Origin: Escherichia phage RB49 | Direction: 5' to 3' (one strand) | Sequence record: NC_005066.1 | Length of the DNA stretch: 64,000 nucleotides | Shown: piece after piece, positions 1-64,000 of the stretch | How the letters are laid out: the number at the start of each line of letters is the position of its first letter | Position numbering within the stretch: the first letter of the stretch is position 1 | Made by a program: the position numbers and the translations under genes | The notes under the pieces: generated by a model | What the model was told of the DNA's origin: nothing | The model's input: only the letters and a program-made list of their open reading frames with translations | Databases searched by the model: none

Positions 1-43
1 GAGACGGCTTTTCGTCTTCTGTGATTATTTCAAATACGCTCAT
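1..43 (-). CDS. partial CDS, first ~14 codons only; gene continues beyond window start
   Basis: ATG at 43-41 preceded by GAGGA; frame open to position 1. Confidence 0.3.
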   Translation of the reverse strand, partial: MSVFEIITEDEKPS

Positions 44-54
44 AATATTATCCT

Positions 55-528
55 CTATTTGTTAAGCCCTTTAAAGCCAAACACTTTCTTTAATGCATGT
101 TCGGTGATGATCTTAAACTCCATGTTATGCTTTTGGCATAATTTCACGGCAGCTAACCATTTTTCAGTATTTTTTGTGTATGTCCATACTTCATGCATAT
201 ATCGTTGCTTTGTCTTCGCGGTCATTCTTTTTGGCTTTTCCGGTGGCCTTGTCTCTTTAGCTGGTTTAACTTCCCATAAATGCTCCTTGCCATCATCAAA
301 CTTAACGTAAAAATCCATAAAGTATCTGTGTCTTTTCCCGTCTGTCGATGACTCATAAGGAATTACTACGGTCTCAGATCCCCATTTTGCAACTCTAGGA
401 TTGCGGTCTAGCCACTGCATGATCCATCTTTCCCAGCTTGAACGGTATGTGATCTTACGTATATCCCCTTTATACTTTTCCTTATTCTCAGGAACATACT
501 TGCCCTTATAAGTGTTAGATCCTCCCAT
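55..528 (-). CDS. head completion gp4-like protein with nuclease-like D-x(n)-EVK motif
   Basis: 157 aa ORF divergent from gene 53; size and position as T4 gene 4; motif MDFYVKF...EVKPAKE. Confidence 0.45.
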   Translation of the reverse strand: MGGSNTYKGKYVPENKEKYKGDIRKITYRSSWERWIMQWLDRNPRVAKWGSETVVIPYESSTDGKRHRYFMDFYVKFDDGKEHLWEVKPAKETRPPEKPKRMTAKTKQRYMHEVWTYTKNTEKWLAAVKLCQKHNMEFKIITEHALKKVFGFKGLNK

Positions 529-543
529 TTTAGCACCCTTTAT

Positions 544-551
544 TATAAATA
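544..551 (+). promoter_or_regulatory. T4-type late promoter TATAAATA
   Basis: exact TATAAATA 33 nt upstream of gene 53 ATG. Confidence 0.6.
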
Positions 552-583
552 CATAATACTATTTATCAATTGAGGGTGATAAA

Positions 584-1138
584 ATGCTCTTTTCTTTCTT
601 CCCTGCCATTGAATACAACGGCAAGATGATTACTGACATTGTGCGCAATTACCGCGCATATTTCAACGCAATAATTTCTGATTATAACATACAAACATAT
701 TACATTCAAGGTAGTCCACGACCGGAACAAGTTGCATATGAAGTATACGGAAACCAACAACTTTATTGGATCTTGCTGATGCTTAATGACGTATACGATC
801 CGTTCCATGACTGGATCACTGATCAAGAGACAGCATATGAATCAGCCGAACAGCGATATGCAAATGTAGGAGGAAATCAAGTATTATACCACGTTGATAT
901 TGACGGAAACAAGTATTGGAATCTTACCGAATATCCGAAAGGATCAAGCAACTGGTATGATAAAGGGGATATTCATCACCGTCATTTGCAGTTTCATGGT
1001 GCATTATCGGCGGTAGACACGCTGGAAGATGCGATCCTCCGCAATGAGGAACGACGCAAGATCAAGATCATAGATCCTACACAAATTAAACAATTTATTA
1101 ACGCATTCATTCGAGAAATGGAAAAGGCTGATGTGTAA
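584..1138 (+). CDS. 53: baseplate wedge protein gp53
   Basis: 184 aa; T4 gp53-like sequence (YYIQGSPRPE, QLYWILLM, GALSAVDT); position before gene 5. Confidence 0.85.
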   Translation: MLFSFFPAIEYNGKMITDIVRNYRAYFNAIISDYNIQTYYIQGSPRPEQVAYEVYGNQQLYWILLMLNDVYDPFHDWITDQETAYESAEQRYANVGGNQVLYHVDIDGNKYWNLTEYPKGSSNWYDKGDIHHRHLQFHGALSAVDTLEDAILRNEERRKIKIIDPTQIKQFINAFIREMEKADV

Positions 1139-1149
1139 GGTGATTAATT

Positions 1150-2952
1150 ATGCTAATGTTTAATAACTCCGTTAAATGGTTTACCGGAATTGTAGAAAAC
1201 AGGGAAGACCCATTAATGCTGGGGCGTGTTCAGGTTAGGATTCATGGTATACATCCCTCGCTATCCGCACACGGTGACATTCAAGGTCTTCCAACCGAAG
1301 ATCTATTATGGATTACGCCAGTACAAGATATTACAAGCGCGGCGATCTCCGGTATAGGTCAAAGCCCTACTGGTATTGTTGAAGGTTCAATGGTATTTGG
1401 TTTGGCTTTAGATGAACGTTATTTAAACTGCGTTATTCTGGGTACTATTGCCGGACAATATACAGAGAAACCACTCACTACAGAAGGTTTTTGCGACCCT
1501 TCTGGTGCATATCCTCGTTATATTGGTAATGATGTTAATATTCTTGCTCGTGGCGGTATTAACCCAGAAACCGGGCAAACAACAAAACCTGATAGTGTCT
1601 ATATTCGAGATGAAAACACTGGAGTTGCAGTAAATCCAGACGACGAGCCATTAGACCAAATTCCGGTTGATGATAATCCTGATTTTACAATAGAAAAAAT
1701 GCTGCGGGGCGATGAGGGGTATCGCGAGAAATGGTATCTTGATTCAGAAGGATATCCGACAATAGGCATCGGGCATTTGATCATTTATAAGAAAACCAGT
1801 GATCTTGGTATTATCAATAATGAACTTTCTAAGCTGGTAGGGCGTGAAGTTACAAACGGAAGACTTACCGCCGAAGAAGTTAGTAAAGTATTTGCCGACG
1901 ATATAGAAAAGACTCGTCGTGATATGCGCAAACATCCACGAATTGCACCTGTCTATAATAAATGTAATGCCTCACGTCGTATGGCATTAGAAAATATGGC
2001 GTTTCAAATGGGTGTTGGTGGATTGGGTAAATTTAAGAATAGTCTTGCTGCAATGTTAGCGGAAGAATGGAAACAAGCCTATGATGGATTACGTCAATCG
2101 GTATGGGCTAACCAAACTCCAGGACGCTCCAGCCGTGTTTCTAAAATTATTTTAACTGGTAACTTAGAATCATATGGCGTAATTGCTCCAAAGAAAGAGG
2201 AATCAATTTCTGATGATCCGCGAGCACGTTTGAGAAATGCCCGTATTGCTGCCTATAAGACGCAGAGAGCAGAAGAAGAAGACCCAGAAGCACCGTTTAC
2301 CCCACAAGACACACGAATCATGTTTAAAGAGCCTAAGAGTTCGTATTCTGCTAGGTATCCTTATAACCATGTGTACGAGTCAGAGAGCGGTCATATTATC
2401 GAGATTGATGATACTCCTTCTCATGAGCGATATCATCGTAAACATCCTTCGGGTACATTTGAAGAAACCAGACCGGACGGAACGAGGGTAGAAAAGATTG
2501 AAGGCGATGATTATCTGATCGTTAAACAAGGCAGGAAAGTAAACGTTAAGGGTAATTTGCAAGTTGTTGTTGAAGGTGACGCGCAAGTTTATTATATGGG
2601 TAATGTGATGCAAACCGTTGATGGTAACGTCACTGAATTTATTCGTGGTAATGTTAATCAGACCGTTGAAGGTACTGCTAACATGCATGTTGTAGGTGAT
2701 GTTACCGCTCAGCTTGACGCTAATTTGACGGCTAACGTCAAGGGTAATGCTGAATTAATGATCGAGGGTAACACTACCGAAACAATTAAAGGTAACTATG
2801 ATTTAACCGTTGAGGGTAATTTTAATATGACCGTCAATGGCACTAAATCAGATCAGGTTAATGGTGACTGGTCCCGTAATTGTGGTGCAAGCGTTAAAGA
2901 TATTGCATCTGGTACAGTTAAAATTGATGGTAGCCGTATTGATCTTGGGTGA
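1150..2952 (+). CDS. 5: baseplate hub and tail lysozyme gp5
   Basis: 600 aa; N-terminal OB-like region, central T4-lysozyme-like region (GYPTIGIGHLI), C-terminal VxGxxxxx beta-helix repeats. Confidence 0.9.
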   Translation: MLMFNNSVKWFTGIVENREDPLMLGRVQVRIHGIHPSLSAHGDIQGLPTEDLLWITPVQDITSAAISGIGQSPTGIVEGSMVFGLALDERYLNCVILGTIAGQYTEKPLTTEGFCDPSGAYPRYIGNDVNILARGGINPETGQTTKPDSVYIRDENTGVAVNPDDEPLDQIPVDDNPDFTIEKMLRGDEGYREKWYLDSEGYPTIGIGHLIIYKKTSDLGIINNELSKLVGREVTNGRLTAEEVSKVFADDIEKTRRDMRKHPRIAPVYNKCNASRRMALENMAFQMGVGGLGKFKNSLAAMLAEEWKQAYDGLRQSVWANQTPGRSSRVSKIILTGNLESYGVIAPKKEESISDDPRARLRNARIAAYKTQRAEEEDPEAPFTPQDTRIMFKEPKSSYSARYPYNHVYESESGHIIEIDDTPSHERYHRKHPSGTFEETRPDGTRVEKIEGDDYLIVKQGRKVNVKGNLQVVVEGDAQVYYMGNVMQTVDGNVTEFIRGNVNQTVEGTANMHVVGDVTAQLDANLTANVKGNAELMIEGNTTETIKGNYDLTVEGNFNMTVNGTKSDQVNGDWSRNCGASVKDIASGTVKIDGSRIDLG

Positions 2953-2960
2953 GGTAACTA

Positions 2961-3527
2961 ATGGTTGAAATTCTTCCGATGAGTTCAAAATTGGAGGATA
3001 TCAGCGAGCGAGAAATCTTTGAGGTGGTGTTCTCTTATAAAGCAACGCCACCGGATGCAAATACCACATACACGATTAAAGAGTTTAAGATCAGCGAGTA
3101 TCGCCCTAATAAGGGCGTTACCGTTGAAGAAACTAAAATATCTGGTGAGTATCGGGATAGTTTTTCGCTTGGCGCGGATTCTCTTAAATATATAACGAAA
3201 GATAGAATTAAAAAATCTGCCGGAAGTTTTGATGATTTACCAGATCCAATTACCGCAGATCTATATTATTTTAACGCTCCTACACGTCTACAGGAGCTTT
3301 ATACTTATAAAGTCACCCTAACCTATATCCAATCTGTTTCAGAGTCTTCTGGTGGTTCTGGTGAAGGAAATAGTGGTGGTTCCAATAGCCGAGAGGGTGC
3401 TGGTGAAACTAATACGCCTCCGGTAGTAACCGAACACACAATAGAGAAAGTTTATACTCAAACCGTTTTTGGAAATTGGGATGTGTGGGCGCAGCAACTA
3501 AGAGATTATGTACATAGGGGTGTTTAA
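2961..3527 (+). CDS. gp5.1-like hypothetical protein with Gly/Ser-rich linker
   Basis: 188 aa ORF between gene 5 and PAAR gene; synteny only. Confidence 0.5.
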
Positions 3528-3820
3528 TGGCTGGATTATCCTACGATAAAGCTAAAACTACAGGGCACGGAAACTACCCACCTACGGTAATTAATGCAAC
3601 TCAATCTAAGGTATTTGTTGAGGGTATCCCTGTATTAGTCGAAGGAGACCCAATTACACCACACACAAAAACAACAAAGCCTTATGATACACACGGGGGA
3701 ACTACGGTCGCCAGTACCCCGAAAGTATTTGTTACCGGAAAGAAAGCAATTCAAATGGCAGATCGTATTAGCTGTGGCGATACCGTCGCTATGGCATCAC
3801 CGAAGGTATTCATAAAATGA
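3527..3820 (+). CDS. 5.4: PAAR-repeat spike tip protein gp5.4
   Basis: 97 aa, same length as T4 gp5.4; start overlaps upstream stop. Confidence 0.75.
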
Positions 3821-5721
3821 CAAAGCAAAAGATTACACAAATTCCTGATATTTTTAATGCTGCTACATTCGATGAAATTAAAAGCGCATTAACAGACTGG
3901 ATGAGAAACCAGGAAGAATTTAAAGATTTTGATTTTAATGGTGCTGGTATTAACGTATTGATGGACTTGCTCGCATATAATACCCTTTATATTCAGCAAT
4001 TCGCTAACGCCGCGCTATATGAATCTTTTATCAGAACGGCAATTAAGCGTAGTTCAGTTGTTCAAGCCGCGCAAGATTTAGGATATTTGCCAGCAAGTAA
4101 AACTAGTGCATCGACTACAATTATGTTGCACGTATCGCATCCACGAAATCCGGCAAGTATTCGAATCCCACGAGGAACTAAATTTATTGCAAGTGTGGAT
4201 CGCCAGACGTCTTACCCGTTTGTGACTACAGAAGACGTTGTGAGCGTTTTAGGTTCAAATGGTTTATATACTCCTATGCTTAAAGTCGCACAAGGTCGTA
4301 TTGTTCGTACAGAAATGTTATTTGATCCGAAGAAACAAATTCTGATCCGCGATCCTGATATTGACCGCGCTCAGGTTAAGTTGTGGGTAGACGGTGCTGA
4401 ATGGAAAGACTGGACACGAGAAAGCATTGTTAATGCAACTGGTGCAAGCAATATTTTCTATATGCGTGAAACCGTAGACGGACATACTGAAATTTTCTTT
4501 GGTGAGGGTGAATCAACTTTATCTGCTGCTGGCGGTGCACTGGAAGCAAATTATATCGGTGGACTTAAGCCGTCAACTGGTGCTAATATTGTTATCGAAT
4601 ATATCAGCACTAAGGGCGCGGAAGCAAACGGTTCAGTTAATTTCACATACGCGGATACCCTTGCATCTATCTCTATTGTTAAAATTATTGAGAATCCGAC
4701 AAATGATCGTGATTATGTCGGTGCAGATGGTGGTGGTGATCCTGAATCAATCGAACGTATCCGTGAACTTGCTCCGGTAATGCGTGAATCTCAGCGTCGT
4801 TGTGTTACTGCTTCTGACTATGAGGCTTTTGTGTCTAGCCGTTTTGGTAGTATTGTTCAGGCGGTACAATGTTTCACTGACCGAGAAAAACCGGGTTATG
4901 CTTTTGTTGCGGTTAAGCCTAAATCTGGCTTGCGCTTGACAACTGTTCAAAAAGAAGATATGCGGGATTATCTGGCAAAATATAATCTTGCCCCTATCAC
5001 TCCGAGCATCATTGACCCTAACTATCTATATATTAAACAGAATATTAAAGTTTCATATTCAATCAATGACTTGTCAGAATCAGAGCAGTGGTTGCGCGGT
5101 GCGGTTATTGATCAGATTGATGCATATTATACCGACGAAGTGGAAATTTTTAACCAGACCTTTAGTAAGTCTAAAATGCTTGCGCGTATTGACAAAGCTG
5201 ATGTATCTGTGATAGGTTCTAGTGCAGAAATCGAGATGGTGCGAGAGATCGACAACTTCTATAAAGCACCGATGGCTGGAATCAAGTTTTTAAACCAGTA
5301 TAAGAGCGGAATCAAGTCTAGTTCATTCAACTTCGAAAAGGACGACAAGCAATATCCGATCCATTATGTAAGTACAGAAATGAACAAAGAATCCGGTTTA
5401 GCTAAATTGCTGGTTGGACCTTTCCCTGTTGATTCTGCAATCGCTTTACCGCACTATTCCGGCACTGATTTTGATAAAGAGGTTATTGACGGTGCGGACC
5501 TATACTTTGAGGTTGGAGAGGTTCAGCATTATGACGACCTTATTTCATGGGATCTGGGTAAACTGAATATCAATAGCGATCGCTTTACTGGTTCATATAT
5601 TGAGTTGACAGCTAAACCGATTGCTGATAACATCTTTACTAAAGACGGTTCTTTGATCGTGTTTGAAAACGATCTCCGTCCTCAGTACACAACTATTAGT
5701 CTGGAGGCAATTGCTCAATGA
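3817..5721 (+). CDS. 6: baseplate wedge protein gp6
   Basis: 634 aa; synteny and size (T4 gp6 about 660 aa). Confidence 0.85.
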
Positions 5722-8700
5722 TTAAAGCGCCTAGTGTAACTAGCTTGACAATAGAAAAATTGTCTGCTAATCAGGCGTATATCACATGGGATGACGTAGG
5801 CGAAAACTTCTTTTATTTTGTGGAGTTAGCCGAAACCAGAACACGAGACGGGGAGATCATCCCCGTCGATGAGTTAAGCTGGGTAAACCTGGGATATACT
5901 GCCGAACAAAACTGGTTTGAGGATAAAAACCTTTTTCCAGAATATTATTACAAGTTTCGTGTAGCAGTAGCCGCAGAAGGATTTGAACAAAGTAAATGGG
6001 TTGAGACAGAAGAGTTTCAGACATTTAAAACAAACGCATATAATTTTTCTATGATGCGAGAGTTCAACCTTGCAAACGAGTTTATAAAGGAAAAATTTAC
6101 ATACGATAATCGAGAGTATGTCAAGTTTAATACCGACCTTATTCAAGCATCATTGATGAAGGAAGATTTTGTCTTTAGTCCTGAATATGCAAACATGACA
6201 AATATCTCAAACTATATTGTAGTTGATGAGAACTTTCATGAAATACAGGATCACATAGAAAAAGTTTGTACTGATATAAACCGCACTATGTTAGCGGAAA
6301 TGAACGGTGTTTTGTACCTTTTCGAACGGTTCCAGCCGATCGTGAAAGTGTCAAATGATAAAGGTCAATCATGGAAAGCATACAAGGCTTTTAATGACCG
6401 TGTAGGCAATCCGGTTTCCCGCACATGCGTTTATCAGTCTAAAACCACTACTTACGTTTTAGGATATGACCGAATCTTTTACGGACGACAAGCTAGCGAT
6501 ACTCGATGGAGCGCGGACGATGTTCGATTTAGTGATGATACGATCACTTTTGCAAAGGTTGGTGACGAAAACGACTTAGGGTTTGATGTTGAGGTCTTTG
6601 GTGTATTTTCCAGATTAACAGGTGACACCACAAAATACGCCGAAGCTATGGCGTGCAGTGATGACTATTTGTGGGTTGGTGCTAAAGATGTTATTCGCCG
6701 GATTCGTCTTAAGAATACTCCCGTTGATACCGTACAGGGTTCGCCTACGTTTGGAGAAAAAATATTCGATCCTGATGTTATCCGAGTAACAGGAAATGAT
6801 AAAGCCGTCATTCAGAAAATGGATGTGATCGACGGTAAATTGCTTGTATTTGTTACGGGTGAAGTTAAACAGCGTTATCAAGATCCAACTAAACCAGAAA
6901 ACGTTGTTCCGTCAGATGATGCGGGTGTATACTTAATAGGGAGTGATGGTCTGTCTTTTCAGAGAGTATTTGGCAACACTCCGCAGGAAAGGGAATATAT
7001 TCAGCACGGGTTCAGTAATATGTCAACCAATGGTGATGAGGTGTTCATAAGCCATTATAATCATCACTTCGAAAGCATTTTACCTGATCCAGAAACTGCC
7101 GCGAAATATGAATTGGGCGAAGCTGTAAAATATTCTCAGGAGCCAACTTATCTAACTGATAAGAAAATACATCAAACTACTTTCAGAGCAAGTTATGATG
7201 ATTTGCGTATTTGGGAGTTAGGACCGCAAGCGTATTATAATGAGGCTGATTATACATGGATGCGTCGAAATGGTGTTCGTGTATGGATCACAAATGATAA
7301 TCGCCCGTTGGTTGTTTATCCAGAGGTTATCTATACTCAAGAAGTTGATACATCTGGCATTCTTGACCAAAATAGGGTCAACCGAGAAGTTTATGATAAA
7401 GGGACCGTGACCTGTTATCTTAATAATGTTAAATTTGAAGGATTCAAACAATATGCATCCGGTGTAATGTTCCATAAAAACACGGGAGAGATCATAGGAT
7501 TCTATCAATTTAATTATCGTGTTCGTGATCAGGTTGGTGTATACTGGAAACCTACAAATGTAGCATTTGTTGCTGAATTGCAAAATCAGGTTCGAGAGGT
7601 TCCCTGGGTTCCTGTTCATTATGACAGAGAGCAAGATCCAGATTTGCGACCTTTACTGAATAAGATGACGCCTGATAGCTTTTTACTTGAGAACGAAAAT
7701 TTCAGAAAATTCTCTGAATATTATCTGCAATTCTTAAGCGATGGTTCAGGAACATATTATAATAAACTAAAAAATCTGATTAAAAACAAATATCCACGCG
7801 AGCAAGATGCATATGAGTATCTTTGGTCAGAGATGAACAAACGAAACATATATGCAGATAAAAACAAGCGAGATGCGGTAGTAAGATTCTTTGAATCCCG
7901 CAAATCAGATTTTTATTCCACTAAGGGCGTGGAGGCTTCTTATAAGTTCTTGTTTAAGTTACTTTATAATGAAGATGTAGAAATTGAGGTTGAATCACAA
8001 GCCGGACTAGAGTATGATATTGTTGTTAGTTCAACGAACATTGACGAGGATATCGTAGGTCGCACGATTTATACTCCAACCGGACGGGCTAACGTGACGT
8101 ATCTTGAAAGGGAATATGAAGGTGGTCGCCTACGCTGGCGAGTAACCATTCATAACCTGATCGGGCGGTTCGAAGAAGGTCAAGTGATCAAATCAGAGAA
8201 AACAGCGTTTGAAGGGATGATCCTTGTTGGTGTACGTGGTAAAGAGTTGTTGAGTAGTTCAATCGACTATATCAACCGCTCACGAAGCCAATACACCATG
8301 AAGATTAAAAGTGCATTGCCAGTTTCGCGCTATGCAAATGATGTAATGCGATTCGTTCATCCTGTCGGCTTTGGGTTTATCGGTGTTACCCTGCTTACGA
8401 TGTTCATTAACAGCGGGTTAAGCATGAAACACACAGAGACGATAATTCAATCTCTAAAAAATTATAAGTTTGACAGCGGATTGCCTAGCGTGTATCCTGA
8501 TCGGGTGGCAGACCTTGACGTTGACGGAAACATTAAGAAAGACCCGCTTACCGGAAAAGCATTATACTTAACGTCACCGACAATGGGCGAAGAGTTCCCC
8601 GTTCCTCCTGAATATGATCAGGAGAACAGCGAATTGTTCCACGGACTTAAAGCAAGCGAACGAAGATTTGCAATGAGTCCACTGTTTGACCAGTCGGCGG

Positions 8701-8804
8701 TAACATTCTCTATGTTCCGTGAACTTGTAGATAAACGGTTGAAGGATAATATAGGAAATCCACGCGATCCAAAGAATCCGACACAGAGGAAAATTAATGG
8801 CTAA
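5718..8804 (+). CDS. 7: baseplate wedge protein gp7
   Basis: 1028 aa; synteny and size (T4 gp7 about 1032 aa). Confidence 0.85.
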   Translation: MIKAPSVTSLTIEKLSANQAYITWDDVGENFFYFVELAETRTRDGEIIPVDELSWVNLGYTAEQNWFEDKNLFPEYYYKFRVAVAAEGFEQSKWVETEEFQTFKTNAYNFSMMREFNLANEFIKEKFTYDNREYVKFNTDLIQASLMKEDFVFSPEYANMTNISNYIVVDENFHEIQDHIEKVCTDINRTMLAEMNGVLYLFERFQPIVKVSNDKGQSWKAYKAFNDRVGNPVSRTCVYQSKTTTYVLGYDRIFYGRQASDTRWSADDVRFSDDTITFAKVGDENDLGFDVEVFGVFSRLTGDTTKYAEAMACSDDYLWVGAKDVIRRIRLKNTPVDTVQGSPTFGEKIFDPDVIRVTGNDKAVIQKMDVIDGKLLVFVTGEVKQRYQDPTKPENVVPSDDAGVYLIGSDGLSFQRVFGNTPQEREYIQHGFSNMSTNGDEVFISHYNHHFESILPDPETAAKYELGEAVKYSQEPTYLTDKKIHQTTFRASYDDLRIWELGPQAYYNEADYTWMRRNGVRVWITNDNRPLVVYPEVIYTQEVDTSGILDQNRVNREVYDKGTVTCYLNNVKFEGFKQYASGVMFHKNTGEIIGFYQFNYRVRDQVGVYWKPTNVAFVAELQNQVREVPWVPVHYDREQDPDLRPLLNKMTPDSFLLENENFRKFSEYYLQFLSDGSGTYYNKLKNLIKNKYPREQDAYEYLWSEMNKRNIYADKNKRDAVVRFFESRKSDFYSTKGVEASYKFLFKLLYNEDVEIEVESQAGLEYDIVVSSTNIDEDIVGRTIYTPTGRANVTYLEREYEGGRLRWRVTIHNLIGRFEEGQVIKSEKTAFEGMILVGVRGKELLSSSIDYINRSRSQYTMKIKSALPVSRYANDVMRFVHPVGFGFIGVTLLTMFINSGLSMKHTETIIQSLKNYKFDSGLPSVYPDRVADLDVDGNIKKDPLTGKALYLTSPTMGEEFPVPPEYDQENSELFHGLKASERRFAMSPLFDQSAVTFSMFRELVDKRLKDNIGNPRDPKNPTQRKING

Positions 8805-9792
8805 TGAAAATAGTGTGATCTATCGCTCAATCATTACTAGTAAATTCAGAACGGAAAAACTTCTGAATTTCTATAATTCTGTAGGCGATGAGGCAAATCA
8901 AATTACAATTTATGGAACGTTTGGACGTTCGGAGCCGTGGTCAGAAAACGAAAAAGAGGTGGGCTTTGCCCCACCTTATCCGACCGATTCAACGGCTGGT
9001 GTTGTTGATATGTGGACCCATATGATGGGGGCGGTTAAGATTAACAAATCACTTCTTGATGCGGTTATCCCTCGTAAAGATTGGGGTGATACCGGACAGG
9101 ATAACCCGCGCACATTCTTTATCAATGACATTGTTGTTGTCAACTCAGCACCATATAACCGAACTGATGTTGGTAGTGGCTGGATGGTGTATCGCGTAAC
9201 CGATGTTCCTGATCGCGGTTACTGCTCGATTTCAAGCATTGACGCTAAAGTAGAGTGTTTGAAGTTGGGCGGAAAGTGGACACCCACTCATGAATCAATT
9301 GCGCCACCTGTAGGAAAGGGCGATTCTATTGATATGGGTGATGGGTATCGTTGGGAATATCTGTACACAATTCCACCTGATGCGGCGATCAACCGTTGCA
9401 CCAATGAACATATTGTTGTTCCATTCCCTGATGAATTGAGACAAGATCCGGCGCGTTGGGGCTATGACAATGTGATCACCTGGTATAATGACTATAATCT
9501 GCTTTATCGGTTGAAAGTAGTAACTTTGCGTTTTCAGGCTTATATGGACTCTGCGCAATTCCCAACTACCGCGTTAGTGGGTAATACTGGTTTCCGTCAG
9601 TTAAGCATTATCCTTAACCCATTGGAAAAGAAAGCACGCCCTAGCGATCCAGACGTTAAAGCGGTTGAAGATAAGTACCGACCGCAAGACTTAGAGCCAC
9701 ACTCAGGCGAAATGATCTACATGGAAAACCGACAACCTATCGTTCGGTCATTAGATCAAACAGAACTTGTTTCTGTATTGTTTGAGTTCTAA
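8797..9792 (+). CDS. 8: baseplate wedge protein gp8
   Basis: 331 aa; synteny and size. Confidence 0.85.
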   Translation: MANENSVIYRSIITSKFRTEKLLNFYNSVGDEANQITIYGTFGRSEPWSENEKEVGFAPPYPTDSTAGVVDMWTHMMGAVKINKSLLDAVIPRKDWGDTGQDNPRTFFINDIVVVNSAPYNRTDVGSGWMVYRVTDVPDRGYCSISSIDAKVECLKLGGKWTPTHESIAPPVGKGDSIDMGDGYRWEYLYTIPPDAAINRCTNEHIVVPFPDELRQDPARWGYDNVITWYNDYNLLYRLKVVTLRFQAYMDSAQFPTTALVGNTGFRQLSIILNPLEKKARPSDPDVKAVEDKYRPQDLEPHSGEMIYMENRQPIVRSLDQTELVSVLFEF

Positions 9793-9806
9793 GTGTATGA
9801 TTTAAA

Positions 9807-9840
9807 AGCCAATTCGAGAGAGTTGGCTTTTTCTATTTTT
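9807..9840 (+). terminator. intrinsic terminator after gene 8
   Basis: hairpin AGCCAA-loop-TTGGCT followed by T-rich run. Confidence 0.5.
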
Positions 9841-9844
9841 GGTG

Positions 9845-9872
9845 TTGACAATCTTGCCTGATAAGGTATAAT
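9845..9872 (+). promoter_or_regulatory. sigma70-type promoter (TTGACA, 16 bp spacer, TATAAT)
   Basis: TTGACA at 9845-9850 and TATAAT at 9867-9872; GGAGG RBS and ATG follow. Confidence 0.6.
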
Positions 9873-9901
9873 GCTCACATCTAAACAACGGAGGATAAAT
9901 T

Positions 9902-10057
9902 ATGGCACGTCGTAAATTTACAGATAATTGTGAAGCAATTCAGGTATCCCCTTGCGGTTGGGATGTGATCGCGAACGGTGAAAAGATCGGCGAGATCATC
10001 GATCATACTCATTCATCACTAGCCGATTACACCGATGAACTATGGGAGCATGAATAA
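9902..10057 (+). CDS. small hypothetical protein (51 aa)
   Basis: ATG 9 nt after GGAGG, directly downstream of consensus promoter; below ORF-track length cutoff. Confidence 0.4.
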   Translation: MARRKFTDNCEAIQVSPCGWDVIANGEKIGEIIDHTHSSLADYTDELWEHE

Positions 10058-10135
10058 CACTAAACGATTCAAGACTATCGACGAAGCTATCTATTTTGTG
10101 TATAATCCAACTTTCGGTATGTGGAGTAATAGAAA

Positions 10136-10465
10136 ATGGCACGCGTAAACATTAAACTACACTACACAATGGGTAAACCAAAACATCCAATGCATAAAGT
10201 GTTTTGGGGCTTGCATCTTCAAGAAAAATGGCATGATAACTATTGGTTTTGTGAGCATGATAAGAAGTGGCATTCTCAAGATGAAGTTAATGCGATGATG
10301 GAACAGGGTATAAAATTTAATTACTCTAATTATGACCATAGCATTACTTGTATTCGAAAATTGAAACGGTTTATTCGAAAGAATCCGCAATTTAAAAACT
10401 TTGTGTTCTTTATGTCTCATGTTTATTTGGGGCATAGCGTTACAGTAACAGCAAAGGTTAAATAA
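10136..10465 (+). CDS. hypothetical protein (109 aa)
   Basis: ORF with GGAG RBS; stop overlaps methyltransferase start. Confidence 0.5.
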   Translation: MARVNIKLHYTMGKPKHPMHKVFWGLHLQEKWHDNYWFCEHDKKWHSQDEVNAMMEQGIKFNYSNYDHSITCIRKLKRFIRKNPQFKNFVFFMSHVYLGHSVTVTAKVK

Positions 10466-11304
10466 TGGCACGACTTTCTAAACAAGAACAAAAATTACAC
10501 GATCGGGTGATGGAGTTGATTAATTCAGATCGCCAATTGACATATGAAGAAAAAGAATTTTGCTATAATAACTATCATGGCGATGGTCTAGGCGGTTCAG
10601 GTGCATTCTTTACCCCAGAAGGGCTTGCATGGGATTTTACCATCGATGCACATTGCACAGGAAAAGTATTAGATCTTTGTGCTGGGATCGGTCGCTTATC
10701 TTTTTGTATGTTACATCGTTGTAAGCCAGAAAAGATCGTATGCGTCGAACTCAATCCAGAATTTGCGCGGATTGGCAAGAGACTATTACCGGAGGCAGAA
10801 TGGATCACCAGCGATGTATTCGAATTTGAGTCAAACGAAAAATTCGATGTGGTGATCAGCAATCCACCTTTCGGGAAAATCAATACAACCGACACAAAGG
10901 ATGTATTTGAGTACACTGGCGGCGAATTTGAATTTAAGGTTATGACATTAGGACAGAAGTTTGCCGATGTAGGTTATTTTATTGTTCCTACTGGTTCCGC
11001 TGGTTTTGCCTATTCCGGCAGACCTTATTATGACGGGACCATGAAGTCTAATAAATATCTAAAATGGAGCAAACAAACTGGTTTGGTGACTTATGCCGGA
11101 TGTGGGATCGATACATCAATCTATCGCGATGAATGGCATAGTACCAGCGTTTTAACAGAAGTGGTTGAGGTTCGGTATTACGAGAAAGAAGCCGTAGAAG
11201 CGCCTAAATCACGTCCTAACGAACAAATAGAAGAAAGTAAGGAGATTACCTTACCGAAACAGGAAAGCGAGTCTGGGACGCTCTCAGATTTGTTTGACAT
11301 TTAA
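10465..11304 (+). CDS. class I SAM-dependent methyltransferase, probable N6-adenine type
   Basis: motif I VLDLCAGIGRLS and motif IV DVVISNPPFG about 70 aa apart (gamma-like order). Confidence 0.65.
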   Translation: MARLSKQEQKLHDRVMELINSDRQLTYEEKEFCYNNYHGDGLGGSGAFFTPEGLAWDFTIDAHCTGKVLDLCAGIGRLSFCMLHRCKPEKIVCVELNPEFARIGKRLLPEAEWITSDVFEFESNEKFDVVISNPPFGKINTTDTKDVFEYTGGEFEFKVMTLGQKFADVGYFIVPTGSAGFAYSGRPYYDGTMKSNKYLKWSKQTGLVTYAGCGIDTSIYRDEWHSTSVLTEVVEVRYYEKEAVEAPKSRPNEQIEESKEITLPKQESESGTLSDLFDI

Positions 11305-11308
11305 TTAT

Positions 11309-11336
11309 AAGCCGTCCTTGTGGGCGGCTTTTTTGT
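11309..11336 (+). terminator. intrinsic terminator after methyltransferase gene
   Basis: hairpin AGCCGTCC-TTGT-GGGCGGCT followed by TTTTTT. Confidence 0.55.
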
Positions 11337-11344
11337 ATGTATTT

Positions 11345-11352
11345 TATAAATA
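11345..11352 (+). promoter_or_regulatory. T4-type late promoter TATAAATA
   Basis: exact TATAAATA 28 nt upstream of gene 9 ATG. Confidence 0.6.
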
Positions 11353-11379
11353 ATACATCATAACATGAGGAATTAAACA

Positions 11380-12234
11380 ATGGCACAAGTTCCAAAGAAA
11401 AGAATAGACACAGGTACTGTCGGCAATCCATCGACTGGCGATATCTTATATGATGGCGGTAATAAAATTAACGATAACTTTGATTCAATATATGACGCAT
11501 TTGCGGATCAGCGGTTTAAAGACGTAGACCACGGCGTGGGAAGAATGGTTATTCATGCAACCGGATACTATCAGAAACATCCACGTCAAAGCTACGCTGG
11601 TTCCGCTGTTGAGATTGGGAGTCTACACGATATCGATACAACTCAAGGCGCACTTATTGCTATTCTACCTAAAGCAAAGGTCGGCGAGGGTGTTGTATTC
11701 ATAAATAGTAACGGTAGCCTTTCAACGACTACACCGCTCAATATTCGAACTCAAGCAGGTGATTCTATTAGCGGTTATTCCGGTGATGCTACAATAACAC
11801 AACCATTTTCAAAAGTCACTGTTTGGTGTACTGCCGTTGAAGGTAGTCGCGTAACATGGCGATTGGGTATCGAAAGTATGTTTACCGATACAACAACGCC
11901 ATTAGATAAAACAGTTAACGTAACTGGAGTAGCAACAAACGTTGCTATTGCCGCAAAAACAGAATACGTTTCCATCAAATTATTAACTACCGCTAGCAAT
12001 ACATCCGGTTCAAAAATGCGTTCAAGTGAAACGCTACTGATGATTGATTCTAAAGCCGGAAAAGTTTATGCGACGGAATATGCAGTTTTGCAGAAGACAG
12101 AAGATGAACTATACACGGTTCGTTATTTCATCGGTTCCGGCGATAAAGTATATGCAGAGTATAAGGCTACTGGCGAAAATATTCGTTTAGCAGTTAAAGC
12201 CGTAGACACTATTAAAATCGGGGTTGCTACATGA
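11380..12234 (+). CDS. 9: baseplate wedge tail fibre connector gp9
   Basis: 284 aa; N-terminus closely T4 gp9-like (DTGTVGNPSTGDILYDGGNKINDNF). Confidence 0.85.
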   Translation: MAQVPKKRIDTGTVGNPSTGDILYDGGNKINDNFDSIYDAFADQRFKDVDHGVGRMVIHATGYYQKHPRQSYAGSAVEIGSLHDIDTTQGALIAILPKAKVGEGVVFINSNGSLSTTTPLNIRTQAGDSISGYSGDATITQPFSKVTVWCTAVEGSRVTWRLGIESMFTDTTTPLDKTVNVTGVATNVAIAAKTEYVSIKLLTTASNTSGSKMRSSETLLMIDSKAGKVYATEYAVLQKTEDELYTVRYFIGSGDKVYAEYKATGENIRLAVKAVDTIKIGVAT

Positions 12235-14033
12235 AACAATTAATTAATATCGGTAACGTTGTTGATGACGGTACAGGTGATTATCTAAGAAAAGGCGGTC
12301 AAAAGATTAATGACAACTTTTCTGAACTTTATACTAAGCTGGGGGATGGTGATATCCCTCATGCATCCGGCGCGTGGAAAACTCACACACAACCAGTATT
12401 AAAACCAAATTTTGGTGATGCATGGGCGATTAATACAACGAACAACGCTGTTTCTGTTGAATTGCCTAAAGGAAGCGCGAGTGATTATAATAAAACAATT
12501 AAACTTCGTGATGTTTGGCGCTCATGGGCTGCACATAACGTAACATTGAAGCCAGCACAAGGTGATACCATTAAGGGATCTCCAATCGACCGTGAGTTGT
12601 ATAAAGATTTCATGGATGTTGAATTGGTTTATTGTGCGCCTGGACGTTGGGAATATGTCGAAAATAAACGAGTAGATACTATCACCACTTCCGATTTAAG
12701 CACAGTCGCTAAGGAAGTTTATATTGCAACCGAAGGACAAACAGACTTCCCCAATGTGTTTGGTTCCAATACTTACAATATTCGAAATGTTGAAGTGTAT
12801 TATCGCGGTAACTTGCTTTATTATGGCAAGGATTTAACCGATGATTCTAACTATGGTTCAATCGGTGAAAACGGTGATATTGTTCCTCTGGACGGTAAAA
12901 GCATTAAATTACGCTTCCCTTGTTCGGCGGGTGATACCATTCAAATCATCACTTATATGGACGGTATCGCATCCTTCCGGTCAAGCTATATTACTCATAC
13001 AATACGCGTTTATGAAACAGGAATGACCACTTTGGAATCCATCCCCGGTGAAGTTTGGGTTGGTGAACTAGCTAATAAGAAAGAATTTACTAATGCTGAA
13101 TTAGGCGTAAGTAAGCGAGATCTTATTAATCCAAATTCATTTGAATTGCTGATCAACGGCACACAAATGATTAAAGCGGGTGATGCGGATTTACCTTCCT
13201 TTATTTGTGAAGGTGCTGACGGTGAAACGGAAGAAACCTGCGTACTTGCTGGCGGTCAATGGGTGGAATCTGGGGAAGATTATTCATTGATGTTCGACGA
13301 AAACAGCGTGGTGACTGGTATTAAATTATCTAAAGCACTAGATAACCGAGATACTATCACAATTCGCTGGTTTAATAATGATATCGGAACATTAATGGAA
13401 TGGGACGGTGTAGGCGGTATTAAAGAAAAAGCAGATAAAATCTATCTTAATAACGAAGATGAAGTCACTCTGACAAATCGAATTGAATATACCGATTTCC
13501 AAAATCCAAGCCAAGCGACTAAACGCCCAATGGAAGATTATACAGGTCGTGTGATGGATATCTATTCCATATTCGATATTTTCTATCCTATAGGCACAAT
13601 TTATGAAAATGCGCATAACCCAGCTAACCCAGCGACCTATATGGGATTTGGTACATGGGTACGTTATGCAGAAAAAGAATTTTTAGTTGGTTGGTCTTCT
13701 GACGCAAGCGATCAAAACTTCGCACTAAACAACAACGATCTTGATACACATGGTCAACCTACACACACCGCAGGTGGTAACGGTGGTGATGTTGCATACC
13801 AGATCAAGAAAAATATGATTCCTGAATTACAGAGCGACGATCGAGTTCTTGTAAAAGATGATAATGGAAATATTATTATCGGTGGTTGTCAGGTAGACCC
13901 TGATGCAGTAGGTCCAGCGTTTACCAAATATCGCGAAGATAATGTTAAAGTTAATCAGGGAAATACCGACCCGTCAATGATTGGTATTCTTCCTCCATAC
14001 AGAACTGTCTATCGTTGGCTAAGGGTAGGTTAA
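12231..14033 (+). CDS. 10: baseplate wedge protein gp10
   Basis: 600 aa; synteny and size. Confidence 0.85.
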   Translation: MKQLINIGNVVDDGTGDYLRKGGQKINDNFSELYTKLGDGDIPHASGAWKTHTQPVLKPNFGDAWAINTTNNAVSVELPKGSASDYNKTIKLRDVWRSWAAHNVTLKPAQGDTIKGSPIDRELYKDFMDVELVYCAPGRWEYVENKRVDTITTSDLSTVAKEVYIATEGQTDFPNVFGSNTYNIRNVEVYYRGNLLYYGKDLTDDSNYGSIGENGDIVPLDGKSIKLRFPCSAGDTIQIITYMDGIASFRSSYITHTIRVYETGMTTLESIPGEVWVGELANKKEFTNAELGVSKRDLINPNSFELLINGTQMIKAGDADLPSFICEGADGETEETCVLAGGQWVESGEDYSLMFDENSVVTGIKLSKALDNRDTITIRWFNNDIGTLMEWDGVGGIKEKADKIYLNNEDEVTLTNRIEYTDFQNPSQATKRPMEDYTGRVMDIYSIFDIFYPIGTIYENAHNPANPATYMGFGTWVRYAEKEFLVGWSSDASDQNFALNNNDLDTHGQPTHTAGGNGGDVAYQIKKNMIPELQSDDRVLVKDDNGNIIIGGCQVDPDAVGPAFTKYREDNVKVNQGNTDPSMIGILPPYRTVYRWLRVG

Positions 14034-14034
14034 T

Positions 14035-14679
14035 ATGATTTCGAAAACACGTTCAAAAGCTAGTGTATTTTCCAGCGATGCGGCGTTTATTTCATACGAT
14101 CCAGGATCGAAAGATCCTGTTATCGGTGGTTCTCGTCCTATTGGTGGTGTTAATGTCGATCAATCAAGAAAAGGTTCCTATGTAAGCAACGTTCAATCTG
14201 CAATTGATGACCTTTATTCATTGTCAATGATCCGAATTGGTGATGTGTTGGTTACAACCAACTCAACTCCACCACAAGCCGCAGGACAGATTGAAACTCT
14301 GTCATTTTCTGGTTCTGTTAACAATCAGCATAATCCAGACGCAAACAAAGTATTAATTGATGTTTTGGGTTATCCATTTATTGTTGATGTTGGGTCTTCC
14401 GGCGTTTCTCTATGTGAGAAAGTAACGGAAAAATTTACCGAACTAATGAATAAAAACATTATGTTCAAAGAAGTAAAAAGAAAAGGAAGTAGCAACGACC
14501 AATTAGAAATTCACTATATCGATTCTCTTGAACACCCACCAACCGATATTAACAAGTACGGAATTACAATTACAGGAAATGTTGATTCTCCTGCTCGTGT
14601 TGGTTATGGTTCATGGTCTCGAATGGGTACAGAAGAGAAATTTGGAACTACCCTATATTATTTCAAACGTATTGCATAA
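14035..14679 (+). CDS. 11: baseplate wedge protein gp11
   Basis: 214 aa; synteny and size. Confidence 0.85.
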   Translation: MISKTRSKASVFSSDAAFISYDPGSKDPVIGGSRPIGGVNVDQSRKGSYVSNVQSAIDDLYSLSMIRIGDVLVTTNSTPPQAAGQIETLSFSGSVNNQHNPDANKVLIDVLGYPFIVDVGSSGVSLCEKVTEKFTELMNKNIMFKEVKRKGSSNDQLEIHYIDSLEHPPTDINKYGITITGNVDSPARVGYGSWSRMGTEEKFGTTLYYFKRIA

Positions 14680-14690
14680 GGTGATGTATA

Positions 14691-16091
14691 ATGGCAAACA
14701 ATACTATTAACCATGTAAAAGACGATGCTCAATACGTCAAGTTTAACCCTGTAAATGATTGGCCTCAAAGCATTACCAACGTACAAGCGGCTTTAGCCGC
14801 TATTAATGGCTTTGCCGTAAATGGATTACCGGACGCTACGGAAGATACAGCCGGGATCGCTGCAATCGCAACTCAGGAAGAAGTAAACGACGGGACAGTA
14901 GACAATAAGATCGTGACTCCAAAAACACTGGCTGTTAAAATGTCACGTCCAGATGCTACAAAAGAAGTAAAAGGCATTACCCGATTTGCCACGATGGAAG
15001 AATCGCTGCAAGAGAGCAACGAGAACATGGCAATCGGTCCAGACACACTAAACCATTACTTCACCACTAAAAAGGCGTCAGAGAGCGTTCAGGGGACTAT
15101 TAAGATATGTTCTCTTGAGGCGGCAAAGATTGGCAGTGATGACACAATGGCAGTAACACCGAAAAAGATGCACACTGCCATTGCACAGATTGTACCGGGA
15201 TTAATTCCAGATCAAAACACAGCAACAGAAAGCGCACAGGGTTTAGTTCAGTTAGCAACTAATGCGCAGGTTTTACAAGGCCAGATTCGAGAAGGTTTTG
15301 CAATTAGTCCTTATGCATTTGCAAATGCTCGCGCCAATGAGAATCAGGCGGGTACTGTTAAGATCGCCAGCCAGTCACAGATGAATGCTGGTTCAGATGA
15401 TACTGTAGTTGTTTCTGCTAAGAAGTTTGCAAGCACTAAGGCAACAACGTCTCAATACGGTATTGTTAAACTACGAGACACCGTGGGAAGTGAGGCTAAC
15501 GCTGCATTATCAGCAAATGCTAAGGTTCTTCCGAGCACTGGCGGTACGGTAAGCGGAAACGTCTATAAAGGTTCTAACTCAGACGGCAACCAGTTTGTTA
15601 CTAAAAATGAATTAGCGAATCACGCAATGCCAATTGGTGGTATTATCCTTTCTGGATTCAATGCGGATCGCGGCGACTTTCTGATCTGTAATGGTCGTTC
15701 ACTGAATAAAAATCAATATCCGCAATTATTTTCTGCGATTGGTTATACCTTTGGTGGTTCAGGTGACAATTTTAACCTTCCTGATATGCGCGGTTTAGTT
15801 GCTCGTGGTTGCGATCATGGAAGAAACCTTGATCCAGGTCGTCGATTTGGTTCTTATCAAGAAGACGCAATGCAGAGAATTACTGGTAAATTCCCTGTAG
15901 CTGACCGCTGGCGCGGTTGGTATGGTGGCGCATTTACTGCACAGCGCGGTCAATGGAGCACGAACTATAAAAACGGTGGTGGTGATGATTGGGGTACTAC
16001 TGTTAACTTTGACTCAGGAAGATCCGTAAGAACGGCTAACGAGACTCGCGTCAAGAGTCTGGCATTAAACTATATCATAAGGGTGCGCTAA
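14691..16091 (+). CDS. 12: short tail fibre protein gp12
   Basis: 466 aa; N-terminus T4 gp12-like (VKFNPVNDWPQSITNVQAALAAI); C-terminal receptor-binding region. Confidence 0.85.
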   Translation: MANNTINHVKDDAQYVKFNPVNDWPQSITNVQAALAAINGFAVNGLPDATEDTAGIAAIATQEEVNDGTVDNKIVTPKTLAVKMSRPDATKEVKGITRFATMEESLQESNENMAIGPDTLNHYFTTKKASESVQGTIKICSLEAAKIGSDDTMAVTPKKMHTAIAQIVPGLIPDQNTATESAQGLVQLATNAQVLQGQIREGFAISPYAFANARANENQAGTVKIASQSQMNAGSDDTVVVSAKKFASTKATTSQYGIVKLRDTVGSEANAALSANAKVLPSTGGTVSGNVYKGSNSDGNQFVTKNELANHAMPIGGIILSGFNADRGDFLICNGRSLNKNQYPQLFSAIGYTFGGSGDNFNLPDMRGLVARGCDHGRNLDPGRRFGSYQEDAMQRITGKFPVADRWRGWYGGAFTAQRGQWSTNYKNGGGDDWGTTVNFDSGRSVRTANETRVKSLALNYIIRVR

Positions 16092-17860
16092 TGATTGAAC
16101 AATTAAACATCCACGAGATCCCACATGTTGACGGTGTACCAAGCGAAGGACAGCACCGTATTATTTGGATCAAGAATGGCGAATGTTTAAGCGCAGCAAC
16201 GACACAGACTGGCAATGACGGGACGCTTAACCGCGCCCCGGTTGCAATTCAAGAAAACGTTGCACGCGTAAACGAAAACGCAAAATCAACCGTCGCTAAA
16301 GTTAACGAGGTTGTAACGGCGGTTAACGATATTAAAACAACTTTAGGGGTCATTTCTGACGGAAGTATCATTGATGTGGTTAACCAGACTGTCGCAAAAG
16401 TTGAATCCGTCGAAGAGAACTTAGGAGAAACAGCAAGAACTCTACAAACAACGGTAGACGCTGTATCAGAACTTAACATCAAGATTGGTGATCGCCCCGC
16501 TGCCGATCCGAGCACAAGAACAATCTATGATGACATTTCTTTCATCAAACAAGAAATGGGTTCTTATCCTAACTTTAATATCAATGGTTCCCCTGATGCT
16601 GGCAGTTCCGGTTCTGGCATCAAATACCGAGTTATTCAGAATACCGCAGCATTAAATGACCACGGTCGCCGAATCGTTCAGCTTGAAAACGACTGGCAAG
16701 ATTCTGACGTAGGCGAGTTAACAAGACAAGTTAACAAAATGCGCAGTGAGATCGGCGACACGTCTCTTGCAACACAAGAAAATGTGTATGTTCGTCTCCG
16801 CACCAACGCAAGAAATATTGCTAACTTATCAAACGAAGTTCTAGAAGTCAAGAAAGCAATTTTGTTTGATTCAATCCCTGATATCGGGACTAAAGTCACT
16901 ACGCTGGGAACTAATTATGAACTTCTAAACAATGATGTTAATGGTGTAGATTCCGGTATTCGTCCTCGTCTTCTGGCTGTCGAGAATAAGATCGGAACGC
17001 CTCAATCGGCTGGAAGCATTGATTATCGATTAACCAACACAGAGCGAGAATTTTTAGATCTTAAACAGGTTGTTGGTGTAAGCGGTGCTGACGGTTTGCG
17101 CGGTGAAGTTGTTCGACTTTCCAATGAGATTGGCACTGACAGCGATCGACATACTCTAGCCGGACGTATTAAAGTTGTAGAAAACACTCAGGGTCGGTTA
17201 GAAGCAAGCGTACAGGACATGGAACAGATTGTAGGTGATCGCGAATCAGGTTTGACCGCTGGCGTTATTAAACTATCAAGTGATATCTATGGTGATGATG
17301 GTTCAGAAGATCCATTTACTCAGAAAGGCGTGATTAAAATCGTCAAAGAGCTACAAACATCTAACGGAAACAAAGTAGATGATGTACCTGATGACGGTTT
17401 CCATTATCTTCGTAAGCGCGGAGAATGGGTGCAAGTTGCATATGCTGCTGGAGCATTTAAAAATACCGCAGATATTACGGTTGAACTTGACGAACAGGAT
17501 GTTTATAAACCGATTCCACTTAACGACATGGCGGAAGAAGTTAATGCGCGTCAAATGGTGAAAAGTGAATCTGTTGTTACCGTTCAGGACAAAGGTTTAT
17601 TCCGTTGTGTATTCCGTTGTGCTGTACAAGCTCAACATAATGCAACATTCATTGTTGCGATTTTCAAAAATGGACAGATGGTACATGAAGCGAAAAATGG
17701 TCATTACGGCACAGACGAATTGATCAGCTATTCTACCAGTGCTTTCCTAAATATTGAAAATGGCGATCAGATTAACATCCGTATTAAGGGTGTATCTGCC
17801 GAAGCAGTAGCACAGCCAGTACAAATTAAAGAGTTCCTCTTTGGGATTTCTCCGGTATAA
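16091..17860 (+). CDS. wac: fibritin (whisker/neck protein) with extra C-terminal globular domain
   Basis: 589 aa; N-terminus T4 wac-like (VDGVPSEGQHRIIWIKNGE), long coiled-coil segments, foldon-like YLRKRGEWV, then about 125 further residues. Confidence 0.8.
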   Translation: MIEQLNIHEIPHVDGVPSEGQHRIIWIKNGECLSAATTQTGNDGTLNRAPVAIQENVARVNENAKSTVAKVNEVVTAVNDIKTTLGVISDGSIIDVVNQTVAKVESVEENLGETARTLQTTVDAVSELNIKIGDRPAADPSTRTIYDDISFIKQEMGSYPNFNINGSPDAGSSGSGIKYRVIQNTAALNDHGRRIVQLENDWQDSDVGELTRQVNKMRSEIGDTSLATQENVYVRLRTNARNIANLSNEVLEVKKAILFDSIPDIGTKVTTLGTNYELLNNDVNGVDSGIRPRLLAVENKIGTPQSAGSIDYRLTNTEREFLDLKQVVGVSGADGLRGEVVRLSNEIGTDSDRHTLAGRIKVVENTQGRLEASVQDMEQIVGDRESGLTAGVIKLSSDIYGDDGSEDPFTQKGVIKIVKELQTSNGNKVDDVPDDGFHYLRKRGEWVQVAYAAGAFKNTADITVELDEQDVYKPIPLNDMAEEVNARQMVKSESVVTVQDKGLFRCVFRCAVQAQHNATFIVAIFKNGQMVHEAKNGHYGTDELISYSTSAFLNIENGDQINIRIKGVSAEAVAQPVQIKEFLFGISPV

Positions 17861-17866
17861 GAAATT

Positions 17867-17890
17867 AAAGGGGCGTTAAGCCCCTTTTTC
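17867..17890 (+). terminator. intrinsic terminator after wac
   Basis: hairpin AGGGGC-GTTAA-GCCCCT followed by TTTTT. Confidence 0.6.
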
Positions 17891-17906
17891 GTTTATAGGT
17901 GATATT

Positions 17907-18839
17907 ATGTCAGGATATGTAACCAATAACCCAAGAGAATTAAAAGACGCTATTCTGCGTCGTTTAGGCGCACCAGTAATTAACGTAGAAGTAACAGAAG
18001 ACCAGATTTACGATTGTATTCAGAGAGCACTAGAACTCTATGGGGAATATCATTTCGATGGTGTGAATAAAGGATATAAAGTATTTCGTGTTAGTGCAGA
18101 GCAAGCGCAACACGGGGTATTTGATTTAAGCGATTCTGGTGTATTTGCAGTAACTAAAATAATTCGAACAAACGTAGGTAGCGCGGCTACGATGGATGGT
18201 ACTGCCGTTTATCCGTGGTTCACCGACTTTCTGTTGGGTTTAGCGGGTGTAAATGGCGGTTTAGGATCTGGCTGTAGTAAATTTTATGGTCCAAATGCAA
18301 TGGGTGGTGATCTAGGATATTTCGAACAGCTTATGAGCTATAGAGCCACTATGCAAAATATGCTCAATCCGCTGCCAGATTATTGGTATAACAGCGCAAA
18401 CGGACAACTTAAGATAACAGGAAACTTCCGAGAAGGTGATCTCATTGTTGTTGAATTATATGTTAAAAGCTATGTAGACGTTCCTGATATGATCGGCGCG
18501 GTTGCTGGTTATGCTCATGCGGGAGGATGTTCTACCGCTGGCGGGATTAGCGCCGTTTATGATAATCCAACTGCTGGTTTAAGCGGGATTGTTGCTGGCA
18601 TGGGACCGATCAGTGAGAACAAGCAGGGCGCATATAATAACCGTTGGGTTAAAGACATGGCAACCGCTTTCACTAAGGAGGTGTGGGGGTCCATCATGGC
18701 TAAACATCAAGGTCTGCAATTACCCGGCGGTGTCACTGTTGATGGTATCCGAATCATTGAAGAAGCACGCGCCGACATAGAGAAATTGCGACAAGAACTA
18801 GAATTATTAGATCCTCCGTTCGGCATCCTCATGATTTGA
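17907..18839 (+). CDS. 13: neck protein gp13
   Basis: 310 aa; synteny and size. Confidence 0.85.
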
Positions 18840-18875
18840 TTTATTGGGGGAGTATTCCCCCATTTGGAGTAACAT

Positions 18876-19616
18876 ATGTTTAACAACACTCTTTTTGCTC
18901 GCCTTGAATCGCAAAAGGATTATGAGAATACACGACAAACAGAGATTCTTAATCCTTATGTGAACTTTCACAAATATACAAATACTCAGACGTTAGCCGA
19001 CGTTATGGTCGCCGAAGCTATTCAGATGCGAGGTGTAGAATTATATTACATCCCTCGTGAATTTGTCAAACCAGATATGATCTTTGGTGAGGATGTTCAA
19101 AGCAAATTTACTAAAGCATGGAAATTTGCGGCTTATATTAACTCATTTGATGGGTATGAAGGAGCGGGTAATTTCTTCTCTAGTTTCGGGTATCAAGCTA
19201 ATGATGAACTAACTTTTACGGTTAACCCCAACCTATTCAAACATCAAGTAGATGATCAAGAGCCAAAATCAGGTGACTTAATTTATATTCCAATGAGTAA
19301 TGATTTATTTGAAATTAATTACGTTGAGCCATATCAGCCGTTTTTTCAGGCTGGCAAAAATGCCATGCGTAAAATTATTGCAGAGAAATTCGTGTATAGC
19401 GGTGAGGAATTGCGACCAGAATTACAACGCAATGAGGGAATTAATGTTGATGAGTTTGCGGATCTGGATCTTGCACCGATCACTAATCTGGACGGGTTAA
19501 CAGATATCAACTTAGATCAGTACAAAGAAGATAAGCAATTCAGAAGCGAAGGACAAGATTTTATTGATCCGTTTGATCCTATTAATGGCAAGGGTTCACC
19601 TTTCGCCGATTTTTGA
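18876..19616 (+). CDS. 14: neck protein gp14
   Basis: 246 aa; synteny and size. Confidence 0.85.
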
Positions 19617-19642
19617 TAAATACTCATAAACAAGGGGGTCAA

Positions 19643-20476
19643 ATGTTCGGTTGGCACTATAATTCGTCAATTAGAAGGTATATTGTATTGCTGGGTAATT
19701 TATTCTCCGGCGTACAAATTAAAAGGGTGCGTAGTGACGGTGAGCGGTTTATTAAAGTTCCTATCACCTACGCAAAGAAAGAAAAATTCATGATGAGTCT
19801 GGACAAATATAACAATATCTCAAGTGAGGAAGACGTAGCAAAGGTAGAAACTATTTTACCGCGTATGTGTCTTTCTTTGATTGATATGACATACGCCCAG
19901 AACTTTAAAACAAATATTGCAAATAAGACAGTACCAAAATATACGGCTGATGGAATCAGGAGTGTGACACAATATAATCCTGTACCATATAAGTTTACTT
20001 TCGAGTTAGGGATTTATACGCGTAACGAAGATGATATGTTTCAGATAATTGAACAGATTCTTCCTTACTTCCAGCCTCATTTTAACTGTAAGATTAAAGA
20101 ACTACACGGTAATGATGTATGGATTGATCGAGATATTCAGGTCACAATTAGTTCTATTACTCCAGATGAACAGGTAGGCGAAGATAAGTTTTCTCGTCGT
20201 CGTCTTGAGTGGACTATTATGTTCGAATTTATCGGGTTTATATATCCTCCCGCTACCGACGTTAAGGGGGAAATTAGAACGATTTATCTTGATTTTCATG
20301 CCAATTCTCGTGAATTGAATCCTAGCGGTAATTTTGAATCAGTGGATCACGAGGTCGTTAAACGTGACGTCGAGCAAGAAGATTGGGACGGAACAATCAA
20401 AGAATCATATTCTAGTGATATTCCAATACCAGTTGCACCAACTCCACCGGGTCCACGTATTGTAAGAGAATTTTAA
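19643..20476 (+). CDS. 15: tail sheath stabiliser/tail completion protein gp15
   Basis: start placed at MFGWHYNSS (T4 gp15-like N-terminus) after GGGGG RBS; ORF track starts 30 nt earlier. Confidence 0.85.
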   Translation: MFGWHYNSSIRRYIVLLGNLFSGVQIKRVRSDGERFIKVPITYAKKEKFMMSLDKYNNISSEEDVAKVETILPRMCLSLIDMTYAQNFKTNIANKTVPKYTADGIRSVTQYNPVPYKFTFELGIYTRNEDDMFQIIEQILPYFQPHFNCKIKELHGNDVWIDRDIQVTISSITPDEQVGEDKFSRRRLEWTIMFEFIGFIYPPATDVKGEIRTIYLDFHANSRELNPSGNFESVDHEVVKRDVEQEDWDGTIKESYSSDIPIPVAPTPPGPRIVREF

Positions 20477-20489
20477 GAGGTATTTTATT

Positions 20490-22807
<2,318 letters not shown>

Positions 22808-22841
22808 ATACGATAATGCATAAAAAGATGAGGAAATTCTA

Positions 22842-24842
22842 ATGACTCTATTATCACCGGGTTTCGAAACGAAAGAAACTACTCTCTCCACTACCATTGT
22901 GCAATCTGAGACTGGTCGCGCGGCACTGGTAGGTAAATTCCAATGGGGTCCAGCTTTCCAGATTATTCAAGTAACTAATGAAGTTGAATTAGTTAATAAA
23001 TTTGGTCAGCCGGATAATAACACCGCAGACTATTTCATGAGCGGGGCTAACTTCCTCCAGTACGGTAATGATCTGCGTGTTGTTCGTGTATTGAATAAAG
23101 AAAAAGCGAAAAACGCAACCGCACTGGCTGGTAACGTCGAGTTTGAAATCACAAACGAAGGTTCAAACTATGAAGTAGGCGATACTATCAAGATTAAACA
23201 TAACCGTCAAGATATTGAAACGGCGGGTAAAGTAACTAAAGTTGATGGTGATGGTAAAGTTAAGGGCGTATTTATCCCAACTGGTAAAATTATCGCTCAC
23301 GCTAAAGCAATCGGTGTATATCCAGAACTCGATGGCGGTTGGACGGCAGAGTTCACTTCTTCGTCAGGTAACGGTAGTGCGGCGCTGTCAGTAACTAAAA
23401 TTGTCACTGATTCCGGTCTTCTGTTAACGGATCTGGAAACTTCCCGCGCCAATATCACAAATCAAACTTTCTTGACTAAACTCAAGAAATATGATATGCC
23501 AGCGGTAAGCGCGATCTATGCTGGTGAGATTGGAAACTCGCTGGAAGTTGAAATTCTGGCGCGTAGTGCGTTTAAGAACACTGCACCGGATCTGACCATG
23601 TATCCTTATGGTGGCGAGCGCACCGCAGCACGCAACCTGATTCCATATGCACCGCAGAATGATAATCAATATGCATTTATTGTTCGTCGCGATGGTGTTG
23701 TGGTAGAATCCTATGTACTGTCTACTCTGAAAGGGGATAAAGACGTATATGGCAATTCTATCTACATGGACGACTTCTTTGCTCGCGGTTCTAGCCAGTA
23801 CATCTATGCAACCGCTCAAGGGTGGGTAGATGGTTTCAGTGGTATTATCTCTCTTGCTGGTGGTGTTTCTGCTAACGAAGCAACGACTGGTGGAGTTGGT
23901 GCTGATCCGTTCATCGGTGCGATGATGCAAGGTTGGGATCTGTTTGCTGAACGAGAATCTATTCACGTAAACCTGTTGATCGCTGGTGCATGTGCTGGCG
24001 AAGGCGATGCGTTCTCTACCGTACAGAAACATGCTGTTTCCATCGGTGATGAGCGTCAGGATTGCTTAGTAATGGTTTCTCCGCCGCGTAGCACTGTTGT
24101 TAATATTCCGGTGACTACCGCAATTGATAACCTGATTGCATGGCGCGAAGGTTCAGGAAACTATAATGAAAACAACATGAACATTAATACCACTTACGCG
24201 GTTATTGATGGTAACTACAAATATCAGTATGACAAATACAACGACGTAAACCGTTGGGTTCCGTTGGCTGCTGATATTGCTGGTTTGTGCGCTCGTACTG
24301 ATGCTGTATCCCAGCCGTGGATGAGTCCGGCAGGTTATAACCGTGGTCAGATCATGAACGTGGTTAAACTGGCAATTGAGCCTCGCAAGGCGCACCGCGA
24401 TCGTCTGTATCAGGCCGCAATTAACCCGGTGATCGGTGCTGGTGGTGAAGGGTTTATCCTGATGGGTGATAAAACCGCTACGACTGTTCCCAGCCCGTTT
24501 GACCGCATTAACGTTCGTCGTCTGTTTAACATGCTGAAAAAGAATATCGGCGATTCAAGCAAATACAAACTGTTTGAAAACAACGATAACTTTACTCGCG
24601 CTTCCTTCCGTATGGAGGTTTCGCAATATCTCAGCACGATTCGCTCTCTGGGTGGCATTTATGACTTCCGAGTACAATGCGACACCACGAATAACACGCC
24701 GGATGTAATTGATCGTAACGAATTTGTTGCTAGTATGTTCATCAAACCAGCAAAATCGATCAACTATATCATGCTCAATTTCACTGCTGTTGCAACTGGT
24801 TCTGATTTTGACGAAATTATCGGTCCAGCTAACCAGGCATAA
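22842..24842 (+). CDS. 18: tail sheath protein gp18
   Basis: 666 aa; synteny and size. Confidence 0.9.
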   Translation: MTLLSPGFETKETTLSTTIVQSETGRAALVGKFQWGPAFQIIQVTNEVELVNKFGQPDNNTADYFMSGANFLQYGNDLRVVRVLNKEKAKNATALAGNVEFEITNEGSNYEVGDTIKIKHNRQDIETAGKVTKVDGDGKVKGVFIPTGKIIAHAKAIGVYPELDGGWTAEFTSSSGNGSAALSVTKIVTDSGLLLTDLETSRANITNQTFLTKLKKYDMPAVSAIYAGEIGNSLEVEILARSAFKNTAPDLTMYPYGGERTAARNLIPYAPQNDNQYAFIVRRDGVVVESYVLSTLKGDKDVYGNSIYMDDFFARGSSQYIYATAQGWVDGFSGIISLAGGVSANEATTGGVGADPFIGAMMQGWDLFAERESIHVNLLIAGACAGEGDAFSTVQKHAVSIGDERQDCLVMVSPPRSTVVNIPVTTAIDNLIAWREGSGNYNENNMNINTTYAVIDGNYKYQYDKYNDVNRWVPLAADIAGLCARTDAVSQPWMSPAGYNRGQIMNVVKLAIEPRKAHRDRLYQAAINPVIGAGGEGFILMGDKTATTVPSPFDRINVRRLFNMLKKNIGDSSKYKLFENNDNFTRASFRMEVSQYLSTIRSLGGIYDFRVQCDTTNNTPDVIDRNEFVASMFIKPAKSINYIMLNFTAVATGSDFDEIIGPANQA

Positions 24843-24876
24843 TCAGTAAATTAGCATAGATTAAAAGTTAAATCAA

Positions 24877-24895
24877 GCGGGGAGAAAATCCCCGC
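24877..24895 (+). promoter_or_regulatory. intercistronic RNA hairpin GCGGGGA-GAAAA-TCCCCGC
   Basis: perfect 7 bp GC stem between genes 18 and 19; no T-run. Confidence 0.4.
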
Positions 24896-24915
24896 TCTAC
24901 TAAGGAATATCAATT

Positions 24916-25410
24916 ATGGCACTCGATTTGAATGATATTACACGCGGTTTCGAGTCTGGCGATTTTGCTCGTCCTAACCTGTTTGAAGTTGAGATCCCGT
25001 ATCTGGGGCAAAACTTTAAGCTGATGTGTAAGGCTGCGACTGTCCCGGCTGCTACCGTAGAAAAAATTGCTATAGGCTATCAAAACCGTAAAATTAACAT
25101 CGCTGGCGACCGTGTATACGACGACTGGACCATCACTGTATTCAACGATGACGCACACAAGATCCGTGATGCTATCGTTGCATGGAGCGATCAGACACAT
25201 GGCACTGGTTCGGCGATCACTGGTGCAACTCCTGCACAATATAAGAAACAAGCTATTGTTCGTCAACTTAACCGTAACACCGAATCAACTAGCGAAAAAA
25301 CATTGTACGGTATTTTCCCTACCAACGTTGGTGAAGTAACCCTCGATTGGGAACAAAACAACGAAGTTGAAACGTTTGAAGTTACTTTTGCTATCGATTG
25401 GGTAGAATAA
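24916..25410 (+). CDS. 19: tail tube protein gp19
   Basis: 164 aa; synteny and size. Confidence 0.9.
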   Translation: MALDLNDITRGFESGDFARPNLFEVEIPYLGQNFKLMCKAATVPAATVEKIAIGYQNRKINIAGDRVYDDWTITVFNDDAHKIRDAIVAWSDQTHGTGSAITGATPAQYKKQAIVRQLNRNTESTSEKTLYGIFPTNVGEVTLDWEQNNEVETFEVTFAIDWVE

Positions 25411-25422
25411 ATATATTATCAT

Positions 25423-25441
25423 GCGGGGAGAAGTTCCCCGC
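25423..25441 (+). promoter_or_regulatory. intercistronic RNA hairpin GCGGGGA-GAAGT-TCCCCGC
   Basis: same stem as hairpin at 24877; between genes 19 and 20. Confidence 0.4.
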
Positions 25442-25468
25442 CTAATTTCTCCCAATTCGAGGTGAATA

Positions 25469-27034
25469 ATGTTTAGTAGATTAAAAATGCTTGCGCGTTG
25501 GGCTGATTTTGACAACGACAAATACGAAGAACAAATTAAAGATAAAGCAGAGTCTATCGCCGCACCTAAAAACAATGATGGTGCTACGGAAGTAGAAATT
25601 AACGATAATTCACCTGCTAGCTCGTGGAACTCTCTTACCCAGCAATTTTACAGCACCGACCAGAAAATCAGCACAACTAAGCAATTAGTTAACACATATC
25701 GCGGTTTGATGAATAACCATGAAGTCGAAAACGCTGTACAAAATATCGTTAACGATGCGATTGTATTTGAAGAAGGTCATGAAGTTGTTTCATTAAATCT
25801 TGAGGCGACTGGCTTTAGTGAATCTGTAAAAGAGCGCATTCATGAAGAATTTAAAGATCTTTTAAACACTATCCAGTTTGATAGGCGCGGTCAGGATATG
25901 TTCCGTCGCTGGTATGTCGATTCGCGTATTTTCTTCCATAAAATCATCGGCAAAAATCCAAAAGATGGTATCGTAGAATTACGCCAGCTTGACCCACGTA
26001 ATCTTGAATATGTTCGCGAGATCATTACAGAAGACACACCGGAAGGTAAAATTTATAAAGCAACTAAAGAATATTTCATTTACACCGTAGGCAATAGTTC
26101 TTATTGCGCGGGTGGTCAAGTATTCTCTCCCAATAGTCGCGTTAAAATCCCGCGTAGTGCTATTACATACGCTCACAGCGGCTTGATGGATTGTGATGAT
26201 AAATATATCATTGGTTATTTGCATCGGGCTGTTAAGCCAGCAAACCAGCTTAAATTGTTGGAAGACGCAATGGTCGTTTATCGTATCACGCGTGCACCGG
26301 AACGCCGAGTGTTCTTTATTGATACCGGAAACATGAACAACCGCAAGGCTGCACAGCACATGAACTCAGTGGCACAGTCTTTTAAAAACCGCGTTGTTTA
26401 TGATGCATCGACTGGTAAACTTAAAAACCAGCAAGCAAATCTATCAATGACAGAGGACTACTGGTTACAGCGTCGAGATGGTAAAGCAATCACCGACGTT
26501 ACTACTTTACCCGGTGCATCCGGTATGAGTGATATCGATGATATTCGCTACTTTAACCGTAAATTGTATGAAGCGTTGCGTGTGCCATTGTCACGCAGCA
26601 ATCTCTCCGATGCTAATATGGTGATCGGTGGTGATGGTTCAGAAATTACTCGCGATGAGTTGGAATTTTCGAAATTCATTAGAACTCTGCAATCACAGTT
26701 TTCGGAAGTATTGCGCGATCCTCTGAAATATAATCTGATTCTCAAAAATGTAATTACGGAAGACGATTGGGATCGTGAAATAAATAATATCAAGGTGGTT
26801 TTCCATCGGGACTCTTACTATACAGAAGTTAAAGACGCGGAAATTTTAGAACGTCGAATCGGTCTAATCGAACGTATTACACCTTACATTGGTAAATATT
26901 TCTCTAACCAGACAGTGATGCGTGACATTCTGAAATATACCGATGACCAGATGGACACCGAGAAGAAACAGATCGAAGAAGAAGCGAACGATCCGCGCTT
27001 TAAACAAACTCCCGATGAAATAGAGGATTTTTAA
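25469..27034 (+). CDS. 20: portal vertex protein gp20
   Basis: 521 aa; synteny and size. Confidence 0.9.
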   Translation: MFSRLKMLARWADFDNDKYEEQIKDKAESIAAPKNNDGATEVEINDNSPASSWNSLTQQFYSTDQKISTTKQLVNTYRGLMNNHEVENAVQNIVNDAIVFEEGHEVVSLNLEATGFSESVKERIHEEFKDLLNTIQFDRRGQDMFRRWYVDSRIFFHKIIGKNPKDGIVELRQLDPRNLEYVREIITEDTPEGKIYKATKEYFIYTVGNSSYCAGGQVFSPNSRVKIPRSAITYAHSGLMDCDDKYIIGYLHRAVKPANQLKLLEDAMVVYRITRAPERRVFFIDTGNMNNRKAAQHMNSVAQSFKNRVVYDASTGKLKNQQANLSMTEDYWLQRRDGKAITDVTTLPGASGMSDIDDIRYFNRKLYEALRVPLSRSNLSDANMVIGGDGSEITRDELEFSKFIRTLQSQFSEVLRDPLKYNLILKNVITEDDWDREINNIKVVFHRDSYYTEVKDAEILERRIGLIERITPYIGKYFSNQTVMRDILKYTDDQMDTEKKQIEEEANDPRFKQTPDEIEDF

Positions 27035-27265
27035 ATGAAACAATTTATCGAAGCAATTAAAACTCGCGATCTAACGCTGATCGAAAAAGAATTTGATAAG
27101 ATCATGGAGGCTAAAAAAGCCCAGATCATCGAATCCCAGCGTGTCGAAATCGCATCCAGTATCATGATCGAAGGTGAAGAAGAAAAAGACCGCGATGATG
27201 AAGATATGGAAGATGAGGACGAAGATCGCAAAGACGATAAAAAAGACAAAGAAGACGACGAATAA
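27035..27265 (+). CDS. 67: prohead core protein gp67 (acidic C-terminus)
   Basis: 76 aa with D/E-rich tail; synteny. Confidence 0.7.
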   Translation: MKQFIEAIKTRDLTLIEKEFDKIMEAKKAQIIESQRVEIASSIMIEGEEEKDRDDEDMEDEDEDRKDDKKDKEDDE

Positions 27266-27277
27266 TAGGAAGCCAAC

Positions 27278-27685
27278 ATGATTAAAGATTTTACTCCTAA
27301 AGCTGACTTAGAAACTTTTCTGCCGGAAGCACAGGAAAAATTGGACATGTTGGCTATGTTTGAGTCAGAAGAACTATTGAAAATCGTTGAAGGTATCTCC
27401 GAGGATGAGCCGGAACTGGCGGTAGCAATGCTGTCTATCATCGACGGAATTACTGTAAATGAAGCAATGGTTAAACATGTAAACGCACGCGGGGAAGTTG
27501 CACGTAAGAAAGATCGCAAAACCCGTGAGCGCAATGCTTACATGACTACTGGCCTAAGCAAAGCTAAACGCCGTCAAATTGCCCGTCGTGCTGCAAAAAC
27601 CAAACGTGCAAATCCATCTATCGAACGTCATGCGGAACGTAAGCGCAAAAAAGCAATGCGTAAACGTAAGGCGTTAGGATTATAA
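27278..27685 (+). CDS. 68: prohead core protein gp68
   Basis: 135 aa with basic C-terminus; synteny. Confidence 0.7.
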   Translation: MIKDFTPKADLETFLPEAQEKLDMLAMFESEELLKIVEGISEDEPELAVAMLSIIDGITVNEAMVKHVNARGEVARKKDRKTRERNAYMTTGLSKAKRRQIARRAAKTKRANPSIERHAERKRKKAMRKRKALGL

Positions 27686-27696
27686 CAGGAAACAAC

Positions 27697-28392
27697 ATGG
27701 AAAAGAACGAATTACTGATCGAACAATGGGGCGTTCCTTGTGCTCGCGGTAGTTCGTCATTGCTTGAATCATTTGATGATAAGGCTACAGGAAATCTCTA
27801 TATTCAAGGGATTTTCCTGCAAGCCGAAACAGTAAACCGTAATAAACGCTGGTATCCTCGCAGTGTTCTAGAAAATGCGGTTACTAAATACATACATGAA
27901 CAAGTTGAGACACATCAAGCTCTAGGCGAACTTAATCACCCAGCAAGAGCAATGCCAGATCCATCTAATGCTTGCATCATAATTGAAAAATTATGGTGGG
28001 AAGGTAATAACGTGATGGGTAAAGCCCGTGTTATTGAAGGGGATAAAGGCGCAGGTGATAAACTTGCTGCACTGATTCGCGCTGGCTGGATTCCTGGCGT
28101 TTCCTCCCGTGGGTTGGGTCGGTTGAAAGACTCTGGTCGCGGATACAATATTGTACAGGAAGGTTTTGTGTTGACGGTTGGTGTTGATGTTGTATGGGGT
28201 CCGAGCGCACCTGATGCGTGGGTAACTCCGGTGGTTGAGTCAATGGATAGCGATTCTAGCGCGTCAGACGCACCAGAAAGCGATAAAACCGAAAAAGTGA
28301 CTAACCCTACAGCCTCACAACAAAACATCGTAGAATCGAATAATAGCGCGTTTATGGCGCTCGCAGAAGCGTTATCTAAACGCTATAAATAA
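27697..28392 (+). CDS. 21: prohead core protease gp21
   Basis: 231 aa; synteny before scaffold and major capsid genes. Confidence 0.85.
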   Translation: MEKNELLIEQWGVPCARGSSSLLESFDDKATGNLYIQGIFLQAETVNRNKRWYPRSVLENAVTKYIHEQVETHQALGELNHPARAMPDPSNACIIIEKLWWEGNNVMGKARVIEGDKGAGDKLAALIRAGWIPGVSSRGLGRLKDSGRGYNIVQEGFVLTVGVDVVWGPSAPDAWVTPVVESMDSDSSASDAPESDKTEKVTNPTASQQNIVESNNSAFMALAEALSKRYK

Positions 28393-28423
28393 TAACGTCG
28401 TTATCAACAAGAAGGTTATAACC

Positions 28424-29218
28424 ATGCTTAAAGAAATGCTGCTCGAAGAAGCAAAACAGATCACCGTAGACGTTGCTCTCGATGACCTGTTTGAATCCGT
28501 CGAACTGTCGCCGGAAGTAAAAGAAAATTTTGGTACTATCTACGCTCAGGCGGTAAAAGCTAATGCTGTTGCTCTGGCAGAAAGCCACATTGAAAAAATC
28601 GCCGCTAAAGCCGATGAACTGGTAGAATCAAAGGTCGAAGAAGCACGCACCGAGATTGAAACCAAACTGTACGAAGATGCAGATAAATTCCTGAATCACT
28701 TAGGCGCTAAATGGCTGGCAGAAAATAAAGAAGCCGTCACCCGTAATATTAAAGCGGATCTGTGCGAATCCCTGATTGGTTCTCTGAAAGATGTTTTCGT
28801 TACTCACAATGTTGTAGTACCGGAAGAATCTGTAGACGTTGTTGCTGAACTTGACGAAGCACTCAAAGAAGAAAAAGAAAAAACCTCTGAACTCTTTGAT
28901 GCCAAACTGCAACTTGAAAGCGAAATTCGTGGCATGAAGCGCGAACAAGCGATCAATGAAAGCACTCGTGATCTTTCCGATACTCAGAAAGAAAAAGTAA
29001 CCGCGCTGATTGAAGGTCTGGAATATAGCGAAACTTTCGATAAGAAATTAACTGCAATTGTCGAAATGGTTGCTAAGAAAGAAGACAAACAAGCTAAGAT
29101 TGAAGAATCACTAAATACTGATGCCGACAAGCTGAATGTTATTGCAGAAAATGTCGAAAAATCAGATAAAAAGGCAACTGTAGATTCCGGCGTATCCCGC
29201 TACCTGAATTTCATCTAA
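28424..29218 (+). CDS. 22: prohead core scaffold protein gp22
   Basis: 264 aa, highly charged and helical; synteny. Confidence 0.8.
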   Translation: MLKEMLLEEAKQITVDVALDDLFESVELSPEVKENFGTIYAQAVKANAVALAESHIEKIAAKADELVESKVEEARTEIETKLYEDADKFLNHLGAKWLAENKEAVTRNIKADLCESLIGSLKDVFVTHNVVVPEESVDVVAELDEALKEEKEKTSELFDAKLQLESEIRGMKREQAINESTRDLSDTQKEKVTALIEGLEYSETFDKKLTAIVEMVAKKEDKQAKIEESLNTDADKLNVIAENVEKSDKKATVDSGVSRYLNFI

Positions 29219-29236
29219 TGTAATTCAAATCTACTT

Positions 29237-29244
29237 TATAAATA
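29237..29244 (+). promoter_or_regulatory. T4-type late promoter TATAAATA
   Basis: exact TATAAATA 34 nt upstream of gene 23 ATG. Confidence 0.65.
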
Positions 29245-29277
29245 CTTTAGGTTAACAACAAACAAGGTTTAAAGAAC

Positions 29278-30864
29278 ATGAAAACTACCAAAGAACTGAT
29301 GGAAAAATGGTCCCCGCTGCTGGAGAACGAAAAACTGCCGGAAATCGCAACTGCGTCTAAGCAGAAACTGGTTGCTAAAATTCTGGAATCTCAGGAAGCG
29401 GATTTTGCTGTAGACCCGATCTATAAGGATGAAAAAGTTGTTGAAGCATTCGGTGGCTTTATCGCAGAAGCCGAAGTTGCTGGCGACCACGGTTATGACG
29501 CATCTCAGATCGCGGCTGGTCAGACTACTGGTGCAATCACCAACGTAGGTCCGGCTGTTATCGGTATGGTTCGCCGTGCTATCCCTAACCTGATCGCATT
29601 TGATATTTGTGGCGTTCAGCCGATGAGCACCCCGACTAGCCAGATCTTTGCAATCCGTTCTGTATACGGTGGCGATCCGCTGAAATCCGGTGCTCGCGAA
29701 GCATTCCATCCGATGTATGCACCTGATGCGTTCCATAGCTCTCTTGCTGCTAAAGAGGCAACTGTAGGTTCACCAACTGGTACTGCATTCGCTAAACTAA
29801 CTCTTTCCCAGGCTATCACTGCTGGTGATATCGTATATCACACCTTCGCAGAAACTGGTATTGCTTATCTGCAAAACGTAACTGGTGATTCTGTAACACC
29901 ACAGAAAGTAGGTAGCGAATCCGAAGATGAAGTAGTAATGAAGCTGATTGAAGAAGGTAAATTGGCTGAAATCGCTTTCGGTATGGCTACTTCCATCGCC
30001 GAAATTCAGGAAGGCTTTAACGGTTCCAGCAATAACCCGTGGGCTGAAATGTCAATGCGTATTGACAAACAGGTTGTTGAAGCGAAATCTCGCCAACTGA
30101 AAGCCCGTTACTCTATCGAAGTTGCGCAGGATCTGCGTGCTGTACATGGTATGGATGCTGACGCTGAACTGAATGCTATCCTGGCTAACGAAGTTCTGCT
30201 GGAAATCAACCGTGAAATCGTTGACGTCATCAACTTTACCGCTCAGGTTGGTAAAACTGGTATGACTCAGACCGTTGGTTCTAAAGCTGGTGTATTTGAC
30301 CTGCAAGACCCGATCGATACTCGCGGTGCTCGTTGGGCTGGTGAATCCTTCAAATCTCTGATCTACCAGATCGACAAAGAAGCTGCTGAAATCGCTCGTC
30401 AGACTGGTCGCGGTGCTGGTAACTTTGTTATCGCTTCCCGTAACGTTGTAAACATTCTGGCTTCTGCTGATCAGGGTATCAGTCTTGCTATGCAGGGTGC
30501 TGCAAAAGGTCTGAATACCGACACCACTAAAGCTGTTTTCGCTGGTGTTCTGGCTGGTAAGTACAAAGTGTTCATCGACCAGTATGCTCGTCAAGACTAC
30601 TTCACCGTAGGTTACAAAGGCGACAACGAAATGGATGCTGGTATCTACTATGCTCCGTATGTTGCTCTGACTCCGCTGCGTGCAACTGATCCGCAGTCTT
30701 TCCACCCGGTTCTGGGCTTCAAGACTCGCTACGGCATCGGTATTAACCCGTTTGCAGACAGCAAATCCCAGGAACCGTCCGCTCGCATCACCTCTGGTAT
30801 GTTGAGCAAAGACAGCGTAGGCAAAAACGCATACTTCCGTCGTGTATGGGTTAAAGGCTGCTAA
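29278..30864 (+). CDS. 23: major capsid protein gp23
   Basis: 528 aa; T4 gp23-like throughout; codon usage typical of a highly expressed gene. Confidence 0.95.
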   Translation: MKTTKELMEKWSPLLENEKLPEIATASKQKLVAKILESQEADFAVDPIYKDEKVVEAFGGFIAEAEVAGDHGYDASQIAAGQTTGAITNVGPAVIGMVRRAIPNLIAFDICGVQPMSTPTSQIFAIRSVYGGDPLKSGAREAFHPMYAPDAFHSSLAAKEATVGSPTGTAFAKLTLSQAITAGDIVYHTFAETGIAYLQNVTGDSVTPQKVGSESEDEVVMKLIEEGKLAEIAFGMATSIAEIQEGFNGSSNNPWAEMSMRIDKQVVEAKSRQLKARYSIEVAQDLRAVHGMDADAELNAILANEVLLEINREIVDVINFTAQVGKTGMTQTVGSKAGVFDLQDPIDTRGARWAGESFKSLIYQIDKEAAEIARQTGRGAGNFVIASRNVVNILASADQGISLAMQGAAKGLNTDTTKAVFAGVLAGKYKVFIDQYARQDYFTVGYKGDNEMDAGIYYAPYVALTPLRATDPQSFHPVLGFKTRYGIGINPFADSKSQEPSARITSGMLSKDSVGKNAYFRRVWVKGC

Positions 30865-30950
30865 TATAAGCCAATTCCTGAAAAACTCCGGTCGGGTGCA
30901 ATACCCGACTTATCATAAACCTTATGACAGTGTAAAGTGTTAATTCCAAA

Positions 30951-30979
30951 GGGAAGACTCGAAAGGGTCTTCCCTTTTT
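30951..30979 (+). terminator. intrinsic terminator after gene 23
   Basis: hairpin GGGAAGAC-loop-GTCTTCCC followed by TTTTT. Confidence 0.7.
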
Positions 30980-30995
30980 GCGTATTATAACCCGT

Positions 30996-31003
30996 TATAA
31001 ATA
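30996..31003 (+). promoter_or_regulatory. T4-type late promoter TATAAATA reading into the 23-24 intergenic region
   Basis: exact TATAAATA 17 nt after the gene 23 terminator; no long ORF downstream for about 360 nt. Confidence 0.45.
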
Positions 31004-31367
31004 AGGTTGCAAGCCTATATTCTATTGGGAGCGAAAATCGATACACACAACAAAGACAGGAAGATGCGGAACATCGGTGGGTTGCTAGCCTAAATCCGGT
31101 GGATATGATATGTGATTTCTTTTGATGCTGGATTTATTAAAACACAACAAACAATTCCACCAATTTTCGTAGTAACTGCATGGCAAAGGACCAATGAATG
31201 AAATGAGCGTTCATGTTGATATTGGGTCGGATAGATTTGGTAGATATATATACAGATCTTGTGTATACAGACCTTGTTATGACATTTCAGCGTGACGCTA
31301 GCGGTAATTTTTGGTTTTGGTACGCTGTTCCCTGAATTAACCCAAAATTCTCCATAAGGAGGAATGC

Positions 31368-31520
31368 ATGAGTAAGAAAGAAAACAGCTATGTTATGACT
31401 CGTAAGGAATACAACGAATTGATGTTAGCATTAGCTTATGCAATTATTCGTTCTGATCATGCAATTAATCTGGTAAACAAAGTTAACCGTAGCGTTGATA
31501 ATGTTTCTAGGAAGAAGTAA
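31368..31520 (+). CDS. small hypothetical protein (50 aa)
   Basis: ATG preceded by AAGGAGG; followed by hairpin terminator. Confidence 0.35.
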   Translation: MSKKENSYVMTRKEYNELMLALAYAIIRSDHAINLVNKVNRSVDNVSRKK

Positions 31521-31530
31521 GTTTATTTTT

Positions 31531-31558
31531 GGAATCCTTCGGATTCCTTTTTCTTTTT
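31531..31558 (+). terminator. intrinsic terminator
   Basis: hairpin GGAATCC-TTC-GGATTCC followed by TTTTTCTTTTT. Confidence 0.6.
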
Positions 31559-31559
31559 G

Positions 31560-31567
31560 TATAAATA
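31560..31567 (+). promoter_or_regulatory. T4-type late promoter TATAAATA
   Basis: exact TATAAATA 37 nt upstream of gene 24 ATG. Confidence 0.6.
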
Positions 31568-31604
31568 TGATATATCCATTAAGGCAAATACAGGATTCAT
31601 AAAC

Positions 31605-32846
31605 ATGACTCATATTTTTACTGAACTGTTGCGGGAATCTACTTCCTCAGTAGCTAACCAGACAGCGCGACCGCAACTATTATCATTAACTCGCGCGGTA
31701 AACAACCTGATTTTCTCTGATCTGGTAGCAATCCAGCCAACGGATCAACCAGTATCTGCATTGTACGGCCTACGTTATCTTAATCGTGATGGTCAGATGA
31801 CTTTCCGAACTGCTGCGACCTACGGTGGCGCGGCTGGTGATCGCACAGAGATTGAAGAGTTTTCAAAAGAAAAATCTTATGACGAAGGCGCACTATTCAA
31901 ATCAGGCGATGTTGTATACGAAGTTGTGACCGCTGGTACAGTCGGTGAAGATGCCGAAACTCCAGAATCTGCAATCTTTAAAGGCGTAATGACAAACAAA
32001 ATTCGTTTCTATAGCGATTGTGCATCGGTAGAATACTTTGAAGATAAAAACACCGAAATTTCGTCTACCTCTATGCAGTTTGACAAGTGGCAAGTTAATG
32101 TAGGTTCTCGTAAACTGAAAACCTCGTTCACGACCGAATTGATGCAGGATCTTGAGGCAAGCCAAATCAACTCTGAAAACTCTGTAATTGATCTTCTGGC
32201 TACTGTTGCTTCCGAAGAGATCAACAAAGATATTATTCAGAAGTTGATCACTGTATCATCTCGCTATAAAATTAAAGGGATCACCCCTGATGGCGTACTT
32301 TCTCTCGTTAGCGTTCAGGATGCACCAACACAAGCGCGTGAACTTTACCGCTATGCTTGCGAAATGAGCAATCAAATGTTGCGGACTTCCTCCTTTGCTG
32401 GTACATACGTTTTGGCGTCTTCTCGCGTGGTTGGCCTCCTGCAATCTTCCGGTTGGATGGAAGAAACCGACAATGCTCTAAGCGAAGGTCGTCTACGTTG
32501 CGGTCTGGAAGTGTACGCAGACACGACAACACCTTTCGATTATATGCTCGTTGGTTGTAAGCACATGATCGGTGATATGGAGAGTGTAGGTTCTCTGTTC
32601 TACTCCCCATATACAGAAGCAGACGGCGCTGGCGCGTATAAGAGCGTAATTGACCCTAATAGCTTCCAGCATCATGTAGCTATTATGAATCGTTATTCAC
32701 TCTCTGTCAACCCATACACATCAAAAGTTGATCAGGAAGAACACCAGGTCATCAAGGGTGACGATTGGGGTAAAATGGCTGGACGTTCAGAAATGTCCTA
32801 CATTTTAGGAATCGAACTGCCACCGCTTGAGATTGACAACGCTTAA
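31605..32846 (+). CDS. 24: capsid vertex protein gp24
   Basis: start placed at MTHIFTELLRE (T4 gp24 starts ...ELLRESTT); gp23 paralog; ORF track extends 48 nt further upstream across the late promoter. Confidence 0.9.
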   Translation: MTHIFTELLRESTSSVANQTARPQLLSLTRAVNNLIFSDLVAIQPTDQPVSALYGLRYLNRDGQMTFRTAATYGGAAGDRTEIEEFSKEKSYDEGALFKSGDVVYEVVTAGTVGEDAETPESAIFKGVMTNKIRFYSDCASVEYFEDKNTEISSTSMQFDKWQVNVGSRKLKTSFTTELMQDLEASQINSENSVIDLLATVASEEINKDIIQKLITVSSRYKIKGITPDGVLSLVSVQDAPTQARELYRYACEMSNQMLRTSSFAGTYVLASSRVVGLLQSSGWMEETDNALSEGRLRCGLEVYADTTTPFDYMLVGCKHMIGDMESVGSLFYSPYTEADGAGAYKSVIDPNSFQHHVAIMNRYSLSVNPYTSKVDQEEHQVIKGDDWGKMAGRSEMSYILGIELPPLEIDNA

Positions 32847-33434
32847 CTAAATATCTAACCAAGACAAGTCAGATCCGCCCAAGATTTTTTCGACGGCGGA
32901 TCTATTTTCTTGATGATATAAGTTAAAACATGGTATCCCATGTCTACGGGCAACATAAACAGCAATTCGAGTTCCTCCCGAAACAATCCCATTAACTTCT
33001 TTCGCCCAAAATATCACACAATCTACAGGGTCATCAAGTGTCTCACCTAAAACTTGAGCAACATTTCTGGAAAACAGATTTTGCATGTATAACGGTATCG
33101 AACGAGGATTATCATAAACGTGTTCTAATTCATCCATCGCCAGATTTTTTTGTTCTAAGGTTTGCCATGCAATCACATCATGACCGTTATGCTTGTGGTC
33201 ATAAAACTTCCAATTTGGAATGAAAATTTTTCTATAATCTGGATCGTAATACTTCATGAAAGCATTGTCCATACCATAAGCCCCTCCAGAATGCGCTACA
33301 ACGCGATTTTCTGACAATACCCTCCCAATGGTACTAGCCATTATCAAAATGTCGCTAGGCGCTTTTCTAGAGCCTATTAAAGCACATCTACGAAGTGGTT
33401 TTACTCCAAATAGATCTTGTAACTGGTCAAACAT
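32847..33434 (-). CDS. DprA/Smf-like Rossmann-fold (SLOG-type) protein
   Basis: 195 aa; motifs LIGSRKAP, HSGGAYGMD, FSRN, SGGTRIAVYVARRHGIPCF in DprA order; strong GGAGGA RBS. Confidence 0.55.
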   Translation of the reverse strand: MFDQLQDLFGVKPLRRCALIGSRKAPSDILIMASTIGRVLSENRVVAHSGGAYGMDNAFMKYYDPDYRKIFIPNWKFYDHKHNGHDVIAWQTLEQKNLAMDELEHVYDNPRSIPLYMQNLFSRNVAQVLGETLDDPVDCVIFWAKEVNGIVSGGTRIAVYVARRHGIPCFNLYHQENRSAVEKILGGSDLSWLDI

Positions 33435-33586
33435 AATATTTCCTCCATAGAAAGCAATATCATACTACAAGTTAATAACAAATACAAGTATCCGCGTAGC
33501 GGAAGCGAGCACAGCGAGCAATAAAACACTTCTAGTAATTGATTAATAAATGTTCGAAACAAATTTTTATTATTCTATAAGATAAG

Positions 33587-33612
33587 TCTTCGTTTTGATC
33601 ATAATTTAATCA
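33587..33612. repeat. 26 bp direct repeat, copy 1 (TCTTCGTTTTGATCATAATTTAATCA)
   Basis: identical to copy at 33736-33761. Confidence 0.8.
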
Positions 33613-33735
33613 TACATGTAAAAACTACACAAAAGGATATCGCTTCGCGAACTCCTACGGAGTATAACATTTGTGTTACAATATGTAGTGATTAATAATT
33701 AACCAAAGATACATTTTCTATGTTCTAAAGATCTT

Positions 33736-33761
33736 TCTTCGTTTTGATCATAATTTAATCA
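33736..33761. repeat. 26 bp direct repeat, copy 2
   Basis: identical to copy at 33587-33612; flanking ACATGTAAA also shared. Confidence 0.8.
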
Positions 33762-33814
33762 AACAGTATTAATATTGTGCACATGTAAACTAAAATTATG
33801 TTAATAACAGATAC

Positions 33815-33838
33815 AAAAAAGCCGTCCCGAAGGACGGC
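33815..33838 (-). terminator. intrinsic terminator (minus strand)
   Basis: hairpin GCCGTCC-TTCG-GGACGGC then TTTTTT on minus strand, just after stop at 33848. Confidence 0.6.
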
Positions 33839-33847
33839 TAATGTTAA

Positions 33848-34285
33848 TTATTTGTTGATAACGATCTGATTTCGGCGAATGGTAACATTACTCTTAGAGA
33901 TGATCAGATCATCCGGCACTACGTTAGTTTTGTATGGTTGGAAGCGAACAAGCATCTGATTGCGTTTAGACCCTTCCTTAATCTTGATTTCCATCTGGAT
34001 ATTGTTTCCTACGTGAGCAACCGCAATTTCACCTTTATTCTCATAGACCCACTTGCTGGTAACGTCTCCAGCAAAAGCCTTAATAACTTGCAATGCTTCG
34101 TCGTATGCGGTAGAGCTGTGAACTTTCAAAAGGCCAGCCGTAGCAAGACGGGAGCAGGTGATCGCCGGAGATTGCCAAACATCAACATTAATTTGCTCAA
34201 TCAGAGTAACACCGCCATGATCAACTGCTTTGAATGCTTCAAACATTGCCTTTTTCATTGCTACGTGGTTTTTACGGAATTTCAT
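33848..34285 (-). CDS. hypothetical protein (145 aa)
   Basis: ORF with terminator downstream; no recognised motif. Confidence 0.5.
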   Translation of the reverse strand: MKFRKNHVAMKKAMFEAFKAVDHGGVTLIEQINVDVWQSPAITCSRLATAGLLKVHSSTAYDEALQVIKAFAGDVTSKWVYENKGEIAVAHVGNNIQMEIKIKEGSKRNQMLVRFQPYKTNVVPDDLIISKSNVTIRRNQIVINK

Positions 34286-34331
34286 AATTAGTCACCTCTA
34301 TTGATTAGTTATTCAGAATATCAATTACAAA

Positions 34332-34607
34332 TCAGGACATTGCCCGTTTGAATGCGTCCATTATAACAGTGTTATTTGGCTTGTCAACACGTTTTTGAAC
34401 TTTATTTTTAAATTTTTTGTTGATGTGGTGTTTACGATAAACAACCTTTTCACGGTTGGCGTAAGCCTCTCGTGCGTCTTTTACCATCAACCATGCCTTA
34501 GCCGCATCTTGTCCGCTGATCCCGCCAATCTTCTTAGCAATATCAACAAAATTAAGACCGTGGTCTTCGCGTAGCATGTAAACCATTAACGCTGTTTTCT
34601 TGTCCAT
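34332..34607 (-). CDS. hypothetical protein (about 91 aa from Met at 34607; ORF open to 34715)
   Basis: internal ATG overlaps stop of upstream small ORF as TGATG. Confidence 0.45.
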   Translation of the reverse strand: MDKKTALMVYMLREDHGLNFVDIAKKIGGISGQDAAKAWLMVKDAREAYANREKVVYRKHHINKKFKNKVQKRVDKPNNTVIMDAFKRAMS

Positions 34608-34804
34608 CACTTCGCCCCATTGACGATTAACAGGATAGTGATCAGCACCGGAAACTGGATCATGATAGTGCCAATAAACCGGATAAATGCATTTTCTGAC
34701 TTCCACACATGACATGCGACTAGCTGATAGACCATTGTTGAAACCAGAACTAGGATATAAACCGAAAGCGGTGTAACTTCGATTAGTCGGGAAATCTCAT
34801 TCAT
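34607..34804 (-). CDS. small hydrophobic (two-helix membrane-like) protein, 65 aa
   Basis: two hydrophobic stretches; stop overlaps next start. Confidence 0.35.
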   Translation of the reverse strand: MNEISRLIEVTPLSVYILVLVSTMVYQLVACHVWKSENAFIRFIGTIMIQFPVLITILLIVNGAK

Positions 34805-34962
34805 ACTTCACCTCATACATTCATAAACACAACAACGAATAATACAGTAACAGTTATCAACGCCATTTTCAACCCCATATTCATAATATTTTCTTCGCCT
34901 CACGATGGACAGTAGCATGTCGATTCGTGCCATTATAGTCATCTAAATCGCTCTGTCAAGAA

Positions 34963-34996
34963 CAAAAAAACAAAAAAGCCACCCCGAAGGATGGCT
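34963..34996 (-). terminator. intrinsic terminator after hoc (minus strand)
   Basis: hairpin with UUCG loop followed by long T-run on minus strand. Confidence 0.55.
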
Positions 34997-35007
34997 GATA
35001 GATTTCA

Positions 35008-36222
35008 TTAAGCAGGATGCGTTTCACGAATGCGTAGAACTCGCTCTAACGTCTCTCGGTCCAGTTTATGTAACTCTTTAGACTGATACATGAAACCATT
35101 GCGAGATTCCATGCATGTGCAATCACTATATTTTTCTTCCGCTGCTGCGATCGTCTCCAGATCTTTGGCGTACTTGCTGGTTGAATAAACTTCTCGATCA
35201 CGCCACTCTAACCCAGCCTCATTGAATTTAACAATCTCGTCAAATACCCACCATCCAATGTAGATAAATGAAGTTTTGCGCCACGGGATCGGGTGTACGT
35301 AACGAAACATTTTAACAACTTCCATTGAACATTTTCGGCTTGTACTTGCTGCAACTTCTACTGTTTCATCTTCGATCTGTTGATATAGTTTAGCAACACA
35401 CCAGAATTTGGCTGTGTCATCGTAAGTAGCACTCTCTTTGAACAGATGACCGTCTGGAGTGATAGAAAATCCTTCCAGTGCTTCGCCGACCTCACTACCG
35501 ATCAGAGTCGGTGACAGTTGCCCTTCGCGCTGCAAATACCAGTTATATTTGATCGTCAAATTAGGCATACCGCTAGAATCGCCTACAATGTCCTCTGACA
35601 CAACATAATTAAGTGAGATCTCATTACCTAGTGCCACGGTCTTTGATTCCACCACATCCTGATCTACGTTCATTGTTGCCAGCATGATTTTAGTCGATGC
35701 GCTAGCGGCTGAATCTTCCGACTCTCCCCACACTTTTACAGTATACACGCCGTTTTTATCTGCTGTAAATTCTTGGATCGTAATATCCTGTGTTGTGTCT
35801 ATAACGTCTTCGCCCTTACTCCAACTATAATGTAGTTCATAGTTGTCTGCTGGAGTCTTCCCACCAGAAAATTTTACTGTTGCATGTAATTCTACGTCTG
35901 TTTGTGATGATACGTAGAAATGCTGCGGTTCGGTGATATTTACGATTAACTCAGCTTCTTCCATGAGGAAAACTTCAGATTCTACTGATGTCATCGTATC
36001 GGTATCTTGTACCGTGACTTTATAGCTACCCGCATTTTCACTTGTTGCGTCTGCTACAGTTAGCGTAGCTGTGTTATTTTCATGTGGTTGGTCGTCTTTT
36101 GTCCATGTATATGTCAAATTGCTGGGTAATGGTTCGTCACCCGCTACAGTCGCTGTTAAGGTGAAACCATCTCCAGCAAGAAAACATCTTTTGTTAGATT
36201 GTATTGATACTGTGAAAGCCAT
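35008..36222 (-). CDS. hoc: Hoc, highly immunogenic outer capsid protein (Ig-like domains plus capsid-binding C-terminus)
   Basis: 404 aa; repeated Ig-like segments (YTWTKD...AGSYKVTV), C-terminal GWWVFDEI...ESRNG as in T4 Hoc. Confidence 0.8.
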   Translation of the reverse strand: MAFTVSIQSNKRCFLAGDGFTLTATVAGDEPLPSNLTYTWTKDDQPHENNTATLTVADATSENAGSYKVTVQDTDTMTSVESEVFLMEEAELIVNITEPQHFYVSSQTDVELHATVKFSGGKTPADNYELHYSWSKGEDVIDTTQDITIQEFTADKNGVYTVKVWGESEDSAASASTKIMLATMNVDQDVVESKTVALGNEISLNYVVSEDIVGDSSGMPNLTIKYNWYLQREGQLSPTLIGSEVGEALEGFSITPDGHLFKESATYDDTAKFWCVAKLYQQIEDETVEVAASTSRKCSMEVVKMFRYVHPIPWRKTSFIYIGWWVFDEIVKFNEAGLEWRDREVYSTSKYAKDLETIAAAEEKYSDCTCMESRNGFMYQSKELHKLDRETLERVLRIRETHPA

Positions 36223-36391
36223 ATAAAGCCACTCCCATCGAAAATCCGAATTTAATTAATTGAAATAGTTGATTGTCATCAACCAGATAACCATTGCGAG
36301 ATTCCAATACATGAGTATTAGAATAGTGATGCAACGAGGCCGAAATAGTATCGATCTCGTCTGGGTATTTGTTCTGTTTGATGTAATACAT
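36194..36391 (-). CDS. short ORF resembling the Hoc C-terminal tail (possible duplicated fragment or pseudogene)
   Basis: KYPDEIDTISASLHHYSNTHVLESRNGYLV parallels hoc KYAKDLETIAAAEEKYSDCTCMESRNGFMY; no convincing RBS. Confidence 0.3.
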   Translation of the reverse strand: MYYIKQNKYPDEIDTISASLHHYSNTHVLESRNGYLVDDNQLFQLIKFGFSMGVALYGFHSINTI

Positions 36392-36486
36392 TGATTTTGT
36401 TAGACATGTAGTATCCTCTTTTTAATTGCATAACGGAACTACAATTAAAATTATAACAAATATTTCACAACTTTTATCACCCAAAA

Positions 36487-37215
36487 TTACTTGAGTGTGT
36501 GGAATTGGCTATGTTTAGTCTCTCGCACCTTGACAGACCCATCGCGTTTGATATAATAGATCAGTGACTTGAGGGTGTCGTGTACATACGCGTGCGGGAA
36601 ACGCTCTGGATACTTCTTCCAATCTGGAGTATTAACGATCCAGTCGAAAATCCACCACGGGCAGGAGTAGTAACCACGACCGCCACCGATCAAGCAAATG
36701 GTCGGACGGAAGCCAGTAAGATCGCAAAATGAATCAGTGTCATGTGCTGGGGAACGATGTTCTGCTTCGTCAGAGAAAATGTTGGCTACCGGAGATTCCA
36801 CTTTAACTTCCGGTACATCTACAACTTCAATTGTAACTGGTACTGTGTGTGGTTTGGCTTCTTCTACAACTTCAATTGTAATTGGTTCTTCTTTTTGTTC
36901 TGGTTCTTTCATTGCTTCAACCAGAGACGGATCAACTTCGTCGAATACCACTTTATCATCTACGGTGTCTGCTGCCAGAATAAGATCGTTAATACTGGTT
37001 CCTTCTGCCGGAGTTTCTTCTTCCATTTCGGAAGCCAGTTTAGTTAATTCGGTTTCTACGAACTCGATCATGTTCTCTAGTGATAAAGTCTTTTTGACCT
37101 TAATATCAAATTGTTTTGCGTAGTCAGCTAATTCTGTTTTAGCTGTTTTCTGTGCTTCTTTGTCGTCGGACGCCGCAATAGCGCGGAGTTCTTCGAAATA
37201 TTCTTTATCAAACAT
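36487..37215 (-). CDS. Inh-like acidic protein with Hoc-like WW capsid-binding motif
   Basis: 242 aa; acidic low-complexity N-terminal two thirds; C-terminal CPWWIFDWI; position of T4 inh next to hoc. Confidence 0.5.
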   Translation of the reverse strand: MFDKEYFEELRAIAASDDKEAQKTAKTELADYAKQFDIKVKKTLSLENMIEFVETELTKLASEMEEETPAEGTSINDLILAADTVDDKVVFDEVDPSLVEAMKEPEQKEEPITIEVVEEAKPHTVPVTIEVVDVPEVKVESPVANIFSDEAEHRSPAHDTDSFCDLTGFRPTICLIGGGRGYYSCPWWIFDWIVNTPDWKKYPERFPHAYVHDTLKSLIYYIKRDGSVKVRETKHSQFHTLK

Positions 37216-37241
37216 GTTATTCTCCTGAATGGGGGTGTTTG

Positions 37242-37249
37242 TATAAATA
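37242..37249 (+). promoter_or_regulatory. T4-type late promoter TATAAATA
   Basis: exact TATAAATA upstream of uvsW. Confidence 0.55.
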
Positions 37250-37285
37250 TTTGTATACTGTATTTATTGAGTGAGGCTATTCGCT

Positions 37286-38788
37286 ATGCAAGATATTAAA
37301 ATTCACTTTCTGAACTACTCCCATGTTCAAATTGAATGTAGCGATTCAATTTTATTAGAAATGCGAGATTATTTTAGTTTTGAAGTCGAGGGAGCGCGGT
37401 TTCAAAAAAGATTTAAGTATGGTGGATGGGATGGGCGTATTCGTCTTTTAGATTACAACGGAAAGCTGCCAATCGGCCTAACTAAAACCGTGGGAATCTT
37501 CGCTAAAAATATGGGCTATAGCGTATGGGTAGATCCTCGCTTATTCGAAAAAGAACAAGTTACAGAAGAAGAAATTACAAAATGGTGTAATGACTTAGAA
37601 TTATATTCCGGTGCTAACAGGATCACCCCGCACTGGTATCAATCAAAGGCTGTCTTTGAAGGTATTCATCATAAACGCCGTATGTTAGTTTTGCCTACGT
37701 CCGCTGGTAAATCTGCGATTGCTTGTATGTTGTCTCGTTGGTACTTAGAGAACTACGAAGGGAAAGTGCTGATCATCGTTCCTACCACGTCGCTAGTGCT
37801 GCAAATGCGTGATGATTTTGTTGATTATCGCCAGTTTCCGTATGAAGCAATTCATACTATCATGAGCGGTACTAGTAAACACGTAGGTGATCGCCTGATC
37901 GTTGTTAGTACGTGGCAATCAGCATGTAAACAGCCGAGTGAATGGTTCCAGCAATTTGGGATGGTTATTGTTGATGAATGTCACAAGGCCACTGCTAAAA
38001 ACCTGCTAAACATCGTTACTGATATGGATCATTGCCAGTTTAAGATCGGTATGACTGGTTCCCCTCGTGACGGGAAAGCTAACATGATGCAGTATGTCGG
38101 TCTTTTCGGTGATATTTCTAAGATCGTGAGTATTGACCGCCTGATGGAAGAAGGTCAAGTGACGAAACTGAAAATCAACTGTCTTTTCCTTCGTTATACC
38201 GATGAGGAATGTAGCGCGGTTAAGGGTAGAGAATATGCGGAAGAGATCAAGTATATTACGTCTAACCCACGACGTAATAAGTTTGCTTGTAATTTGGCGC
38301 TAAAACTCGCTAAGAAGGGCGAAAACGTATTCCTGATGTTCCGCAATACTAAGCACGGAAAACTTATGTATGATGCGTTACAGAAGGTACACGACAAGGT
38401 TTATTATATTGACGGTGGAGTTAAGACAGAAGAACGTGATGAATTTAAGAAATTAGCGGAAGGGGAAACAGGGATCATTTGCGTTGCATCCTATGGTGTG
38501 TTCTCTACTGGTGTTTCAATTAAGAACTTGCACCATGTTATTTTCGGTCATCCAGTGAAGGAATCAACTATCGTTCGTCAGAGTATCGGTCGTGCATTGC
38601 GTAAACATGGTTCTAAGGATATTGCAACGGTCTGGGATCTTATAGATCATCTGGCGGTGAAGACAAAGAGCAAGAATGCTAAGAAACAGTTTAGCCACCT
38701 TAATTATGCTCTTAAACATGCCCTTGAAAGAATAAAAATTTACAACACCGATCGATTCGAATATGTCACGAAAACCATCGAGATTTAA
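37286..38788 (+). CDS. uvsW: UvsW DNA helicase (SF2)
   Basis: start placed at MQDIKIHF (T4 UvsW-like); Walker A PTSAGKS, DECH box; ORF track begins at an upstream GTG. Confidence 0.9.
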   Translation: MQDIKIHFLNYSHVQIECSDSILLEMRDYFSFEVEGARFQKRFKYGGWDGRIRLLDYNGKLPIGLTKTVGIFAKNMGYSVWVDPRLFEKEQVTEEEITKWCNDLELYSGANRITPHWYQSKAVFEGIHHKRRMLVLPTSAGKSAIACMLSRWYLENYEGKVLIIVPTTSLVLQMRDDFVDYRQFPYEAIHTIMSGTSKHVGDRLIVVSTWQSACKQPSEWFQQFGMVIVDECHKATAKNLLNIVTDMDHCQFKIGMTGSPRDGKANMMQYVGLFGDISKIVSIDRLMEEGQVTKLKINCLFLRYTDEECSAVKGREYAEEIKYITSNPRRNKFACNLALKLAKKGENVFLMFRNTKHGKLMYDALQKVHDKVYYIDGGVKTEERDEFKKLAEGETGIICVASYGVFSTGVSIKNLHHVIFGHPVKESTIVRQSIGRALRKHGSKDIATVWDLIDHLAVKTKSKNAKKQFSHLNYALKHALERIKIYNTDRFEYVTKTIEI

Positions 38789-38793
38789 TAAAT

Positions 38794-38817
38794 AGGGGCT
38801 TTAATGCCCCTTTATTC
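38794..38817 (+). terminator. intrinsic terminator after uvsW
   Basis: hairpin AGGGGC-TTTAAT-GCCCCT then TTTATT. Confidence 0.5.
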
Positions 38818-38831
38818 TACGGAGATTAAAA

Positions 38832-39068
38832 ATGATTAGCTTTAAACGTTTTTTGGTTGAGGCCGCTATTGACGGTTTCATGAGTAAGATTTATTCTTGT
38901 AATACTATCGAGGGATTAAATGAACTTGAGGCATATTATGAGAAGCGCAAGAAAGAAACAGAATTGAAACCTGCTGATGATATTTCGATCCGTGATGCCA
39001 TCGCTGGACGCCGTAAGCAATTGGAAGCGGACAACGAGCCAGAAGAGGAGCCGGAAGAGGATTTTTAA
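38832..39068 (+). CDS. uvsW.1: UvsW.1-like small acidic protein
   Basis: 78 aa ORF immediately after uvsW, as in T4. Confidence 0.65.
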   Translation: MISFKRFLVEAAIDGFMSKIYSCNTIEGLNELEAYYEKRKKETELKPADDISIRDAIAGRRKQLEADNEPEEEPEEDF

Positions 39069-39079
39069 GATATAAAAAA

Positions 39080-39104
39080 GCCCCATCATTGATGGGGCAA
39101 AATA
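39080..39104 (-). terminator. hairpin terminator (minus strand)
   Basis: GCCCCATC-AAT-GATGGGGC followed by T-run on minus strand. Confidence 0.45.
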
Positions 39105-39131
39105 AACCAATTAAAATCGGTTATCAACAAA

Positions 39132-39308
39132 TTACATTAACAGCATTGTTTGCTCTACGAGTTGTTCTTGTTCTTCGCCGTTCGCATCTTCACTAATCGA
39201 ACGTTCTGTTACTAGCTGTAAGCAGTAGCCAGTATGAACAACGCCGTTTTCTGTCTGGACGGATAACGCATCCTCGACAGGTTGTTTACAACAAATACAG
39301 ATTTTCAT
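39132..39308 (-). CDS. small hypothetical protein (58 aa, Cys-containing)
   Basis: ATG at 39308 preceded by GGAGGA; below ORF-track cutoff. Confidence 0.4.
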   Translation of the reverse strand: MKICICCKQPVEDALSVQTENGVVHTGYCLQLVTERSISEDANGEEQEQLVEQTMLLM

Positions 39309-39329
39309 AAAAATTCCTCCTGCATGTAT

Positions 39330-39737
39330 TTAGCGACCAGATTCCAGCATACGCAATTCTATAGCATTCTTGATCGCAAAGCCACGAGATTTAACGATAT
39401 CAAGTGCGCGACCAGCAAAATCCATTACCATCTGGTAATATGCAATTTTCGTATCAAGCGGTAAGATCTCGTCGTCTGCTGCCATGACAACTTTCAATTC
39501 TGATTTCTCATATTCAGCACGACACCAGTCATCACTACGGTTAGTGTAAAAGTCAAGACGATTTTTCATAGCCTTTTTCTTTTTAGCCTCAAGAGCAATC
39601 GTCTCTCTTTTCGCCTCGCTGTAAATCCTTAACCACTTTGAGTATACTACCGGATTATTCAGCGCCTCCCATTGCAACTTAGTCGCATCGATCTTCATGT
39701 CAGCTTCTAATTGTTCTTTCAAATCGTTTAGGTCCAT
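39330..39737 (-). CDS. uvsY: UvsY recombination mediator
   Basis: 135 aa; T4 UvsY-like (KSRGFAIK, YSKWL). Confidence 0.85.
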   Translation of the reverse strand: MDLNDLKEQLEADMKIDATKLQWEALNNPVVYSKWLRIYSEAKRETIALEAKKKKAMKNRLDFYTNRSDDWCRAEYEKSELKVVMAADDEILPLDTKIAYYQMVMDFAGRALDIVKSRGFAIKNAIELRMLESGR

Positions 39738-39784
39738 AATATCCCCTTATTCACACTAAGACCTATATCATATCACACACAAAA

Positions 39785-40183
39785 TCACTTTGCAAGTCTT
39801 ATGCGTAGTTGTTCAAGATCATCTGGGTTGTCTATTACTGAAAAGTAGATTGATACTATGATTGAGTTATCGTCGTACTGCGGAGTTACTTCTACTGTCA
39901 GGTTTCGGACCCGTGGTTCATAGTTTCGGATCGCCTCATTGATGTTTTTTGATAAGGTATCCACCGTCAGTGGGTTCATGTTCTCAAACAAAGATTTATT
40001 GAGATCGCATCCAAACAGTGGATCAAATGGACGAGATCCCTTGCGAGTAGTCACGATCAGTAGAATAGAATCCTTAACCGCTTTAATCCCTATGTTCTTT
40101 TTAACGTCGTTATTCCACGATCTGGATATATTGAGATCCAAATCAGTATACATCTGATTAATAGTTGCCATGTTATACCTCAA
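39785..40183 (-). CDS. 25: baseplate wedge protein gp25
   Basis: 132 aa, same length as T4 gp25; gpW/gp25-family features. Confidence 0.85.
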   Translation of the reverse strand: MRYNMATINQMYTDLDLNISRSWNNDVKKNIGIKAVKDSILLIVTTRKGSRPFDPLFGCDLNKSLFENMNPLTVDTLSKNINEAIRNYEPRVRNLTVEVTPQYDDNSIIVSIYFSVIDNPDDLEQLRIRLAK

Positions 40184-40809
40184 AGAATTTTAAGGAAACT
40201 GGATAGACCTGATAATGAATATACACCAGATTCCCCGCATTCGCACTTGATCGGTACTGCCAGCGTGATTTGATTTCTTGTTAGCTCGTCGATCACTTCT
40301 TCCACTTTATCCGTGGTAAGCATATCCAGCACGCGGTCAAAGTCCTGTGCGTTCAGGTCGTCTATATTGAATTGCTGATCGCCGATCACGATATATTCGA
40401 TACATGCAATTACCATCTGCATAATATCAACATCTTCTGTAAACTTAGGTTGACGAAACTTGATTTTTACTTGTCCTAAGTCCAGAATATACGGTTCAAC
40501 TTCTGGTATCTGTGTGCGTGAAACATCAAGAGAGTATACTTTCTCTTTATTGCATACACCACACACCCAAGTAGCATCAAATTTCATCTTATTGAGGCTG
40601 TGACACCATAAGAGAAGAAAAATATATTCTGCTTCGCATTTCTCTAGCTCTAATGCATTGATCCCCGTACATTCATGTATGATCTCTATAACAACCTCTG
40701 ACAGCTTGCCAGTCTCTTTTGCTGCTACCAGTTTTTGAAATTCGCCGAAGGTGAAAGCACGGGCGTGTATCAACTTTTCGCCTAATTGGATCTTGAAAAA
40801 GTATTGCAT
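40180..40809 (-). CDS. 26: baseplate hub protein gp26
   Basis: 209 aa; synteny, start overlaps gene 25. Confidence 0.75.
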   Translation of the reverse strand: MQYFFKIQLGEKLIHARAFTFGEFQKLVAAKETGKLSEVVIEIIHECTGINALELEKCEAEYIFLLLWCHSLNKMKFDATWVCGVCNKEKVYSLDVSRTQIPEVEPYILDLGQVKIKFRQPKFTEDVDIMQMVIACIEYIVIGDQQFNIDDLNAQDFDRVLDMLTTDKVEEVIDELTRNQITLAVPIKCECGESGVYSLSGLSSFLKIL

Positions 40810-40851
40810 AATAAAACACCCTTTATAAACACATAGAATTATTTAGTATTT

Positions 40852-40859
40852 TATAAATA
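40852..40859 (+). promoter_or_regulatory. T4-type late promoter TATAAATA
   Basis: exact TATAAATA 21 nt upstream of gene 51 in divergent 26/51 intergenic region. Confidence 0.6.
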
Positions 40860-40879
40860 CCCGAAAGGGGGATTATACC

Positions 40880-41650
40880 ATGAATATTATCCGAATAAAA
40901 CTACCGGAAGGTGTGCAGAGATTTAAACCGTTCACGGTAAAAGATTATAGAGATTTCCTTCTGGTGTCAACTGAAATTAAGATGAATCCAGAAGAAGAAC
41001 AAACGATTCTTGATGAGCTATTAGAAGAAATATATCCAGACGTAGACCCGGCATTTCGTGAATATATTTTCCTGAATGTCTTTACTAGTTCAATTGGTAA
41101 AACTAAGATACCGCTTTGTTTTACTTGCCCGACTTGCAACAAAGAAAGAAAAATGTTGCTTAACTTACAGGTTGAAGCACTAAAACCAATCGTTCTAGAG
41201 GCCGCAGGGCTTAAAATAACTTTCCGGTATGTTAAACCATCAACCGACTATGCAAAAACGTTTCTGGATGCGATAGAGCGTGTATCTGATGGTATTAATG
41301 ATTATCTATGGACTGAATTACCGGAAGAAGTTAGAGAACAGGTTATAGATTCAATCTCATTTGCTGAATTTGAAGAAGTTGTTAAGCAGATGCACACAAT
41401 CAAGATCGAACAAAAGATATCTTGTTGTGAAAGTCATGACCTGAAATACATAGGTCTTCTTCCATTGTTCAAATTGTTGTTGAATCCAGATGAGTTATTC
41501 ATCTTTTATCGAATAAACCATCTATTGGCAAAATCAAATTATTCTATCAGTGATCTTATGGATATGTTACCGATTGAGAGAAACATTGCACTGACACTGG
41601 TCGAGAAAGACGTAAAAGAGGCAAATAATGCAAAGAACGGGGTTTCCTAA
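40880..41650 (+). CDS. 51: baseplate hub assembly protein gp51
   Basis: 256 aa; synteny. Confidence 0.75.
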   Translation: MNIIRIKLPEGVQRFKPFTVKDYRDFLLVSTEIKMNPEEEQTILDELLEEIYPDVDPAFREYIFLNVFTSSIGKTKIPLCFTCPTCNKERKMLLNLQVEALKPIVLEAAGLKITFRYVKPSTDYAKTFLDAIERVSDGINDYLWTELPEEVREQVIDSISFAEFEEVVKQMHTIKIEQKISCCESHDLKYIGLLPLFKLLLNPDELFIFYRINHLLAKSNYSISDLMDMLPIERNIALTLVEKDVKEANNAKNGVS

Positions 41651-42737
41651 TGTCTCAATAAAACTTTATCAGGATTATGAGGCATTTCTAAATCATCGCT
41701 TTATAGAGTTGGGTGCTACCTTTGTTACAATGACTCTGCGTGATTCGATTCGTGGGGTGAACGAAGGATTGTTGCAATTCTATGATAATAAGGTGATGCA
41801 TACAAAATTAAACGGGAGAGAGATCATTCAGATTTCGCTATCCACTGCTAATACAGATGAAGTGTTTAACCGAATCTATGGGATCTCTCATAGTAATGTA
41901 ACAATTGACCAAAAATCCGACAATATTTTAACATTCCAGTTAAAGAGCTATCACGAAACATTAAACCTTAAATTTTCTCGCTCATTGACAAATAACGCGG
42001 TTAATAACGTAACTAGCATGATTGATGCCATCTATAAGGAAGTTCCTTTATGGAAACCTACTATAAAGGGTGATAACGTTGTTATTCCTCGTTGTCCGTG
42101 GGTTAGTACCATAAATGACTATATGGATTTTGTGAGGGCATACGGGCAAAGCGTAGAAACAGAGTCTTTCGTGTATTGCTGGGAAGATTTTGATGGTATA
42201 ACGATCGCTGGACACGATACAATATTAAAAAATGAGCCAATACCAGCTATAATCTGTGAGCCTAGACTCATGGGGCAGTTTATTGATATGTCGCCTAATC
42301 TGATGGTTTTTAATTTCGAGTGGCAGACTAAGAGTAATGCTAAAGTTAAAAATTCATTTAGCAATGTGACATACACAACTATTGATTTTGTTACTAAGCA
42401 GTATAATAAAATTGTTGTTGGTAATGGGGATAATATTGCACACTTTGCTCATGGTGGCGCTTATGGTAATTTAACTTATAAGAATGCGTTTTTGGAAGGT
42501 TCTAAACTTGCCACAATAGAACAATATGATTCATATGCTACCGCCGTGTGTCACGGTAATTTTTCGTTGCGCCCCGGTATGGTTATTCGATTCTTTGATG
42601 AGAAACAACAAGCACGCAATGATTTTATTGTTGACGAAGTTGTGCATGAAATTAGCCGAGAGCAATCATTAACTCACCTGTATATGATCGGTAACAGCGA
42701 AGAATTACAGGAAGTCAAATTTGAAGGTAAGATATAA
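41628..42737 (+). CDS. 27: baseplate hub protein gp27
   Basis: 369 aa; synteny and size. Confidence 0.85.
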   Translation: MQRTGFPNVSIKLYQDYEAFLNHRFIELGATFVTMTLRDSIRGVNEGLLQFYDNKVMHTKLNGREIIQISLSTANTDEVFNRIYGISHSNVTIDQKSDNILTFQLKSYHETLNLKFSRSLTNNAVNNVTSMIDAIYKEVPLWKPTIKGDNVVIPRCPWVSTINDYMDFVRAYGQSVETESFVYCWEDFDGITIAGHDTILKNEPIPAIICEPRLMGQFIDMSPNLMVFNFEWQTKSNAKVKNSFSNVTYTTIDFVTKQYNKIVVGNGDNIAHFAHGGAYGNLTYKNAFLEGSKLATIEQYDSYATAVCHGNFSLRPGMVIRFFDEKQQARNDFIVDEVVHEISREQSLTHLYMIGNSEELQEVKFEGKI

Positions 42738-43255
42738 TGACAGAAACTAAACCTATGTTAAAATTTGTTGTTCCTGTAAAAAAATTAGAGATAAACGGGA
42801 AACATATTAAGATCCCAAAAATGGGGATTAAGCAACATCGATTATTAAAAGATGTTCGTAGCTGTGATGAAACATTAAAGATTCTTCTTGATTCAATCTG
42901 TCCTGGGTTAAACGCTGCCGAGTCTGAATTGGTTATGCTTAACCTTTGTGCGTTTAATGGTAAGTGTCTGGAAGAAAAAGATGGTCTTAAGCTGTCTGAT
43001 GTGTATATTTGTACAGAGACCGAATTTACTTTAAATGGTAAAGTCTTTAAATTTAAAAATCCAATGTATACTTCTGACCCCATTATCGATGACGCTGATT
43101 TCTTGAGTCATCATTATCACGATCCTAGCGTAGACTTCCATGATTTCCCAGCTTTTATTATGGATTGGGCTACAGGATTAAGAAAAACTATTGCACTGGA
43201 TACACCGGAAGGTACTATCTATGGTGGAATTAACATATTGGATCGCCTATCATGA
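42737..43255 (+). CDS. 28: baseplate hub distal subunit gp28
   Basis: 172 aa; synteny. Confidence 0.75.
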   Translation: MTETKPMLKFVVPVKKLEINGKHIKIPKMGIKQHRLLKDVRSCDETLKILLDSICPGLNAAESELVMLNLCAFNGKCLEEKDGLKLSDVYICTETEFTLNGKVFKFKNPMYTSDPIIDDADFLSHHYHDPSVDFHDFPAFIMDWATGLRKTIALDTPEGTIYGGINILDRLS

Positions 43256-44985
43256 ATGACGCATTAACATCATTTCGCGGGATGCGCAAGGAAGCGGAAG
43301 AAAACCCGATTGATAAACTTAACAAATTAGATAAACTTGATTCTATTGATAATTTGCAAGCCGCTACCGAATTGGTGGCAGAGACAGTAGAACAAAAATC
43401 TAATGAAGTTGTTGGTGCGGTAGAGGATAACACCGCAGCCAATGAATTGACGGCCGAGAATACCCAATCTACCGCTGGCAATACCCAAAAAACTTATGAA
43501 GAATTGCAAAAACTCAATAATTTCTCTTCTCAGATGAATGAGAAATTACGTGGTTTTGGTGTTATGATGGAACGTAGATTTGGTGTTGTCAGTAAAATGG
43601 CTAGCGGTATTGGTGCGATTGAAGAAGCACTGAAAAAACCGGAACAACCGCAAACAATGCCATCACCTCAGCCATTTTTGCCTACTGTACCGGAACAGCC
43701 TAATAATGACAACTATCAAGGTCTTCCAAAGAAAAAACCGGATGTTGATGACCGAAAGAAAAAGAACGCCACAGATAAGCGTAATGCTGATTCTATGGAA
43801 AATCTTCTTAAAGTTGTTCGTGGAGGATTTAAAGAAACCATAGGTATCTCTAATAAGGTCTTAGGGATGTTATTTAAGATCACTTTGACCGCTATGGCAG
43901 AAGCCGCAAAATGGGGTGCTATTTTGATGGGTATTGTTTTTGTCATTGATACCCTGATGGTTCATTTCAGATATTGGAGTGATTTATTCGAAACAAAATT
44001 CAAGGAATTTATGGATAAGGCCGGAGGATGGGCTGGTCCTATTAGCGATATTTTAACTACTGTTCGTCAGGTTCGAGATTATTGGTCTAAAGGAGAATAT
44101 AAAGAATTAATTAAATCTCTGGTTATGGGTATTGGTGATGCGTTCTATAAAACCTTTATCCAACTTGATCGAATTATCACTACTGGTATTGCTAAAATTC
44201 TTCGCATGATCCCTGGTATGGGTGATTATGCCGATAATTTAGAATACGGTGCTTTAAAGTCTGCTGTTGCTAAAGGCTATAAGCCAAATGAAAGAGAACT
44301 CGAATTAATGGATAAGGTCGAGTCTGAACACGAAGAAGACAAATATGGAGAGCGCACAGGATGGACAGGAAAAGCCCGTGATATTGGCGAGGCCATAGGC
44401 GAATCTATTAAAGATAAATTTAATGAAGGTCTTGTTAGTCTGGGCTGGAGAGATCAAAAGGATGTTGACGCAGAGAAACGACAAGAAGAATTAAAACGCG
44501 GGGAATACAAGTCTGTTTCTGCTGAACAACGATCTGCTAGTCGTAAACTTAAAATTAAAAGCGAGGGAGCGATCAATAATATTAATGAAGTTATGGAGAA
44601 TTTGAGCGGTGACTATGACAAAGAAAGAATGGAAGAGTTGAAAAAGGATATTGATGTTTACCGTGAACAAGTTCAAGATCCTACATTAGTTGAAAGTGAT
44701 CGTTCTCAGTTAGAGCGTCTTATTGAAAAATTTGATGAGATGTATGCTGATAAAACTAATGGTGTGGTTCCAACTAACCCTGTTCCTGCAACTGAAACGG
44801 AAACAGCAAAACAAGCGGAACGTACTGAACAAATGCAGAAACAAGCTGCAATCCAGCAACAAACGACAAATCAGACCTCAAACGTAAATAATACACAAAT
44901 TGTAACAAACAATAGAACTATTAAACAGGGTGCACCAACAACTAGAATTGATGCCCCTGGTACAATTAATATGGGGAACTTTTAA
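43252..44985 (+). CDS. 29: baseplate hub/tail length tape-measure protein gp29
   Basis: 577 aa; synteny and size. Confidence 0.85.
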   Translation: MNDALTSFRGMRKEAEENPIDKLNKLDKLDSIDNLQAATELVAETVEQKSNEVVGAVEDNTAANELTAENTQSTAGNTQKTYEELQKLNNFSSQMNEKLRGFGVMMERRFGVVSKMASGIGAIEEALKKPEQPQTMPSPQPFLPTVPEQPNNDNYQGLPKKKPDVDDRKKKNATDKRNADSMENLLKVVRGGFKETIGISNKVLGMLFKITLTAMAEAAKWGAILMGIVFVIDTLMVHFRYWSDLFETKFKEFMDKAGGWAGPISDILTTVRQVRDYWSKGEYKELIKSLVMGIGDAFYKTFIQLDRIITTGIAKILRMIPGMGDYADNLEYGALKSAVAKGYKPNERELELMDKVESEHEEDKYGERTGWTGKARDIGEAIGESIKDKFNEGLVSLGWRDQKDVDAEKRQEELKRGEYKSVSAEQRSASRKLKIKSEGAINNINEVMENLSGDYDKERMEELKKDIDVYREQVQDPTLVESDRSQLERLIEKFDEMYADKTNGVVPTNPVPATETETAKQAERTEQMQKQAAIQQQTTNQTSNVNNTQIVTNNRTIKQGAPTTRIDAPGTINMGNF

Positions 44986-46043
44986 TGAAAATTAGTGTTA
45001 TCAATGATGCCGTTGATAGCTTTAAAGCGGGGGTTAAAACCTCCGCTGGTTTTACCTCAAAAAATAAAGGGAAAACATTAACCGCTCAATTCCCCGCTGA
45101 ACGTGCTAGCGGTAATGATGCTAGCGGTTATTATATCAACGACTTATATAATAATGGTCTGTTATTCACTGCATACGATTATACATCTCGTACTACCGGA
45201 TCGTTGCGTGATTTCAGGAAAAAGAAAAATGTTGCTAGCGGTTTTGGTGGTAGCGTTAATATCGCTGGTTTTGATTTAAATTTGGGTGGGAGAAATGCTG
45301 CATTTGACCGAGAGGCAATTGCTAATATTCTTCTTCCTCGTAGTCAATCTGACGTTGACGCTGCCAGCCATAAGTTTAATGATGTTGGTGAATCTGTTAT
45401 TTCTCGCGGCGGTGGTACTTTAGGCGGTGCTCTTTCTAATATGGCATCTACTGCCGTTTTTGGTGGTATCGAAAGTATTACTGGTGGATACCTTGCCGAT
45501 CACGGTGAACAGATTTATAATACTGCGCGAAGCATGTATGCGGGTGCTGACGCACGAACGAAAAACTACGTATGGCATCTAACCCCACGTAGTATTGAAG
45601 ACCTTCGCAATATTCTGATCATATACGAAACGTTTTTAGAATTGTCTTATGGTTCTAGTGGTATTTCCAGCACCGCAAAAGAATTAAAAGCGGAAGTTGA
45701 TGCGTGGTATAAAAATACACTATTGAGAAAATCCACTCCAGAGGAAGCGAAGAGAAATGATACTCTGTTTGAAGGGATCACCGATTTTCTATCAAACGTA
45801 ATTACTGTATCTAACCCGACAATATGGATGATCTCTAACTTCGGCAAGCGTACATCGTTTGAAGGGCGTAGCGATGCATTTGGTCCCGCTCAGATCTCAA
45901 GTGTACGTCTGGACAAGTCGCCTGATGGTAAGTTTAATGGCCTTGCTATTTCTCCTAACTTGCCGAGTACCTTTGTTCTGGAAGTAACATTTAGAGAGAT
46001 CTTGACACTTTCCCGTGGTACTATATTTGGGAGTGCGGCATAA
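44985..46043 (+). CDS. 48: baseplate tail tube cap gp48
   Basis: 352 aa; synteny. Confidence 0.85.
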   Translation: MKISVINDAVDSFKAGVKTSAGFTSKNKGKTLTAQFPAERASGNDASGYYINDLYNNGLLFTAYDYTSRTTGSLRDFRKKKNVASGFGGSVNIAGFDLNLGGRNAAFDREAIANILLPRSQSDVDAASHKFNDVGESVISRGGGTLGGALSNMASTAVFGGIESITGGYLADHGEQIYNTARSMYAGADARTKNYVWHLTPRSIEDLRNILIIYETFLELSYGSSGISSTAKELKAEVDAWYKNTLLRKSTPEEAKRNDTLFEGITDFLSNVITVSNPTIWMISNFGKRTSFEGRSDAFGPAQISSVRLDKSPDGKFNGLAISPNLPSTFVLEVTFREILTLSRGTIFGSAA

Positions 46044-46975
46044 TGTTTGATTTAAATGACTTTAACGAACAAGCCGCTAACCTTGACTTTCAGCGATCGA
46101 ACTTATTCAGTGTGGCATTTGCCACCACTCCAAGTAATAAGACACAAGCGATCCTAGAAAGTATGGGTGGTGCGGTATATGATATTATACCAAATGCATT
46201 AAATGACTATTTCGGGATTACTCGTGGTGATTATACTGACGCATTAACAAATCTTGCTGTACAGGGTGTTAGGCGTGCTGTTGATTCATCTGGTGTCAAA
46301 AAGTATCTTTTAGGTGCAATGTCATCCCGCGTAGTTCAATCTCTTCTGGGGCAATTTGATGTTGGTACGTATGCGCTTGACTGGTTCAATATGGCATATA
46401 AGACAAGCGGTCTTCTGGTGTATGCTGTTAAGGTTCCAGAAAACAGATTGAATTATGAAATGGACCGTAACCACAATGCGCCAAACATTCGAATTACCGG
46501 ACGTGATTTTGATCCGCTTGTATTGAGCTTTAGAATGGACTCTAGCGCATCAAACTATAGAGCAATGCAGGATTGGGTTAACTCAGTAGAAGACCCCGTT
46601 ACAGGGCTTCGTGCGCTTCCTGTTGACGTTGAAGCAGATATTCAGGTCAACTTACATAACCGAATGGGAGTTCCTCACACGATCATGATGTTTAATGGTT
46701 GTGTTCCTGTTGGTGTGAGTGCACCGGAATTAAACTATGAAAACAACAACGAAATCACAACATTCGATGTTACTTTTGCGTATAGGACTATGCAAACTGG
46801 TGCTGTAGGAGAGCAAGCCGCGCGAGAATGGATTGAGGATAAGGCAATAAACGCAATAACAAACACTTTCGGTAATAATTTACTTGATAGTGGGTTATCT
46901 GCTGCTGGTAATGCTTTATCGCGTCTAAATGGCGTTGGTGGGCGTGTGGTGAATACTGTTACTAACTGGTTCTGA
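46043..46975 (+). CDS. 54: baseplate tail tube initiator gp54
   Basis: 310 aa; gp19/gp54-like tube fold motifs; synteny. Confidence 0.85.
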   Translation: MFDLNDFNEQAANLDFQRSNLFSVAFATTPSNKTQAILESMGGAVYDIIPNALNDYFGITRGDYTDALTNLAVQGVRRAVDSSGVKKYLLGAMSSRVVQSLLGQFDVGTYALDWFNMAYKTSGLLVYAVKVPENRLNYEMDRNHNAPNIRITGRDFDPLVLSFRMDSSASNYRAMQDWVNSVEDPVTGLRALPVDVEADIQVNLHNRMGVPHTIMMFNGCVPVGVSAPELNYENNNEITTFDVTFAYRTMQTGAVGEQAAREWIEDKAINAITNTFGNNLLDSGLSAAGNALSRLNGVGGRVVNTVTNWF

Positions 46976-46984
46976 TAAGCGAAA

Positions 46985-47008
46985 GGCGGGGATAATCCCC
47001 GCCTTTTT
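46985..47008 (+). terminator. intrinsic terminator after gene 54
   Basis: hairpin GGCGGGGA-TAA-TCCCCGCC followed by TTTTT. Confidence 0.7.
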
Positions 47009-47492
47009 ATTTTGCTAAATCATTGCAATATTTTAGTGCCTTAGTTTGAAATTCTGCGCTGTTAAGTTCTTCATAACGGTCATAATCACCGTTTAATGCT
47101 GCCTTTCTTGCTTCTTGCTCTATCTGCATGTCAGACATGATAATACAGCGATCCCGCGCTTTCATCTTCTCAAGTTGTATAGACTCTTCTTTCTGCTTGC
47201 GCAATTCTTCTTGACGCTTCTTTTCTTCTTGTGCTTTCTCTTCCCGCGCTTCTTTGATTGCATCCTTGAACATCTGCGTTTGTGGTGCTAAACCAACTTT
47301 AACTCGATCTACGTCTCGACGTTCCATTTTAGAAATAAAGCATGATTCGATCTGATCATCACTTGCATATGCTGCTTTACATTCACGAAGCAAGAAAACC
47401 GGATCTGATTTAGCATTCATCATAGCTTCCATGTTGGCACAACCAGTAAGCATGAATACAGCCGCAAGACCAATCAGTTTAATCATTTTCAT
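47007..47492 (-). CDS. putative lipoprotein (signal peptide with LTGC lipobox, charged coiled-coil body)
   Basis: N-terminus MKMIKLIGLAAVFMLTGC; stop overlaps start of upstream ART gene. Confidence 0.6.
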   Translation of the reverse strand: MKMIKLIGLAAVFMLTGCANMEAMMNAKSDPVFLLRECKAAYASDDQIESCFISKMERRDVDRVKVGLAPQTQMFKDAIKEAREEKAQEEKKRQEELRKQKEESIQLEKMKARDRCIIMSDMQIEQEARKAALNGDYDRYEELNSAEFQTKALKYCNDLAK

Positions 47493-48313
47493 TTAGTCAC
47501 CTCACCGAAAATTGTAAATTGTCTACGATTCTCATCGCCGAAAGATTCTACTACGTCGTTTACCTTGACGCAAGTCCCGCGCGGTAAAATTACTTCACAT
47601 TCGCAAGGGTTCCATGCAATGGACCCAACAACAAAACCTTTATGATCTTTTACGTCAATTACCCATGATACATTACAAGAATGTTGCATCTTTCCGGTCA
47701 TTGATTCATATCGATTCTCACAATAAAGGCTAGTGCTGTTTGATAGCCATCCTCCAAAGATGATCGGTGTCATGCTGGTTGACACAAAGTTTTTAAAGGT
47801 AAATTCCTTATCTTCAATAATACGCTCTATTGTCTGAATGTCAAGATGTTGACCGCGATAAAGAGTACCGTTTAACTTTTCGGTTTTATCCATGACGCAA
47901 TCCATCAAATCAACAATCTCTGATATCTCATCGGTCATGTCTTCTTCCCCTAAGAGAGCACCATTTACCCATTCGTATTGCTCAGACACATAATCACAGA
48001 TTGCATTATATTCTGCTGGTGTTATGTTGTTATGTTTGTAATGTTTGAATACATTATCTCCAAAGTCTTCGGAGTGTACTTCATACATCACATTAATGAT
48101 TTTCTTGACAAATCCATAATCTTGTGTCTCACGCTCAAGGAAGCGGATAACCTTCACATAATCATCAAAGTTAATCTGATCGCTGATCATCTCAGTGATC
48201 ATGTAACCATTAATCCCCTCAATGTCATATGTTTCAATATAATTGTCCATACGTTCCATCATTGATTCGCGTGATTCTTCCGAAAGACGAAAATCCTGTA
48301 ATTTCTTGAACAT
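47489..48313 (-). CDS. ADP-ribosyltransferase, Alt-like short paralog
   Basis: R-S-E triad motifs LYRG, FVSTS, ECEVILPRG colinear with those of the 683 aa Alt; GGGAGG RBS. Confidence 0.7.
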   Translation of the reverse strand: MFKKLQDFRLSEESRESMMERMDNYIETYDIEGINGYMITEMISDQINFDDYVKVIRFLERETQDYGFVKKIINVMYEVHSEDFGDNVFKHYKHNNITPAEYNAICDYVSEQYEWVNGALLGEEDMTDEISEIVDLMDCVMDKTEKLNGTLYRGQHLDIQTIERIIEDKEFTFKNFVSTSMTPIIFGGWLSNSTSLYCENRYESMTGKMQHSCNVSWVIDVKDHKGFVVGSIAWNPCECEVILPRGTCVKVNDVVESFGDENRRQFTIFGEVTK

Positions 48314-48337
48314 TTTAAACCTCCCATATAACAGAAA

Positions 48338-48365
48338 ACGGGGCTAGTATAAAACTAGTCCCCGT
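48338..48365 (-). terminator. hairpin between alt and the Alt-like gene (minus strand)
   Basis: 10 bp bulged stem ACGGGGCTAG/CTAGTCCCCGT, U-rich tail on minus strand. Confidence 0.4.
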
Positions 48366-48390
48366 TTGAGTCAACCATTATTTCTTAAAA

Positions 48391-50442
48391 TTACATTTTA
48401 AATTTATCTGGCATTGCGTCTACAGATACCAGATCAGCGATAAGCTGACGTAGAGTTGCCTTATCTGCTTTCTTACGTTCGGTTTTAGCTTCGCTAATGA
48501 AGCTGGAGAAAGACAGGTCAGAAGCAGGTTTAACAACACCTTCACGGATGAATGCATCACCGTCCGCGATCATCTCGCCAGATTCTTGTAATGCTGCCAG
48601 TTCATTTTTGTTCATAATATGTGCCTCAATGTAATAAGTTTCTTGTGAATCCGTCGATGCCGTAGCACGAGTTACCGTATCAAAGGATAACACAACACCG
48701 CGAGGAAGTAAAATCTCGCATTCTTTGTAAGCAAATGCTTTGTTACCTACTGGCAAGACAGGGATGTTTTCCGCGCCAGCAATGGAGAAAGCAACATTGG
48801 CGCCACCTTCACCGCGAGAGCCAGCCATAGAATCAACACCAGCAACGGCACTAGCCACGTTTGCATTCCAGCCGCCAAAAATGTTAGGTGCAAGGGAAGT
48901 GCTCACATAGTTTTTAAAGTAAAACGCTTTTTGCTTACGTGCAGTTTCCCACATTTGCGACCGGAAGTCCATACCACGATACAGAATAGTACCCGGATCA
49001 AGTTTAACGCCATAGTTGGAGAAGGCATTATCCAGTGCATCGCACATCTTGACCAATTCTTCTGGATCTGATATGCCTTCAAACTCTTCCAGCTTGCGGT
49101 CGGTTAGGAAGTTGTTCATATTGATGTATGCTGCATCGGCATATTCGCTCAACACAAAACCTTCCGCGCCTGGCAGATCAAGATCAATATCTGCCATCAT
49201 TTCACCCATGTTGCTAGCAATTGCTTCAAACATACCGGAAGCAACATTACGTAGGGCATCGGTTTTAATCTGGGTGATATGACTACGCAGCATTTCAGCT
49301 TTTACATCTGCTGGCATAGACTGGTCTACTCGATCCATTGCCAGGGCGGTGATCTTGTTTTCGAATACTTCCTCGCTCATGATTTCTTTTAAGCGTTTGA
49401 CCGAGGCTGCGATAACTTCCGCAGACAACGGATCATATTGATCCTGAACTTTTACCAGTTCGCTTACTGCGTATTTTGCATCGGCTTCGCTTTCAAAAAT
49501 AGTACGCATGAAACCATAGCGAGTGATAATATCACTTGTCCAGTCATTCAGAGAACGGGCGGTTGAACGTTCTAAGGCTTGACGGTCAATCAGAGTATTA
49601 AACTGTTTCTTAGGTTCGGCTTCGGTGATATCTTCTTCCGGTTTAAGATTAATTTTTTCTGGATGATTCACATAGTCGCTGTTATAGGTCGCTTGAGTTT
49701 TCAGCATTTCTTCTTTAGTCAAACGAGATTTAGCCGCTACGCGTTGTTCTGCTTCCGCGTTTCGTTCTTCTTCTGACACAAGACTAGCCGCATACGCTTC
49801 ATCTTTAGTCAGAGATTCACCAGTAGCCTTAGATACCCAGCGATCACCTAAATCACTTTCTACTTTAGTGAACAAGGATTCATCAAGTTTAATCCCTTTA
49901 ATCTTATCAATCGCCATCCCGCGACGCTTGACAACAACTAAAGCGATCTTTTTGCTGGTCATTACTTCCTGCTGGAATACTTCAAACTTCGGTGTACGAC
50001 GCACCAAACGCTCTATAACGCGCTTAACCAGTTCGGTCTTACCTTTCATGCGGGATACGTTAAAACGGAACATAACAGCGTCTAATTGCGATTTACGGGC
50101 TGTTTCCATAACCACATCAAAAGCACTTGCCATGACTGCAATCGGGTTATCGCCTAGACCATTTTTAAGCTGTACAATACGACCGCTTTTGTTCATTTCG
50201 CACAGTACAACATGTGCGGTCTTGTCACCCATACGAATGATTTTAGGTGTTTTGTTGGTGAAGTTACAAAGACGGACAATCACATCTTTATCGCGTGTCT
50301 GTACTGCAAAAAGCTGTTTAGGATTCTGCTTAGGCTTTAAGCACTGTACCGGAGCAATACTGCCAAAGTTTTCTTCCTCTTCCGTCAACAGCCATTTCTC
50401 GAAAGATTCAATCATTAGATCGTCGATTTCTAAGTTAAACAT
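48391..50442 (-). CDS. alt: Alt ADP-ribosyltransferase (packaged host-takeover enzyme)
   Basis: 683 aa (T4 Alt 682 aa); motifs ILYRG, YVSTS, KECEILLPRG; position next to gene 54. Confidence 0.85.
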   Translation of the reverse strand: MFNLEIDDLMIESFEKWLLTEEEENFGSIAPVQCLKPKQNPKQLFAVQTRDKDVIVRLCNFTNKTPKIIRMGDKTAHVVLCEMNKSGRIVQLKNGLGDNPIAVMASAFDVVMETARKSQLDAVMFRFNVSRMKGKTELVKRVIERLVRRTPKFEVFQQEVMTSKKIALVVVKRRGMAIDKIKGIKLDESLFTKVESDLGDRWVSKATGESLTKDEAYAASLVSEEERNAEAEQRVAAKSRLTKEEMLKTQATYNSDYVNHPEKINLKPEEDITEAEPKKQFNTLIDRQALERSTARSLNDWTSDIITRYGFMRTIFESEADAKYAVSELVKVQDQYDPLSAEVIAASVKRLKEIMSEEVFENKITALAMDRVDQSMPADVKAEMLRSHITQIKTDALRNVASGMFEAIASNMGEMMADIDLDLPGAEGFVLSEYADAAYINMNNFLTDRKLEEFEGISDPEELVKMCDALDNAFSNYGVKLDPGTILYRGMDFRSQMWETARKQKAFYFKNYVSTSLAPNIFGGWNANVASAVAGVDSMAGSRGEGGANVAFSIAGAENIPVLPVGNKAFAYKECEILLPRGVVLSFDTVTRATASTDSQETYYIEAHIMNKNELAALQESGEMIADGDAFIREGVVKPASDLSFSSFISEAKTERKKADKATLRQLIADLVSVDAMPDKFKM

Positions 50443-50477
50443 TTTATATCCTCTAGTTGATAACCTATAAACCTATA

Positions 50478-50504
50478 TTTATGAAAAGGGGGCTTAACGC
50501 CCCC
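50478..50504 (-). terminator. intrinsic terminator (minus strand)
   Basis: hairpin GGGGGC-GTTAA-GCCCCC then TTTT on minus strand. Confidence 0.6.
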
Positions 50505-50508
50505 TTTA

Positions 50509-50721
50509 TTATAATGCACCATCGAGCAATTGCTCTAAGGTGTATCCTGAATAGTCTTTTTCAATCAGGGTATATTTTCCTACTCGTTTAATCCAGCCAC
50601 GCATTTCAACGTATTCTGCGTAGTTGATGGTGCGAGTTGTTCCATCTTCTAGCAAAGCAGTACCGATTTCGTTAATGCGGTCATAAGTTACGTCGGTAAT
50701 GATGATTTCGATGTTAGCCAT
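50509..50721 (-). CDS. hypothetical early protein (70 aa)
   Basis: ATG follows promoter cassette and AAGGAG RBS. Confidence 0.6.
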   Translation of the reverse strand: MANIEIIITDVTYDRINEIGTALLEDGTTRTINYAEYVEMRGWIKRVGKYTLIEKDYSGYTLEQLLDGAL

Positions 50722-50757
50722 TTGATACTCCTTAGTAGTTCGTTTCGGTATGGGTGT

Positions 50758-50786
50758 ATTATGATATACACCCTCTGTTATGTCAA
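50758..50786 (-). promoter_or_regulatory. early promoter cassette A (TTGACA-17-CATAAT)
   Basis: minus-strand -35 at 50786-50781, -10 at 50763-50758; -10 sits in loop of GGGTGTAT/ATACACCC hairpin. Confidence 0.65.
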
Positions 50787-50792
50787 CAACTT

Positions 50793-50972
50793 TTAGAACA
50801 TTTTTGAAATTAATTCTGCTTTGATTTCGCAGAGAACATCTAAAGATTTCTCGTCACCTGCTTTTGCGGCTTCTGTTTGCATTTTTGAAATGGCTTCAAT
50901 GTCAGTGCAATTATAAGCCGCTTGAACTTTAGCGATTGCGATGATTGCCGATTCGATGGTTAAGTGTTTCAT
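50793..50972 (-). CDS. hypothetical early protein (59 aa)
   Basis: ATG after cassette B with AGGAGA RBS; below ORF-track cutoff. Confidence 0.45.
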   Translation of the reverse strand: MKHLTIESAIIAIAKVQAAYNCTDIEAISKMQTEAAKAGDEKSLDVLCEIKAELISKMF

Positions 50973-51004
50973 GTTTGATTCTCCTTTCGTTTCGGTATGG
51001 GTGC

Positions 51005-51033
51005 ATTATAGGGGATCGGTGACCCCCTGTCAA
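51005..51033 (-). promoter_or_regulatory. early promoter cassette B (TTGACA-17-TATAAT)
   Basis: consensus hexamers; spacer is GC-rich near-palindrome. Confidence 0.7.
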
Positions 51034-51040
51034 CAACTTT

Positions 51041-51559
51041 TTAGTTATTTTTTAATTGTTCATCTTGCAATAATGCAATCACATGCTGGCGATGTTCTTC
51101 CGATTGAGACACACCGAAAAAGTTTGTTTTGTAGAAATACTCTAATCGGTCTTCTCGTGTGCTCTCTTCCATCATGATCGCGGGTAGTCCGAGATTTCGG
51201 AAACGTCGCTTTTCTGCTGGCGTAAAATCACTGTAATACAACATAGAATCATCATTACAAGCAATGCTAAACTCATCCTTCATAAAGGAGAATATTGCGT
51301 TTAAACGCTGTTTACCGTCCACGATTTCGATCTCATAGCGAGAGCCATCATCAATCTTAGCCATTGCGATAGCACCAACCGGAAAATCATTAATCAGGTT
51401 TTCGATAAACATACGTTTGTTTTCGGTGTCCCATACTAAAGGACGCTGATAATCTGGGTTCATGTTGATATAGCCATCTTCTAACCATGCTTCATAAACA
51501 GAGATAACAAAGTTTTTAGTATTGGTATAGTAACGGCGTTTAGGCGTTAAACGGTTCAT
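51041..51559 (-). CDS. DUF262-like (ParB/GmrSD N-terminal domain-like) protein
   Basis: motifs NPDYQRPLVW and IVDGKQRL; start placed at Met 51559 with AGGAGA RBS (ORF track extends to 51595). Confidence 0.6.
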   Translation of the reverse strand: MNRLTPKRRYYTNTKNFVISVYEAWLEDGYINMNPDYQRPLVWDTENKRMFIENLINDFPVGAIAMAKIDDGSRYEIEIVDGKQRLNAIFSFMKDEFSIACNDDSMLYYSDFTPAEKRRFRNLGLPAIMMEESTREDRLEYFYKTNFFGVSQSEEHRQHVIALLQDEQLKNN

Positions 51560-51560
51560 G

Positions 51561-51890
51561 TTATAGTCTCCTGAATGGATCATCACGTAAATCAATATCT
51601 TTTAAGAACTCATCCCATGAATGGCGGATATTGTTCTTAATTCTCCAGATAAGAGCAGGGATTGAACGCTCTCCCATCTGGAAGTATGGATCATATGATC
51701 CGTATGCCCAATATGCTACTACAATTCCACAATCAGCGCAATAGTATTCTATTTCACTTGCTGGCGACCAAAGTCCATCAATATGATCGGTGATCTTGCT
51801 TTCGATGTTATGGCTATGACAATCAGGGCAACGGATGCAATGACCTTGTTTATCGTAATTTGACGTTAGCGAATACTTAAACAATCTCAT
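51561..51890 (-). CDS. zinc-ribbon protein
   Basis: CIRCPDCHSH ... YYCADCG cysteine pairs; 109 aa. Confidence 0.55.
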   Translation of the reverse strand: MRLFKYSLTSNYDKQGHCIRCPDCHSHNIESKITDHIDGLWSPASEIEYYCADCGIVVAYWAYGSYDPYFQMGERSIPALIWRIKNNIRHSWDEFLKDIDLRDDPFRRL

Positions 51891-52606
51891 TATAGATCCT
51901 TATTTGCTTCAAATACTGCCTTTGCGAATCCTCGCGGGGTAAGTGACCTGATAGTCTTTGTTTTCGTTCCTTTCCCGCCTAGCTTAGAATGCTGTTTACT
52001 GTACCCTTTATTAATCTGCAAAGGTTTCTTTTCTGGCATTATAAAGCCTTGTCCGGTCCATAAGCAAGTCTTTTTCGGGTACATATCACGGGCGGCAATA
52101 TACTCAGGAAAAGTAGGATGTTTATCATCTTCCGGCAAATAACCGCCATATTCCCACGGATGGAACATATAATCAGGCTTACGCCACATGCTAGAGATAA
52201 CGCTTACAGGATTCTCTATCATGTAGGGAACTCCTATCCATTCACCCAAATAAGCGGTTATTTTAGCTGCCCTTACATCATGAACTTGAATCAATGGTCC
52301 TTGTTCTAGTTTCTTTCGTTCAAAGTGCGCAGCGCCACTAACAGCTAAATTGGTGCACGGTGGGAATGCAAAGATAATATCCGGTTTCCCCCATTCAAGG
52401 TCCATTGCTCTTTCCAGCCAGTTCAAATCAATCCAGGTGTTTACATAGGTAATGTTTGGATGTTCAAATCTGGTATTATATTTTTTGTATGTACCGTGGT
52501 CGCCATCGTCAGCATTAAAGCAGATCACCTTATGACCCGCTTTAGCCCATTCTAACCCCATTATCCCCGACCCGTCAAAGTTGCAGAATATTAATTTTTG
52601 TTTCAT
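51890..52606 (-). CDS. C5-pyrimidine methyltransferase-like protein lacking a target-recognition domain
   Basis: motif I-like FDGSGIMGLEWAKAG, PC motif FAFPPCTNLAVSG, ENV-like YMIENPVSV; only 238 aa. Confidence 0.45.
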   Translation of the reverse strand: MKQKLIFCNFDGSGIMGLEWAKAGHKVICFNADDGDHGTYKKYNTRFEHPNITYVNTWIDLNWLERAMDLEWGKPDIIFAFPPCTNLAVSGAAHFERKKLEQGPLIQVHDVRAAKITAYLGEWIGVPYMIENPVSVISSMWRKPDYMFHPWEYGGYLPEDDKHPTFPEYIAARDMYPKKTCLWTGQGFIMPEKKPLQINKGYSKQHSKLGGKGTKTKTIRSLTPRGFAKAVFEANKDL

Positions 52607-52848
52607 ATACGCCCCTTTAATCCAACACAGATTTTAGAAGGTTCTTTGCCGTGCCACATTAAGTAAAGTCCGTTAATGCGGCCTTGTTTTGTATATGATT
52701 CTTTTCTGATCTTCTTATAGTGTCGTGTTTCCTCTACCGATTGTTTAGAATACCAATCATAAAGGAAGAGGAACAAAGGCCAACCATTAGCAACCTTAAT
52801 GCAGTTATTCAAAAATTCCTTATTTCGTTTAATTAATTTTCTTTTCAC
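52603..52848 (-). CDS. hypothetical protein (81 aa)
   Basis: start overlaps upstream stop; operonic. Confidence 0.5.
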   Translation of the reverse strand: MKRKLIKRNKEFLNNCIKVANGWPLFLFLYDWYSKQSVEETRHYKKIRKESYTKQGRINGLYLMWHGKEPSKICVGLKGRI

Positions 52849-53096
52849 GCTGCCCCCATTGGTTTGATAGTAACAGAATCTAAAAGACCTTTGTTAGCCA
52901 GTTCGCGGCAAGTTTTCAGATCCGCAACTTCCCAGCCAGCCGCAATCAGGTTATCAATGAGGCTGTTAGCAACTTCTTCGCTCATGAAAGAGCACTGTTT
53001 GCCGATGGTGTAGCGTACACGCTGTAATTTCAGTTTACGGAAGCCTTTAACGTTCAGGTCTTTAGCGATTTTCTTTGCGGTTTCGATGTTAGCCAT
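52845..53096 (-). CDS. hypothetical early protein (83 aa), first gene of five-gene operon
   Basis: ATG GCT AAC ATC start directly after cassette C. Confidence 0.55.
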   Translation of the reverse strand: MANIETAKKIAKDLNVKGFRKLKLQRVRYTIGKQCSFMSEEVANSLIDNLIAAGWEVADLKTCRELANKGLLDSVTIKPMGAA

Positions 53097-53136
53097 TGTT
53101 TGATTCTCCTAAGTGGTATCTCGTCTTGATGGTTGT

Positions 53137-53165
53137 ATTGTAGGGGAGTTATCCTCCCCTGTCAA
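53137..53165 (-). promoter_or_regulatory. early promoter cassette C (TTGACA-17-TACAAT)
   Basis: spacer is hairpin GGGGAG-loop-CTCCCC. Confidence 0.6.
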
Positions 53166-53179
53166 CACTTTTTATAAAA

Positions 53180-53347
53180 TTATTTGTTAATTTCTGGTGC
53201 GTTGCTAGGATAGTAACCTTCTTTAACTCCGAGGTATTTCGCAACCATCCCTACAATCTTCTGTGCTACTACAATGTCAAATTTCAGATAATCTTCGCCG
53301 TGGGTTTCAACGATATATGCTTCACATGCTGCTTTAGTCTCGAACAT
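53180..53347 (-). CDS. small hypothetical protein (55 aa), duplicate copy 1
   Basis: about 85 percent nt identity to 57506-57673; ORF track entry 53284-53490 reads on through the promoter. Confidence 0.5.
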   Translation of the reverse strand: MFETKAACEAYIVETHGEDYLKFDIVVAQKIVGMVAKYLGVKEGYYPSNAPEINK

Positions 53348-53380
53348 TTTGATTCTCCTATTTCGTTTCGGTATGTGTGT

Positions 53381-53409
53381 ATTATAGGGGATCTCCCGAT
53401 CCCCGTCAA
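53381..53409 (-). promoter_or_regulatory. early promoter cassette D (TTGACG-17-TATAAT)
   Basis: spacer hairpin GGGGATC-loop-GATCCCC. Confidence 0.6.
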
Positions 53410-53422
53410 CAACTTTTTTAGA

Positions 53423-53899
53423 TTATTTGCACCACACTGTAATTTTCTTATCATGTTGGTAGTGAATCCATCGAATATCATCTTTATCAATCATGACAGT
53501 AACATACCCATTTACTAGTGATTTGTCAAAACGGTTATGTAACAGTGCAATATATTGAAAGAATGGTTCTTTTGTATTTGAATATATTCCCTTACCATCA
53601 AACGTCATGACATTTTTGTGAACTTTAAATTCATTACGAAGAACAGCCGTCATTGTCCCGTCTTCATTAGTTTTGAGTTTTAATTCGGATTCTTTGTAAA
53701 AATATGCGTCACGGGCTTTACTTTCTTCCCCGTCTTGTACTCTTACTTCACTAGCATAATCACACTGATAGGTCTTATCTACATTTTCGATCTTTTCTTG
53801 TGTCATATCAAAAAGCGGTGCGACCTTTTTCTTGGCCGCGTGTGCTACGTTGGTCATGGACAGTGCTGCAACAACCGCAATAGCAATAATCTTCTTCAT
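53423..53899 (-). CDS. secreted/periplasmic protein with N-terminal signal peptide
   Basis: MKKIIAIAVVAALSMTNVAHA signal peptide; 158 aa. Confidence 0.6.
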   Translation of the reverse strand: MKKIIAIAVVAALSMTNVAHAAKKKVAPLFDMTQEKIENVDKTYQCDYASEVRVQDGEESKARDAYFYKESELKLKTNEDGTMTAVLRNEFKVHKNVMTFDGKGIYSNTKEPFFQYIALLHNRFDKSLVNGYVTVMIDKDDIRWIHYQHDKKITVWCK

Positions 53900-53929
53900 A
53901 GTATTCTCCTTTTGTTTTGTGTTGGGAGT

Positions 53930-53958
53930 ATCTTAGCGACACTCCCGTTATTTTTCAA
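53930..53958 (-). promoter_or_regulatory. early promoter cassette E (TTGAAA-17-TAAGAT)
   Basis: weaker hexamers; hairpin GGGAGT/ACTCCC overlaps -10. Confidence 0.45.
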
Positions 53959-53964
53959 ATCTTT

Positions 53965-54246
53965 TTATTCGTGATTAGTTTCGATGTTGTGCATTTTGCA
54001 CCAGTTCAACCAATCGCCCAGATCTTGATAGTTGATGCTTTTATCTGCTGCCATCGTTTTTGTCTTGATACCCATATGTGCGTTATGAGTAAGCATTTTT
54101 ACAGTGAACTCAATTTTATCACCTTTAGCTTTAACATCAACCAGTTTGGTCCACTGGCTACCAGCGCCGCGAATGTTCATACCAACGATGTTTCCGATGT
54201 ATGCTTCTTTGTTTTTCAGGATTTCGGTTGCTTTGATGAATTTCAT
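53965..54246 (-). CDS. hypothetical early protein (93 aa)
   Basis: ATG after cassette F. Confidence 0.55.
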   Translation of the reverse strand: MKFIKATEILKNKEAYIGNIVGMNIRGAGSQWTKLVDVKAKGDKIEFTVKMLTHNAHMGIKTKTMAADKSINYQDLGDWLNWCKMHNIETNHE

Positions 54247-54279
54247 TTTTGATTCTCCAGTTCGTTTCGGTATGGGTGT

Positions 54280-54308
54280 ATTATGCTATGTTCTTACTTT
54301 GGTGTCAA
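54280..54308 (-). promoter_or_regulatory. early promoter cassette F (TTGACA-17-CATAAT)
   Basis: consensus -35, conserved leader ACACCCATACCGAAACGA. Confidence 0.65.
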
Positions 54309-54315
54309 CAACTTT

Positions 54316-54585
54316 TTAGATATTTTCAGAAATAAATTTTAAAACTTGACGTAAATGTTTCTCATCTTTGATAGTCGCCGGAAGTTCTTCTTTTACTTCC
54401 TGTGCAAGATAGATATTTCCGTTCCAAGTGAAAGATCCGTCTTCGTTTACGCGATAGCTGAACATCCACTCGCAATCATTTTCGATTTCATATACACACA
54501 GAAGGGTGTAATCGTTAAAGCTAGTGATTTCAAGGTCGAAGCCGTGACGTTTTGCAAAGTTGGTAGTGGTTTTAGTCAGTGCCAT
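54316..54585 (-). CDS. hypothetical early protein (89 aa)
   Basis: ATG after cassette G. Confidence 0.55.
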   Translation of the reverse strand: MALTKTTTNFAKRHGFDLEITSFNDYTLLCVYEIENDCEWMFSYRVNEDGSFTWNGNIYLAQEVKEELPATIKDEKHLRQVLKFISENI

Positions 54586-54625
54586 TGTTTGATTCTCCTA
54601 AGTGGTATCTCGTCTTGATGGGTGT

Positions 54626-54654
54626 ATTATGCTATAGTCGTGATCTGGTGTCAA
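54626..54654 (-). promoter_or_regulatory. early promoter cassette G (TTGACA-17-CATAAT)
   Basis: consensus -35; follows terminator hairpin. Confidence 0.65.
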
Positions 54655-54684
54655 CAACTTTTTTAAATTTTTGGAAATAAAAAA

Positions 54685-54702
54685 GCCGACACTAAGGTCG
54701 GC
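54685..54702 (-). terminator. intrinsic terminator (minus strand)
   Basis: GCCGAC-loop-GTCGGC then T-run on minus strand. Confidence 0.6.
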
Positions 54703-54707
54703 ACATT

Positions 54708-55019
54708 TTAAAAATTCTTGCTATATATGCAAGCCTCATAATCTAGAGGATGACCGCCAATCCTACCAGGCTTAATATTCCAACCGCATCGATATTTTCT
54801 GACCATGCTAACCGTTTCGGTTCTTAGAGCATTTCTTTGCAAATCATACCCCCTAAATTCTTGTCTATAAGGACAGTCCGCTTTGCAAGTTGGCGGTTCT
54901 ACGTCATTTAGCGGGTCGGAAGCAGTTGGCTTTATTATCAATTCTTTGTTTGCAATAATCATAAGCACATCCCATTGAAGACAATTTAACATCTTCGCAA
55001 TAAGTGTTGAATCCGTCAA
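54708..55019 (-). CDS. Cys-rich hypothetical protein (overlaps next ORF; possible frameshifted gene)
   Basis: 103 aa ORF overlapping 54904-55095 in another frame. Confidence 0.35.
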   Translation of the reverse strand: MTDSTLIAKMLNCLQWDVLMIIANKELIIKPTASDPLNDVEPPTCKADCPYRQEFRGYDLQRNALRTETVSMVRKYRCGWNIKPGRIGGHPLDYEACIYSKNF

Positions 55020-55095
55020 ATACGATCACTTCGTATTTGACTCCATCAGCGATAGCTTTTACTTTATACCATCCATGCTTGTATAAAATCTTCAT
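54904..55095 (-). CDS. Cys-rich hypothetical protein (63 aa)
   Basis: ATG after cassette H with GAGGA RBS. Confidence 0.45.
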   Translation of the reverse strand: MKILYKHGWYKVKAIADGVKYEVIVFDGFNTYCEDVKLSSMGCAYDYCKQRIDNKANCFRPAK

Positions 55096-55127
55096 CTTTA
55101 TTTCCTCAATCTCGTTTCGATGGGTGT

Positions 55128-55157
55128 ATTATGCTATAGGCTAGACCAGGTTGTCAA
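55128..55157 (-). promoter_or_regulatory. early promoter cassette H (TTGACA-18-CATAAT)
   Basis: consensus -35. Confidence 0.6.
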
Positions 55158-55188
55158 CAACTTTTTTAATTTTTTGGGAAATAAAAAA

Positions 55189-55206
55189 GCCGACGCTAAG
55201 GTCGGC
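55189..55206 (-). terminator. intrinsic terminator (minus strand)
   Basis: GCCGAC-loop-GTCGGC then T-run; near-identical to hairpin at 54685. Confidence 0.6.
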
Positions 55207-55214
55207 TAATAAAA

Positions 55215-55523
55215 TCATTTGGACAAATAATCATTCTGTGCAATCCGGTCGGCGTATGCTGGTGTTATGTCAATCGCCAGCACTTTAACGCGTGCTTTCT
55301 TGCGACCTGGGTTTTCTCGTAACCAGTGCTCATGACCGTGAACATTTTTATACTTTGATGCTTCTTCAAATGTACGGATCGGACCTGGGTAATCAGCGTA
55401 AAGGATCTCTAGGTCTTCGGTGATGTAAAAATATACATCGTAATTACTGTTCTCTAGTTTAAGCAGAGAGTTGCGAAATTGTGGTAAATTCTCGCGGGTA
55501 AATTCAACTACAAGATTTTTCAT
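55215..55523 (-). CDS. hypothetical protein, HxHW...VLAVDV-motif family, paralog 1
   Basis: VYFYITEDL ... HGHEHWLREN ... VLAIDI. Confidence 0.6.
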   Translation of the reverse strand: MKNLVVEFTRENLPQFRNSLLKLENSNYDVYFYITEDLEILYADYPGPIRTFEEASKYKNVHGHEHWLRENPGRKKARVKVLAIDITPAYADRIAQNDYLSK

Positions 55524-55552
55524 AGTGATATCCTCATTCAGATAGATTAAAA

Positions 55553-55567
55553 GGGGCTTAACGCCCC
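55553..55567 (-). terminator. hairpin terminator (minus strand)
   Basis: GGGGC-loop-GCCCC then U-rich on minus strand. Confidence 0.45.
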
Positions 55568-55574
55568 CCGTATA

Positions 55575-55862
55575 TTAAAACAGTCCTTCCTGTACACCGT
55601 AGTAGAGTTCGTCACTGATAATTTCATTAATGCGACGGTGTGCATATTCCTGATTTGCGAAGTTATCAGCAAGTTCTACTTTAGTTTCGCCGTCATGAGT
55701 CCATTTAGTGATAACTTTACCATCTGCAAATTTGAAGTTGAACTCTTTAGCTACTGCATCGCGTACCAGACGTGCGAACTTGTTGTTACGGATGGCATTA
55801 TCGGTTTCGTGTGCAGCGTGAGCGAATTTGTTAACTTTCAGAGTGATAGTAATGTATGCCAT
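55575..55862 (-). CDS. hypothetical early protein (95 aa), AKEFN family copy 1
   Basis: RLVRDAVAKEFNFK parallels REVRKALAKEFNTK of 58891-59220. Confidence 0.55.
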   Translation of the reverse strand: MAYITITLKVNKFAHAAHETDNAIRNNKFARLVRDAVAKEFNFKFADGKVITKWTHDGETKVELADNFANQEYAHRRINEIISDELYYGVQEGLF

Positions 55863-55908
55863 AATTTGATTCTCCTAGTTAGAAAGTGTATCTCGTTTCG
55901 ATGGGGAT

Positions 55909-55937
55909 ATTATGCTATATCCCCGATCCGGTGTCAA
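55909..55937 (-). promoter_or_regulatory. early promoter cassette J (TTGACA-17-CATAAT)
   Basis: -10 in loop of GGGGATAT/ATATCCCC hairpin. Confidence 0.65.
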
Positions 55938-55943
55938 CACTTT

Positions 55944-56237
55944 TTATAAAATAATTTTTTGATATTTTTCTATGATGTTTGTGTAGGTCACGTCAACCGC
56001 TAGCACCGTTGCTTCGAATCCACCGTTTAGCCAATGGCTATGATCATGATCGTGAAAGAAACCTAGACCAGTACGAAGACCTTCTTTATATTCTGCGCGT
56101 ACATTCAGTTTGTCGTCGATAAACAGATAAAACCATGAATTTTTACTAGGATTGATGATACAACCTTTCAGATTAGGAAGAATATCACGACTAAGAATAA
56201 ACTTATCACCTACTTTGAACATAATATTAGTCCTCAC
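55944..56237 (-). CDS. hypothetical protein, HxHW family, paralog 2 (probable true start at internal ATG near 56222)
   Basis: WFYLFIDDKL ... HDHDHSHWLNG ... VLAVDV. Confidence 0.55.
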   Translation of the reverse strand: MRTNIMFKVGDKFILSRDILPNLKGCIINPSKNSWFYLFIDDKLNVRAEYKEGLRTGLGFFHDHDHSHWLNGGFEATVLAVDVTYTNIIEKYQKIIL

Positions 56238-56547
56238 TTATAAGGTCAAACCAATTGTTTTTCGCATAATGCTTAATGCGTGCTTGATCTGCTTCCGCTG
56301 GTGATAGATTCCATGCAACCACTACAACTTCTGACGCATCGTCATCCGTTTCTGATACCCAATGATTGTGATTCATACAGTTATTTGCTATCGAGTGAGC
56401 AAATGATTTCATCACTGGAGACGTATAATCATAGTAACGGATTTTCAGATTTTCATCAACGTACAAGTAGATCGTATACGGCTTATATTCAGTAACCAGT
56501 AACAGACAGTTACGCAATTCTGGGAAAATCTTTTTAGTTAATTTCAT
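56227..56547 (-). CDS. hypothetical protein, HxHW family, paralog 3
   Basis: start placed at MKLTKK with GAGGA RBS; TIYLYVDENL ... NHNHWVSE ... VVVVAW; ORF track extends to 56628. Confidence 0.5.
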   Translation of the reverse strand: MKLTKKIFPELRNCLLLVTEYKPYTIYLYVDENLKIRYYDYTSPVMKSFAHSIANNCMNHNHWVSETDDDASEVVVVAWNLSPAEADQARIKHYAKNNWFDLISED

Positions 56548-56548
56548 T

Positions 56549-56767
56549 TTATAATCCTCGGTCTCGGCTATAGTACACGGTACGCCATACAATTTCATGT
56601 TTCGTGTCGCTCCAGCACACGATCTCATTTACTCTTAAATCTTTGTTATCAACAAAAGATGAACATTGTGACGCTTCTTTCATCATTTTATCTGCTGTTT
56701 TCTCATCAAATACAGCACAGATTTCTTTATACACTCGATAATCTTTGAATTGACTCTGAATACCCAT
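56549..56767 (-). CDS. hypothetical protein, KMMxxASxC family copy 1
   Basis: start placed at MGIQSQFKDY; paralog of 56727-56990. Confidence 0.45.
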   Translation of the reverse strand: MGIQSQFKDYRVYKEICAVFDEKTADKMMKEASQCSSFVDNKDLRVNEIVCWSDTKHEIVWRTVYYSRDRGL

Positions 56768-56990
56768 AATTAACACCATTCCAACCAATTGTTTTTGAGA
56801 AAACGTTTATCCACTGTTGAGTGTAGCATGTTTCTTTCCATGATACAATACGAGTGGAATAATGGTTTTTGTTTCCAGAAAAGGACGGGCATTTTGATGC
56901 ATCTTCCATCATCTTTTCGGCGAACTCTGGTGCGTATACTCGCAGGATCTGTTGATATGCTTTGTATTCTTTAAATTTGCTCATAATCAT
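56727..56990 (-). CDS. hypothetical protein, KMMxxASxC family copy 2
   Basis: MSKFKEYKAY...AEKMMEDASKCPSF; 3' end overlaps next gene by about 40 nt. Confidence 0.5.
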   Translation of the reverse strand: MIMSKFKEYKAYQQILRVYAPEFAEKMMEDASKCPSFSGNKNHYSTRIVSWKETCYTQQWINVFSKTIGWNGVNYGYSESIQRLSSV

Positions 56991-57249
56991 TCACTACCTT
57001 ATCAGCTTCTTTTGTTGTTTTTACATCAACTGCGATAACTCGTAAAGGTTCGTCATGGTTCCACCAGTGGTCATGAATATCAGCTTGTGATTTATCACCA
57101 AAGGAATCACGAATATCATTTTTACATTTATAGCTAATGTGACCTTCATAGTCAACATAAAGGTAATTATCGAAAATCGGCGTTTTTAAGATCATACCGA
57201 AAAATCTTTCTTTGTGTGTCTTATCCAGCGTTGCAGTAATTCGCATCAT
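56971..57249 (-). CDS. hypothetical protein, HxHW family, paralog 4
   Basis: NYLYVDYEGH ... HDHWWNHDE ... VIAVDV. Confidence 0.55.
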   Translation of the reverse strand: MMRITATLDKTHKERFFGMILKTPIFDNYLYVDYEGHISYKCKNDIRDSFGDKSQADIHDHWWNHDEPLRVIAVDVKTTKEADKVVNDYEQI

Positions 57250-57261
57250 AATATATTCCTC

Positions 57262-57441
57262 TTAGAAAGGGATGGTCATTTCTTGAGCTTGTACATTCTC
57301 GTTAGGATTAAACTTCATCCAGCCGATATTGTCTACCAGCATATGCACATTTTTATCATATCCTACGTGAGTAGTCAACACTAAATGTGCTTTACCTTCA
57401 ATGATGAGTTCCATGTACTTCTGAACTTCGATAGCTTTCAT
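57262..57441 (-). CDS. hypothetical early protein (59 aa)
   Basis: ATG after cassette K; below ORF-track cutoff. Confidence 0.45.
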   Translation of the reverse strand: MKAIEVQKYMELIIEGKAHLVLTTHVGYDKNVHMLVDNIGWMKFNPNENVQAQEMTIPF

Positions 57442-57473
57442 TTTGATTCTCCGTTTGTTGTCTTGATGGGAGT

Positions 57474-57502
57474 ATCTTACTACTCCATTTAATCATTGTC
57501 AA
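57474..57502 (-). promoter_or_regulatory. early promoter cassette K (TTGACA-17-TAAGAT)
   Basis: consensus -35; hairpin GGAGTA/TACTCC overlaps -10. Confidence 0.5.
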
Positions 57503-57505
57503 CTA

Positions 57506-57673
57506 TTATTTGTTAATTTCTGGTGCGTTGCTCGGATAGTAACCTTCTTTAACACCTAGATATTTTGCAACCATTCCGGTGATCTTCTGTGCTACTACGA
57601 TATCGAATTTCAGGTAGTCTTCACCGTGGTTTGCTACAATGTATGCTTCGCATTCTGCTTTAGTCTGGAACAT
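57506..57673 (-). CDS. small hypothetical protein (55 aa), duplicate copy 2
   Basis: near-identical to 53180-53347 protein; ORF track entry extends through promoter. Confidence 0.5.
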   Translation of the reverse strand: MFQTKAECEAYIVANHGEDYLKFDIVVAQKITGMVAKYLGVKEGYYPSNAPEINK

Positions 57674-57707
57674 TTTTGATTCTCCTATATCTCGTTGGTA
57701 TGTGTGC

Positions 57708-57736
57708 ATTATAGGGGATCACCGATCCCCTGTCAA
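57708..57736 (-). promoter_or_regulatory. early promoter cassette L (TTGACA-17-TATAAT)
   Basis: spacer is perfect hairpin GGGGATC-GGT-GATCCCC. Confidence 0.7.
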
Positions 57737-57741
57737 CAACT

Positions 57742-58035
57742 TTATAATGCTTTATATGCGTATTTCATAAATTTGTCTGCCACTTCATTGGCATGTTCAG
57801 ATTCTACGCCTGATTCGAGAACAATAGCTAGGTCGGTTTCGTCATTCCCGCCGTACCAATGATTTGATGTTCGATTTTTTTCAATTGGAAATTGGTCACT
57901 TTTATCTGTGCGACAAAATACATCTAAATGCTCGTCGATGTAAAAGATCCAATCTTCATAAAGAATAACGGTATTAGCAAGATTTTTATTGCCTTCAACG
58001 AAAGGTTCCGCGACAAATAGCTTAGTTTGTTCCAT
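57742..58035 (-). CDS. hypothetical protein, HxHW family, paralog 5
   Basis: start placed at MEQTKLF with GAGGA RBS; WIFYIDEHL ... SNHWYGGNDE; ORF track extends to 58092. Confidence 0.5.
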   Translation of the reverse strand: MEQTKLFVAEPFVEGNKNLANTVILYEDWIFYIDEHLDVFCRTDKSDQFPIEKNRTSNHWYGGNDETDLAIVLESGVESEHANEVADKFMKYAYKAL

Positions 58036-58051
58036 AGTAATTTCCTCAAAA

Positions 58052-58243
58052 TTATACAGTTTCGTAAACTTCCCAATGTTCAGCGCCAACACGCTTAACG
58101 AAAAGGTTTTCTTTGATGTTATTCATAAACGTCTGGATGGATTTAATGCGGTTTGAAGGTTTCCATTCTTCGTTGGCATTGCGTCGATACATCATAACAT
58201 TACCAGTTCGCTTATATTCAGCAACCATTTTAAGACCACACAT
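58052..58243 (-). CDS. hypothetical protein (63 aa)
   Basis: ATG with GAGGA RBS. Confidence 0.4.
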   Translation of the reverse strand: MCGLKMVAEYKRTGNVMMYRRNANEEWKPSNRIKSIQTFMNNIKENLFVKRVGAEHWEVYETV

Positions 58244-58300
58244 AATATTATCCTCAATTTGTGGGAGAGTATTACCCCTCCCAATGATTGTTATGTTATA

Positions 58301-58621
58301 TCACACAAAATGGCGTGTCAATGCTTCTTTTGCGGTTCCGCTAAGACTTTCAATCTCGCCTGGCATAACATCAACCGCCAGAACTTCTACAACATCCTCG
58401 GACCCTAACCAGTGAGTATGGCCTTTGTAGAACTTGATAACCAGACCACCTTCCTCGTCCCATTTAACGCTATCGCTAGCCCACCACACATCACCGTCGA
58501 TAAAGTTGATGTAAAGCACACTACGCCACATTGAATTAATTACTTTCAATACTGCGCCTTTCATCTCTTCCACGGTATGGTCTTCCATTTTGAAGACCTC
58601 ACCTACCTGAACTTTTGCCAT
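58301..58621 (-). CDS. hypothetical protein, HxHW family, paralog 6
   Basis: VLYINFIDGD ... KGHTHWLGSED ... VLAVDV. Confidence 0.6.
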   Translation of the reverse strand: MAKVQVGEVFKMEDHTVEEMKGAVLKVINSMWRSVLYINFIDGDVWWASDSVKWDEEGGLVIKFYKGHTHWLGSEDVVEVLAVDVMPGEIESLSGTAKEALTRHFV

Positions 58622-58638
58622 TTAGTCACCTCTCTTTA

Positions 58639-58818
58639 TTACATAACAATCACGCCAGCCGTTGAAAGTTGATGTTTCAACTGAGCATTTTCTGCTACCG
58701 TCAAATCAATGATTTCTTGTGACGCTGCAATCATATAGCCATTGGTGATATTGTTTTGCATCAGTTCAATGGTTTCTTCGTTGTAGCGGATTTTAGCGAT
58801 GATTTCGTTGAAGTTCAT
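58639..58818 (-). CDS. hypothetical early protein (59 aa)
   Basis: start placed at MNFNEIIAK after cassette M; ORF track entry 58639-58884 reads through promoter. Confidence 0.45.
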   Translation of the reverse strand: MNFNEIIAKIRYNEETIELMQNNITNGYMIAASQEIIDLTVAENAQLKHQLSTAGVIVM

Positions 58819-58852
58819 AATTGATTCTCCTAGTTCGTTTCGGTATGTGTGT

Positions 58853-58881
58853 AGTATAGGGGATCGGTGATCCCCTGTCAA
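58853..58881 (-). promoter_or_regulatory. early promoter cassette M (TTGACA-17-TATACT)
   Basis: spacer hairpin GGGGATC-ACC-GATCCCC. Confidence 0.6.
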
Positions 58882-58890
58882 CAACTTTTT

Positions 58891-59220
58891 TTAAAGTTTT
58901 TCCATGATAACGGTCATAATTACATCTTCTGCGCGAGCTGTCAGATTATCAGCGTCAGCATGTGGGCGGTTGGTTGTTACAGAGATAACACCGTTGCGCA
59001 CTGGTTTGATATTGATATCAAGATGATCCGCGAAACGTTCGTGATCCGCGAAACGTTCGCCAGTTACAGAATGAATTTTGGTGTTAAATTCTTTTGCCAG
59101 TGCCTTGCGAACTTCACGAATCAGGATAGCGTTTTTCAGTTGGTTCTCCGCGCTCATGGTCTTCTGGGTGTTCATGGTTCCGTCGAAGTCAATCATTGGC
59201 AGCGTTACGATGTATTTCAT
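58891..59220 (-). CDS. hypothetical early protein (109 aa), AKEFN family copy 2, with internal ERFADH tandem duplication
   Basis: paralog of 55575-55862; contains 18 bp tandem repeat. Confidence 0.55.
   Translation of the reverse strand: MKYIVTLPMIDFDGTMNTQKTMSAENQLKNAILIREVRKALAKEFNTKIHSVTGERFADHERFADHLDINIKPVRNGVISVTTNRPHADADNLTARAEDVIMTVIMEKL
59025..59060. repeat. 2 x 18 bp tandem direct repeat (GATCCGCGAAACGTTCGT / ...GC)
   Basis: 17 of 18 identical; in-frame within CDS 58891-59220. Confidence 0.75.
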
Positions 59221-59265
59221 TTTTGATTCTCCGTTTAAGAAAGTGTGTTTCGTTTTGATGTGTGT

Positions 59266-59294
59266 AGTATAGGGGATACGTGATCCCCTGTCAA
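59266..59294 (-). promoter_or_regulatory. early promoter cassette N (TTGACA-17-TATACT)
   Basis: spacer hairpin GGGGAT-loop-ATCCCC. Confidence 0.6.
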
Positions 59295-59307
59295 CAACTT
59301 TTTTGAA

Positions 59308-59652
59308 TTATTTTTTCATGAGCTTAATGGCTTCTTCCATAGCCAGCACATTTCGATAGTTAGGGTATCGTGTTAGATCGTCATACATTCGCTTAAGGGT
59401 GGAAACTTCCTCAAACTCTGGGTTTTCTAGATACAGTTGAACAAATTGTTTCTCTACCATCTCTGCTTTTAGCTTGTCTGCTTGTTCCTGTTCATATGAT
59501 TTAGTTGGACCCAACACCAACAAAATGATAAAGGTGATCAACGGGCTAATGATCAACGATAGGAGAACATAACCGATAACGCTACGGTTTAAACGGCTTG
59601 CGTACATGCCTACTAGGAAAACAAAAAGGATATAGATAAACAGAAAGAACAT
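59308..59652 (-). CDS. membrane protein (two N-terminal TM helices plus cytoplasmic tail)
   Basis: hydrophobic stretches at residues about 1-20 and 27-47. Confidence 0.55.
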   Translation of the reverse strand: MFFLFIYILFVFLVGMYASRLNRSVIGYVLLSLIISPLITFIILLVLGPTKSYEQEQADKLKAEMVEKQFVQLYLENPEFEEVSTLKRMYDDLTRYPNYRNVLAMEEAIKLMKK

Positions 59653-59659
59653 ATAATGG

Positions 59660-60133
59660 TTACTCCTTATTTTCTCGCTCGTACTTTTCGAAATAAAATT
59701 CTACTGGCTGGTCATGAATTGACAGCAAGCCAAAGCGTTTAGCCGCTCGCAATCCCATATTGCGCTGAATGTACTTCTGGAAGTTCTCGCGTATACACTT
59801 ACGCCAGTATTCTAAGCCCATACAGCTTTTATAAAGATTGCATTGCACACACGCCGGATTCATGTTATCAAGTATATCATGTTCCGGTTTATGCATTCCT
59901 ACAACCTTATACTTCCACGATCCATCATCATTACGGGCAATTCGTCCATTTTCATCATAGACTACCTTTGAGCGTCGCAATACTGGTTTGATGTGGTCTG
60001 CGTGCCAGCGATCCCCTAGTTCCTCGCCACAATAGGCACAACGTCCACCATATTTCATTTTCAGGATCTGGCGTTGCTCTTTCTTTGACAATTTTTTAGG
60101 TTTAGGGGCTTTCGCCCCTTCATTATCACACAT
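59660..60133 (-). CDS. HNH endonuclease
   Basis: CAYCG ... HADHIKP ... N ... CVQCN HNH motif; start overlaps ligase stop. Confidence 0.7.
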   Translation of the reverse strand: MCDNEGAKAPKPKKLSKKEQRQILKMKYGGRCAYCGEELGDRWHADHIKPVLRRSKVVYDENGRIARNDDGSWKYKVVGMHKPEHDILDNMNPACVQCNLYKSCMGLEYWRKCIRENFQKYIQRNMGLRAAKRFGLLSIHDQPVEFYFEKYERENKE

Positions 60134-61628
60134 CGAATACCTCTTTTACTGTATTTGCAGTGGTCTTGTCGTAGCGAATACGTTTGATGATTGGGAGAAA
60201 TAAAGAGAACTCCGGTTCATCTTCTTTACGTGATTTGCTGCGGATATACCCGTTGCATGTCATCTCAATGACTTTTCCAATCAGGTTATGACGGTCAGTC
60301 CATAACATTTCTCGGTCGAGTTCATTTCGACGATCGAACGGAATTACACGTTCAGTACCATCATCACCTTTTTCGGTTGTAGTGTCGGTTAATCCCGATC
60401 CGGTGTTAGTCATCATTCGTCCGCACGCACTACGGACAGTAAAACCGCCTACCTTATTGGGGTCTTTACTATGCGGATATACATCAACAATTTCCGCGTC
60501 GAAGTCAATCACTTCTTTAAATTTAACCTGATCTTTACTACGGCGATCTTCAAATACACCATGTAAATTTTTAAGGATAATACCTTCTAAGCCCATGTTT
60601 ACATAGCGATGATATACTTCGCGAGCTTCATCTATATTGTTAACTACAGTGTTTTCGATTATCTGAACACGAGGATCGTTAAGTTCTTCAACAATCTGTT
60701 TTAGTTCTTCGAATCGATCTTTATATTGCTTCGTTGCTTTCTCATTTCCGTAATACACATCACGGTCGATAACATCCCAGACAGTATAAACAATACATTG
60801 GGCTTCTTCTTTTGGAATAGTTCCTTTAAGTGATTTGTTGAGGATACCATTTCCAGTCTGACGGTCTGCAACAACGGATTCTTTCACTGCTTCCGCTACT
60901 GGCGTTAATGGCATTTCCTCTTCTTCAAATATCCATGACAGAGTACCATCATAAACGCTCTCAACGAAGTTCTGCGCTGGTGTTTGCGAAAGGGTAGGCA
61001 TATATACCAATTCGCCATCTAGAACAATTCCACGGCCTCGTAGACGCTCTAAAACCGCAAACAAATCATCAAGCCCTTGATAGGTATTACCTGAGCGGGT
61101 ATAGATTGCTAATGTTTCCCCGTCAATATCAGCCATACCACGAGCGCCATCGCTTTTAAGTTGTGCATACGCCGGATATTTGATATTGGCAATGGTCTTA
61201 TCAGAACATGACGATGCAAGGTGGCACGGCTGCTGGGGGATCAGTTTCTTCCATACCTTGTTTGCAGTGGTAGCGGAACAACCGCATTCCAGGTCACGAT
61301 TCAGGACCATCATTGCAACTTTAGCATCATCTTCTGACAAGCAAGTCAGAGTATCGGTAACTAGCTGTAATGCTGCATTACCAGTTACTTGACGTGTTGC
61401 AAGTTTATTTTTAAAGACCTGCAATGCACCGGATAAAGACAATACAGACGAATAGCGAGACGGTTTATCGTATTTCTTTACGCCAAACGTAACCTGTTTG
61501 CAATATGCCAGATAAAAGCATTCTTTCAGCGTTTCATTGCTCGCGGATTCTTTCAGAATCTTTTCTTTCAGCGATGTTTTGTCTGTTGCTGCAAGCTGAT
61601 TAATGATATTAAGAATTGACATTTTCAC
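60126..61628 (-). CDS. 30: ATP-dependent DNA ligase gp30
   Basis: 500 aa; adenylation motif I LKSDGAR (KxDG); position between gp31 region and alt as in T4. Confidence 0.9.
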   Translation of the reverse strand: MKMSILNIINQLAATDKTSLKEKILKESASNETLKECFYLAYCKQVTFGVKKYDKPSRYSSVLSLSGALQVFKNKLATRQVTGNAALQLVTDTLTCLSEDDAKVAMMVLNRDLECGCSATTANKVWKKLIPQQPCHLASSCSDKTIANIKYPAYAQLKSDGARGMADIDGETLAIYTRSGNTYQGLDDLFAVLERLRGRGIVLDGELVYMPTLSQTPAQNFVESVYDGTLSWIFEEEEMPLTPVAEAVKESVVADRQTGNGILNKSLKGTIPKEEAQCIVYTVWDVIDRDVYYGNEKATKQYKDRFEELKQIVEELNDPRVQIIENTVVNNIDEAREVYHRYVNMGLEGIILKNLHGVFEDRRSKDQVKFKEVIDFDAEIVDVYPHSKDPNKVGGFTVRSACGRMMTNTGSGLTDTTTEKGDDGTERVIPFDRRNELDREMLWTDRHNLIGKVIEMTCNGYIRSKSRKEDEPEFSLFLPIIKRIRYDKTTANTVKEVFDV

Positions 61629-62088
61629 CTCGTTTTGTTAAACGTTCACGAATATCATTGAGGATACTACAAAATTCCGATTCAGTCAATATAGTCTTTA
61701 ACGGATCAGTTCCACCTATGCTATGACGTAATTTCTTATTTCCGGTCGCGAGTAATGCTTTACAAAATTCTGGGTTATTCCGTGCCATCGTAACAAATGC
61801 CAGATGTACCAGTCTGTAATAATGCTCACTCATTCGATGAATCGGGCGACCCTGAAAATATAACATGTGATTCTCAATCTTTTCAGTTCTTCCGGTTCTT
61901 TTTGCTTTGCCGCCGTGCATCAAAAAGATTTCTCTTTGTCTCTGAGGGTTCTTAAATCTTAGCCCCTGTAAAAATCCTTCTGTGCTGTTAATATCGCAAC
62001 CAAATAGACGGAATGGTCTTTTATTGAAATTACTCAATTCACCCGATGGATAAGGTCCACCCGCATAGATATCAATTTCAGAAGTCAT
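61609..62088 (-). CDS. NADAR (YbiA-like, DUF1768) domain protein
   Basis: GELSNF...PF...STEGFLQGLRF ... LLATGNKKL in NADAR order; 159 aa. Confidence 0.55.
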   Translation of the reverse strand: MTSEIDIYAGGPYPSGELSNFNKRPFRLFGCDINSTEGFLQGLRFKNPQRQREIFLMHGGKAKRTGRTEKIENHMLYFQGRPIHRMSEHYYRLVHLAFVTMARNNPEFCKALLATGNKKLRHSIGGTDPLKTILTESEFCSILNDIRERLTKRGENVNS

Positions 62089-62242
62089 TGAAACTAATCT
62101 CGCTAATCAGAGAGAACGGATCATAATCGTCATTAGGAATATCGATAGTAATCGAATGAGGATTTACCCATACACCAAACTGGTCTTCTTCGGTGAATAC
62201 TTCGGTATGGATTTCGTGGATGTTTACATTCATAGTTTTCAT
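62078..62242 (-). CDS. small hypothetical protein (54 aa)
   Basis: ATG at 62242; overlaps NADAR gene start by 11 nt. Confidence 0.3.
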   Translation of the reverse strand: MKTMNVNIHEIHTEVFTEEDQFGVWVNPHSITIDIPNDDYDPFSLISEISFNDF

Positions 62243-62324
62243 AATAAAATTCCTTAATAATCAATAACTTACAAAATCATATAGCCAAAATATAGGCGGG
62301 ATTATTTCCCGCCGTTTAAAATAA

Positions 62325-62648
62325 TTAACCGTAAACTACCACAATATTCTGTTTGTGCGTTACAGTCCATTTCAGGTCGATCTCTTCTTCCTTCTTAACG
62401 CCGTTAATAACGTCTGGATGAGGAACTTTATTCATCTTGCCATGTGGCAGTAAAACAGTTTTACCCAGCAATTCTTTATCTACCGTCTCGCCAATATCAA
62501 TAATCTTACCTACCAGCGGAATCTCACCCATAGTGCGCTTTTGCTCAATAATGATCCCCATAGAGCTTTTTACTTCGGTCCCTGCGCTTTCTGCTTTAGC
62601 TTCGATAATTACATAATCACCAAGTGCTTTAGGAGTTTTAACGGTCAT
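62325..62648 (-). CDS. 31: GroES-like co-chaperonin gp31
   Basis: 107 aa; GroES-like fold features (GDYVIIEAKAE, mobile loop); position as in T4. Confidence 0.8.
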   Translation of the reverse strand: MTVKTPKALGDYVIIEAKAESAGTEVKSSMGIIIEQKRTMGEIPLVGKIIDIGETVDKELLGKTVLLPHGKMNKVPHPDVINGVKKEEEIDLKWTVTHKQNIVVVYG

Positions 62649-62689
62649 AATTTTATTACCTCTTCAAATCAATACAGTTTAATGATGAA

Positions 62690-63010
62690 TTATTTATAAA
62701 TTTCGACGATCTGCGCTGGAGTCAGCCCATCTACATTAATCAGACTATCAAGCCCAAAACTACGGAAACCTTCAACTGCAATTTCATATACTGGCAAAGA
62801 TGTTTCTGATTCTTTACGCGGTTTTTCAACATTCGGAACTAACCACTTTTCGTATGTTTCAAACGGCATCAGTGCCGGATCTCGCGTGGCGATCATCTCG
62901 CGGACAGTACCATCTTTCTTAGTAAACTGCAAAGAGTGAGTACCGACCGAGAACATTTTCTTTAGTGCTTCACGAAGTGCGATATTATCAATTTGTTCAG
63001 TCATTATCAA
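62690..63010 (-). CDS. hypothetical protein (106 aa)
   Basis: ORF between gene 31 and cd; start overlaps cd stop. Confidence 0.5.
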   Translation of the reverse strand: MIMTEQIDNIALREALKKMFSVGTHSLQFTKKDGTVREMIATRDPALMPFETYEKWLVPNVEKPRKESETSLPVYEIAVEGFRSFGLDSLINVDGLTPAQIVEIYK

Positions 63011-63503
63011 TACCCTTCAAATCAGTCAATAATGCTTTTGGAATACGCGTAACCGTAATGTCGGCTTTATCCAAAATATCAGCCCAATCACGCCCACCGT
63101 TTCGGTCGTATGTATCGCAATAGTATAGATGTTTAATACCACTGTTTGCAATTGCTTTAGCGCAATCTGGACACGGTGAAGCAGTACACCACATACTAGC
63201 GCCTTCAATCGATACACCATTACGGGCAGCAAACAAAATAGCATTTAATTCAGCGTGGATCTCGTTTTTCTGTGACCATGCACTATGTTCTGGTCGTTTT
63301 TCTGGGATCATTTTACCGTCATCATCCAGCCAACCGCTTTTATGTGCATGACAGCTACAATTTACTTGCCCTGCTGGAGTGCCGTTAAATCCAGTAGAAA
63401 TGATTCGCCCGTCTTTTTCGATCAGTGCGCCTACCTTCCACGAAACACATTTAGAGTTCTTTGCGATCAGATAGGCGATCTGCATGTAAGTTTGTGACAA
63501 CAT
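62997..63503 (-). CDS. cd: dCMP deaminase
   Basis: zinc-dependent deaminase motifs HAELNAI and PCPDC; 168 aa. Confidence 0.85.
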   Translation of the reverse strand: MLSQTYMQIAYLIAKNSKCVSWKVGALIEKDGRIISTGFNGTPAGQVNCSCHAHKSGWLDDDGKMIPEKRPEHSAWSQKNEIHAELNAILFAARNGVSIEGASMWCTASPCPDCAKAIANSGIKHLYYCDTYDRNGGRDWADILDKADITVTRIPKALLTDLKGIDND

Positions 63504-63524
63504 AATATAATCCTCACATAGTAA

Positions 63525-63728
63525 TTAACCGTATACGCGAAAGTATTCTACTGATCCGTCGCTATACTGTTTTACATTGAATGTATTCACACCATGATTA
63601 TTTCTCATGATGACATATACACTGCGACGTTCATCGCTAAACGGCATAACTGGCGCTGGTTCAATATCAACACTAAAACCACGTTTAGCAAGTGCTTCGC
63701 CTAATTGCTTGAGTTTATCGGTAAACAT
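63525..63728 (-). CDS. hypothetical protein (67 aa)
   Basis: ORF; start overlaps upstream stop (TAATG). Confidence 0.45.
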   Translation of the reverse strand: MFTDKLKQLGEALAKRGFSVDIEPAPVMPFSDERRSVYVIMRNNHGVNTFNVKQYSDGSVEYFRVYG

Positions 63729-64000
63729 TAAAATTCTCCGTAGTTAACCTGAAAACATTCTACACCAATTGAGCGGTACATGTCAACCACTTGATCACGG
63801 TCATCTACCGCCAAAACAACATGATAACGCGGTGCAATTTCAGAGAAGAAGATCTCTTTCTTCACTTCATGATCAGGACGACGATCATTAGTTTCACGTT
63901 GAAAGTGATCACTAGGTTCAATACCCTGTTCACGCAACCATTGCAGAGTATCTTCTTCGCAAACATCCTCACGCCCTGAGCATGTGATGATACGATAGCC
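63728..64000 (-). CDS. partial CDS, C-terminal part of a gene continuing beyond window end
   Basis: frame open from 64000 to stop at 63728; ORF track start at 63937 is a TTG inside this frame. Confidence 0.4.
   Translation of the reverse strand, partial: GYRIITCSGREDVCEEDTLQWLREQGIEPSDHFQRETNDRRPDHEVKKEIFFSEIAPRYHVVLAVDDRDQVVDMYRSIGVECFQVNYGEF

Follow-up and report, generated by a model that had tools for sequence, protein, structure and literature searches.

A PeSL-bounded five-gene early operon of the RB49-like coliphages (Krischvirus), with a predicted compact C5-cytosine DNA methyltransferase and a stand-alone DUF262 protein

PeSL (promoter-early stem-loop) cassettes shuffle accessory genes in RB49-type phages, and were described in RB49 and phi1 (Arbiol et al. 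2010; Comeau et al. 2014). Their promoter activity is published, and their stem-loops have been shown to terminate transcription.

The Dcm of phage K42 (KarlJaspers-type) raised 5-methylcytosine (5mC) in msDNA, as seen by LC-MS. A quadruple active-site mutant, which served as the inactive control instead of a single Cys change, did not. The enzyme is the trigger of retron Ec86 (Retron-Eco1). Defence needed a CCTGG site, and the target sequence of the K42-type Dcm was inferred from msDNA mutants. Later literature accepts the K42 Dcm/retron result.

The DNA of two close relatives of RB49 has been described as well. The near-identical Krischvirus TB34 has canonical cytosines, with no bulk modification by HPLC-MS and no detectable non-canonical base, and BrxU did not cut its DNA. 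The sibling phage SAP was reported with hydroxymethyl and glucosyl cytosines.

Here we describe a five-gene operon in a window of 64,000 nucleotides of RB49 (NC_005066.1). It is a genuine early operon of an RB49-like coliphage, but an ordinary and already known one: near-identical genes are annotated, a homolog from the methylase family has been tested, and the cassette architecture was described in 2010. We consider it probable that the operon is a PeSL-bounded immediate-early unit in the Krischvirus hyperplastic region, combining a compact Dcm-like methyltransferase with unrelated accessory genes.

Operon layout and flanking cassettes

A sequence-only reading of this DNA had delimited five tightly coupled genes with overlapping or abutting stop and start codons. 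A check of the ORF coordinates places five minus-strand ORFs at exactly these limits, 53096-51041. At the gene borders the sequence shows GTGA, ATGA and TAATG overlaps and, once, a gap of 1 nt.

53118..53195, minus strand: upstream PeSL cassette, with an AT-rich stretch, a sigma70-like promoter and a stem-loop (promoter scan, repeat family, folding)
52845..53096, minus strand: gene 1, 83 aa, basic, pI 9.5 (phrog_14908, E = 5e-59, full length)
52603..52848, minus strand: gene 2, 81 aa, basic, pI 10.1, GTG start (phrog_7065, E = 7e-38)
51890..52606, minus strand: gene 3, predicted 238 aa compact Dcm-like C5-cytosine DNA methyltransferase (phrog_757, E = 7e-90)
51561..51890, minus strand: gene 4, putative 109 aa zinc-ribbon protein (phrog_2993, E = 5e-34)
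51041..51559, minus strand: gene 5, 172 aa stand-alone ParB/DUF262 domain protein (Pfam GmrSD_N, E = 4.8e-20)
50968..51040, minus strand: downstream PeSL cassette, with a sigma70-like promoter and a stem-loop (promoter scan, repeat families, folding)

All five ORFs match PHROG families end to end (E = 5e-34 to 7e-90) and are therefore real genes, not chance ORFs. Deposited Krischvirus genes match them at 97-99% identity and already bear annotations, among them "Dcm" or "putative C-5 cytosine DNA methylase" and "DUF262 domain protein". NCBIfam returned nothing for four of the five proteins. Gene 1 found no family in Pfam or NCBIfam; its residues 43-75 show weak similarity to a single PPR-like helical hairpin. 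The GTG start of gene 2 overlaps the preceding stop (GTGA), and the 172 aa of gene 5 are counted from an ATG downstream of a GGAG ribosome-binding site. The operon adjoins alt, and is located just upstream of it.

The upstream promoter, TTGACA-17-TACAAT at 53165-53137, precedes the first gene and matches 11 of 12 consensus positions in the promoter scan (-35 TTGACA at 53165-53160, -10 TACAAT at 53142-53137). Within its -35/-10 spacer lies a GGGGAG/CTCCCC stem-loop; a ribosome-binding site, AGGAG, then follows at 53110-53106. The cassette folds at -19.4 kcal/mol (z = -5.3) and is a member of an 8-copy repeat family. The downstream promoter, TTGACA-17-TATAAT at 51033-51005 (-35 TTGACA at 51033-51028, -10 TATAAT at 51010-51005), starts directly after the last stop codon of the operon and matches the consensus at 12 of 12 positions. 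Its cassette contains a GGGGGTC/GATCCCC stem-loop, folds moderately (-12.9 kcal/mol, z = -1.3) and belongs to repeat families D2, D3, D4 and D6.

The exact promoter/stem-loop pattern occurs at both operon ends and in a third copy in the window, and never in 100 shuffles; related cassette copies number at least 10 in the 46-64 kb region. By these features both flanking cassettes are recognisable as published PeSL elements. The downstream one probably terminates the operon's transcript and initiates that of the next unit. A repeat search between the two found no cassette copy inside the operon, and the five genes therefore form one cassette-bounded unit. Internal promoter-like sites (14 versus 10.7 expected) and terminator-like sites (4 versus 2.6 expected) were at chance level in the scan, and a permissive Rfam scan of both strands over 50000-54500 gave nothing above chance. 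The cassette held by the sequence-only reading to drive the five genes is thus present upstream of gene 1, but as an already-published PeSL promoter/terminator element.

Published PeSL function suggests that the host sigma70 RNA polymerase would start at the upstream promoter right after infection. The five translationally coupled accessory genes would then be expressed, before the next PeSL attenuates and restarts transcription.

The five genes had also been viewed as a nucleic-acid modification or sensing module, a view that their neighbourhoods contradict. Homologs of the other four genes were absent within 6 kb from 79 of 80 methylase loci elsewhere, and the DUF262 and zinc-ribbon genes each occur without the methylase in other phages. 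The neighbourhoods of the methylase, zinc-ribbon and DUF262 homologs show no conservation of this trio outside the genus. Even within Krischvirus the operon varies: kaaroe has an extra ORF, and contig L007 is missing the 81 aa gene 2, which is dispensable within the genus. These comparisons indicate that the five are unrelated accessory genes, not a conserved module. They would stand together because PeSL-mediated shuffling placed them there, and not as one machine.

A predicted compact C5-cytosine methyltransferase

The 238 aa protein contains, in order, FDGSG (10), PPCT (82), ENP (131), WRK (141), YPKK (176) and LTPRG (222). The first belongs to a SAM-dependent Rossmann fold with motif I FxGxG, PPCT (82-85) supplies the motif IV Pro-Cys with Cys84, and ENP (131-133) the motif VI Glu. 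Cys84, E131, N132 and P133 are invariant across 59 diverse family members. The AlphaFold2 model (pLDDT 94.1) has DNMT3A/B as its top Foldseek matches, with E about 1e-6, and the predicted fold resembles DNMT3A/B and M.HhaI best. The assignment as C5-methyltransferase-like, for which a missing catalytic Cys or a different fold would have been fatal, is therefore borne out by motifs and predicted fold. Every motif quoted in the sequence-only reading, here and in the 172 aa and 109 aa proteins, was located.

The protein scores only 13.2 bits against Pfam DNA_methylase PF00145 (cut-off 22), with residues 10-93 at the N-terminus aligned, and has no NCBIfam match. Of the 59 family members, only 5 reach E <= 0.01 against PF00145, the best at 1.3e-6: the curated model covers the compact clade poorly. 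Sequence searches of the PDB, whether with the protein itself or with two family profiles, found nothing significant (M.HaeIII, E = 0.3-1.1; 8yf3, E = 0.64), so that fold comparison was needed to show the relationship. The match to phrog_757, on the other hand, covers residues 1-237 (E = 7e-90). It has more than 7,300 homologs, almost all of 225-250 aa; the family counts 1,139 clusters at 50% identity, mostly of 210-260 aa, and is found in 1,519 phage records (about 1,500 of 50,697 phage genomes). Sequence thus places the protein in a large phage family of compact C5-cytosine DNA methyltransferases.

The Dcm of KarlJaspers (Bas06), a close relative of the K42 enzyme, is 55% identical over the full length (E = 3e-92), and that of tonijn is also 55% identical (E = 1e-94). 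The published residues C82, E128, K175 and K176 of the tested homolog align to C84, E131, K178 and K179; the link to the K42 enzyme runs via Bas06, the matching residue numbers and the matching 711-bp gene length. E. coli MG1655 carries its own Dcm. Since msDNA nevertheless contained little 5mC in the K42 study when the phage enzyme was absent, the latter may have another site or substrate than the host Dcm.

According to the sequence-only reading, the protein was too short for a target-recognition domain, and might have been turned, as a catalytic scaffold, to a base modification other than methylation, or act on RNA, in one module with the zinc-ribbon and DUF262 proteins. Its shortness and its score below the Pfam threshold speak for this, as do the hydroxymethyl and glucosyl cytosines reported for SAP. 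Short length, however, is the family norm, and about 80 residues separate WRK (141) from LTPRG (222), between motifs VIII and IX. This region includes the best-conserved part of the protein, residues 143-190 (73% identity to the tonijn homolog), followed by a variable loop at 191-208 (29%). By analogy with DNMT3A/B, it would be the place where a compact recognition region sits.

The reported product of the tested homolog, from the same family, is 5mC in DNA, which argues against a repurposed scaffold. The five operon coding sequences are moreover identical in modified SAP and unmodified TB34; locally the two phages differ only in a PeSL duplication of 79 bp, which lies downstream of gene 5, and in 1-nt indels outside the operon. 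The operon therefore cannot explain the cytosine difference between the two phages, and is ruled out as its cause. Together with the lack of a detectable non-canonical base in TB34 and of a trio conserved outside the genus, these observations largely refute the scaffold and module reading, which we regard as highly improbable. Nor is a DNA methylase as unexpected in this T-even-like genome as had been supposed, given the canonical cytosines of TB34.

We thus favour a SAM-dependent C5-cytosine DNA methyltransferase, which would make gene 3 the only one of the five with an assignable activity. Judging from the tested homolog, the fold and the conservation of catalytic residues, Cys84 of PPCT is expected to attack C6 of a flipped-out cytosine, with methyl transfer to C5, as in all C5-MTases. 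Its target is most likely sparse and specific, probably CCWGG or a similar sequence. In keeping with a sparse site, TB34 shows no bulk modification, and the 26 copies of CCWGG in the 64 kb (53 expected) amount to about 0.2% of cytosines. Such methylation would guard the unmodified-cytosine DNA of the phage against cognate restriction enzymes and, as a side effect, make the enzyme a potential trigger of retron Ec86/Eco1.

The methyltransferase could instead act mainly on the host, for takeover or interference with host systems, with protection of phage DNA secondary or absent. Candidate sites are depleted in the phage genome. Expression would be immediate-early, from a host-type promoter and ahead of phage DNA replication, and the neighbouring alt is a host-takeover gene. 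The tested homolog methylates host-encoded DNA (msDNA), and the authors of the K42 study noted "toxicity of Dcm itself" under overexpression. Self-protection, however, needs early expression equally, and this overexpression toxicity is the only known host-directed phenotype. Site depletion combined with a methylase is also a common double anti-restriction strategy. We judge a mainly host-directed role unlikely.

Phage therapy collections make use of RB49-like phages. In these the likely Ec86/Eco1 trigger and likely anti-restriction methylase could affect host range.

The stand-alone DUF262 protein and the zinc-ribbon protein

The 172 aa protein scores 73 bits against Pfam GmrSD_N (cut-off 33.2, E = 4.8e-20), which confirms its earlier description as DUF262-like. 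The DUF262 family motifs are QRxxxW, DGxQR and FxxxN (PMC12065111); here they appear as QRPLVW (38), DGKQR (81) and FYKTN (142), with motif residues that do not vary across 47 homologs. PADLOC matches the protein to NsnA (E = 5.5e-20), and its family profile matches the solved DUF262 structures 9jfl, BrxU 7p9k and SspE. The fold of the AlphaFold2 model (pLDDT 94.8) is ParB-like, matching ParB, Noc, PadC and BrxU.

In Pfam and in the model there is no second domain: the whole length is taken up by the ParB-like domain and terminal helices. A GmrSD-type type IV restriction enzyme is ruled out, as the C-terminal DUF1524/HNH nuclease domain is missing. The sequence and the predicted structure thus describe a bare ParB/DUF262 nucleotide-binding domain. 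A word-indexed search and a single-sequence IMG/VR scan gave close relatives only, whereas a profile of three sequences reached more; the homologs collected indicate that the short DUF262 forms are a widespread family of their own in T4-like phages and lambdoid prophages. The small stand-alone protein thus belongs to a common phage gene family. The role that we propose for it is generic: as an early accessory protein it would bind or hydrolyse NTP and act on DNA or a host factor.

The 109 aa protein has CxxC at residues 18, 21 and 51. Its five cysteines (Cys18, 21, 24, 51 and 54) are all kept in a 45%-identical homolog of phage 9g and fit the zinc ribbon that had been proposed, but the profiles do not secure it: the best match, to Pfam Zn_Ribbon_TF (E = 5.6e-4), is below threshold like all Pfam and NCBIfam zinc-ribbon matches. 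Homologs occur in 91 phage records, and those of Nonagvirus and Proteus phages show no methylase or DUF262 gene nearby. A conserved zinc-ribbon/DUF262 pair was considered and rejected. In RB16 a 109 aa gene lies upstream of the DUF262 homolog, but it is unrelated to the zinc-ribbon protein (E = 12), and the neighbours upstream of DUF262 in RB16 and a Salmonella prophage have no CxxC.

Genes 3 and 5 share the operon, with one gene between them, and their products may cooperate as a pair. As a decoy, the ParB-like protein would be dominant-negative against GmrSD/BrxU-type type IV enzymes that attack 5mC-marked phage DNA; as a loading factor, it would target the methylase to DNA, as is thought for ParB-like domains fused to phage amino-methyltransferases. 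DUF262 domains do sense modified DNA in GmrSD, SspE and BrxU, and BrxU cleaves 5mC DNA. A DNA methyltransferase lies within about 1 kb in three of nine short-DUF262 contexts, each from a different family (phrog_757, phrog_954 and phrog_799), so that a loose functional link is conceivable.

Against this, the other six contexts have no adjacent methylase, and the nine are a small sample, gathered once the idea had already come up; a claim of linkage, too weak and post hoc, was dropped. The DUF262 gene is among those absent within 6 kb from 79 of the 80 Dcm-like loci. Invariance of all three NTP-binding motifs points to an active enzyme or switch more than to an inert decoy, and BrxU left TB34 DNA uncut, which gives little evidence of a type IV threat. 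If true, this reading would make genes 3 and 5 a counter-defence pair, but we find it distinctly improbable. The broader idea, that short stand-alone ParB/DUF262 proteins may partner DNA methyltransferases across this widespread phage family, shielding DNA from GmrSD/BrxU or loading the methylase, is likewise a long shot.

Comparison with described systems

The flanking cassettes share with the PeSL elements of RB49 and phi1 the phage genus, the AT-rich stretch, the consensus sigma70 promoter, the Shine-Dalgarno sequence and the start codon. The polyG/polyC stem-loop is placed between -35 and -10 in both, and many copies flank accessory ORFs in the hyperplastic region. There is no material difference; the unit described here has five genes, versus one or two in most neighbouring units of the window.

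With the K42/KarlJaspers Dcm, the 238 aa protein shares its family, a near-equal length (236 versus 238 aa), the motif order and DNMT3A as closest structural neighbour; each is a single orphan gene without a restriction partner. The phage family differs, since KarlJaspers-type phages are Drexlerviridae siphoviruses and RB49-like phages T4-like Straboviridae. The sequences diverge by 45%, with the divergence concentrated in loop 191-208, and in RB49, unlike in K42/KarlJaspers, the gene is one of five within a PeSL unit.

Classical type II C5-MTases (M.HhaI, M.HaeIII and E. coli Dcm; PF00145) have in common with the 238 aa protein the Rossmann SAM-binding fold and, in canonical order, motif I FxGxG, a motif IV PC with the catalytic Cys and an ENV-like motif VI. 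The phage protein is about 90-230 residues shorter, with PPCT for GFPCQ and ENP for ENV, and where they have a large and divergent TRD, its variable region amounts to about 80 residues in a compact and conserved insert. Its predicted model is structurally nearer to DNMT3A/B than to M.HhaI, and it scores under the Pfam gathering cut-off.

Finally, GmrSD, BrxU, SspE and Menshen NsnA share with the 172 aa protein the ParB/DUF262 domain and its QRxxxW, DGxQR and FxxxN motifs; BrxU is matched by both family profile and predicted fold. These proteins are 385 to about 800 aa long and add a DUF1524/HNH nuclease domain or a ParBDB DNA-binding domain, both lacking in the 172 aa protein, which corresponds to their N-terminal domain alone. 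They are found in host defence islands, whereas the RB49 protein is encoded by a phage early accessory gene.

The operon and its PeSL borders

The window belongs to a T4-related phage of the RB49-like genus Krischvirus, and more than 50 deposited phage genomes are 97-98% identical over the 3 kb surrounding the operon. The five-gene operon proposed in the sequence-only reading was recovered exactly: five minus-strand ORFs run from 53096 to 51041, joined by GTGA, ATGA and TAATG overlaps and by one 1-nt gap with GGAG before it. Since all five are full-length PHROG family matches (E 5e-34 to 7e-90), they are real genes. That observation is confirmed; the interpretation built on it found support only in part.

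Features of the operon and its surroundings
53118-53195 (-): upstream PeSL cassette, 5' of gene 1, promoter TTGACA-GGGGAGGATAACTCCCC-TACAAT
52845-53096 (-): gene 1, 83 aa protein
52603-52848 (-): gene 2, 81 aa protein
51890-52606 (-): gene 3, 238 aa Dcm-like C5-methyltransferase
51561-51890 (-): gene 4, 109 aa putative zinc-ribbon protein
51041-51559 (-): gene 5, 172 aa DUF262 protein
50968-51040 (-): downstream PeSL cassette, directly past the gene 5 stop codon, promoter TTGACA-GGGGGTCACCGATCCCC-TATAAT
48391-50442 (-): alt, 683 aa Alt-like RNA polymerase ADP-ribosyltransferase (phrog_802, E = 7e-180; Pfam ADPrib_exo_Tox)

The alt gene lies downstream of the operon, with two small PeSL units between. 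This is an ordinary accessory operon, annotated already: among near-identical deposited genomes, the 238 aa gene is labelled "Dcm", "putative C-5 cytosine DNA methylase" or "DNA methyltransferase" in several, and the 172 aa gene "DUF262 domain protein" in one. The 83 aa and 81 aa proteins are both basic and matched no annotated family in Pfam, PHROG or NCBIfam. Within the 83 aa protein (52845-53096, -), residues 43-75 resemble a single PPR-like helical hairpin; the whole-sequence E of 9e-10 to designer pentatricopeptide proteins is inflated by the repeats of the targets, and no single stretch passes. The same residues also resemble the C-terminal part of PADLOC model RT_UG35 (E = 2.6e-5).

The flanking cassette is the PeSL (promoter-early stem-loop) element known from RB49 and phi1, in which a strong early promoter, sigma70-like, is paired with a transcription-terminating polyG/polyC stem-loop (PMC2839356). 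PeSLs border accessory ORFs in hyperplastic regions and reshuffle them through recombination (PMC2839356); this published mobile cassette accounts for the architecture of the operon. The exact promoter/stem-loop pattern occurs three times in the window and in none of 100 shuffles, and the stem-loop upstream of gene 1 has a folding energy of -19.4 kcal/mol (z = -5.3). Less strict copies make up repeat families of at least 10 members across 46-64 kb; the repeat-family search found none within the operon.

The first genes after two different PeSLs begin alike, with M-A-N-I-E (53082-53096 and 50707-50721, -), and in repeat families D8 and D9 the PeSL similarity extends over the initial codons, so the mobile cassette may carry the beginning of the downstream ORF with it.

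Independent genes or a module

The combination had been read as a single nucleic-acid modification or sensing module. We examined 80 IMG/VR loci encoding diverse members of the methylase family, up to 6 kb per side: in 79, none of the other four operon proteins has a homolog, and the exception is another Krischvirus, without the 81 aa gene. The gene trio was thus not found outside Krischvirus among these loci. Phage records number 1,519 for the methylase, 299 for the DUF262 protein and 91 for the zinc-ribbon protein, and, about 55 Krischvirus records aside, their taxonomic profiles differ. The genes also occur apart: in RB16 and KP27 the DUF262 gene has neither a zinc-ribbon gene nor any methylase in its vicinity, phage 9g carries the zinc-ribbon gene among replication genes, and phage tonijn has the methylase on its own. 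These distributions speak against a module; on the simplest reading, the operon genes are independent accessory genes gathered in one PeSL unit.

Operon content varies within Krischvirus itself: phage kaaroe has an additional 59 aa ORF between genes 4 and 5 (L004 1661-1840), and an IMG/VR contig lacks the 81 aa gene (L007 5822-6001). The zinc-ribbon assignment of the 109 aa protein is putative: five cysteines are conserved with its 45%-identical phage 9g homolog, but every zinc-ribbon profile match (Pfam, NCBIfam) is sub-threshold.

In favour of some linkage, three of nine short DUF262 contexts, a small and post hoc sample, have a DNA methyltransferase within about 1 kb, each of a different family; the other six have none within that distance.

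DUF262-methyltransferase contexts
51041-52606, window: phrog_757
Salmonella prophage: phrog_954
Erwinia phage: phrog_799
Loci outside the window: L089 5001-6455; L095 1396-3516

The association is a suggestive lead that may reflect a loose link or chance, and we regard a true functional link as improbable.

The stand-alone DUF262 protein

The DUF262-like assignment of the 172 aa protein holds. It scores 73 bits against Pfam GmrSD_N (cut-off 33.2), and its best PADLOC match is Menshen NsnA (E = 5.5e-20). The three DUF262-defining motifs, QRxxxW, DGxQR and FxxxN (PMC12065111), lie at residues 38, 81 and 142 and do not vary among 47 homologs. The family profile matches the solved DUF262 proteins 9jfl, BrxU (7p9k) and SspE; the model (pLDDT 94.8) has a fold matching BrxU and the N-terminal domains of ParB, Noc and PadC. 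Because it has neither a nuclease domain nor an additional DNA-binding domain, we rejected a GmrSD enzyme.

Short stand-alone forms of 160-190 aa constitute a separate, widespread family. Its members are found in enterobacterial prophages and in T4-like phages that infect Enterobacter, Yersinia, Pectobacterium, Pantoea and Morganella; in one Salmonella lambdoid prophage, the gene has recT on one side and xis/int on the other. In RB16, KP27 and Pantoea phage Phynn (NudE-linked T4-like), a phrog_10932/phrog_15764-type protein follows DUF262 directly or one gene later. It may be a lineage-specific DUF262 partner, and is absent from the window.

Contexts with a following phrog_10932/phrog_15764-type protein
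L005 3504-3812
L094 3504-4418
L098 4984-5970

The residual interest of the operon lies in this stand-alone family only.

The compact methyltransferase

The 238 aa protein scores 13.2 bits against Pfam DNA_methylase, below the 22-bit threshold, and sequence searches of the PDB gave no significant match. Its homologs nonetheless exceed 7,300 by word-indexed search, nearly all of 225-250 aa, and form 1,139 clusters at 50% identity by exhaustive search. The family occurs in 1,519 of 50,697 phage records (Drexlerviridae, Dhillonvirus, Webervirus, Vequintavirus and others). Cys84, the predicted catalytic cysteine, is present and, like E131-N132-P133, invariant across 59 diverse members. The AlphaFold2 model (pLDDT 94.1, pTM 0.91) has a methyltransferase fold, with DNMT3A/B catalytic domains ranking first in Foldseek (E about 1e-6). 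The chain had been suggested to be too short for a target-recognition domain; a compact recognition region would sit in the roughly 80 residues that separate the motif VIII-like WRK from the motif IX-like LTPRG. Against the tonijn homolog, residues 143-190 are the best conserved (73% identity versus 52% for the catalytic core).

Such a methylase had been thought unexpected in a T-even-like genome. It is not odd here, since TB34, a near-identical Krischvirus with the same operon, has canonical cytosines by HPLC-MS (PMC13390438), which also limits the enzyme's possible mark. A dense motif such as CpG is an unlikely target, because marking about a quarter of all cytosines would have shown in that measurement. 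CCWGG is depleted (26 in 64 kb versus 53 +/- 7 in shuffles), and its methylation would mark about 0.2% of cytosines, indistinguishable from the host Dcm mark. From the TB34 measurement and the site counts, the predicted activity is probably sparse, site-specific and CCWGG-like. MG1655 has a Dcm of its own. In the retron Ec86 study, msDNA nevertheless had little 5mC without the phage enzyme (10.1101/2023.08.16.553469). The site or substrate preference of the phage enzyme may therefore differ from that of host Dcm.

Over window positions 1-64000, dinucleotide-preserving shuffles show GGCC (24 versus 108 +/- 11) and CCSGG (18 versus 43 +/- 6) depleted and GATC enriched (389 versus 263 +/- 15). 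The palindromic-site depletion fits restriction-site avoidance by a phage with unmodified cytosines.

Phage SAP reportedly has fully modified cytosines, made by an unknown pathway, and TB34, 99.96% identical, unmodified ones (PMC13390438). Over 8 kb around the operon, the two differ by a tandem duplication of 79 bp in SAP, which repeats the PeSL cassette on the downstream side of the DUF262 gene (L002 3076-3154; window ~50968-51040), by five 1-nt indels that fall outside the operon, and by a sixth at the alignment end. We rejected the operon as the cause of the difference, because none of its five coding sequences differs between the two phages.

A homolog has been tested by experiment. Escape mutants of K42, a KarlJaspers-type phage, were isolated against retron Ec86, and a 711-bp dcm was disrupted or potentially disrupted in 4/4 (preprint 10.1101/2023.08.16.553469). 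Dcm expression raised msDNA 5mC (LC-MS), the C82A/E128A/K175A/K176A mutant gave no rise, and defence was lost once the msDNA CCTGG site was changed (10.1101/2023.08.16.553469); later peer-reviewed papers treat the Dcm/retron Ec86 result as established. The central enzyme of the operon belongs to a known family with an experimentally tested homolog. KarlJaspers Bas06 carries a 711-bp gene annotated "Dcm-like C5 cytosine methyltransferase", whose product is 55% identical to the 238 aa protein over its full length (E = 3e-92).

The residues mutated in the K42-type enzyme are common to both proteins: Bas06 C82, E128, K175 and K176, at the exact published positions, align with window C84, E131, K178 and K179. 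DNMT3A/B, the nearest folds to our model, are C5-methyltransferases too and have small recognition regions. The K42 Dcm model likewise superposes on DNMT3A (10.1101/2023.08.16.553469). By family, by fold and by homology to the tested Bas06/K42-type Dcm, the 238 aa protein is a member of a known compact phage C5-cytosine DNA methyltransferase family, large and uniform in length, and not a truncated or repurposed scaffold.

Follow-up and report, generated by a model that had tools for sequence, protein, structure and literature searches.

A pair of 55-residue genes in the hyperplastic region

The window, a 64,000-nucleotide stretch of Escherichia phage RB49 (NC_005066.1), derives from a Krischvirus, an RB49/phi1-like T4-type coliphage, and contains the hyperplastic region, rich in PeSLs, that separates alt from the DNA ligase gene. 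Two early ORFan genes of 55 codons are found at this site, both on the minus strand and each preceded by an AGGAG Shine-Dalgarno motif. Copy A (53180..53347) is the ortholog of phi1/RB49 ORF191 by position and sequence, while copy B (57506..57673) corresponds to ORF205. A 67-aa ORF was also listed for copy B, but its start (57709) falls within the -10 box of the copy B promoter and is not genuine. The interval between the copies (53423..57505, minus strand) encodes about 13 small ORFan genes, several of which have a PeSL in their upstream region. An HNH endonuclease gene, named from its relatives, occupies 59660-60133, 2 kb away.

A preliminary description of this DNA had reported two nearly identical 55-aa genes, about 85 percent identical and 4.3 kb apart, and this holds: in an ungapped alignment the copies share 144 of 168 nucleotides (85.7%, against a floor of about 80 percent proposed there for a duplicated pair) and 50 of 55 amino acids (91%), with a spacing of 4326 bp. 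The 22 codon differences comprise 17 synonymous changes and five replacements. When the window is compared with itself by BLAST, the pair forms the best off-diagonal match (53179-53416 versus 57505-57743; 240 columns, 85.8%, E 2e-72) and is the sole coding match identified among 26; nearly all others are 39-118 nt long and lie within 50.7-59.3 kb. No third copy was found in the window by tblastn.

Annotations in over 50 genomes call both genes hypothetical proteins, and both products match phrog_8009, a tiny, phage-only family without an assigned function, over residues 1-55 of 55 (E 4.9e-38 for copy A and 1.2e-38 for copy B). Neither matched a family in Pfam or NCBIfam. AlphaFold2 gave a confident prediction in one of five models (mean pLDDT 85), for which Foldseek returned nothing at E < 1 in the PDB, and in BFVD no match beyond an ortholog of the query itself and an uncharacterized protein of phage Henu8. 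A word-indexed search yielded six clusters of homologs and an exhaustive profile search five representatives, one of which is a spurious repeat match to a 1625-aa protein and another (P0009) an apparent chimera. Four loci with homologs were identified in IMG/VR and none in bacterial genomes sampled at one per species.

In protein databases of 5.8 and 1.8 billion entries, the closest match of each copy is the other. Members of the family are also encoded by unrelated siphoviruses, whose homologs lie equally far from both copies (48-53 differences in 150 nt), and by an element on Logan contig L012 that has housekeeping-type genes on its flanks. The L012 homolog is 83% identical to A at the amino acid level (38 nt differences) and 78% identical to B (42). 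An ORF194 homolog adjoins it there.

PeSL cassettes flanking each copy

Both ORF191 and ORF205 are single-gene modules with a PeSL (promoter-early stem-loop) on either side. These intergenic units of about 65-85 nt consist of an AT-rich tract (the AAAAAGTTG tract upstream of the promoters), a sigma-70 early promoter, a G/C stem-loop, a leader, and a Shine-Dalgarno sequence. Copy A is driven by PeSL 192/191 (53348..53422, minus strand), which contains the AT-rich tract, the leader, and AGGAG; its promoter is TTGACG-17-TATAAT (53409..53381, 11/12; -35 at 53409-53404, -10 at 53386-53381), and the stem-loop GGGGATC-GGGA-GATCCCC (53404-53387) appears in both the MFE and centroid folds. Copy B is driven by PeSL 206/205 (57674..57741, minus strand), which aligns with phi1 PeSL206/205 and contains TTGACA-17-TATAAT (57736..57708, 12/12) and the stem GGGGATC-GGT-GATCCCC (z -2.3). 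In both, a G/C stem of 7-8 bp is located between the promoter hexamers.

Directly downstream of copy A, PeSL 191/190 (53097..53179, minus strand) drives an ORF190 homolog (52845-53096) from TTGACA-17-TACAAT (53165..53137, 11/12), with the stem GGGGAGG/CTCCCC and an MFE of -20.5 kcal/mol (z -3.7). The weaker PeSL 205/204 (57442..57505, minus strand), directly downstream of copy B, drives an ORF204 homolog (57262-57441) from TTGACA-17-TAAGAT (57502..57474, 10/12), and its hairpin GGAGTA/TACTCC overlaps the -10. All four flanking promoters lie on the minus strand with 17-nt spacers and match 10 to 12 of the 12 sigma-70 hexamer positions. The MFE fold of every unit includes a hairpin of 6-8 bp, three between -35 and -10 and one over the -10, and z-scores for the whole 64-83-nt stretches range from -1.5 to -3.7. 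Upstream regions were read for 26 genes, and approximately 11 of them, at 50.7-59.3 kb, carry such a unit, which spans the gap between an ORFan's stop codon and the Shine-Dalgarno or ATG of the following one and is clustered in the hyperplastic region.

The placement of each copy directly behind a promoter cassette, as originally noted, is therefore correct, and the cassettes, near-consensus sigma-70 promoters with a G/C stem-loop, are the PeSLs published for RB49 and phi1 (Arbiol et al. 2010, PMC2839356; Comeau et al. 2014, PMC4122927). They share with these the genus, the hyperplastic region, the genes ORF191 and ORF205, and the intergenic anatomy (AT tract, near-consensus TTGACA-17-TATAAT, G-run/C-run hairpin, Shine-Dalgarno). 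A lacZ fusion to PeSL206/205 produced about 13,000 Miller units in one wild-type clone, and the PeSL211/210 stem-loop terminated transcription about as well as rrnB T1 (PMC2839356). Based on this anatomy and these assays, both genes would be transcribed by host RNA polymerase right after infection from strong promoters of their own, each yielding what is predicted to be a small soluble early protein.

The repeat extends from the stop codon of each gene through the -35/UP region of its PeSL (53179..53416 for A; 57505..57743 for B, both on the minus strand), and similarity ends 2-3 nt past the stop codon and, on the other side, in the AT-rich tract 5' of the -35. The homology peculiar to the pair spans only ATG to stop. 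The upstream cassettes are about 87% alike, but the copy A PeSL is closer to a PeSL at 58821-58891 (90-96%) than to that of copy B. Because this likeness is not specific to the pair, it is no proof that gene and cassette traveled together, and we set co-duplication of the cassette aside as evidence, since the resemblance is no greater than between unrelated PeSLs. A larger segmental duplication was likewise rejected, since the genes adjoining A are not paralogous to those adjoining B. In phage JSE, the gene upstream of copy A is unrelated to ORF206.

Age, selection, and ongoing recombination

Fifty of the 57 Krischvirus records encode both genes and no record encodes a third; among the single-copy genomes, five contain only copy B. 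Orthologs of copy A are 95.8-99.4% identical at the nucleotide level across 52 records. The A and B sequences form two clean clades, with at most 10 nt differences within the B clade and 15-26 nt separating it from the A clade. Four replacements are fixed between the clades (A7E, E14A, T15N, and V32T), and three of these map to the predicted first helix (residues 5-16) or right next to it. One record labeled 'Krischvirus RB49' (OZ035808) lacks ORF192 and so could not serve to reproduce the ORF192 layout published for RB49. The near genus-wide occurrence of two copies speaks against a recent duplication.

Synonymous divergence points the same way. Between A and B, pS is 0.53 (bootstrap 0.34-0.74), dS approximately 0.93, dN 0.047, and dN/dS 0.05, although dS is based on about 34 synonymous sites, so that its confidence interval is wide owing to the short gene, and conversion makes divergence uneven along the gene. 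The pS value exceeds the ortholog level, which is 0.09-0.18 across the genus. Strong purifying selection maintains both copies almost throughout the sequenced members of the genus, and a by-eye count of fixed versus polymorphic replacement and silent differences from the variable-site table, in which counts are small, gave no sign of positive selection.

These values leave hardly any room for a recent duplication within the history of this phage, with the differences reflecting rapid drift or relaxed selection. An identity of 85.7% is high in absolute terms, and in some genomes the two copies match completely or almost completely over their last 68 nt (0-1 differing sites in MIZ6 and OZ035808, compared to 5-6 in the window, phi1, and JSE). 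However, these matching 3' ends are lineage-specific conversion tracts, not an ancestral state; 17 codons differ only synonymously, A and B orthologs are each about 96-99% identical over 50 genomes of worldwide isolation, and a dN/dS of 0.05 excludes relaxed selection. The ortholog distribution and dS refute the recent reading, and the duplication is real but ancient, probably older than the diversification of the Krischviruses known today.

Both genes remain subject to homologous recombination, whether between PeSLs or between one copy and the other. In Brandy, ORF193 is joined to ORF190 through one chimeric PeSL, with copy A removed exactly, and the annotation map of JK32 has the same gene order. 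Cognac and FL04 have lost the interval together with copy B: in Cognac, a B-type PeSL and leader precede an A-type coding sequence (crossover between the Shine-Dalgarno and codon 3), whereas in FL04 the crossover of an otherwise Cognac-type deletion lies at the -35/stem. At the nucleotide level, chimeric PeSLs were read at the Brandy 193/190, Cognac, and FL04 junctions and also upstream of copy A in JSE. The pair behaves as a 4.3-kb direct repeat that has brought about loss of its interval twice in natural isolates. The A-type bases at nt 51-75 of Brandy copy B, like the 3' ends in MIZ6 and OZ035808, show that the copies exchange conversion tracts in some lineages.

The crossover zones are those of the sequenced laboratory mini-circles (-10 to ATG, or Shine-Dalgarno to -10), one of which, from RB49, contains ORF191-194 (Arbiol 2010, PMC2839356). 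PeSL recombination, to which the literature attributes the gain and loss of genes at this very locus (PMC2839356), is apparently general homologous recombination over about 70 nt. Integron gene cassettes are similar in outline, being single promoter-adjacent ORF modules that move as small circles in and out at a repeated intergenic element. However, no integrase, attC, or attI was seen here, and a PeSL module either carries its own promoter along or acquires one; PeSL modules are not members of the integron family.

Origin of the second copy

We consider it probable that ORF191 and ORF205 are old, PeSL-bounded paralogs maintained by purifying selection and that the second copy arose by recombination between PeSLs, well before the known Krischviruses radiated. 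An excised mini-circle carrying the ORF could have reinserted at another PeSL, or an unequal crossover could have produced a tandem pair that incoming cassettes subsequently separated; a third possible origin is the uptake of a diverged allele. Among relatives, neither a tandem pair nor a copy at a third PeSL was found, and the original junction signature has been erased because PeSLs are homogenized among themselves. The earlier term "cassette-mediated" has indirect support: pair-specific homology is limited to an ORF with PeSLs on both sides, PeSL crossovers affect both copies in relatives, and conversion tracts connect the copies in some lineages.

In the case of an acquired allele, A and B would be xenologs that diverged in separate phage lineages before one was inserted, still through PeSLs by mini-circle or co-infection recombination, at a second PeSL of the other's carrier. 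The A-B pS is three to six times as large as the deepest divergence seen among orthologs within the genus, and other genes of the region show equally deep allele divergence between isolates (58% identity between the slot-192 proteins of the window and MIZ6; 71% for ORF206 between FL04 and the window), indicating that diverged donor pools exist. The L012 homolog, on a contig not T4-like in appearance, is nearer A than B, and the five B-only genomes also fit such an origin. Against it, no lineage sequenced outside Krischvirus has a single A-like or B-like copy in a distinct genomic background, database searches place A and B closest to one another, the single-copy genomes resemble derived deletions with PeSL junctions, and B-only Brandy has an A-type tract. 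We therefore regard xenology as possible but rather unlikely.

The earlier suggestion of transposition, in the transposon sense, is not supported: neither terminal inverted repeats nor target duplications nor a recombinase gene turned up at the locus. More broadly, we consider it very improbable that a conventional mobile element (an IS, a transposon, an integron cassette, or one associated with a homing endonuclease) carried the gene, with PeSLs incidental. The nearby HNH endonuclease gene and the spread of the family to unrelated siphoviruses and the L012 element could be cited in its favor, but homology stops at the stop codon and within the PeSL, and the junctions read in relatives fall in PeSLs. 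Flank alignments revealed neither inverted terminal repeats nor target-site duplications around either copy, and among the small ORFs at 51-60 kb, some of them profile-scanned, no integrase or transposase was called.

The preferred reading, old paralogs spread by PeSL recombination, has a partial parallel in alt, alt.-1, alt.-2, and RB49ORF183c (Nolan 2006, PMC1524935), likewise small, non-essential early genes retained as diverged paralogs in plastic regions of T4-type genomes. Those duplications are adjacent and involve conserved genes, whereas ORF191 and ORF205 are dispersed over 4.3 kb, each with its own promoter cassette. The PeSL papers (PMC2839356, PMC4122927) describe insertion, deletion, and replacement, but the words 'paralog' and gene 'duplication' are absent from their text; we found no mention of ORF191/ORF205 paralogy in the literature, where 'ORF191c' denotes a gene of phage RB43 rather than RB49.

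The pair is real, ordinary, and essentially already known: ancient and nearly genus-wide, the duplication is an ordinary case of a known shuffling mechanism. As a long shot, the paralogs and PeSLs may serve as recombination handles by which the 4.3-kb, 13-gene block (ORF192-205) excises as a circle and moves between co-infecting phages, with the two proteins diverging functionally in parallel; in that case each might, for instance, bind a different variant of one host target. On this reading, the neighboring ORF194 and 55-aa homologs of L012 would hint at a functional partnership.

This locus already serves as the textbook case of modular shuffling through PeSLs, and our results chiefly confirm it. 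What they add is that ORF191 and ORF205 are paralogs, that PeSL crossovers in dozens of natural isolates occur at several distinct points of the cassette in agreement with laboratory mini-circle junctions, that dispersed paralogs render the accessory genes between them deletable, and that gene conversion operates between the copies. With both copies retained under purifying selection and behind strong early promoters, this 55-aa ORFan is a reasonable candidate for functional study, possibly in host takeover or anti-defence.

A pair of 55-residue genes among early-promoter cassettes

The window carries two near-identical 55-codon ORFs on the minus strand, copy A at 53180-53347 and copy B at 57506-57673, which are spaced 4326 bp apart. 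Aligned without gaps, they agree at 144 of 168 nucleotides (85.7%) and at 50 of 55 residues; 22 codons differ, 17 synonymously and five by replacement (E3Q, A7E, E14A, T15N, V32T). Nucleotide identity is above about 80%, and the preliminary description, which put the identity at about 85% and the spacing at 4.3 kb, was accurate on both points. Self-BLAST of the window yields 26 off-diagonal matches, the strongest of which (53179-53416 versus 57505-57743; 240 columns, 85.8%, E 2e-72) is the A/B pair, the only match recognised as coding; of the remainder, a single one falls outside 50.7-59.3 kb. No third copy of the gene was found in the window by tblastn. The similarity of A and B is not due to chance. 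A mechanical ORF call extends copy B to 67 aa, from an ATG within the -10 box (TATAATG; window 57674-57709), but the true start is 57673, an ATG preceded by AGGAG; database entries P0005 and P0006 have N-terminal extensions resembling this miscall.

The region is 92-97% identical to Krischvirus genomes (RB49/phi1/JSE-like T4-type coliphages), and in the phi1 annotation copies A and B are ORF191 and ORF205, lying in a block of small ORFans bounded by alt and gene 30 (DNA ligase). When the 85 nt 5' of each of 26 minus-strand genes at 51-60 kb were read, one common intergenic unit was found upstream of approximately 11, in the order AAAAAGTTG, TTGAC(A/G), a G-run/C-run hairpin, TA(T/C)(A/C)(A/C)T, a conserved leader, (T)AGGAGAATCAAA, and ATG. 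A consensus scan for TTGACA-17-TATAAT returned eleven sites with at least 11 of 12 matches, every one on the minus strand. Such promoter/hairpin units flank both copies on both sides. Each copy is directly preceded by one, as had been proposed, with 11/12 consensus matches for A (53409..53381, minus) and 12/12 for B (57736..57708, minus). A further minus-strand unit lies downstream of A (53165..53137; 11/12), and a weaker one, whose hairpin overlaps the -10, downstream of B (57502..57474, minus; 10/12). The hairpin is present in the minimum-energy fold of all four flanking units.

These cassettes are the promoter-early stem-loops (PeSLs, named by their flanking ORFs) already described in PMC2839356 and PMC4122927, which number about 50 per RB49 or phi1 genome, mostly in hyperplastic regions (Arbiol et al. 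2010, PMC2839356; Comeau et al. 2014, PMC4122927). The cassette preceding copy B is the counterpart of PeSL206/205, a clone of which gave ~13,000 Miller units of promoter activity; terminator activity is also on record for a PeSL stem-loop (PMC2839356). Neighbouring PeSLs recombine to form small circles (PMC2839356, PMC4122927), and one sequenced RB49 circle, band H, comprises ORF191-194, thus including copy A, its crossover falling in the -10 to ATG stretch of PeSLs 190/191 and 194/195. Neither PMC2839356 nor PMC4122927 mentions the ORF191/ORF205 paralogy, or any gene duplication, and the paralogy is likewise unmentioned in the comparison of five genomes where RB49 was originally described.

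Age, distribution and homologs of the pair

The duplication had been called recent, a claim contradicted by both its synonymous-site divergence and its copy number in relatives. For the window pair, the Nei-Gojobori method gives a pS of 0.53 (codon bootstrap 0.34-0.74), with dS 0.93, dN 0.047, and dN/dS 0.05, against an ortholog pS of 0.09-0.18 for the same genes across isolates. Among the 57 Krischvirus records with the gene in the phage collection, the gene is present in exactly two copies in 50 and in three copies in none; only an A-type copy is present in two (Cognac, FL04), and only a B-type copy in five (Brandy, JK32, UPWr_E1, MIZ4, MIZ5). Fifteen copies, extracted from the window plus nine relatives (10 genomes in all), sort into two clades, A and B, with at most seven nucleotide differences within the A clade, at most 10 within the B clade, and 15-26 between them. 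Because pS is well above that of orthologs and the two clades occur genus-wide, the duplication is older than the radiation of all sequenced Krischvirus members. Since that event, strong purifying selection has acted on both copies.

The 55-aa protein falls in phrog_8009 (unknown function) and has no match among Pfam and NCBIfam families. AlphaFold2 produced a single confident model out of five (mean pLDDT 85), which folds as a small alpha/beta unit (H5-16, H18-22, E28-31, H34-39, E44-47); no similar fold was found in the PDB, and in BFVD the matches are limited to the ortholog from GEC-3S and an uncharacterised protein of Henu8. T4-type early ORFans typically act on host functions. The gene has strong early promoters and good Shine-Dalgarno sequences, is under purifying selection, and sits among these ORFans, from which we infer, as a working view, a small soluble early protein.

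Beyond Krischvirus, the phage collection contains homologs only in siphoviruses of enteric bacteria, where the proteins are ~70-74% identical (Swiduovirus swi2, Skatevirus SeSz-2, and their relatives). Just a handful of further clusters came from two very large protein collections, and a collection of one genome per bacterial species has none. Over 150 nt, the siphovirus genes lie equally far from A and from B (48-53 differences), and the two copies are the nearest relatives of one another, a pattern that fits duplication within the Krischvirus lineage. Possibly, one copy is instead a diverged allele acquired from an unsampled relative. Duplication within the lineage could have proceeded by reinsertion of a mini-circle or, alternatively, by unequal crossover followed by insertion of a cassette between the copies; no genome contains an intermediate.

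A 54-aa homolog, sharing 83% identity with A and 78% with B, occurs on Logan contig SRR5584643_240 (L012), which also carries a small-terminase gene; adjoining the homolog are PHP-domain and 2-hydroxyacid-dehydrogenase genes, which we take to be ycdX- and ghrA-like. Overlapping the start of the homolog is an ORF194 homolog (L012:5484-5926; 41% identity, E 5e-25; phrog_6147), and ORF194 of the window itself is found two modules upstream of copy A. This adjacency suggests an ORF194/ORF191 gene pair conserved in an unrelated mobile element, offers ORF194 as a lead for a possible functional partner of the 55-aa gene, and is weak evidence that copy A occupies the older position.

Other genes and repeats of the region

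At least five proteins of ~92-106 aa, 27-34% mutually identical (E 2e-14 to 4e-4), are scattered through the hyperplastic region (55215-55523, 55944-56222, 56227-56547, 56971-57249, and 58301-58621, all minus) and have a common C-terminal motif, H.HW ... V(L/I)A(V/I)D. The ORF at 57742-58050, ORF206, which neighbours copy B on its upstream side, is probably a further, distant member. The duplications in this family are much older than that of the 55-aa pair. Another local duplication is represented by tandem, slightly overlapping ORFs of ~71-83 aa at 56549-56764 and 56727-56978 (minus; 38% identical, E 4e-14).

The slot just upstream of A (53423-53899, minus), which corresponds to ORFan192 in the paper on PeSLs, differs in content among isolates. 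Its product in the window is a 158-aa protein with a signal-peptide-like N-terminal segment and no PHROG match, and the MIZ6 version is only 58% identical; JSE encodes an unrelated basic protein of 103 aa with a hydrophobic N-terminal segment, and the slot is empty in phi1 and OZ035808. The only domain-annotated genes in this ORFan stretch are the homologs of ORF187 (51041-51559, minus; DUF262-domain protein in relative W115) and ORF189 (51890-52606, minus; 238 aa; DNA methyltransferase in relatives).

A 98-nt direct repeat (54607-54702 and 55109-55206; 88.8% identical) lies in intergenic sequence flanking the 54708-55095 ORFs. It includes an intrinsic-terminator-like hairpin (AGCCGACC..GTCGGCT, then a T-run) and resembles a PeSL-type module, but with a classical terminator. 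The only self-BLAST match outside the 50.7-59.3 kb PeSL region is a 77-78-nt direct repeat at 33540-33616 and 33689-33765 (78%, ~150 nt apart).

Recombination between cassettes and between copies

Homology specific to the A/B pair extends from approximately the Shine-Dalgarno/ATG to 2-3 nt past the stop codon. The PeSLs upstream of A and B are 87% alike, a likeness that is not specific to the pair, as copy A's PeSL matches those at 58821-58891 (90-96%) and 50974-51050 (85-91%). PeSLs evolve in concert, so the original duplication junctions have been erased. There is no paralogy between the neighbours of A and those of B; with homology limited to the ORF, the copied unit was thus a single ORF with a PeSL at either end, as the mini-circle model predicts.

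Relatives provide direct evidence of PeSL x PeSL recombination acting on both copies. In Brandy and JK32, ORF190 directly follows ORF193 and copy A alone is removed; read at the nucleotide level, the Brandy junction is a single chimeric PeSL, with copy A missing exactly, whose 5' part (hairpin, -10, ACACACAT) is of the type upstream of A and whose 3' part (CAAGACGAGATAC..TTAGGAGAATCAAACA) is of the type downstream. In Cognac, which lacks ORF192 through ORF205 (the interval and copy B), the ORF206 tail and a B-type PeSL/leader lead into an A-type coding sequence and downstream flank, with the crossover between the Shine-Dalgarno and codon 3. FL04 has the same deletion in a phi1-like allele background, with the crossover at the -35/hairpin boundary; this deletion arose independently of that in Cognac, making two separate losses of the interval. 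The JSE PeSL upstream of copy A combines a B-type hairpin with an A-type leader, beside a different inserted gene, the PeSL191/190 hairpin is swapped in MIZ6, and MIZ4 lacks a larger block, ORF186-191. The cassette-mediated mechanism suggested in the preliminary description was broadly right, and its timing wrong.

Sequence has also been exchanged between the copies. Brandy copy B has A-type bases at all six diagnostic sites from nt 51 to 75, and OZ035808 copy B has an A-type base at nt 7. Within the final 68 nt, A and B of the same genome differ at no site in MIZ6 and one in OZ035808, versus 5-6 in the window, phi1, and JSE. These A-type stretches and matching 3' ends are conversion tracts, which make A/B divergence uneven along the gene (pS 0.61 in codons 1-35, 0.40 in codons 36-55).

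The A/B duplication is real, and belongs to a known kind of event, at a locus from which that kind was originally reported. The additions are small, namely the ORF191/ORF205 paralogy, natural PeSL junctions, two interval losses, and conversion tracts exchanged by the copies; the natural junctions fall at several crossover points and bear out the mini-circle data from the laboratory.

Follow-up and report, generated by a model that had tools for sequence, protein, structure and literature searches.

The 64,000-nt stretch of the Escherichia phage RB49 genome (NC_005066.1) analyzed here (the window) comes from a T4-like coliphage of the genus Krischvirus (RB49-like). Between alt/DNA methyltransferase and DNA ligase, in a region adjoining ADP-ribosyltransferases and a methyltransferase, it carries six minus-strand genes for proteins of 92-106 amino acids which are statistically supported as one family, referred to below as the HxHW family. 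They comprise p1 (55215..55523, 102 aa, motifs HGHEHW and VLAIDI), p2 (55944..56222, 92 aa, HDHSHW and VLAVDV), p3 (56227..56547, 106 aa, NHNHW and VVAWNL), p4 (56971..57249, 92 aa, HDHWW and VIAVDV), p5 (57742..58035, 97 aa, pI 4.5, SNHW and LESGV) and p6 (58301..58621, 106 aa, GHTHW and VLAVDV). An earlier note made from the sequence had listed six ORFs here, and all were found again, all of them on the minus strand. The p2 frame given there (55944-56237) is correct as an ORF but its GTG start at 56237 is not retained: the most likely start is the ATG at 56222, which is preceded at 8 nt by GAGGA, placing the p2 Shine-Dalgarno sequence inside the end of p3, and agrees with the 279-nt annotation in KFS-EC and the 92-aa RB49 protein. 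Directly preceding p3 are two overlapping minus-strand paralogs of another family, designated C (C1 and C2, 56727-56990 and 56549-56779, together 56549..56990), both assigned to PHROG 8471. Several other duplicated ORFan families are present in the same 7 kb.

The six genes are spread over three predicted transcription units, each with a PeSL promoter/stem-loop cassette. A PeSL early promoter at 58853..58881 (minus strand, TTGACA-17-TATACT, repeat families D1 and D2) precedes a 59-aa ORF, p6, a 63-aa ORF and p5. Behind the second, at 57708..57736 (minus strand, a perfect TTGACA-17-TATAAT whose spacer contains the stem-loop GGGGATC-ggt-GATCCCC), lie a 67-aa ORF, a 59-aa ORF, p4, C1, C2, p3 and p2. 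The third (55909..55937, minus strand, TTGACA-17-CATAAT) drives a unit that starts at this 55937 promoter and consists of a 95-aa family-B gene and, last, p1, whose stop codon is followed immediately 3' by an intrinsic-terminator-like hairpin with a T-run (55188..55207, minus strand). The accessory region had been called promoter-dense, and rightly so: nine promoters were found in 10 kb of the minus strand, on which the genes lie, each of them strong and agreeing with the sigma-70 consensus at 11-12 of 12 positions, and they are embedded in the 73-95 nt repeat families D1-D6. They belong to the PeSL early cassettes known from RB49/phi1 (PMC2839356), in which a strong sigma-70-like promoter with a stem-loop is repeated upstream of genes without known homologues; sequence comparison with RB49 gave 97% identity. 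Judged by promoter type and the same source, the six genes are probably expressed early.

Pairwise comparison of the members gives a strong BLASTP match for p1-p3 only (8e-13), E values of about 2e-3 for each of p1-p2, p1-p6 and p2-p4, and no match of p5 to any other member. When HMMs built with one member left out were run against all 589 ORFs of at least 40 aa in the window, the omitted member was in every case the sole additional match, with E values of 1e-11 (p1), 6e-8 (p2), 3e-13 (p3), 8e-7 (p4 and p6) and 7.5e-4 (p5, the most divergent and weakest member), a similarity above background, as the earlier note had required. With the filters off, the six members scored E <= 1e-21 and the next ORF 0.13, which rules out a seventh paralog in the window. 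A regular expression for the three-part motif matched precisely these six window ORFs and had no match in 200 residue shuffles. Five PHROG families, 9345 (p1, E 1e-48; p3, E 4e-52), 17255 (p2), 15972 (p4), 15965 (p5) and 16486 (p6), were matched over their full length with E values from 1e-48 to 4e-72. All five are labelled 'unknown function'; cross-matches among them (E 8e-5 to 0.03) tie together p1, p2, p3, p4 and p6, and p5 had no cross-match among the five. These five families are thus merged here into one, with six members, a common fold and a common motif. Searches of Pfam, NCBIfam, PADLOC and PDB sequences with the family gave nothing meaningful, and no functional studies of these genes were found in the literature searches; the diversified multigene family that could not be recognized from the sequence is indeed known to no curated library.

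MAFFT alignments of 6, 27 and 57 sequences place three blocks in register, as the earlier note had expected: an aromatic YxYID strand, the HxHW box and a VLAxDV strand. In the HxHW box the second His and the Trp are invariant and the first His is conserved in at least 90%; the histidines are the hallmark of the family. The VLAVDV strand, described as acidic, is in register but its Asp is conserved in only 56% of non-redundant members; the better-conserved acidic residue is the Asp of YID (88%). The most conserved positions, in p5 numbering, are Y32, D34, H57, H59, W60 and A82, and loops vary more than secondary-structure elements (entropy 2.61 vs 2.04). AlphaFold2 models of two distant paralogs, p2 (pLDDT 89.5, pTM 0.84) and p5 (pLDDT 91.6), have the same topology, i.e. 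one confident predicted fold, and BFVD models of paralogs match one another with TM 0.6-0.69. The models are best explained if all copies take one compact alpha/beta domain with a beta-meander core, in which a short helix at the N terminus, a second short one opening with HxHW and an amphipathic helix at the C terminus are predicted. No solved fold neighbours were found that would back an anti-defence, host-takeover, metal or catalytic role.

One Asp and two His as the most conserved polar residues are a common make-up of mononuclear metal sites, and the earlier note had already suggested a metal-binding or catalytic site. The proteins would then be small metalloenzymes, with Asp/His/His binding a catalytic metal and the protein hydrolysing or modifying a small host or defence molecule. 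We regard this reading as unlikely. The window allele of p5, conserved and under selection, lacks the first His, and p1 and p6 have T or N in place of the YID Asp, so a strict metal triad is not universal. The domain is also very small, no enzyme-family match reached the curated cut-off in Pfam or NCBIfam, and that six paralogs are retained would be more usual for binders than for a single enzymatic activity.

Six syntenic copies were present in 7/7 Krischvirus genomes compared. p2 occurs in 52 phage records, with an identity of at least 90% in each, p5 is dimorphic across the genus (29 records at least 90% identical, 21 at 60-80%; p5 alleles of other genomes have HNHW and VLASDV) and in JSE the p3+p2 pair has been replaced jointly by two other family members. 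A distant metagenomic relative has the same array, with five HxHW domains in 2.1 kb and homologues of the 59-aa ORFs at 58639-58818 and 57262-57441, and the synteny of the array thus persists at 30-45% identity. No family member was found in other T4-like genera among 50,697 phage records, and 1.84 billion protein clusters contain hardly any. Two matches of the exhaustive search, P0097 (2878 aa) and P0105, were discarded as repeat-protein artefacts summing many scores of ~5 bits. Paralogs are only 20-33% identical to one another, so the duplications are old. The HxHW proteins are best explained as six ancient paralogs of a small, soluble, mostly acidic family specific to the Krischvirus lineage; the median pI of 5.6 counts against nucleic-acid binding.

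Gene-wide dN/dS in orthologue comparisons was 0.21 for p1 (dS 0.33), 0.11 for p2, 0.04 for p3, 0.16 for p4, 0.22 for p5 (dS 0.58) and 0.13 for p6, i.e. purifying selection in all six genes (0.04-0.22), each of which is maintained as a protein. The arms-race selection suggested earlier was not detected at this gene-wide level, and what variation there is consists of divergent alleles of p5 and p1 and of slot replacement in JSE. The same values bear on two other explanations. According to the first, the genes are mobile cargo of PeSL cassettes, of little benefit, whose copies persist through duplication by cassette shuffling. The transcription units are indeed flanked by PeSL repeats, PeSL recombination is documented as moving ORFans (PMC2839356), and the neighbouring duplicated ORFan families would fit. 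Selection on every copy, the age of the duplications, the synteny kept in the distant relative and the lack of individual PeSL flanks at most family genes nevertheless make this explanation very improbable. The second assigns the proteins to the phage itself, as modulators of its own early processes rather than of host defences (transcription switching, replication or nucleotide metabolism, or assembly chaperoning). Occupancy of all six slots in all seven genomes together with strong purifying selection is more core-like than is typical of dispensable ORFans, but absence from other T4-like genera and near-absence from the protein clusters exclude service in a conserved core process of the T4 type, and the locus lies in a hyperplastic region rich in PeSLs whose ORFans are non-essential; we hold such a role to be hardly likely.

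Family-C genes are likely partners of p1/p3-type members. Besides the arrangement in the window, contig L004 has a family-C gene immediately upstream of an HxHW gene, forming a conserved gene pair, and in a metagenome contig (L003:318-1100) a single reading frame joins two C domains to one HxHW domain, a C-C-HxHW fusion known from this one short contig only. IMG/VR scans with the L003 fusion and with P0101 gave no matches, and a scan with the subfamily alignment gave only two, both on contigs of Krischvirus size. P0090 is a tandem protein with two HxHW-family domains. Tandem-domain fusion, coupled gene pairs and the conserved partner gene suggest that the proteins form oligomers; the position of the p2 Shine-Dalgarno sequence within p3 and the joint replacement of p3 and p2 in JSE were counted as further hints.

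On these grounds the HxHW proteins are most likely accessory binding proteins with a putative metal or ligand site. In the full reading that we favour, with a probability of about 0.35, they would be non-structural accessory factors that assemble into homo- or hetero-oligomers and act in stoichiometric amounts on components of the host or of its defences, the p1/p3-type members cooperating with the family-C protein encoded next to them. A shared metal- or ligand-binding site would be provided by the almost invariant polar cluster of the YID Asp and His-x-His-Trp, and the hypervariable loops around it may give each paralog its separate specificity. An anti-defence or host-takeover role and metal-binding or catalytic histidines, as proposed in the earlier note, are plausible, and neither homology nor literature was found to back them. 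A bolder version is speculative and on balance doubtful: the family would be a new class of phage counter-defence/host-takeover factors with a fold without solved relative, its members would assemble as hetero-oligomers (with each other and with family C) about a metal or ligand site made up of His/His/Asp, and the six paralogs would differ in specificity, each directed at other E. coli targets or immune signals.

Hyperplastic regions of T4-like phages are a main reservoir of unexplored host-interaction genes. For one family from such a region the motif is now defined, the fold is predicted with confidence and a likely partner gene is named, and purifying selection acts on all six copies across a genus that phage therapy makes use of. 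Six genes, one mutable motif and one partner family make a compact testable set suited to anti-defence and host-takeover screens and to structural studies of what may be a new fold; should a metal or an immune signal prove to be bound by the proteins, the phage counter-defence repertoire would gain a new scaffold.

Among known systems, the immune-signal sponges Tad2, Tad1 and Acb2 are the functional counterpart to be considered. By analogy the HxHW/Asp pocket of oligomers would sequester nucleotide second messengers (cyclic oligonucleotides, gcADPR, His-ADPR or similar), each paralog being tuned differently. Protein size, probable early expression and the hints of oligomers suit known sponges, and invariant His/His/Trp amid very divergent sequence resembles a small-molecule pocket. 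Comparison by hhalign of 110 family sequences with 123 DUF2829 sequences, including ModTad2, AcrIIA7 and SptTad2, nevertheless gave a probability of 0.05% (P 0.85), and Pfam PF11195 (DUF2829/Tad2/AcrIIA7) was not among the matches listed at E <= 1; membership of that family by sequence is rejected, and a sponge has in our estimate a small chance of being the right answer.

Other motif-based assignments were set aside. The GIY-YIG nucleases, in which about 10 residues separate the GIY strand from the YIG strand and catalytic Arg, Glu and Asn are conserved, differ in conserved residues and secondary structure. The HIT motif (H-phi-H-phi-H-phi-phi) lies on a beta-strand; here a third His is present in p1 and p2 only, polar residues (N, D, T, S) occupy the x positions, both models show a helix beginning at the motif and Pfam HIT did not match. 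A JAMM/MPN lead came from weak PROCT and UPF0758_N matches; the motif E...HxHx7Sx2D together with a Pfam match above threshold was not found, and JAMM/MPN metalloproteases were rejected on the grounds of conserved residues and secondary structure. Small beta-barrels (SH3-like/KOW/Sm-like; mS34, eL14, eL27, RimP) reach twilight-zone scores only and Pfam SH3 and KOW models did not match the family, which, unlike them, adds three helices and the HxHW element.

The closest parallel, from the same genus and the same type of region, is provided by the hyperplastic-region ORFans of RB49/phi1 (Arbiol et al. 2010, PMC2839356); searches of its text found no mention of paralogs or gene families. Both groups consist of small genes of unknown function behind strong sigma-70-like promoter/stem-loop cassettes and both undergo allele replacement between close phages, but unlike the variably present RB49/phi1 ORFans the HxHW family has been kept in all genomes compared.

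The six minus-strand ORFs p1 (55215-55523), p2 (55944-56222), p3 (56227-56547), p4 (56971-57249), p5 (57742-58035) and p6 (58301-58621) form one real family. This was settled by leave-one-out profiles run on the complete set of 589 window ORFs with 40 or more residues, because each recovered the omitted member as its sole additional match (E 3e-13 to 7.5e-4). In the MAFFT alignment the aromatic strand, the HxHW box and the VLAxDV strand are in register across all six sequences, with 20-33% identity to p1, the first sequence of the alignment. Pairwise BLASTP was convincing for p1-p3 alone (8e-13) and marginal (about 2e-3) for p1-p2, p1-p6 and p2-p4, and p5 gave no match to the other five paralogs. 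HMMER with filters off scored the six members at E <= 1e-21 and the next-ranked ORF at 0.13; a three-part motif regex matched exactly the six family ORFs and nothing in 200 shuffles. The outlier p5 has SNHW in place of HxHW and LESGV in place of VLAxDV, and its alleles in other genomes carry HNHW and VLASDV. The six genes had been proposed as a family with both motifs in register in an earlier note, and this observation is confirmed with minor corrections. All six ORFs are present at the positions it gave; only the start of p2 changes, almost certainly to ATG 56222 (92 aa), which has GAGGA 8 nt upstream within the final codons of p3 and fits both the 279-nt annotation in phage KFS-EC and the 92-aa RB49 protein.

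An extra 88-aa gene, which the window lacks, adjoins p6 in phage JSE (L007:2854-3120) and in G2248 (L009:2693-2959). Its fold resembles that of the family (BFVD E 0.029, TM 0.59-0.65), and strands like YVTED and LLAHSV are present, with GHL where HxHW is expected and E of only 0.14 against the family HMM; it is a possible seventh member that has lost the motif.

The earlier note did not recognise the family. Pfam, NCBIfam and PADLOC gave nothing for the six members, a PDB sequence search gave no match, and PHROGs spreads them over five separate 'unknown function' families, whose weak cross-matches link every member save p5. The family profile matched 89 of 5.8 billion proteins, none with a Pfam domain; the long contigs and all named sources in this set are phage contigs of Krischvirus size (~165-176 kb) or E. 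coli assemblies. When 1.84 billion cluster representatives were scanned exhaustively with HMMER, only 23 clusters reached E <= 1e-3, and at least two of these are repeat-protein artefacts. The 2878-aa surface-repeat protein P0097 and the 218-aa 'YHGHWLRQK' repeat protein P0105 were rejected as members, since they reach that threshold solely by summing many ~5-bit scores. For distant members searched by tblastn against 50,697 phage records, the only matches were to Escherichia/Shigella phages with genomes the size of a Krischvirus (all Krischvirus where taxonomy was checked), and IMG/VR contributed only two further contigs of that size. Members with 30-45% identity also occur on a few short contigs from metagenomes. 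One of these contigs (L002, 2.1 kb) has five HxHW domains in four neighbouring genes, and among them lie homologues of two 59-aa window genes (58639-58818 and 57262-57441); such diverged members with shared neighbours indicate that the array predates the cultivated genus.

The 4-kb region is 92-97% identical to about 50 genomes of Krischvirus (RB49, Phi1, JSE, KFS-EC and others), T4-like coliphages of the Straboviridae. In the KFS-EC annotation it is flanked by Alt-like ADP-ribosyltransferases and a DNA methyltransferase on one side and by an HNH endonuclease and DNA ligase (gene 30) on the other, and all genes within it are labelled 'hypothetical protein'. In the window the HNH endonuclease gene (59660-60133, minus) adjoins the ligase gene and lies beside a gene whose 114-aa product (PHROG 25625; 59308-59652, minus) is predicted to be a membrane protein and which some Krischvirus genomes have and others lack.

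The early, promoter-dense accessory setting described previously is borne out by nine minus-strand promoters in 10 kb with 11-12 of 12 consensus matches, embedded in 73-95 nt repeat families. These repeats are PeSL (promoter-early/stem-loop) cassettes, which experiments in RB49/phi1 have shown to act as strong promoters and terminators and to bring about the shuffling of ORFans (PMC2839356). The stretch 53118-59324 holds at least seven copies of 73-95 nt (e.g. 57671-57743, 58816-58888 and 55890-55967); in the clearest, a GC-rich stem-loop lies between the -35 and -10 hexamers, so that the hairpin and an active promoter might exclude each other. The perfect TTGACA/TATAAT promoter at 57736-57708 holds the stem-loop GGGGATC-ggt-GATCCCC within its 17-nt spacer. 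Three minus-strand units are predicted: a 59-aa ORF, p6, a 63-aa ORF and p5 from the promoter at 58881; a 67-aa ORF, a 59-aa ORF, p4, C1, C2, p3 and p2 from that at 57736; and a family-B gene and p1 from that at 55937, the last ending in a terminator-like hairpin (55207-55188, minus) 3' of p1. Both family-B genes (PHROG 7474, unknown function; 55575-55862 and 58891-59220, minus) are the first gene downstream of a PeSL promoter; B2 is absent from some genomes and has dN/dS of about 1, from very few substitutions. A 172-nt direct repeat of 86% identity (53179-53350 and 57505-57676), copying most of the 67-aa gene at 57506-57709, is another recent duplication inside the hyperplastic region.

Six HMM hits in unchanged order were found in all seven genomes compared. 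Nei-Gojobori dN/dS was 0.21, 0.11, 0.04, 0.16, 0.22 and 0.13 for p1 to p6, respectively; the genes are under purifying selection and are therefore real, maintained proteins. That they are near-neutral cargo of the cassettes is very improbable. These values (0.04-0.22) give no gene-wide signal of the arms-race selection proposed earlier. Diversity is seen instead as dimorphism of p5 (29 records at >=90% identity, 21 at 60-80%), as high dS of p1 (0.33) and p5 (0.58) against about 0.1 for the backbone, and as replacement in JSE, where two different, divergent family members occupy the p3+p2 slot; p2 is >=90% identical in 52/52 records possessing it. The JSE orthologues of p5 (L007:3707-4001) and p1 (L007:6054-6361) are each annotated as two ORFs through frameshifts, reflecting either pseudogenisation or sequencing error.

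AF2 gave confident models of p2 (pLDDT 89.5, pTM 0.84) and p5 (91.6, 0.85) with identical topology: a beta-strand, a short helix, three beta-strands, a short helix starting at HxHW, the VLAxDV strand and a C-terminal helix starting at a conserved Ala-Asp. Top BFVD matches were the family's own paralogs (TM 0.6-0.69). The conserved histidines stand as the family hallmark: among 25 non-redundant members (<70% identity; p5 numbering) H59 and W60 are conserved in 100%, A82 in 95%, Y32 and H57 in 92% and D34 in 88%. The VLAVDV strand, previously described as acidic, is retained in register, its Asp being conserved in just 56%; the conserved polar set is thus Asp-His-His plus Trp, which fits a putative metal or ligand site. 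A small metalloenzyme built on this set is unlikely, and so is a sponge binding an immune signal at it. Loops vary more than secondary-structure elements (entropy 2.61 vs 2.04). The proteins are Cys-poor and neutral to acidic (median pI 5.6; p5 4.5, p6 4.8), which argues against nucleic-acid binding and Cys-based zinc fingers.

Several arrangements suggest that the HxHW proteins may form homo- or hetero-oligomers and act in partnership with family C (PHROG 8471, unknown function), two overlapping paralogs (56549-56990, minus) immediately upstream of p3. One protein hit, P0090, consists of two HxHW domains in natural tandem; p3 and p2 appear translationally coupled through the GAGGA within the end of p3 and were exchanged together in JSE; and neighbouring family genes on L002 overlap by a few nucleotides. 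A C gene immediately precedes a p1/p3-type member in an independent metagenome contig (L004:95-331), and in one short contig (L003:318-1100) a single reading frame joins two C domains to an HxHW domain.

Our tentative reading, with a probability of roughly one in three, is that the paralogs would be made early and act stoichiometrically as oligomeric accessory binders, sharing a metal or ligand site and each presenting paralog-specific loops to host or defence components; a phage-internal role for these maintained genes is rather improbable. The earlier interpretation is borne out in part: the family, its early, promoter-dense accessory setting and the histidine hallmark stand, and positive selection was not detected. 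In its general character this is a lineage-specific ORFan family of a PeSL hyperplastic region, a phenomenon already known. The merging of the six genes into a single family appears to be new, as do the motif, the partner gene and the fold, which has no solved neighbours; no prior description turned up in the libraries or literature searched.

Follow-up and report, generated by a model that had tools for sequence, protein, structure and literature searches.

The gene at 61609..62088 on the minus strand of Escherichia phage RB49 is, judged by its sequence, the Krischvirus ortholog of T4 gene 30.3 (AdfN, anti-DarT factor NADAR). By analogy with T4, the encoded protein, RB49 gp30.3, probably hydrolyses guanine-linked ADP-ribose on phage DNA and would in this way counter DarT1-type toxins. 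The window, as the term is used here, is the whole stretch of DNA that was analysed (64,000 nucleotides of record NC_005066.1), and all coordinates refer to it. It shares 97-98% DNA identity with phages Cognac, Sf20, and JSE, which places it in the RB49 group, genus Krischvirus. The locus contains the following features:

61609..62088, minus strand: 30.3/adfN ortholog coding sequence, a single-domain phage NADAR and predicted guanine-ADP-ribose DNA glycohydrolase (159 aa plus stop).
60126..61622, minus strand: gene 30, ATP-dependent DNA ligase (PF01068, E = 2.8e-22), with its ATG at 61622-61620; the sequence of the overlap is GAGGTGAAAATG.
62078..62242, minus strand: small ORF of 54 aa, 31.-1 of the RB49 record; its stop and the start of 30.3 overlap by 11 nt.
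62295..62313, minus strand: terminator-like G+C hairpin and T-rich tail separating gene 31 from the 31.-1/30.3/30 cluster, from a consensus scan only, in a region where the number of terminator-like sites is no higher than in shuffles.

The ORF runs from an ATG at 62088-62086 to a TAA at 61611-61609. An earlier note on this DNA had described the 159 aa product by an ordered set of NADAR-like motifs, and all of them are present in the translation (GELSNF at residues 16-21, PF at 25-26, STEGFLQGLRF at 35-45, and LLATGNKKL at 112-120). What that note missed is that the gene has long been annotated: a GenBank fragment of RB49 already lists this protein, at 100% identity, under the name gp30.3. The Pfam profile PF08010 (Phage_30_3, 'Bacteriophage protein GP30.3') is matched over positions 2-138 of 138 at 132.5 bits (cut-off 36, E = 1.2e-38), and PHROG 652 with E = 2.5e-45. 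By BLASTP the protein aligns full length with T4 gp30.3 (38% identity, residues 3-150, E = 2e-30), and orthology is established here directly. Homologs occur in 1508 phage records, 1500 of which cover at least 80% of the protein, and a library of 1.8 billion proteins yields 973 cluster representatives with a match at E ≤ 1e-3. The gene is full-length in 58 close relatives and differs from the JSE copy at 3 nt, all synonymous. Given the PF08010 score, the wide spread of homologs, and the purely synonymous differences from JSE, 61609..62088 is a genuine gene and not a chance ORF, and its product almost certainly belongs to the gp30.3/AdfN NADAR subfamily. In the examined records, 30.3 and its homologs carry the label 'hypothetical protein' or, at best, the bare name gp30.3 without a function; one is labelled 'homing endonuclease'.

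The gene does lie beside DNA ligase, as the earlier note had it: 30.3 is immediately upstream of gene 30, and the ligase ATG lies inside the 3' end of 30.3, giving an overlap of 14 nt. The same 14-nt overlap is found in the JSE annotation, and an overlap of this kind suggests translational coupling. The gene order cd-31-(rIII)-30.x-30 is common to T4, JSE, Lazarusvirus, and Muldoonvirus; Krischvirus lacks genes 30.1 and 30.2, leaving 30.3 to abut and overlap the ligase gene. We rejected ligase adjacency as a functional link, because in other T4-like phages the homologs sit in unrelated contexts: within a tRNA cluster in Klebsiella and Enterobacter phages, near the nrd genes in an Aeromonas phage, and adjoining a helicase in a Rhizobium phage. 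The ligase neighbourhood is T4-type gene order rather than a conserved functional link. On chemical grounds no such link would be expected either, since de-ADP-ribosylation of guanine N2 should leave no nick.

The 54 aa ORF 31.-1 has no Pfam match and no detectable family, and it does not resemble the genes that precede 30.3 in other phages. The idea of a small, conserved partner linked to 30.3 by translational coupling, considered as a candidate for the T-even factor discussed below, was dropped, as the upstream ORFs in six phage genera lack similarity to one another. The HAD-like gp30.2, whose gene follows 30.3 in T4, Lazarusvirus, and Muldoonvirus, was likewise discarded as a conserved partner, being absent from the window. 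A promoter scan of the region was uninformative (14 sites versus 14.4 expected).

The earlier note had put forward a comparison with the Pfam NADAR profile PF08719 as a check. Scored directly, RB49 gp30.3 reaches 15.5 bits, under the gathering cut-off of 35.1 (E = 0.021); certain gp30.3 relatives do better on the same profile, the highest at 27.3 bits. A profile of 86 family members matches solved NADARs, namely E. coli YbiA (2B3W, E = 5.6e-4) and the Phytophthora protein (8BAU, E = 0.23), and in these alignments the SNF and E-x3-Q-x2-K motifs line up. Pfam keeps gp30.3 as a family separate from NADAR. Sequence identity to YbiA and the Phytophthora NADAR is about 20%, and a single-sequence search of PDB sequences returned no NADAR. 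The top match of that search, the D-alanine carrier-protein ligase DltA (7vhv, E = 3.8e-4, with a weak NCBIfam echo), was judged to be chance because it disappears with the family profile, where YbiA is on top, and because the fold search gave no match to an adenylation domain.

The AlphaFold2 model of RB49 gp30.3, built from the family alignment, has a mean pLDDT of 96.8 and contains the NADAR fold of five core helices with small flanking sheets. Searched against the PDB with Foldseek, it has two matches, YbiA (E = 1.3e-5) and 8BAU (E = 1.8e-3), with nothing else below E = 3; among predicted viral structures, gp30.3-type phage proteins match first, followed by proteins annotated NADAR. From the family-profile matches, the model, and the structure searches together, we regard the NADAR fold assignment as secure, despite the PF08719 score under threshold.

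The active-site elements map to the gene as follows:

62026..62037, minus strand: codons of the LSNF motif (L18-S19-N20-F21), the near-invariant N-terminal NADAR motif, which aligns with FSNF of YbiA.
61957..61980, minus strand: active-site helix codons E37-G-F-L-Q41-G-L-R44; in the alignment with T4, E37 corresponds to E36 and R44 to K43.
61723..61725, minus strand: codon of H122, the subfamily-defining His just past the last beta-strand (strand 119-121 in the model).
61615..61683, minus strand: codons of the C-terminal alpha-helix, residues 136-158 (a helix in the model).

Fourteen residues are near-invariant among 168 aligned relatives (L18, S19, N20, F26, S35, E37, Q41, Q51, G59, R85, H122, G125, T132, and L134), and RB49 gp30.3 has all of them. 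Within the LSNF motif the relatives have L in 155, S in 158, N in 160, and F in 122 of 168. The catalytic Glu (E37, equivalent to T4 E36 and PnNADAR E43) is E in 162/168, Q41 is Q in 156/168, and H122, which follows model strand 119-121, is H in 161/168. The C-terminal helix 136-158 is intact and modelled with high confidence, and its residues E138, F139, L143, and R147 are nearly invariant. The earlier note had named loss of the conserved catalytic residues as a reason to doubt the assignment; on alignment, both the catalytic Glu and the subfamily His are retained. Schuller et al. and Cihlova et al., both citing de Souza and Aravind 2012, describe the gp30.3 proteins as the 'phage NADAR' subfamily, whose last-strand residue is His, as against Glu in YbiA and Asp in DarG1 (PMC11543638, PMC11125620).

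One position departs from the majority. The phosphate-binding Lys, seven residues after the catalytic Glu (T4 K43, C7 K95, Pn K50), is Arg (R44) in RB49 gp30.3. This column holds K in 151 and R in 11 of the 168 relatives, and the Arg-bearing relatives include several lineages that are 39-44% identical to the RB49 protein, each with E, Q, and H. When eight phage genera were aligned, Arg was confined to Krischvirus and to the genus closest to it, Acinetobacter Lazarusvirus. Because it recurs in separate lineages with E, Q, and H intact, Arg is probably tolerated at this position, and the pattern of conservation argues for a functional substitution under apparent selection. For the DarG1-NADAR of E. 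coli C7, the change K95R kept in vitro hydrolysis and lost the rescue from DarT1 in cells (PMC11543638, Schuller et al. 2023). Taken with R44, this result means that the function of the T4 protein cannot be transferred to RB49 gp30.3 with full confidence. Transfer from T4 is also limited by an identity of only 38%.

The function of the T4 protein is well described. Purified T4 gp30.3 hydrolyses guanosine-ADPr in vitro and does not hydrolyse thymidine-ADPr on DNA (Cihlova et al. 2024, PMC11125620), and its guanosine-ADPr hydrolysis has independent in vitro support (PMC12945103). [quoted passage not shown] Purified T4 AdfN removes ADP-ribose from DNA, E36A and K43A abolish its anti-DarTG1 function, and a natural frameshift in RB69 that removes the C-terminal helix leaves AdfN inactive (PMC11257639). 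Full action of T4 AdfN is seen only during T-even infection, and an extra phage factor may be needed (PMC11825919). The NADAR genes of T4-like phages belong, together with those for ADP-ribosyltransferases, to the early class (Iyer et al. 2022, PMC9503650). Both the anti-DarT idea of the earlier note and its observation of NADAR genes in the company of ADP-ribosyltransferases were therefore already in print. The proposed protection against DarT-like host defences is right by homology, having been demonstrated for T4 gp30.3/AdfN (PMC11257639, PMC11825919, PMC11125620). Our literature search returned no paper that deals with DarTG in a Krischvirus.

RB49 DNA contains unmodified cytosine (PMC4041780). 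A preference of T4 AdfN for hydroxymethylated DNA was put forward in the 2024 preprint (PMC11257639); the published version dropped it, as AdfN protects T4-GT7, whose DNA is unmodified, and suggested a T-even co-factor instead (PMC11825919). Specificity for hydroxymethylcytosine as a reason for interest in the RB49 ortholog was accordingly abandoned. Because AdfN works in T4-GT7, the unmodified DNA of RB49 is no obstacle, and an AdfN ortholog in this phage is unsurprising.

From the T4 ortholog and NADAR structures we infer the activity and anti-DarTG1 role of the RB49 protein itself in three steps. Upon infection of a DarTG1 host, DarT1 would ADP-ribosylate guanine in the phage DNA and block replication. 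RB49 gp30.3 would then bind the ADP-ribose, the diphosphate being held by R44 at the Glu+7 position and the distal ribose placed by E37 and H122. Hydrolysis of the N-glycosidic bond to guanine would restore unmodified DNA, and replication could proceed. The retained catalytic Glu, subfamily His, and C-terminal helix, the NADAR fold, and the Lys-to-Arg change, on which these steps draw, are direct observations of this analysis.

The window also encodes two ADP-ribosyltransferases, as had been claimed; both ORFs are real and both score above the PF03496 threshold:

48391..50442, minus strand: Alt-like ADP-ribosyltransferase, 683 aa (PF03496, E = 1.8e-9; alt in the JSE annotation).
47489..48313, minus strand: second, shorter ADP-ribosyltransferase, 274 aa, adjoining alt (PF03496, E = 4.3e-16; ADP-ribosyltransferase in JSE).

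Their presence raises the idea, also voiced in the earlier note, that gp30.3 is an eraser for the phage's own writers, removing the ADP-ribose set on host proteins or RNA by Alt, its paralog, or Mod-type enzymes and so tuning host takeover. The two PF03496 enzymes and 30.3 are encoded in the same leftward-transcribed region, and in arginine-ADPr as in guanine-N2-ADPr the ADP-ribose sits in an N-glycosidic bond to a guanidine-like nitrogen, a parallel of chemical reasoning only. The transferase genes, however, are about 11 kb and roughly 30 small ORFs away from 30.3, homologs of 30.3 occupy unrelated contexts in other T4-like phages, and nothing ties the two Alt-type enzymes to RB49 gp30.3. According to a transposon-sequencing preprint, T4 adfN is dispensable on K-12 and essential only with DarTG1 (bioRxiv 10.1101/2025.11.20.689424), and its known phenotype is fully explained by DarTG1. 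The published activity of T4 gp30.3 is on guanine-ADPr in DNA (in RNA by report) and not on thymidine-ADPr (PMC11125620, PMC12945103), and a literature search found no test on protein-Arg-ADPr. The claim that the protein regulates the phage's own ADP-ribosylation is thus unsupported, and we consider an eraser of this kind very improbable. Also very improbable is a processor of soluble ADPr derivatives, acting on low-molecular-weight immune signals or, in the manner of YbiA and riboflavin, on reactive ribosyl intermediates rather than on DNA. Phage NADARs have been proposed to target mainly soluble ADPr derivatives (Iyer et al. 2022, PMC9503650), a proposal older than the experiments on DNA de-ADP-ribosylation and anti-DarTG1 function of gp30.3. 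YbiA-type NADARs are cited, in PMC11125620 and PMC9503650, as N-glycosidases for riboflavin intermediates, and the fold match of the RB49 protein to YbiA is as strong as that to the ADPr-bound NADAR; RB49 gp30.3, however, falls in the His subfamily and not in the Glu subfamily of YbiA.

The substitution at R44 invites a further alternative, in which the RB49/Lazarusvirus enzyme is attenuated, being weak against DarT1, or is tuned to guanine-ADPr in a different substrate or from a different source, for example RNA or other guanine-specific toxins such as ScARP/pierisin- or YarT-type transferases. The predominance of Lys among the relatives and the loss of in vivo rescue by the in vitro active C7 K95R protein (PMC11543638) speak for it. 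Removal of G-ADPr from RNA as well is reported for all four NADAR families (PMC12945103), and a YbiA antitoxin exists for a DarT-unrelated transferase (PMC11125620). Such weakening or re-targeting is nonetheless quite unlikely in view of the recurrence of Arg at 39-44% identity beside an intact E, Q, and H, and of the conservation of the gene in the 58 close relatives, with only synonymous changes relative to JSE. A related proposal is that AdfN of the Krischvirus/Lazarusvirus type, with Arg and in phages without 30.2, is functionally shifted, for instance towards neutralising DarT1 in uninfected cells without a T-even co-factor, or towards another guanine-ADPr substrate (RNA, or products of non-DarT guanine transferases). 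We rate this shift as unlikely; if true, it would provide a natural handle on the determinants of NADAR specificity in vivo. Hydrolysis of guanine-ADPr on phage DNA as a counter to DarT1-type toxins remains our preferred explanation for RB49 gp30.3.

The main value of the assignment is in annotation, as 30.3 and its homologs can be labelled AdfN-family anti-DarTG1 ADP-ribosylglycohydrolases. It also predicts resistance to DarTG1 in phages of the RB49 group, themselves phage-therapy candidates. The natural Lys-to-Arg variant could help explain the in vivo spread among NADARs that are all active in vitro.

Compared with known systems, RB49 gp30.3 is closest to T4 gp30.3/AdfN, with which it shares the PF08010 family, full-length alignment at 38% identity, and a single-domain architecture (159 aa versus 152 aa in T4). 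The catalytic Glu, subfamily His, and C-terminal helix of the T4 protein are retained, and the gene occupies the same place in the cd-31-30 order, transcribed in the same direction as ligase. It departs from T4 in having R44 for the essential K43, in the absence of 30.1 and 30.2, and in the unmodified cytosine of its phage. DarG1 (BC4488 family; Geobacter lovleyi 8BAT, E. coli C7) differs in several respects. RB49 gp30.3 is an orphan with no adjacent DarT1: its neighbours are the 54 aa ORF with no family and DNA ligase, and the only ADP-ribosyltransferases in the window examined are of the Alt-type PF03496 family. Its last-strand residue is His and not Asp, and it is core-only, with homology starting from residue 3-5 and no N-terminal extension. 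T4 AdfN, unlike DarG1, fails to neutralise DarT1 when cells are not infected. E. coli YbiA (2B3W) and the Phytophthora NADAR (8BAU) belong to families with Glu where RB49 has H122, and YbiA, unlike AdfN, is tied to hydrolysis of riboflavin intermediates and to swarming and gives no in vivo protection against DarT1.

Among phage counter-defences against DarTG systems, T4 Tk.4/AdfM (anti-DarTG2) and AdfA (gp61.2) are similar in role but unrelated to gp30.3 in fold and mechanism, AdfM being a macrodomain acting on thymidine-ADPr and AdfA an inhibitor that binds DarT1. Homologs of AdfA (gp61.2) and AdfM (Tk.4) were absent from the 64-kb window, which covers about 40% of the genome. AdfN-Bas32 (T5-like) and AdfN-Bas60 (Vequintavirinae) are, like the predicted RB49 enzyme, orphan phage NADARs that counter DarTG1 via de-ADP-ribosylation of guanine. 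They belong to other, independently acquired NADAR clades and are active in the absence of T-even infection (PMC11825919), whereas the RB49 protein belongs to the gp30.3 clade.

The 30.3 ortholog of RB49, a NADAR gene of the gp30.3/AdfN family, lies in a 31.-1/30.3/30 cluster that is separated from gene 31 by a G+C-rich hairpin. Three features of this neighborhood are:

Window 59660-60133, minus strand: HNH endonuclease ORF, 157 aa (PF01844).
Window 62078-62242, minus strand: 31.-1, an acidic 54-aa ORF overlapping the start of 30.3.
Window 62295-62313, minus strand: hairpin GGCGGGA-AATAA-TCCCGCC with a T-rich tail.

Composite promoter/stem-loop (PeSL) motifs are a known trait of RB49-group phages; we found no convincing promoter after the hairpin. 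The 31.-1 product has no Pfam family, and the ORFs that precede 30.3 in the T4, Lazarusvirus, Muldoonvirus, Kanagawavirus, and Innesvirus genomes do not resemble it. The HNH endonuclease ORF is immediately downstream of ligase, with an 8-nt overlap with the ligase stop, and is probably a mobile, homing-type insertion. This region varies among related Krischviruses, with megablast matches broken into 2 to 4 pieces in several genomes.

Downstream of 30.3, the gene for gp30.2 is kept in T4, Acinetobacter Lazarusvirus, and Serratia Muldoonvirus (45-52% identity) and is absent from the 64,000-nt RB49 window. In three loci of T4-like phages with gp30.3 homologs, its positions are:

L001, 1475-2311: gp30.2.
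L005, 2976-3638: gp30.2.
L006, 3674-4441: gp30.2.

An N-terminal DxDG motif in the gp30.2 sequence suggests a HAD-type phosphatase or nucleotidase. That gp30.2 is related to the "T-even factor", the phage co-factor proposed for T4 AdfN during infection (PMC11825919), is pure speculation. Searches by tblastn of window 1-64000 identified no homolog of the T4 anti-DarTG factors AdfA (gp61.2) or the macrodomain protein AdfM (Tk.4).

The gp30.3/AdfN homologs of other phages are not confined to the ligase region. In two T4-like phages, Klebsiella phage Shark_ER15 and Enterobacter phage IME523 (L007, L010), the homolog resides within a tRNA gene cluster and away from ligase, a location that shows movement of the gene from one hyperplastic region to another. 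A further homolog was identified in a Rhizobium phage:

L009, 2501-2962: gp30.3/AdfN homolog of phage P9VFCI (NC_070886), ∼38% identical and retaining E, K, and H.

Its annotation, "p10VF-like homing endonuclease", is probably a misannotation. The 973 cluster representatives matching the 30.3 ortholog (E<=1e-3) include some larger proteins that carry the gp30.3-type domain (P0024, P0039, P0076, P0058, P0061, P0019, P0021). A recurrent architecture of ∼470 aa joins the domain to a hydrophobic N-terminal region of ∼320 aa, apparently a multi-pass membrane region; in other architectures the domain is fused with a calcineurin-like phosphoesterase or with BspA-type LRRs, or is present as tandem duplications. 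The N-terminal regions of these larger proteins had no Pfam match.

A single-sequence phmmer search with the product of window 61612-62088 (minus strand) matched the C-terminal part of the D-alanine carrier-protein ligase DltA (PDB 7vhv) at E=3.8e-4, and a faint trace of DltA also appeared in NCBIfam. We rejected this likeness as chance, because the signal was lost with the family profile and was not seen in fold searches.

Codon R44 of the RB49 30.3 ortholog (window 61957-61959) encodes a natural arginine at the NADAR phosphate-binding lysine position, K43 of T4 AdfN. Arginine occupies this column in 11 of 168 relatives and, when eight phage genera were aligned, only in Krischvirus and Acinetobacter Lazarusvirus. 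The corresponding K-to-R mutant of a DarG1 NADAR is reported to keep its activity in vitro and to lose the rescue of cells in vivo (PMC11543638).
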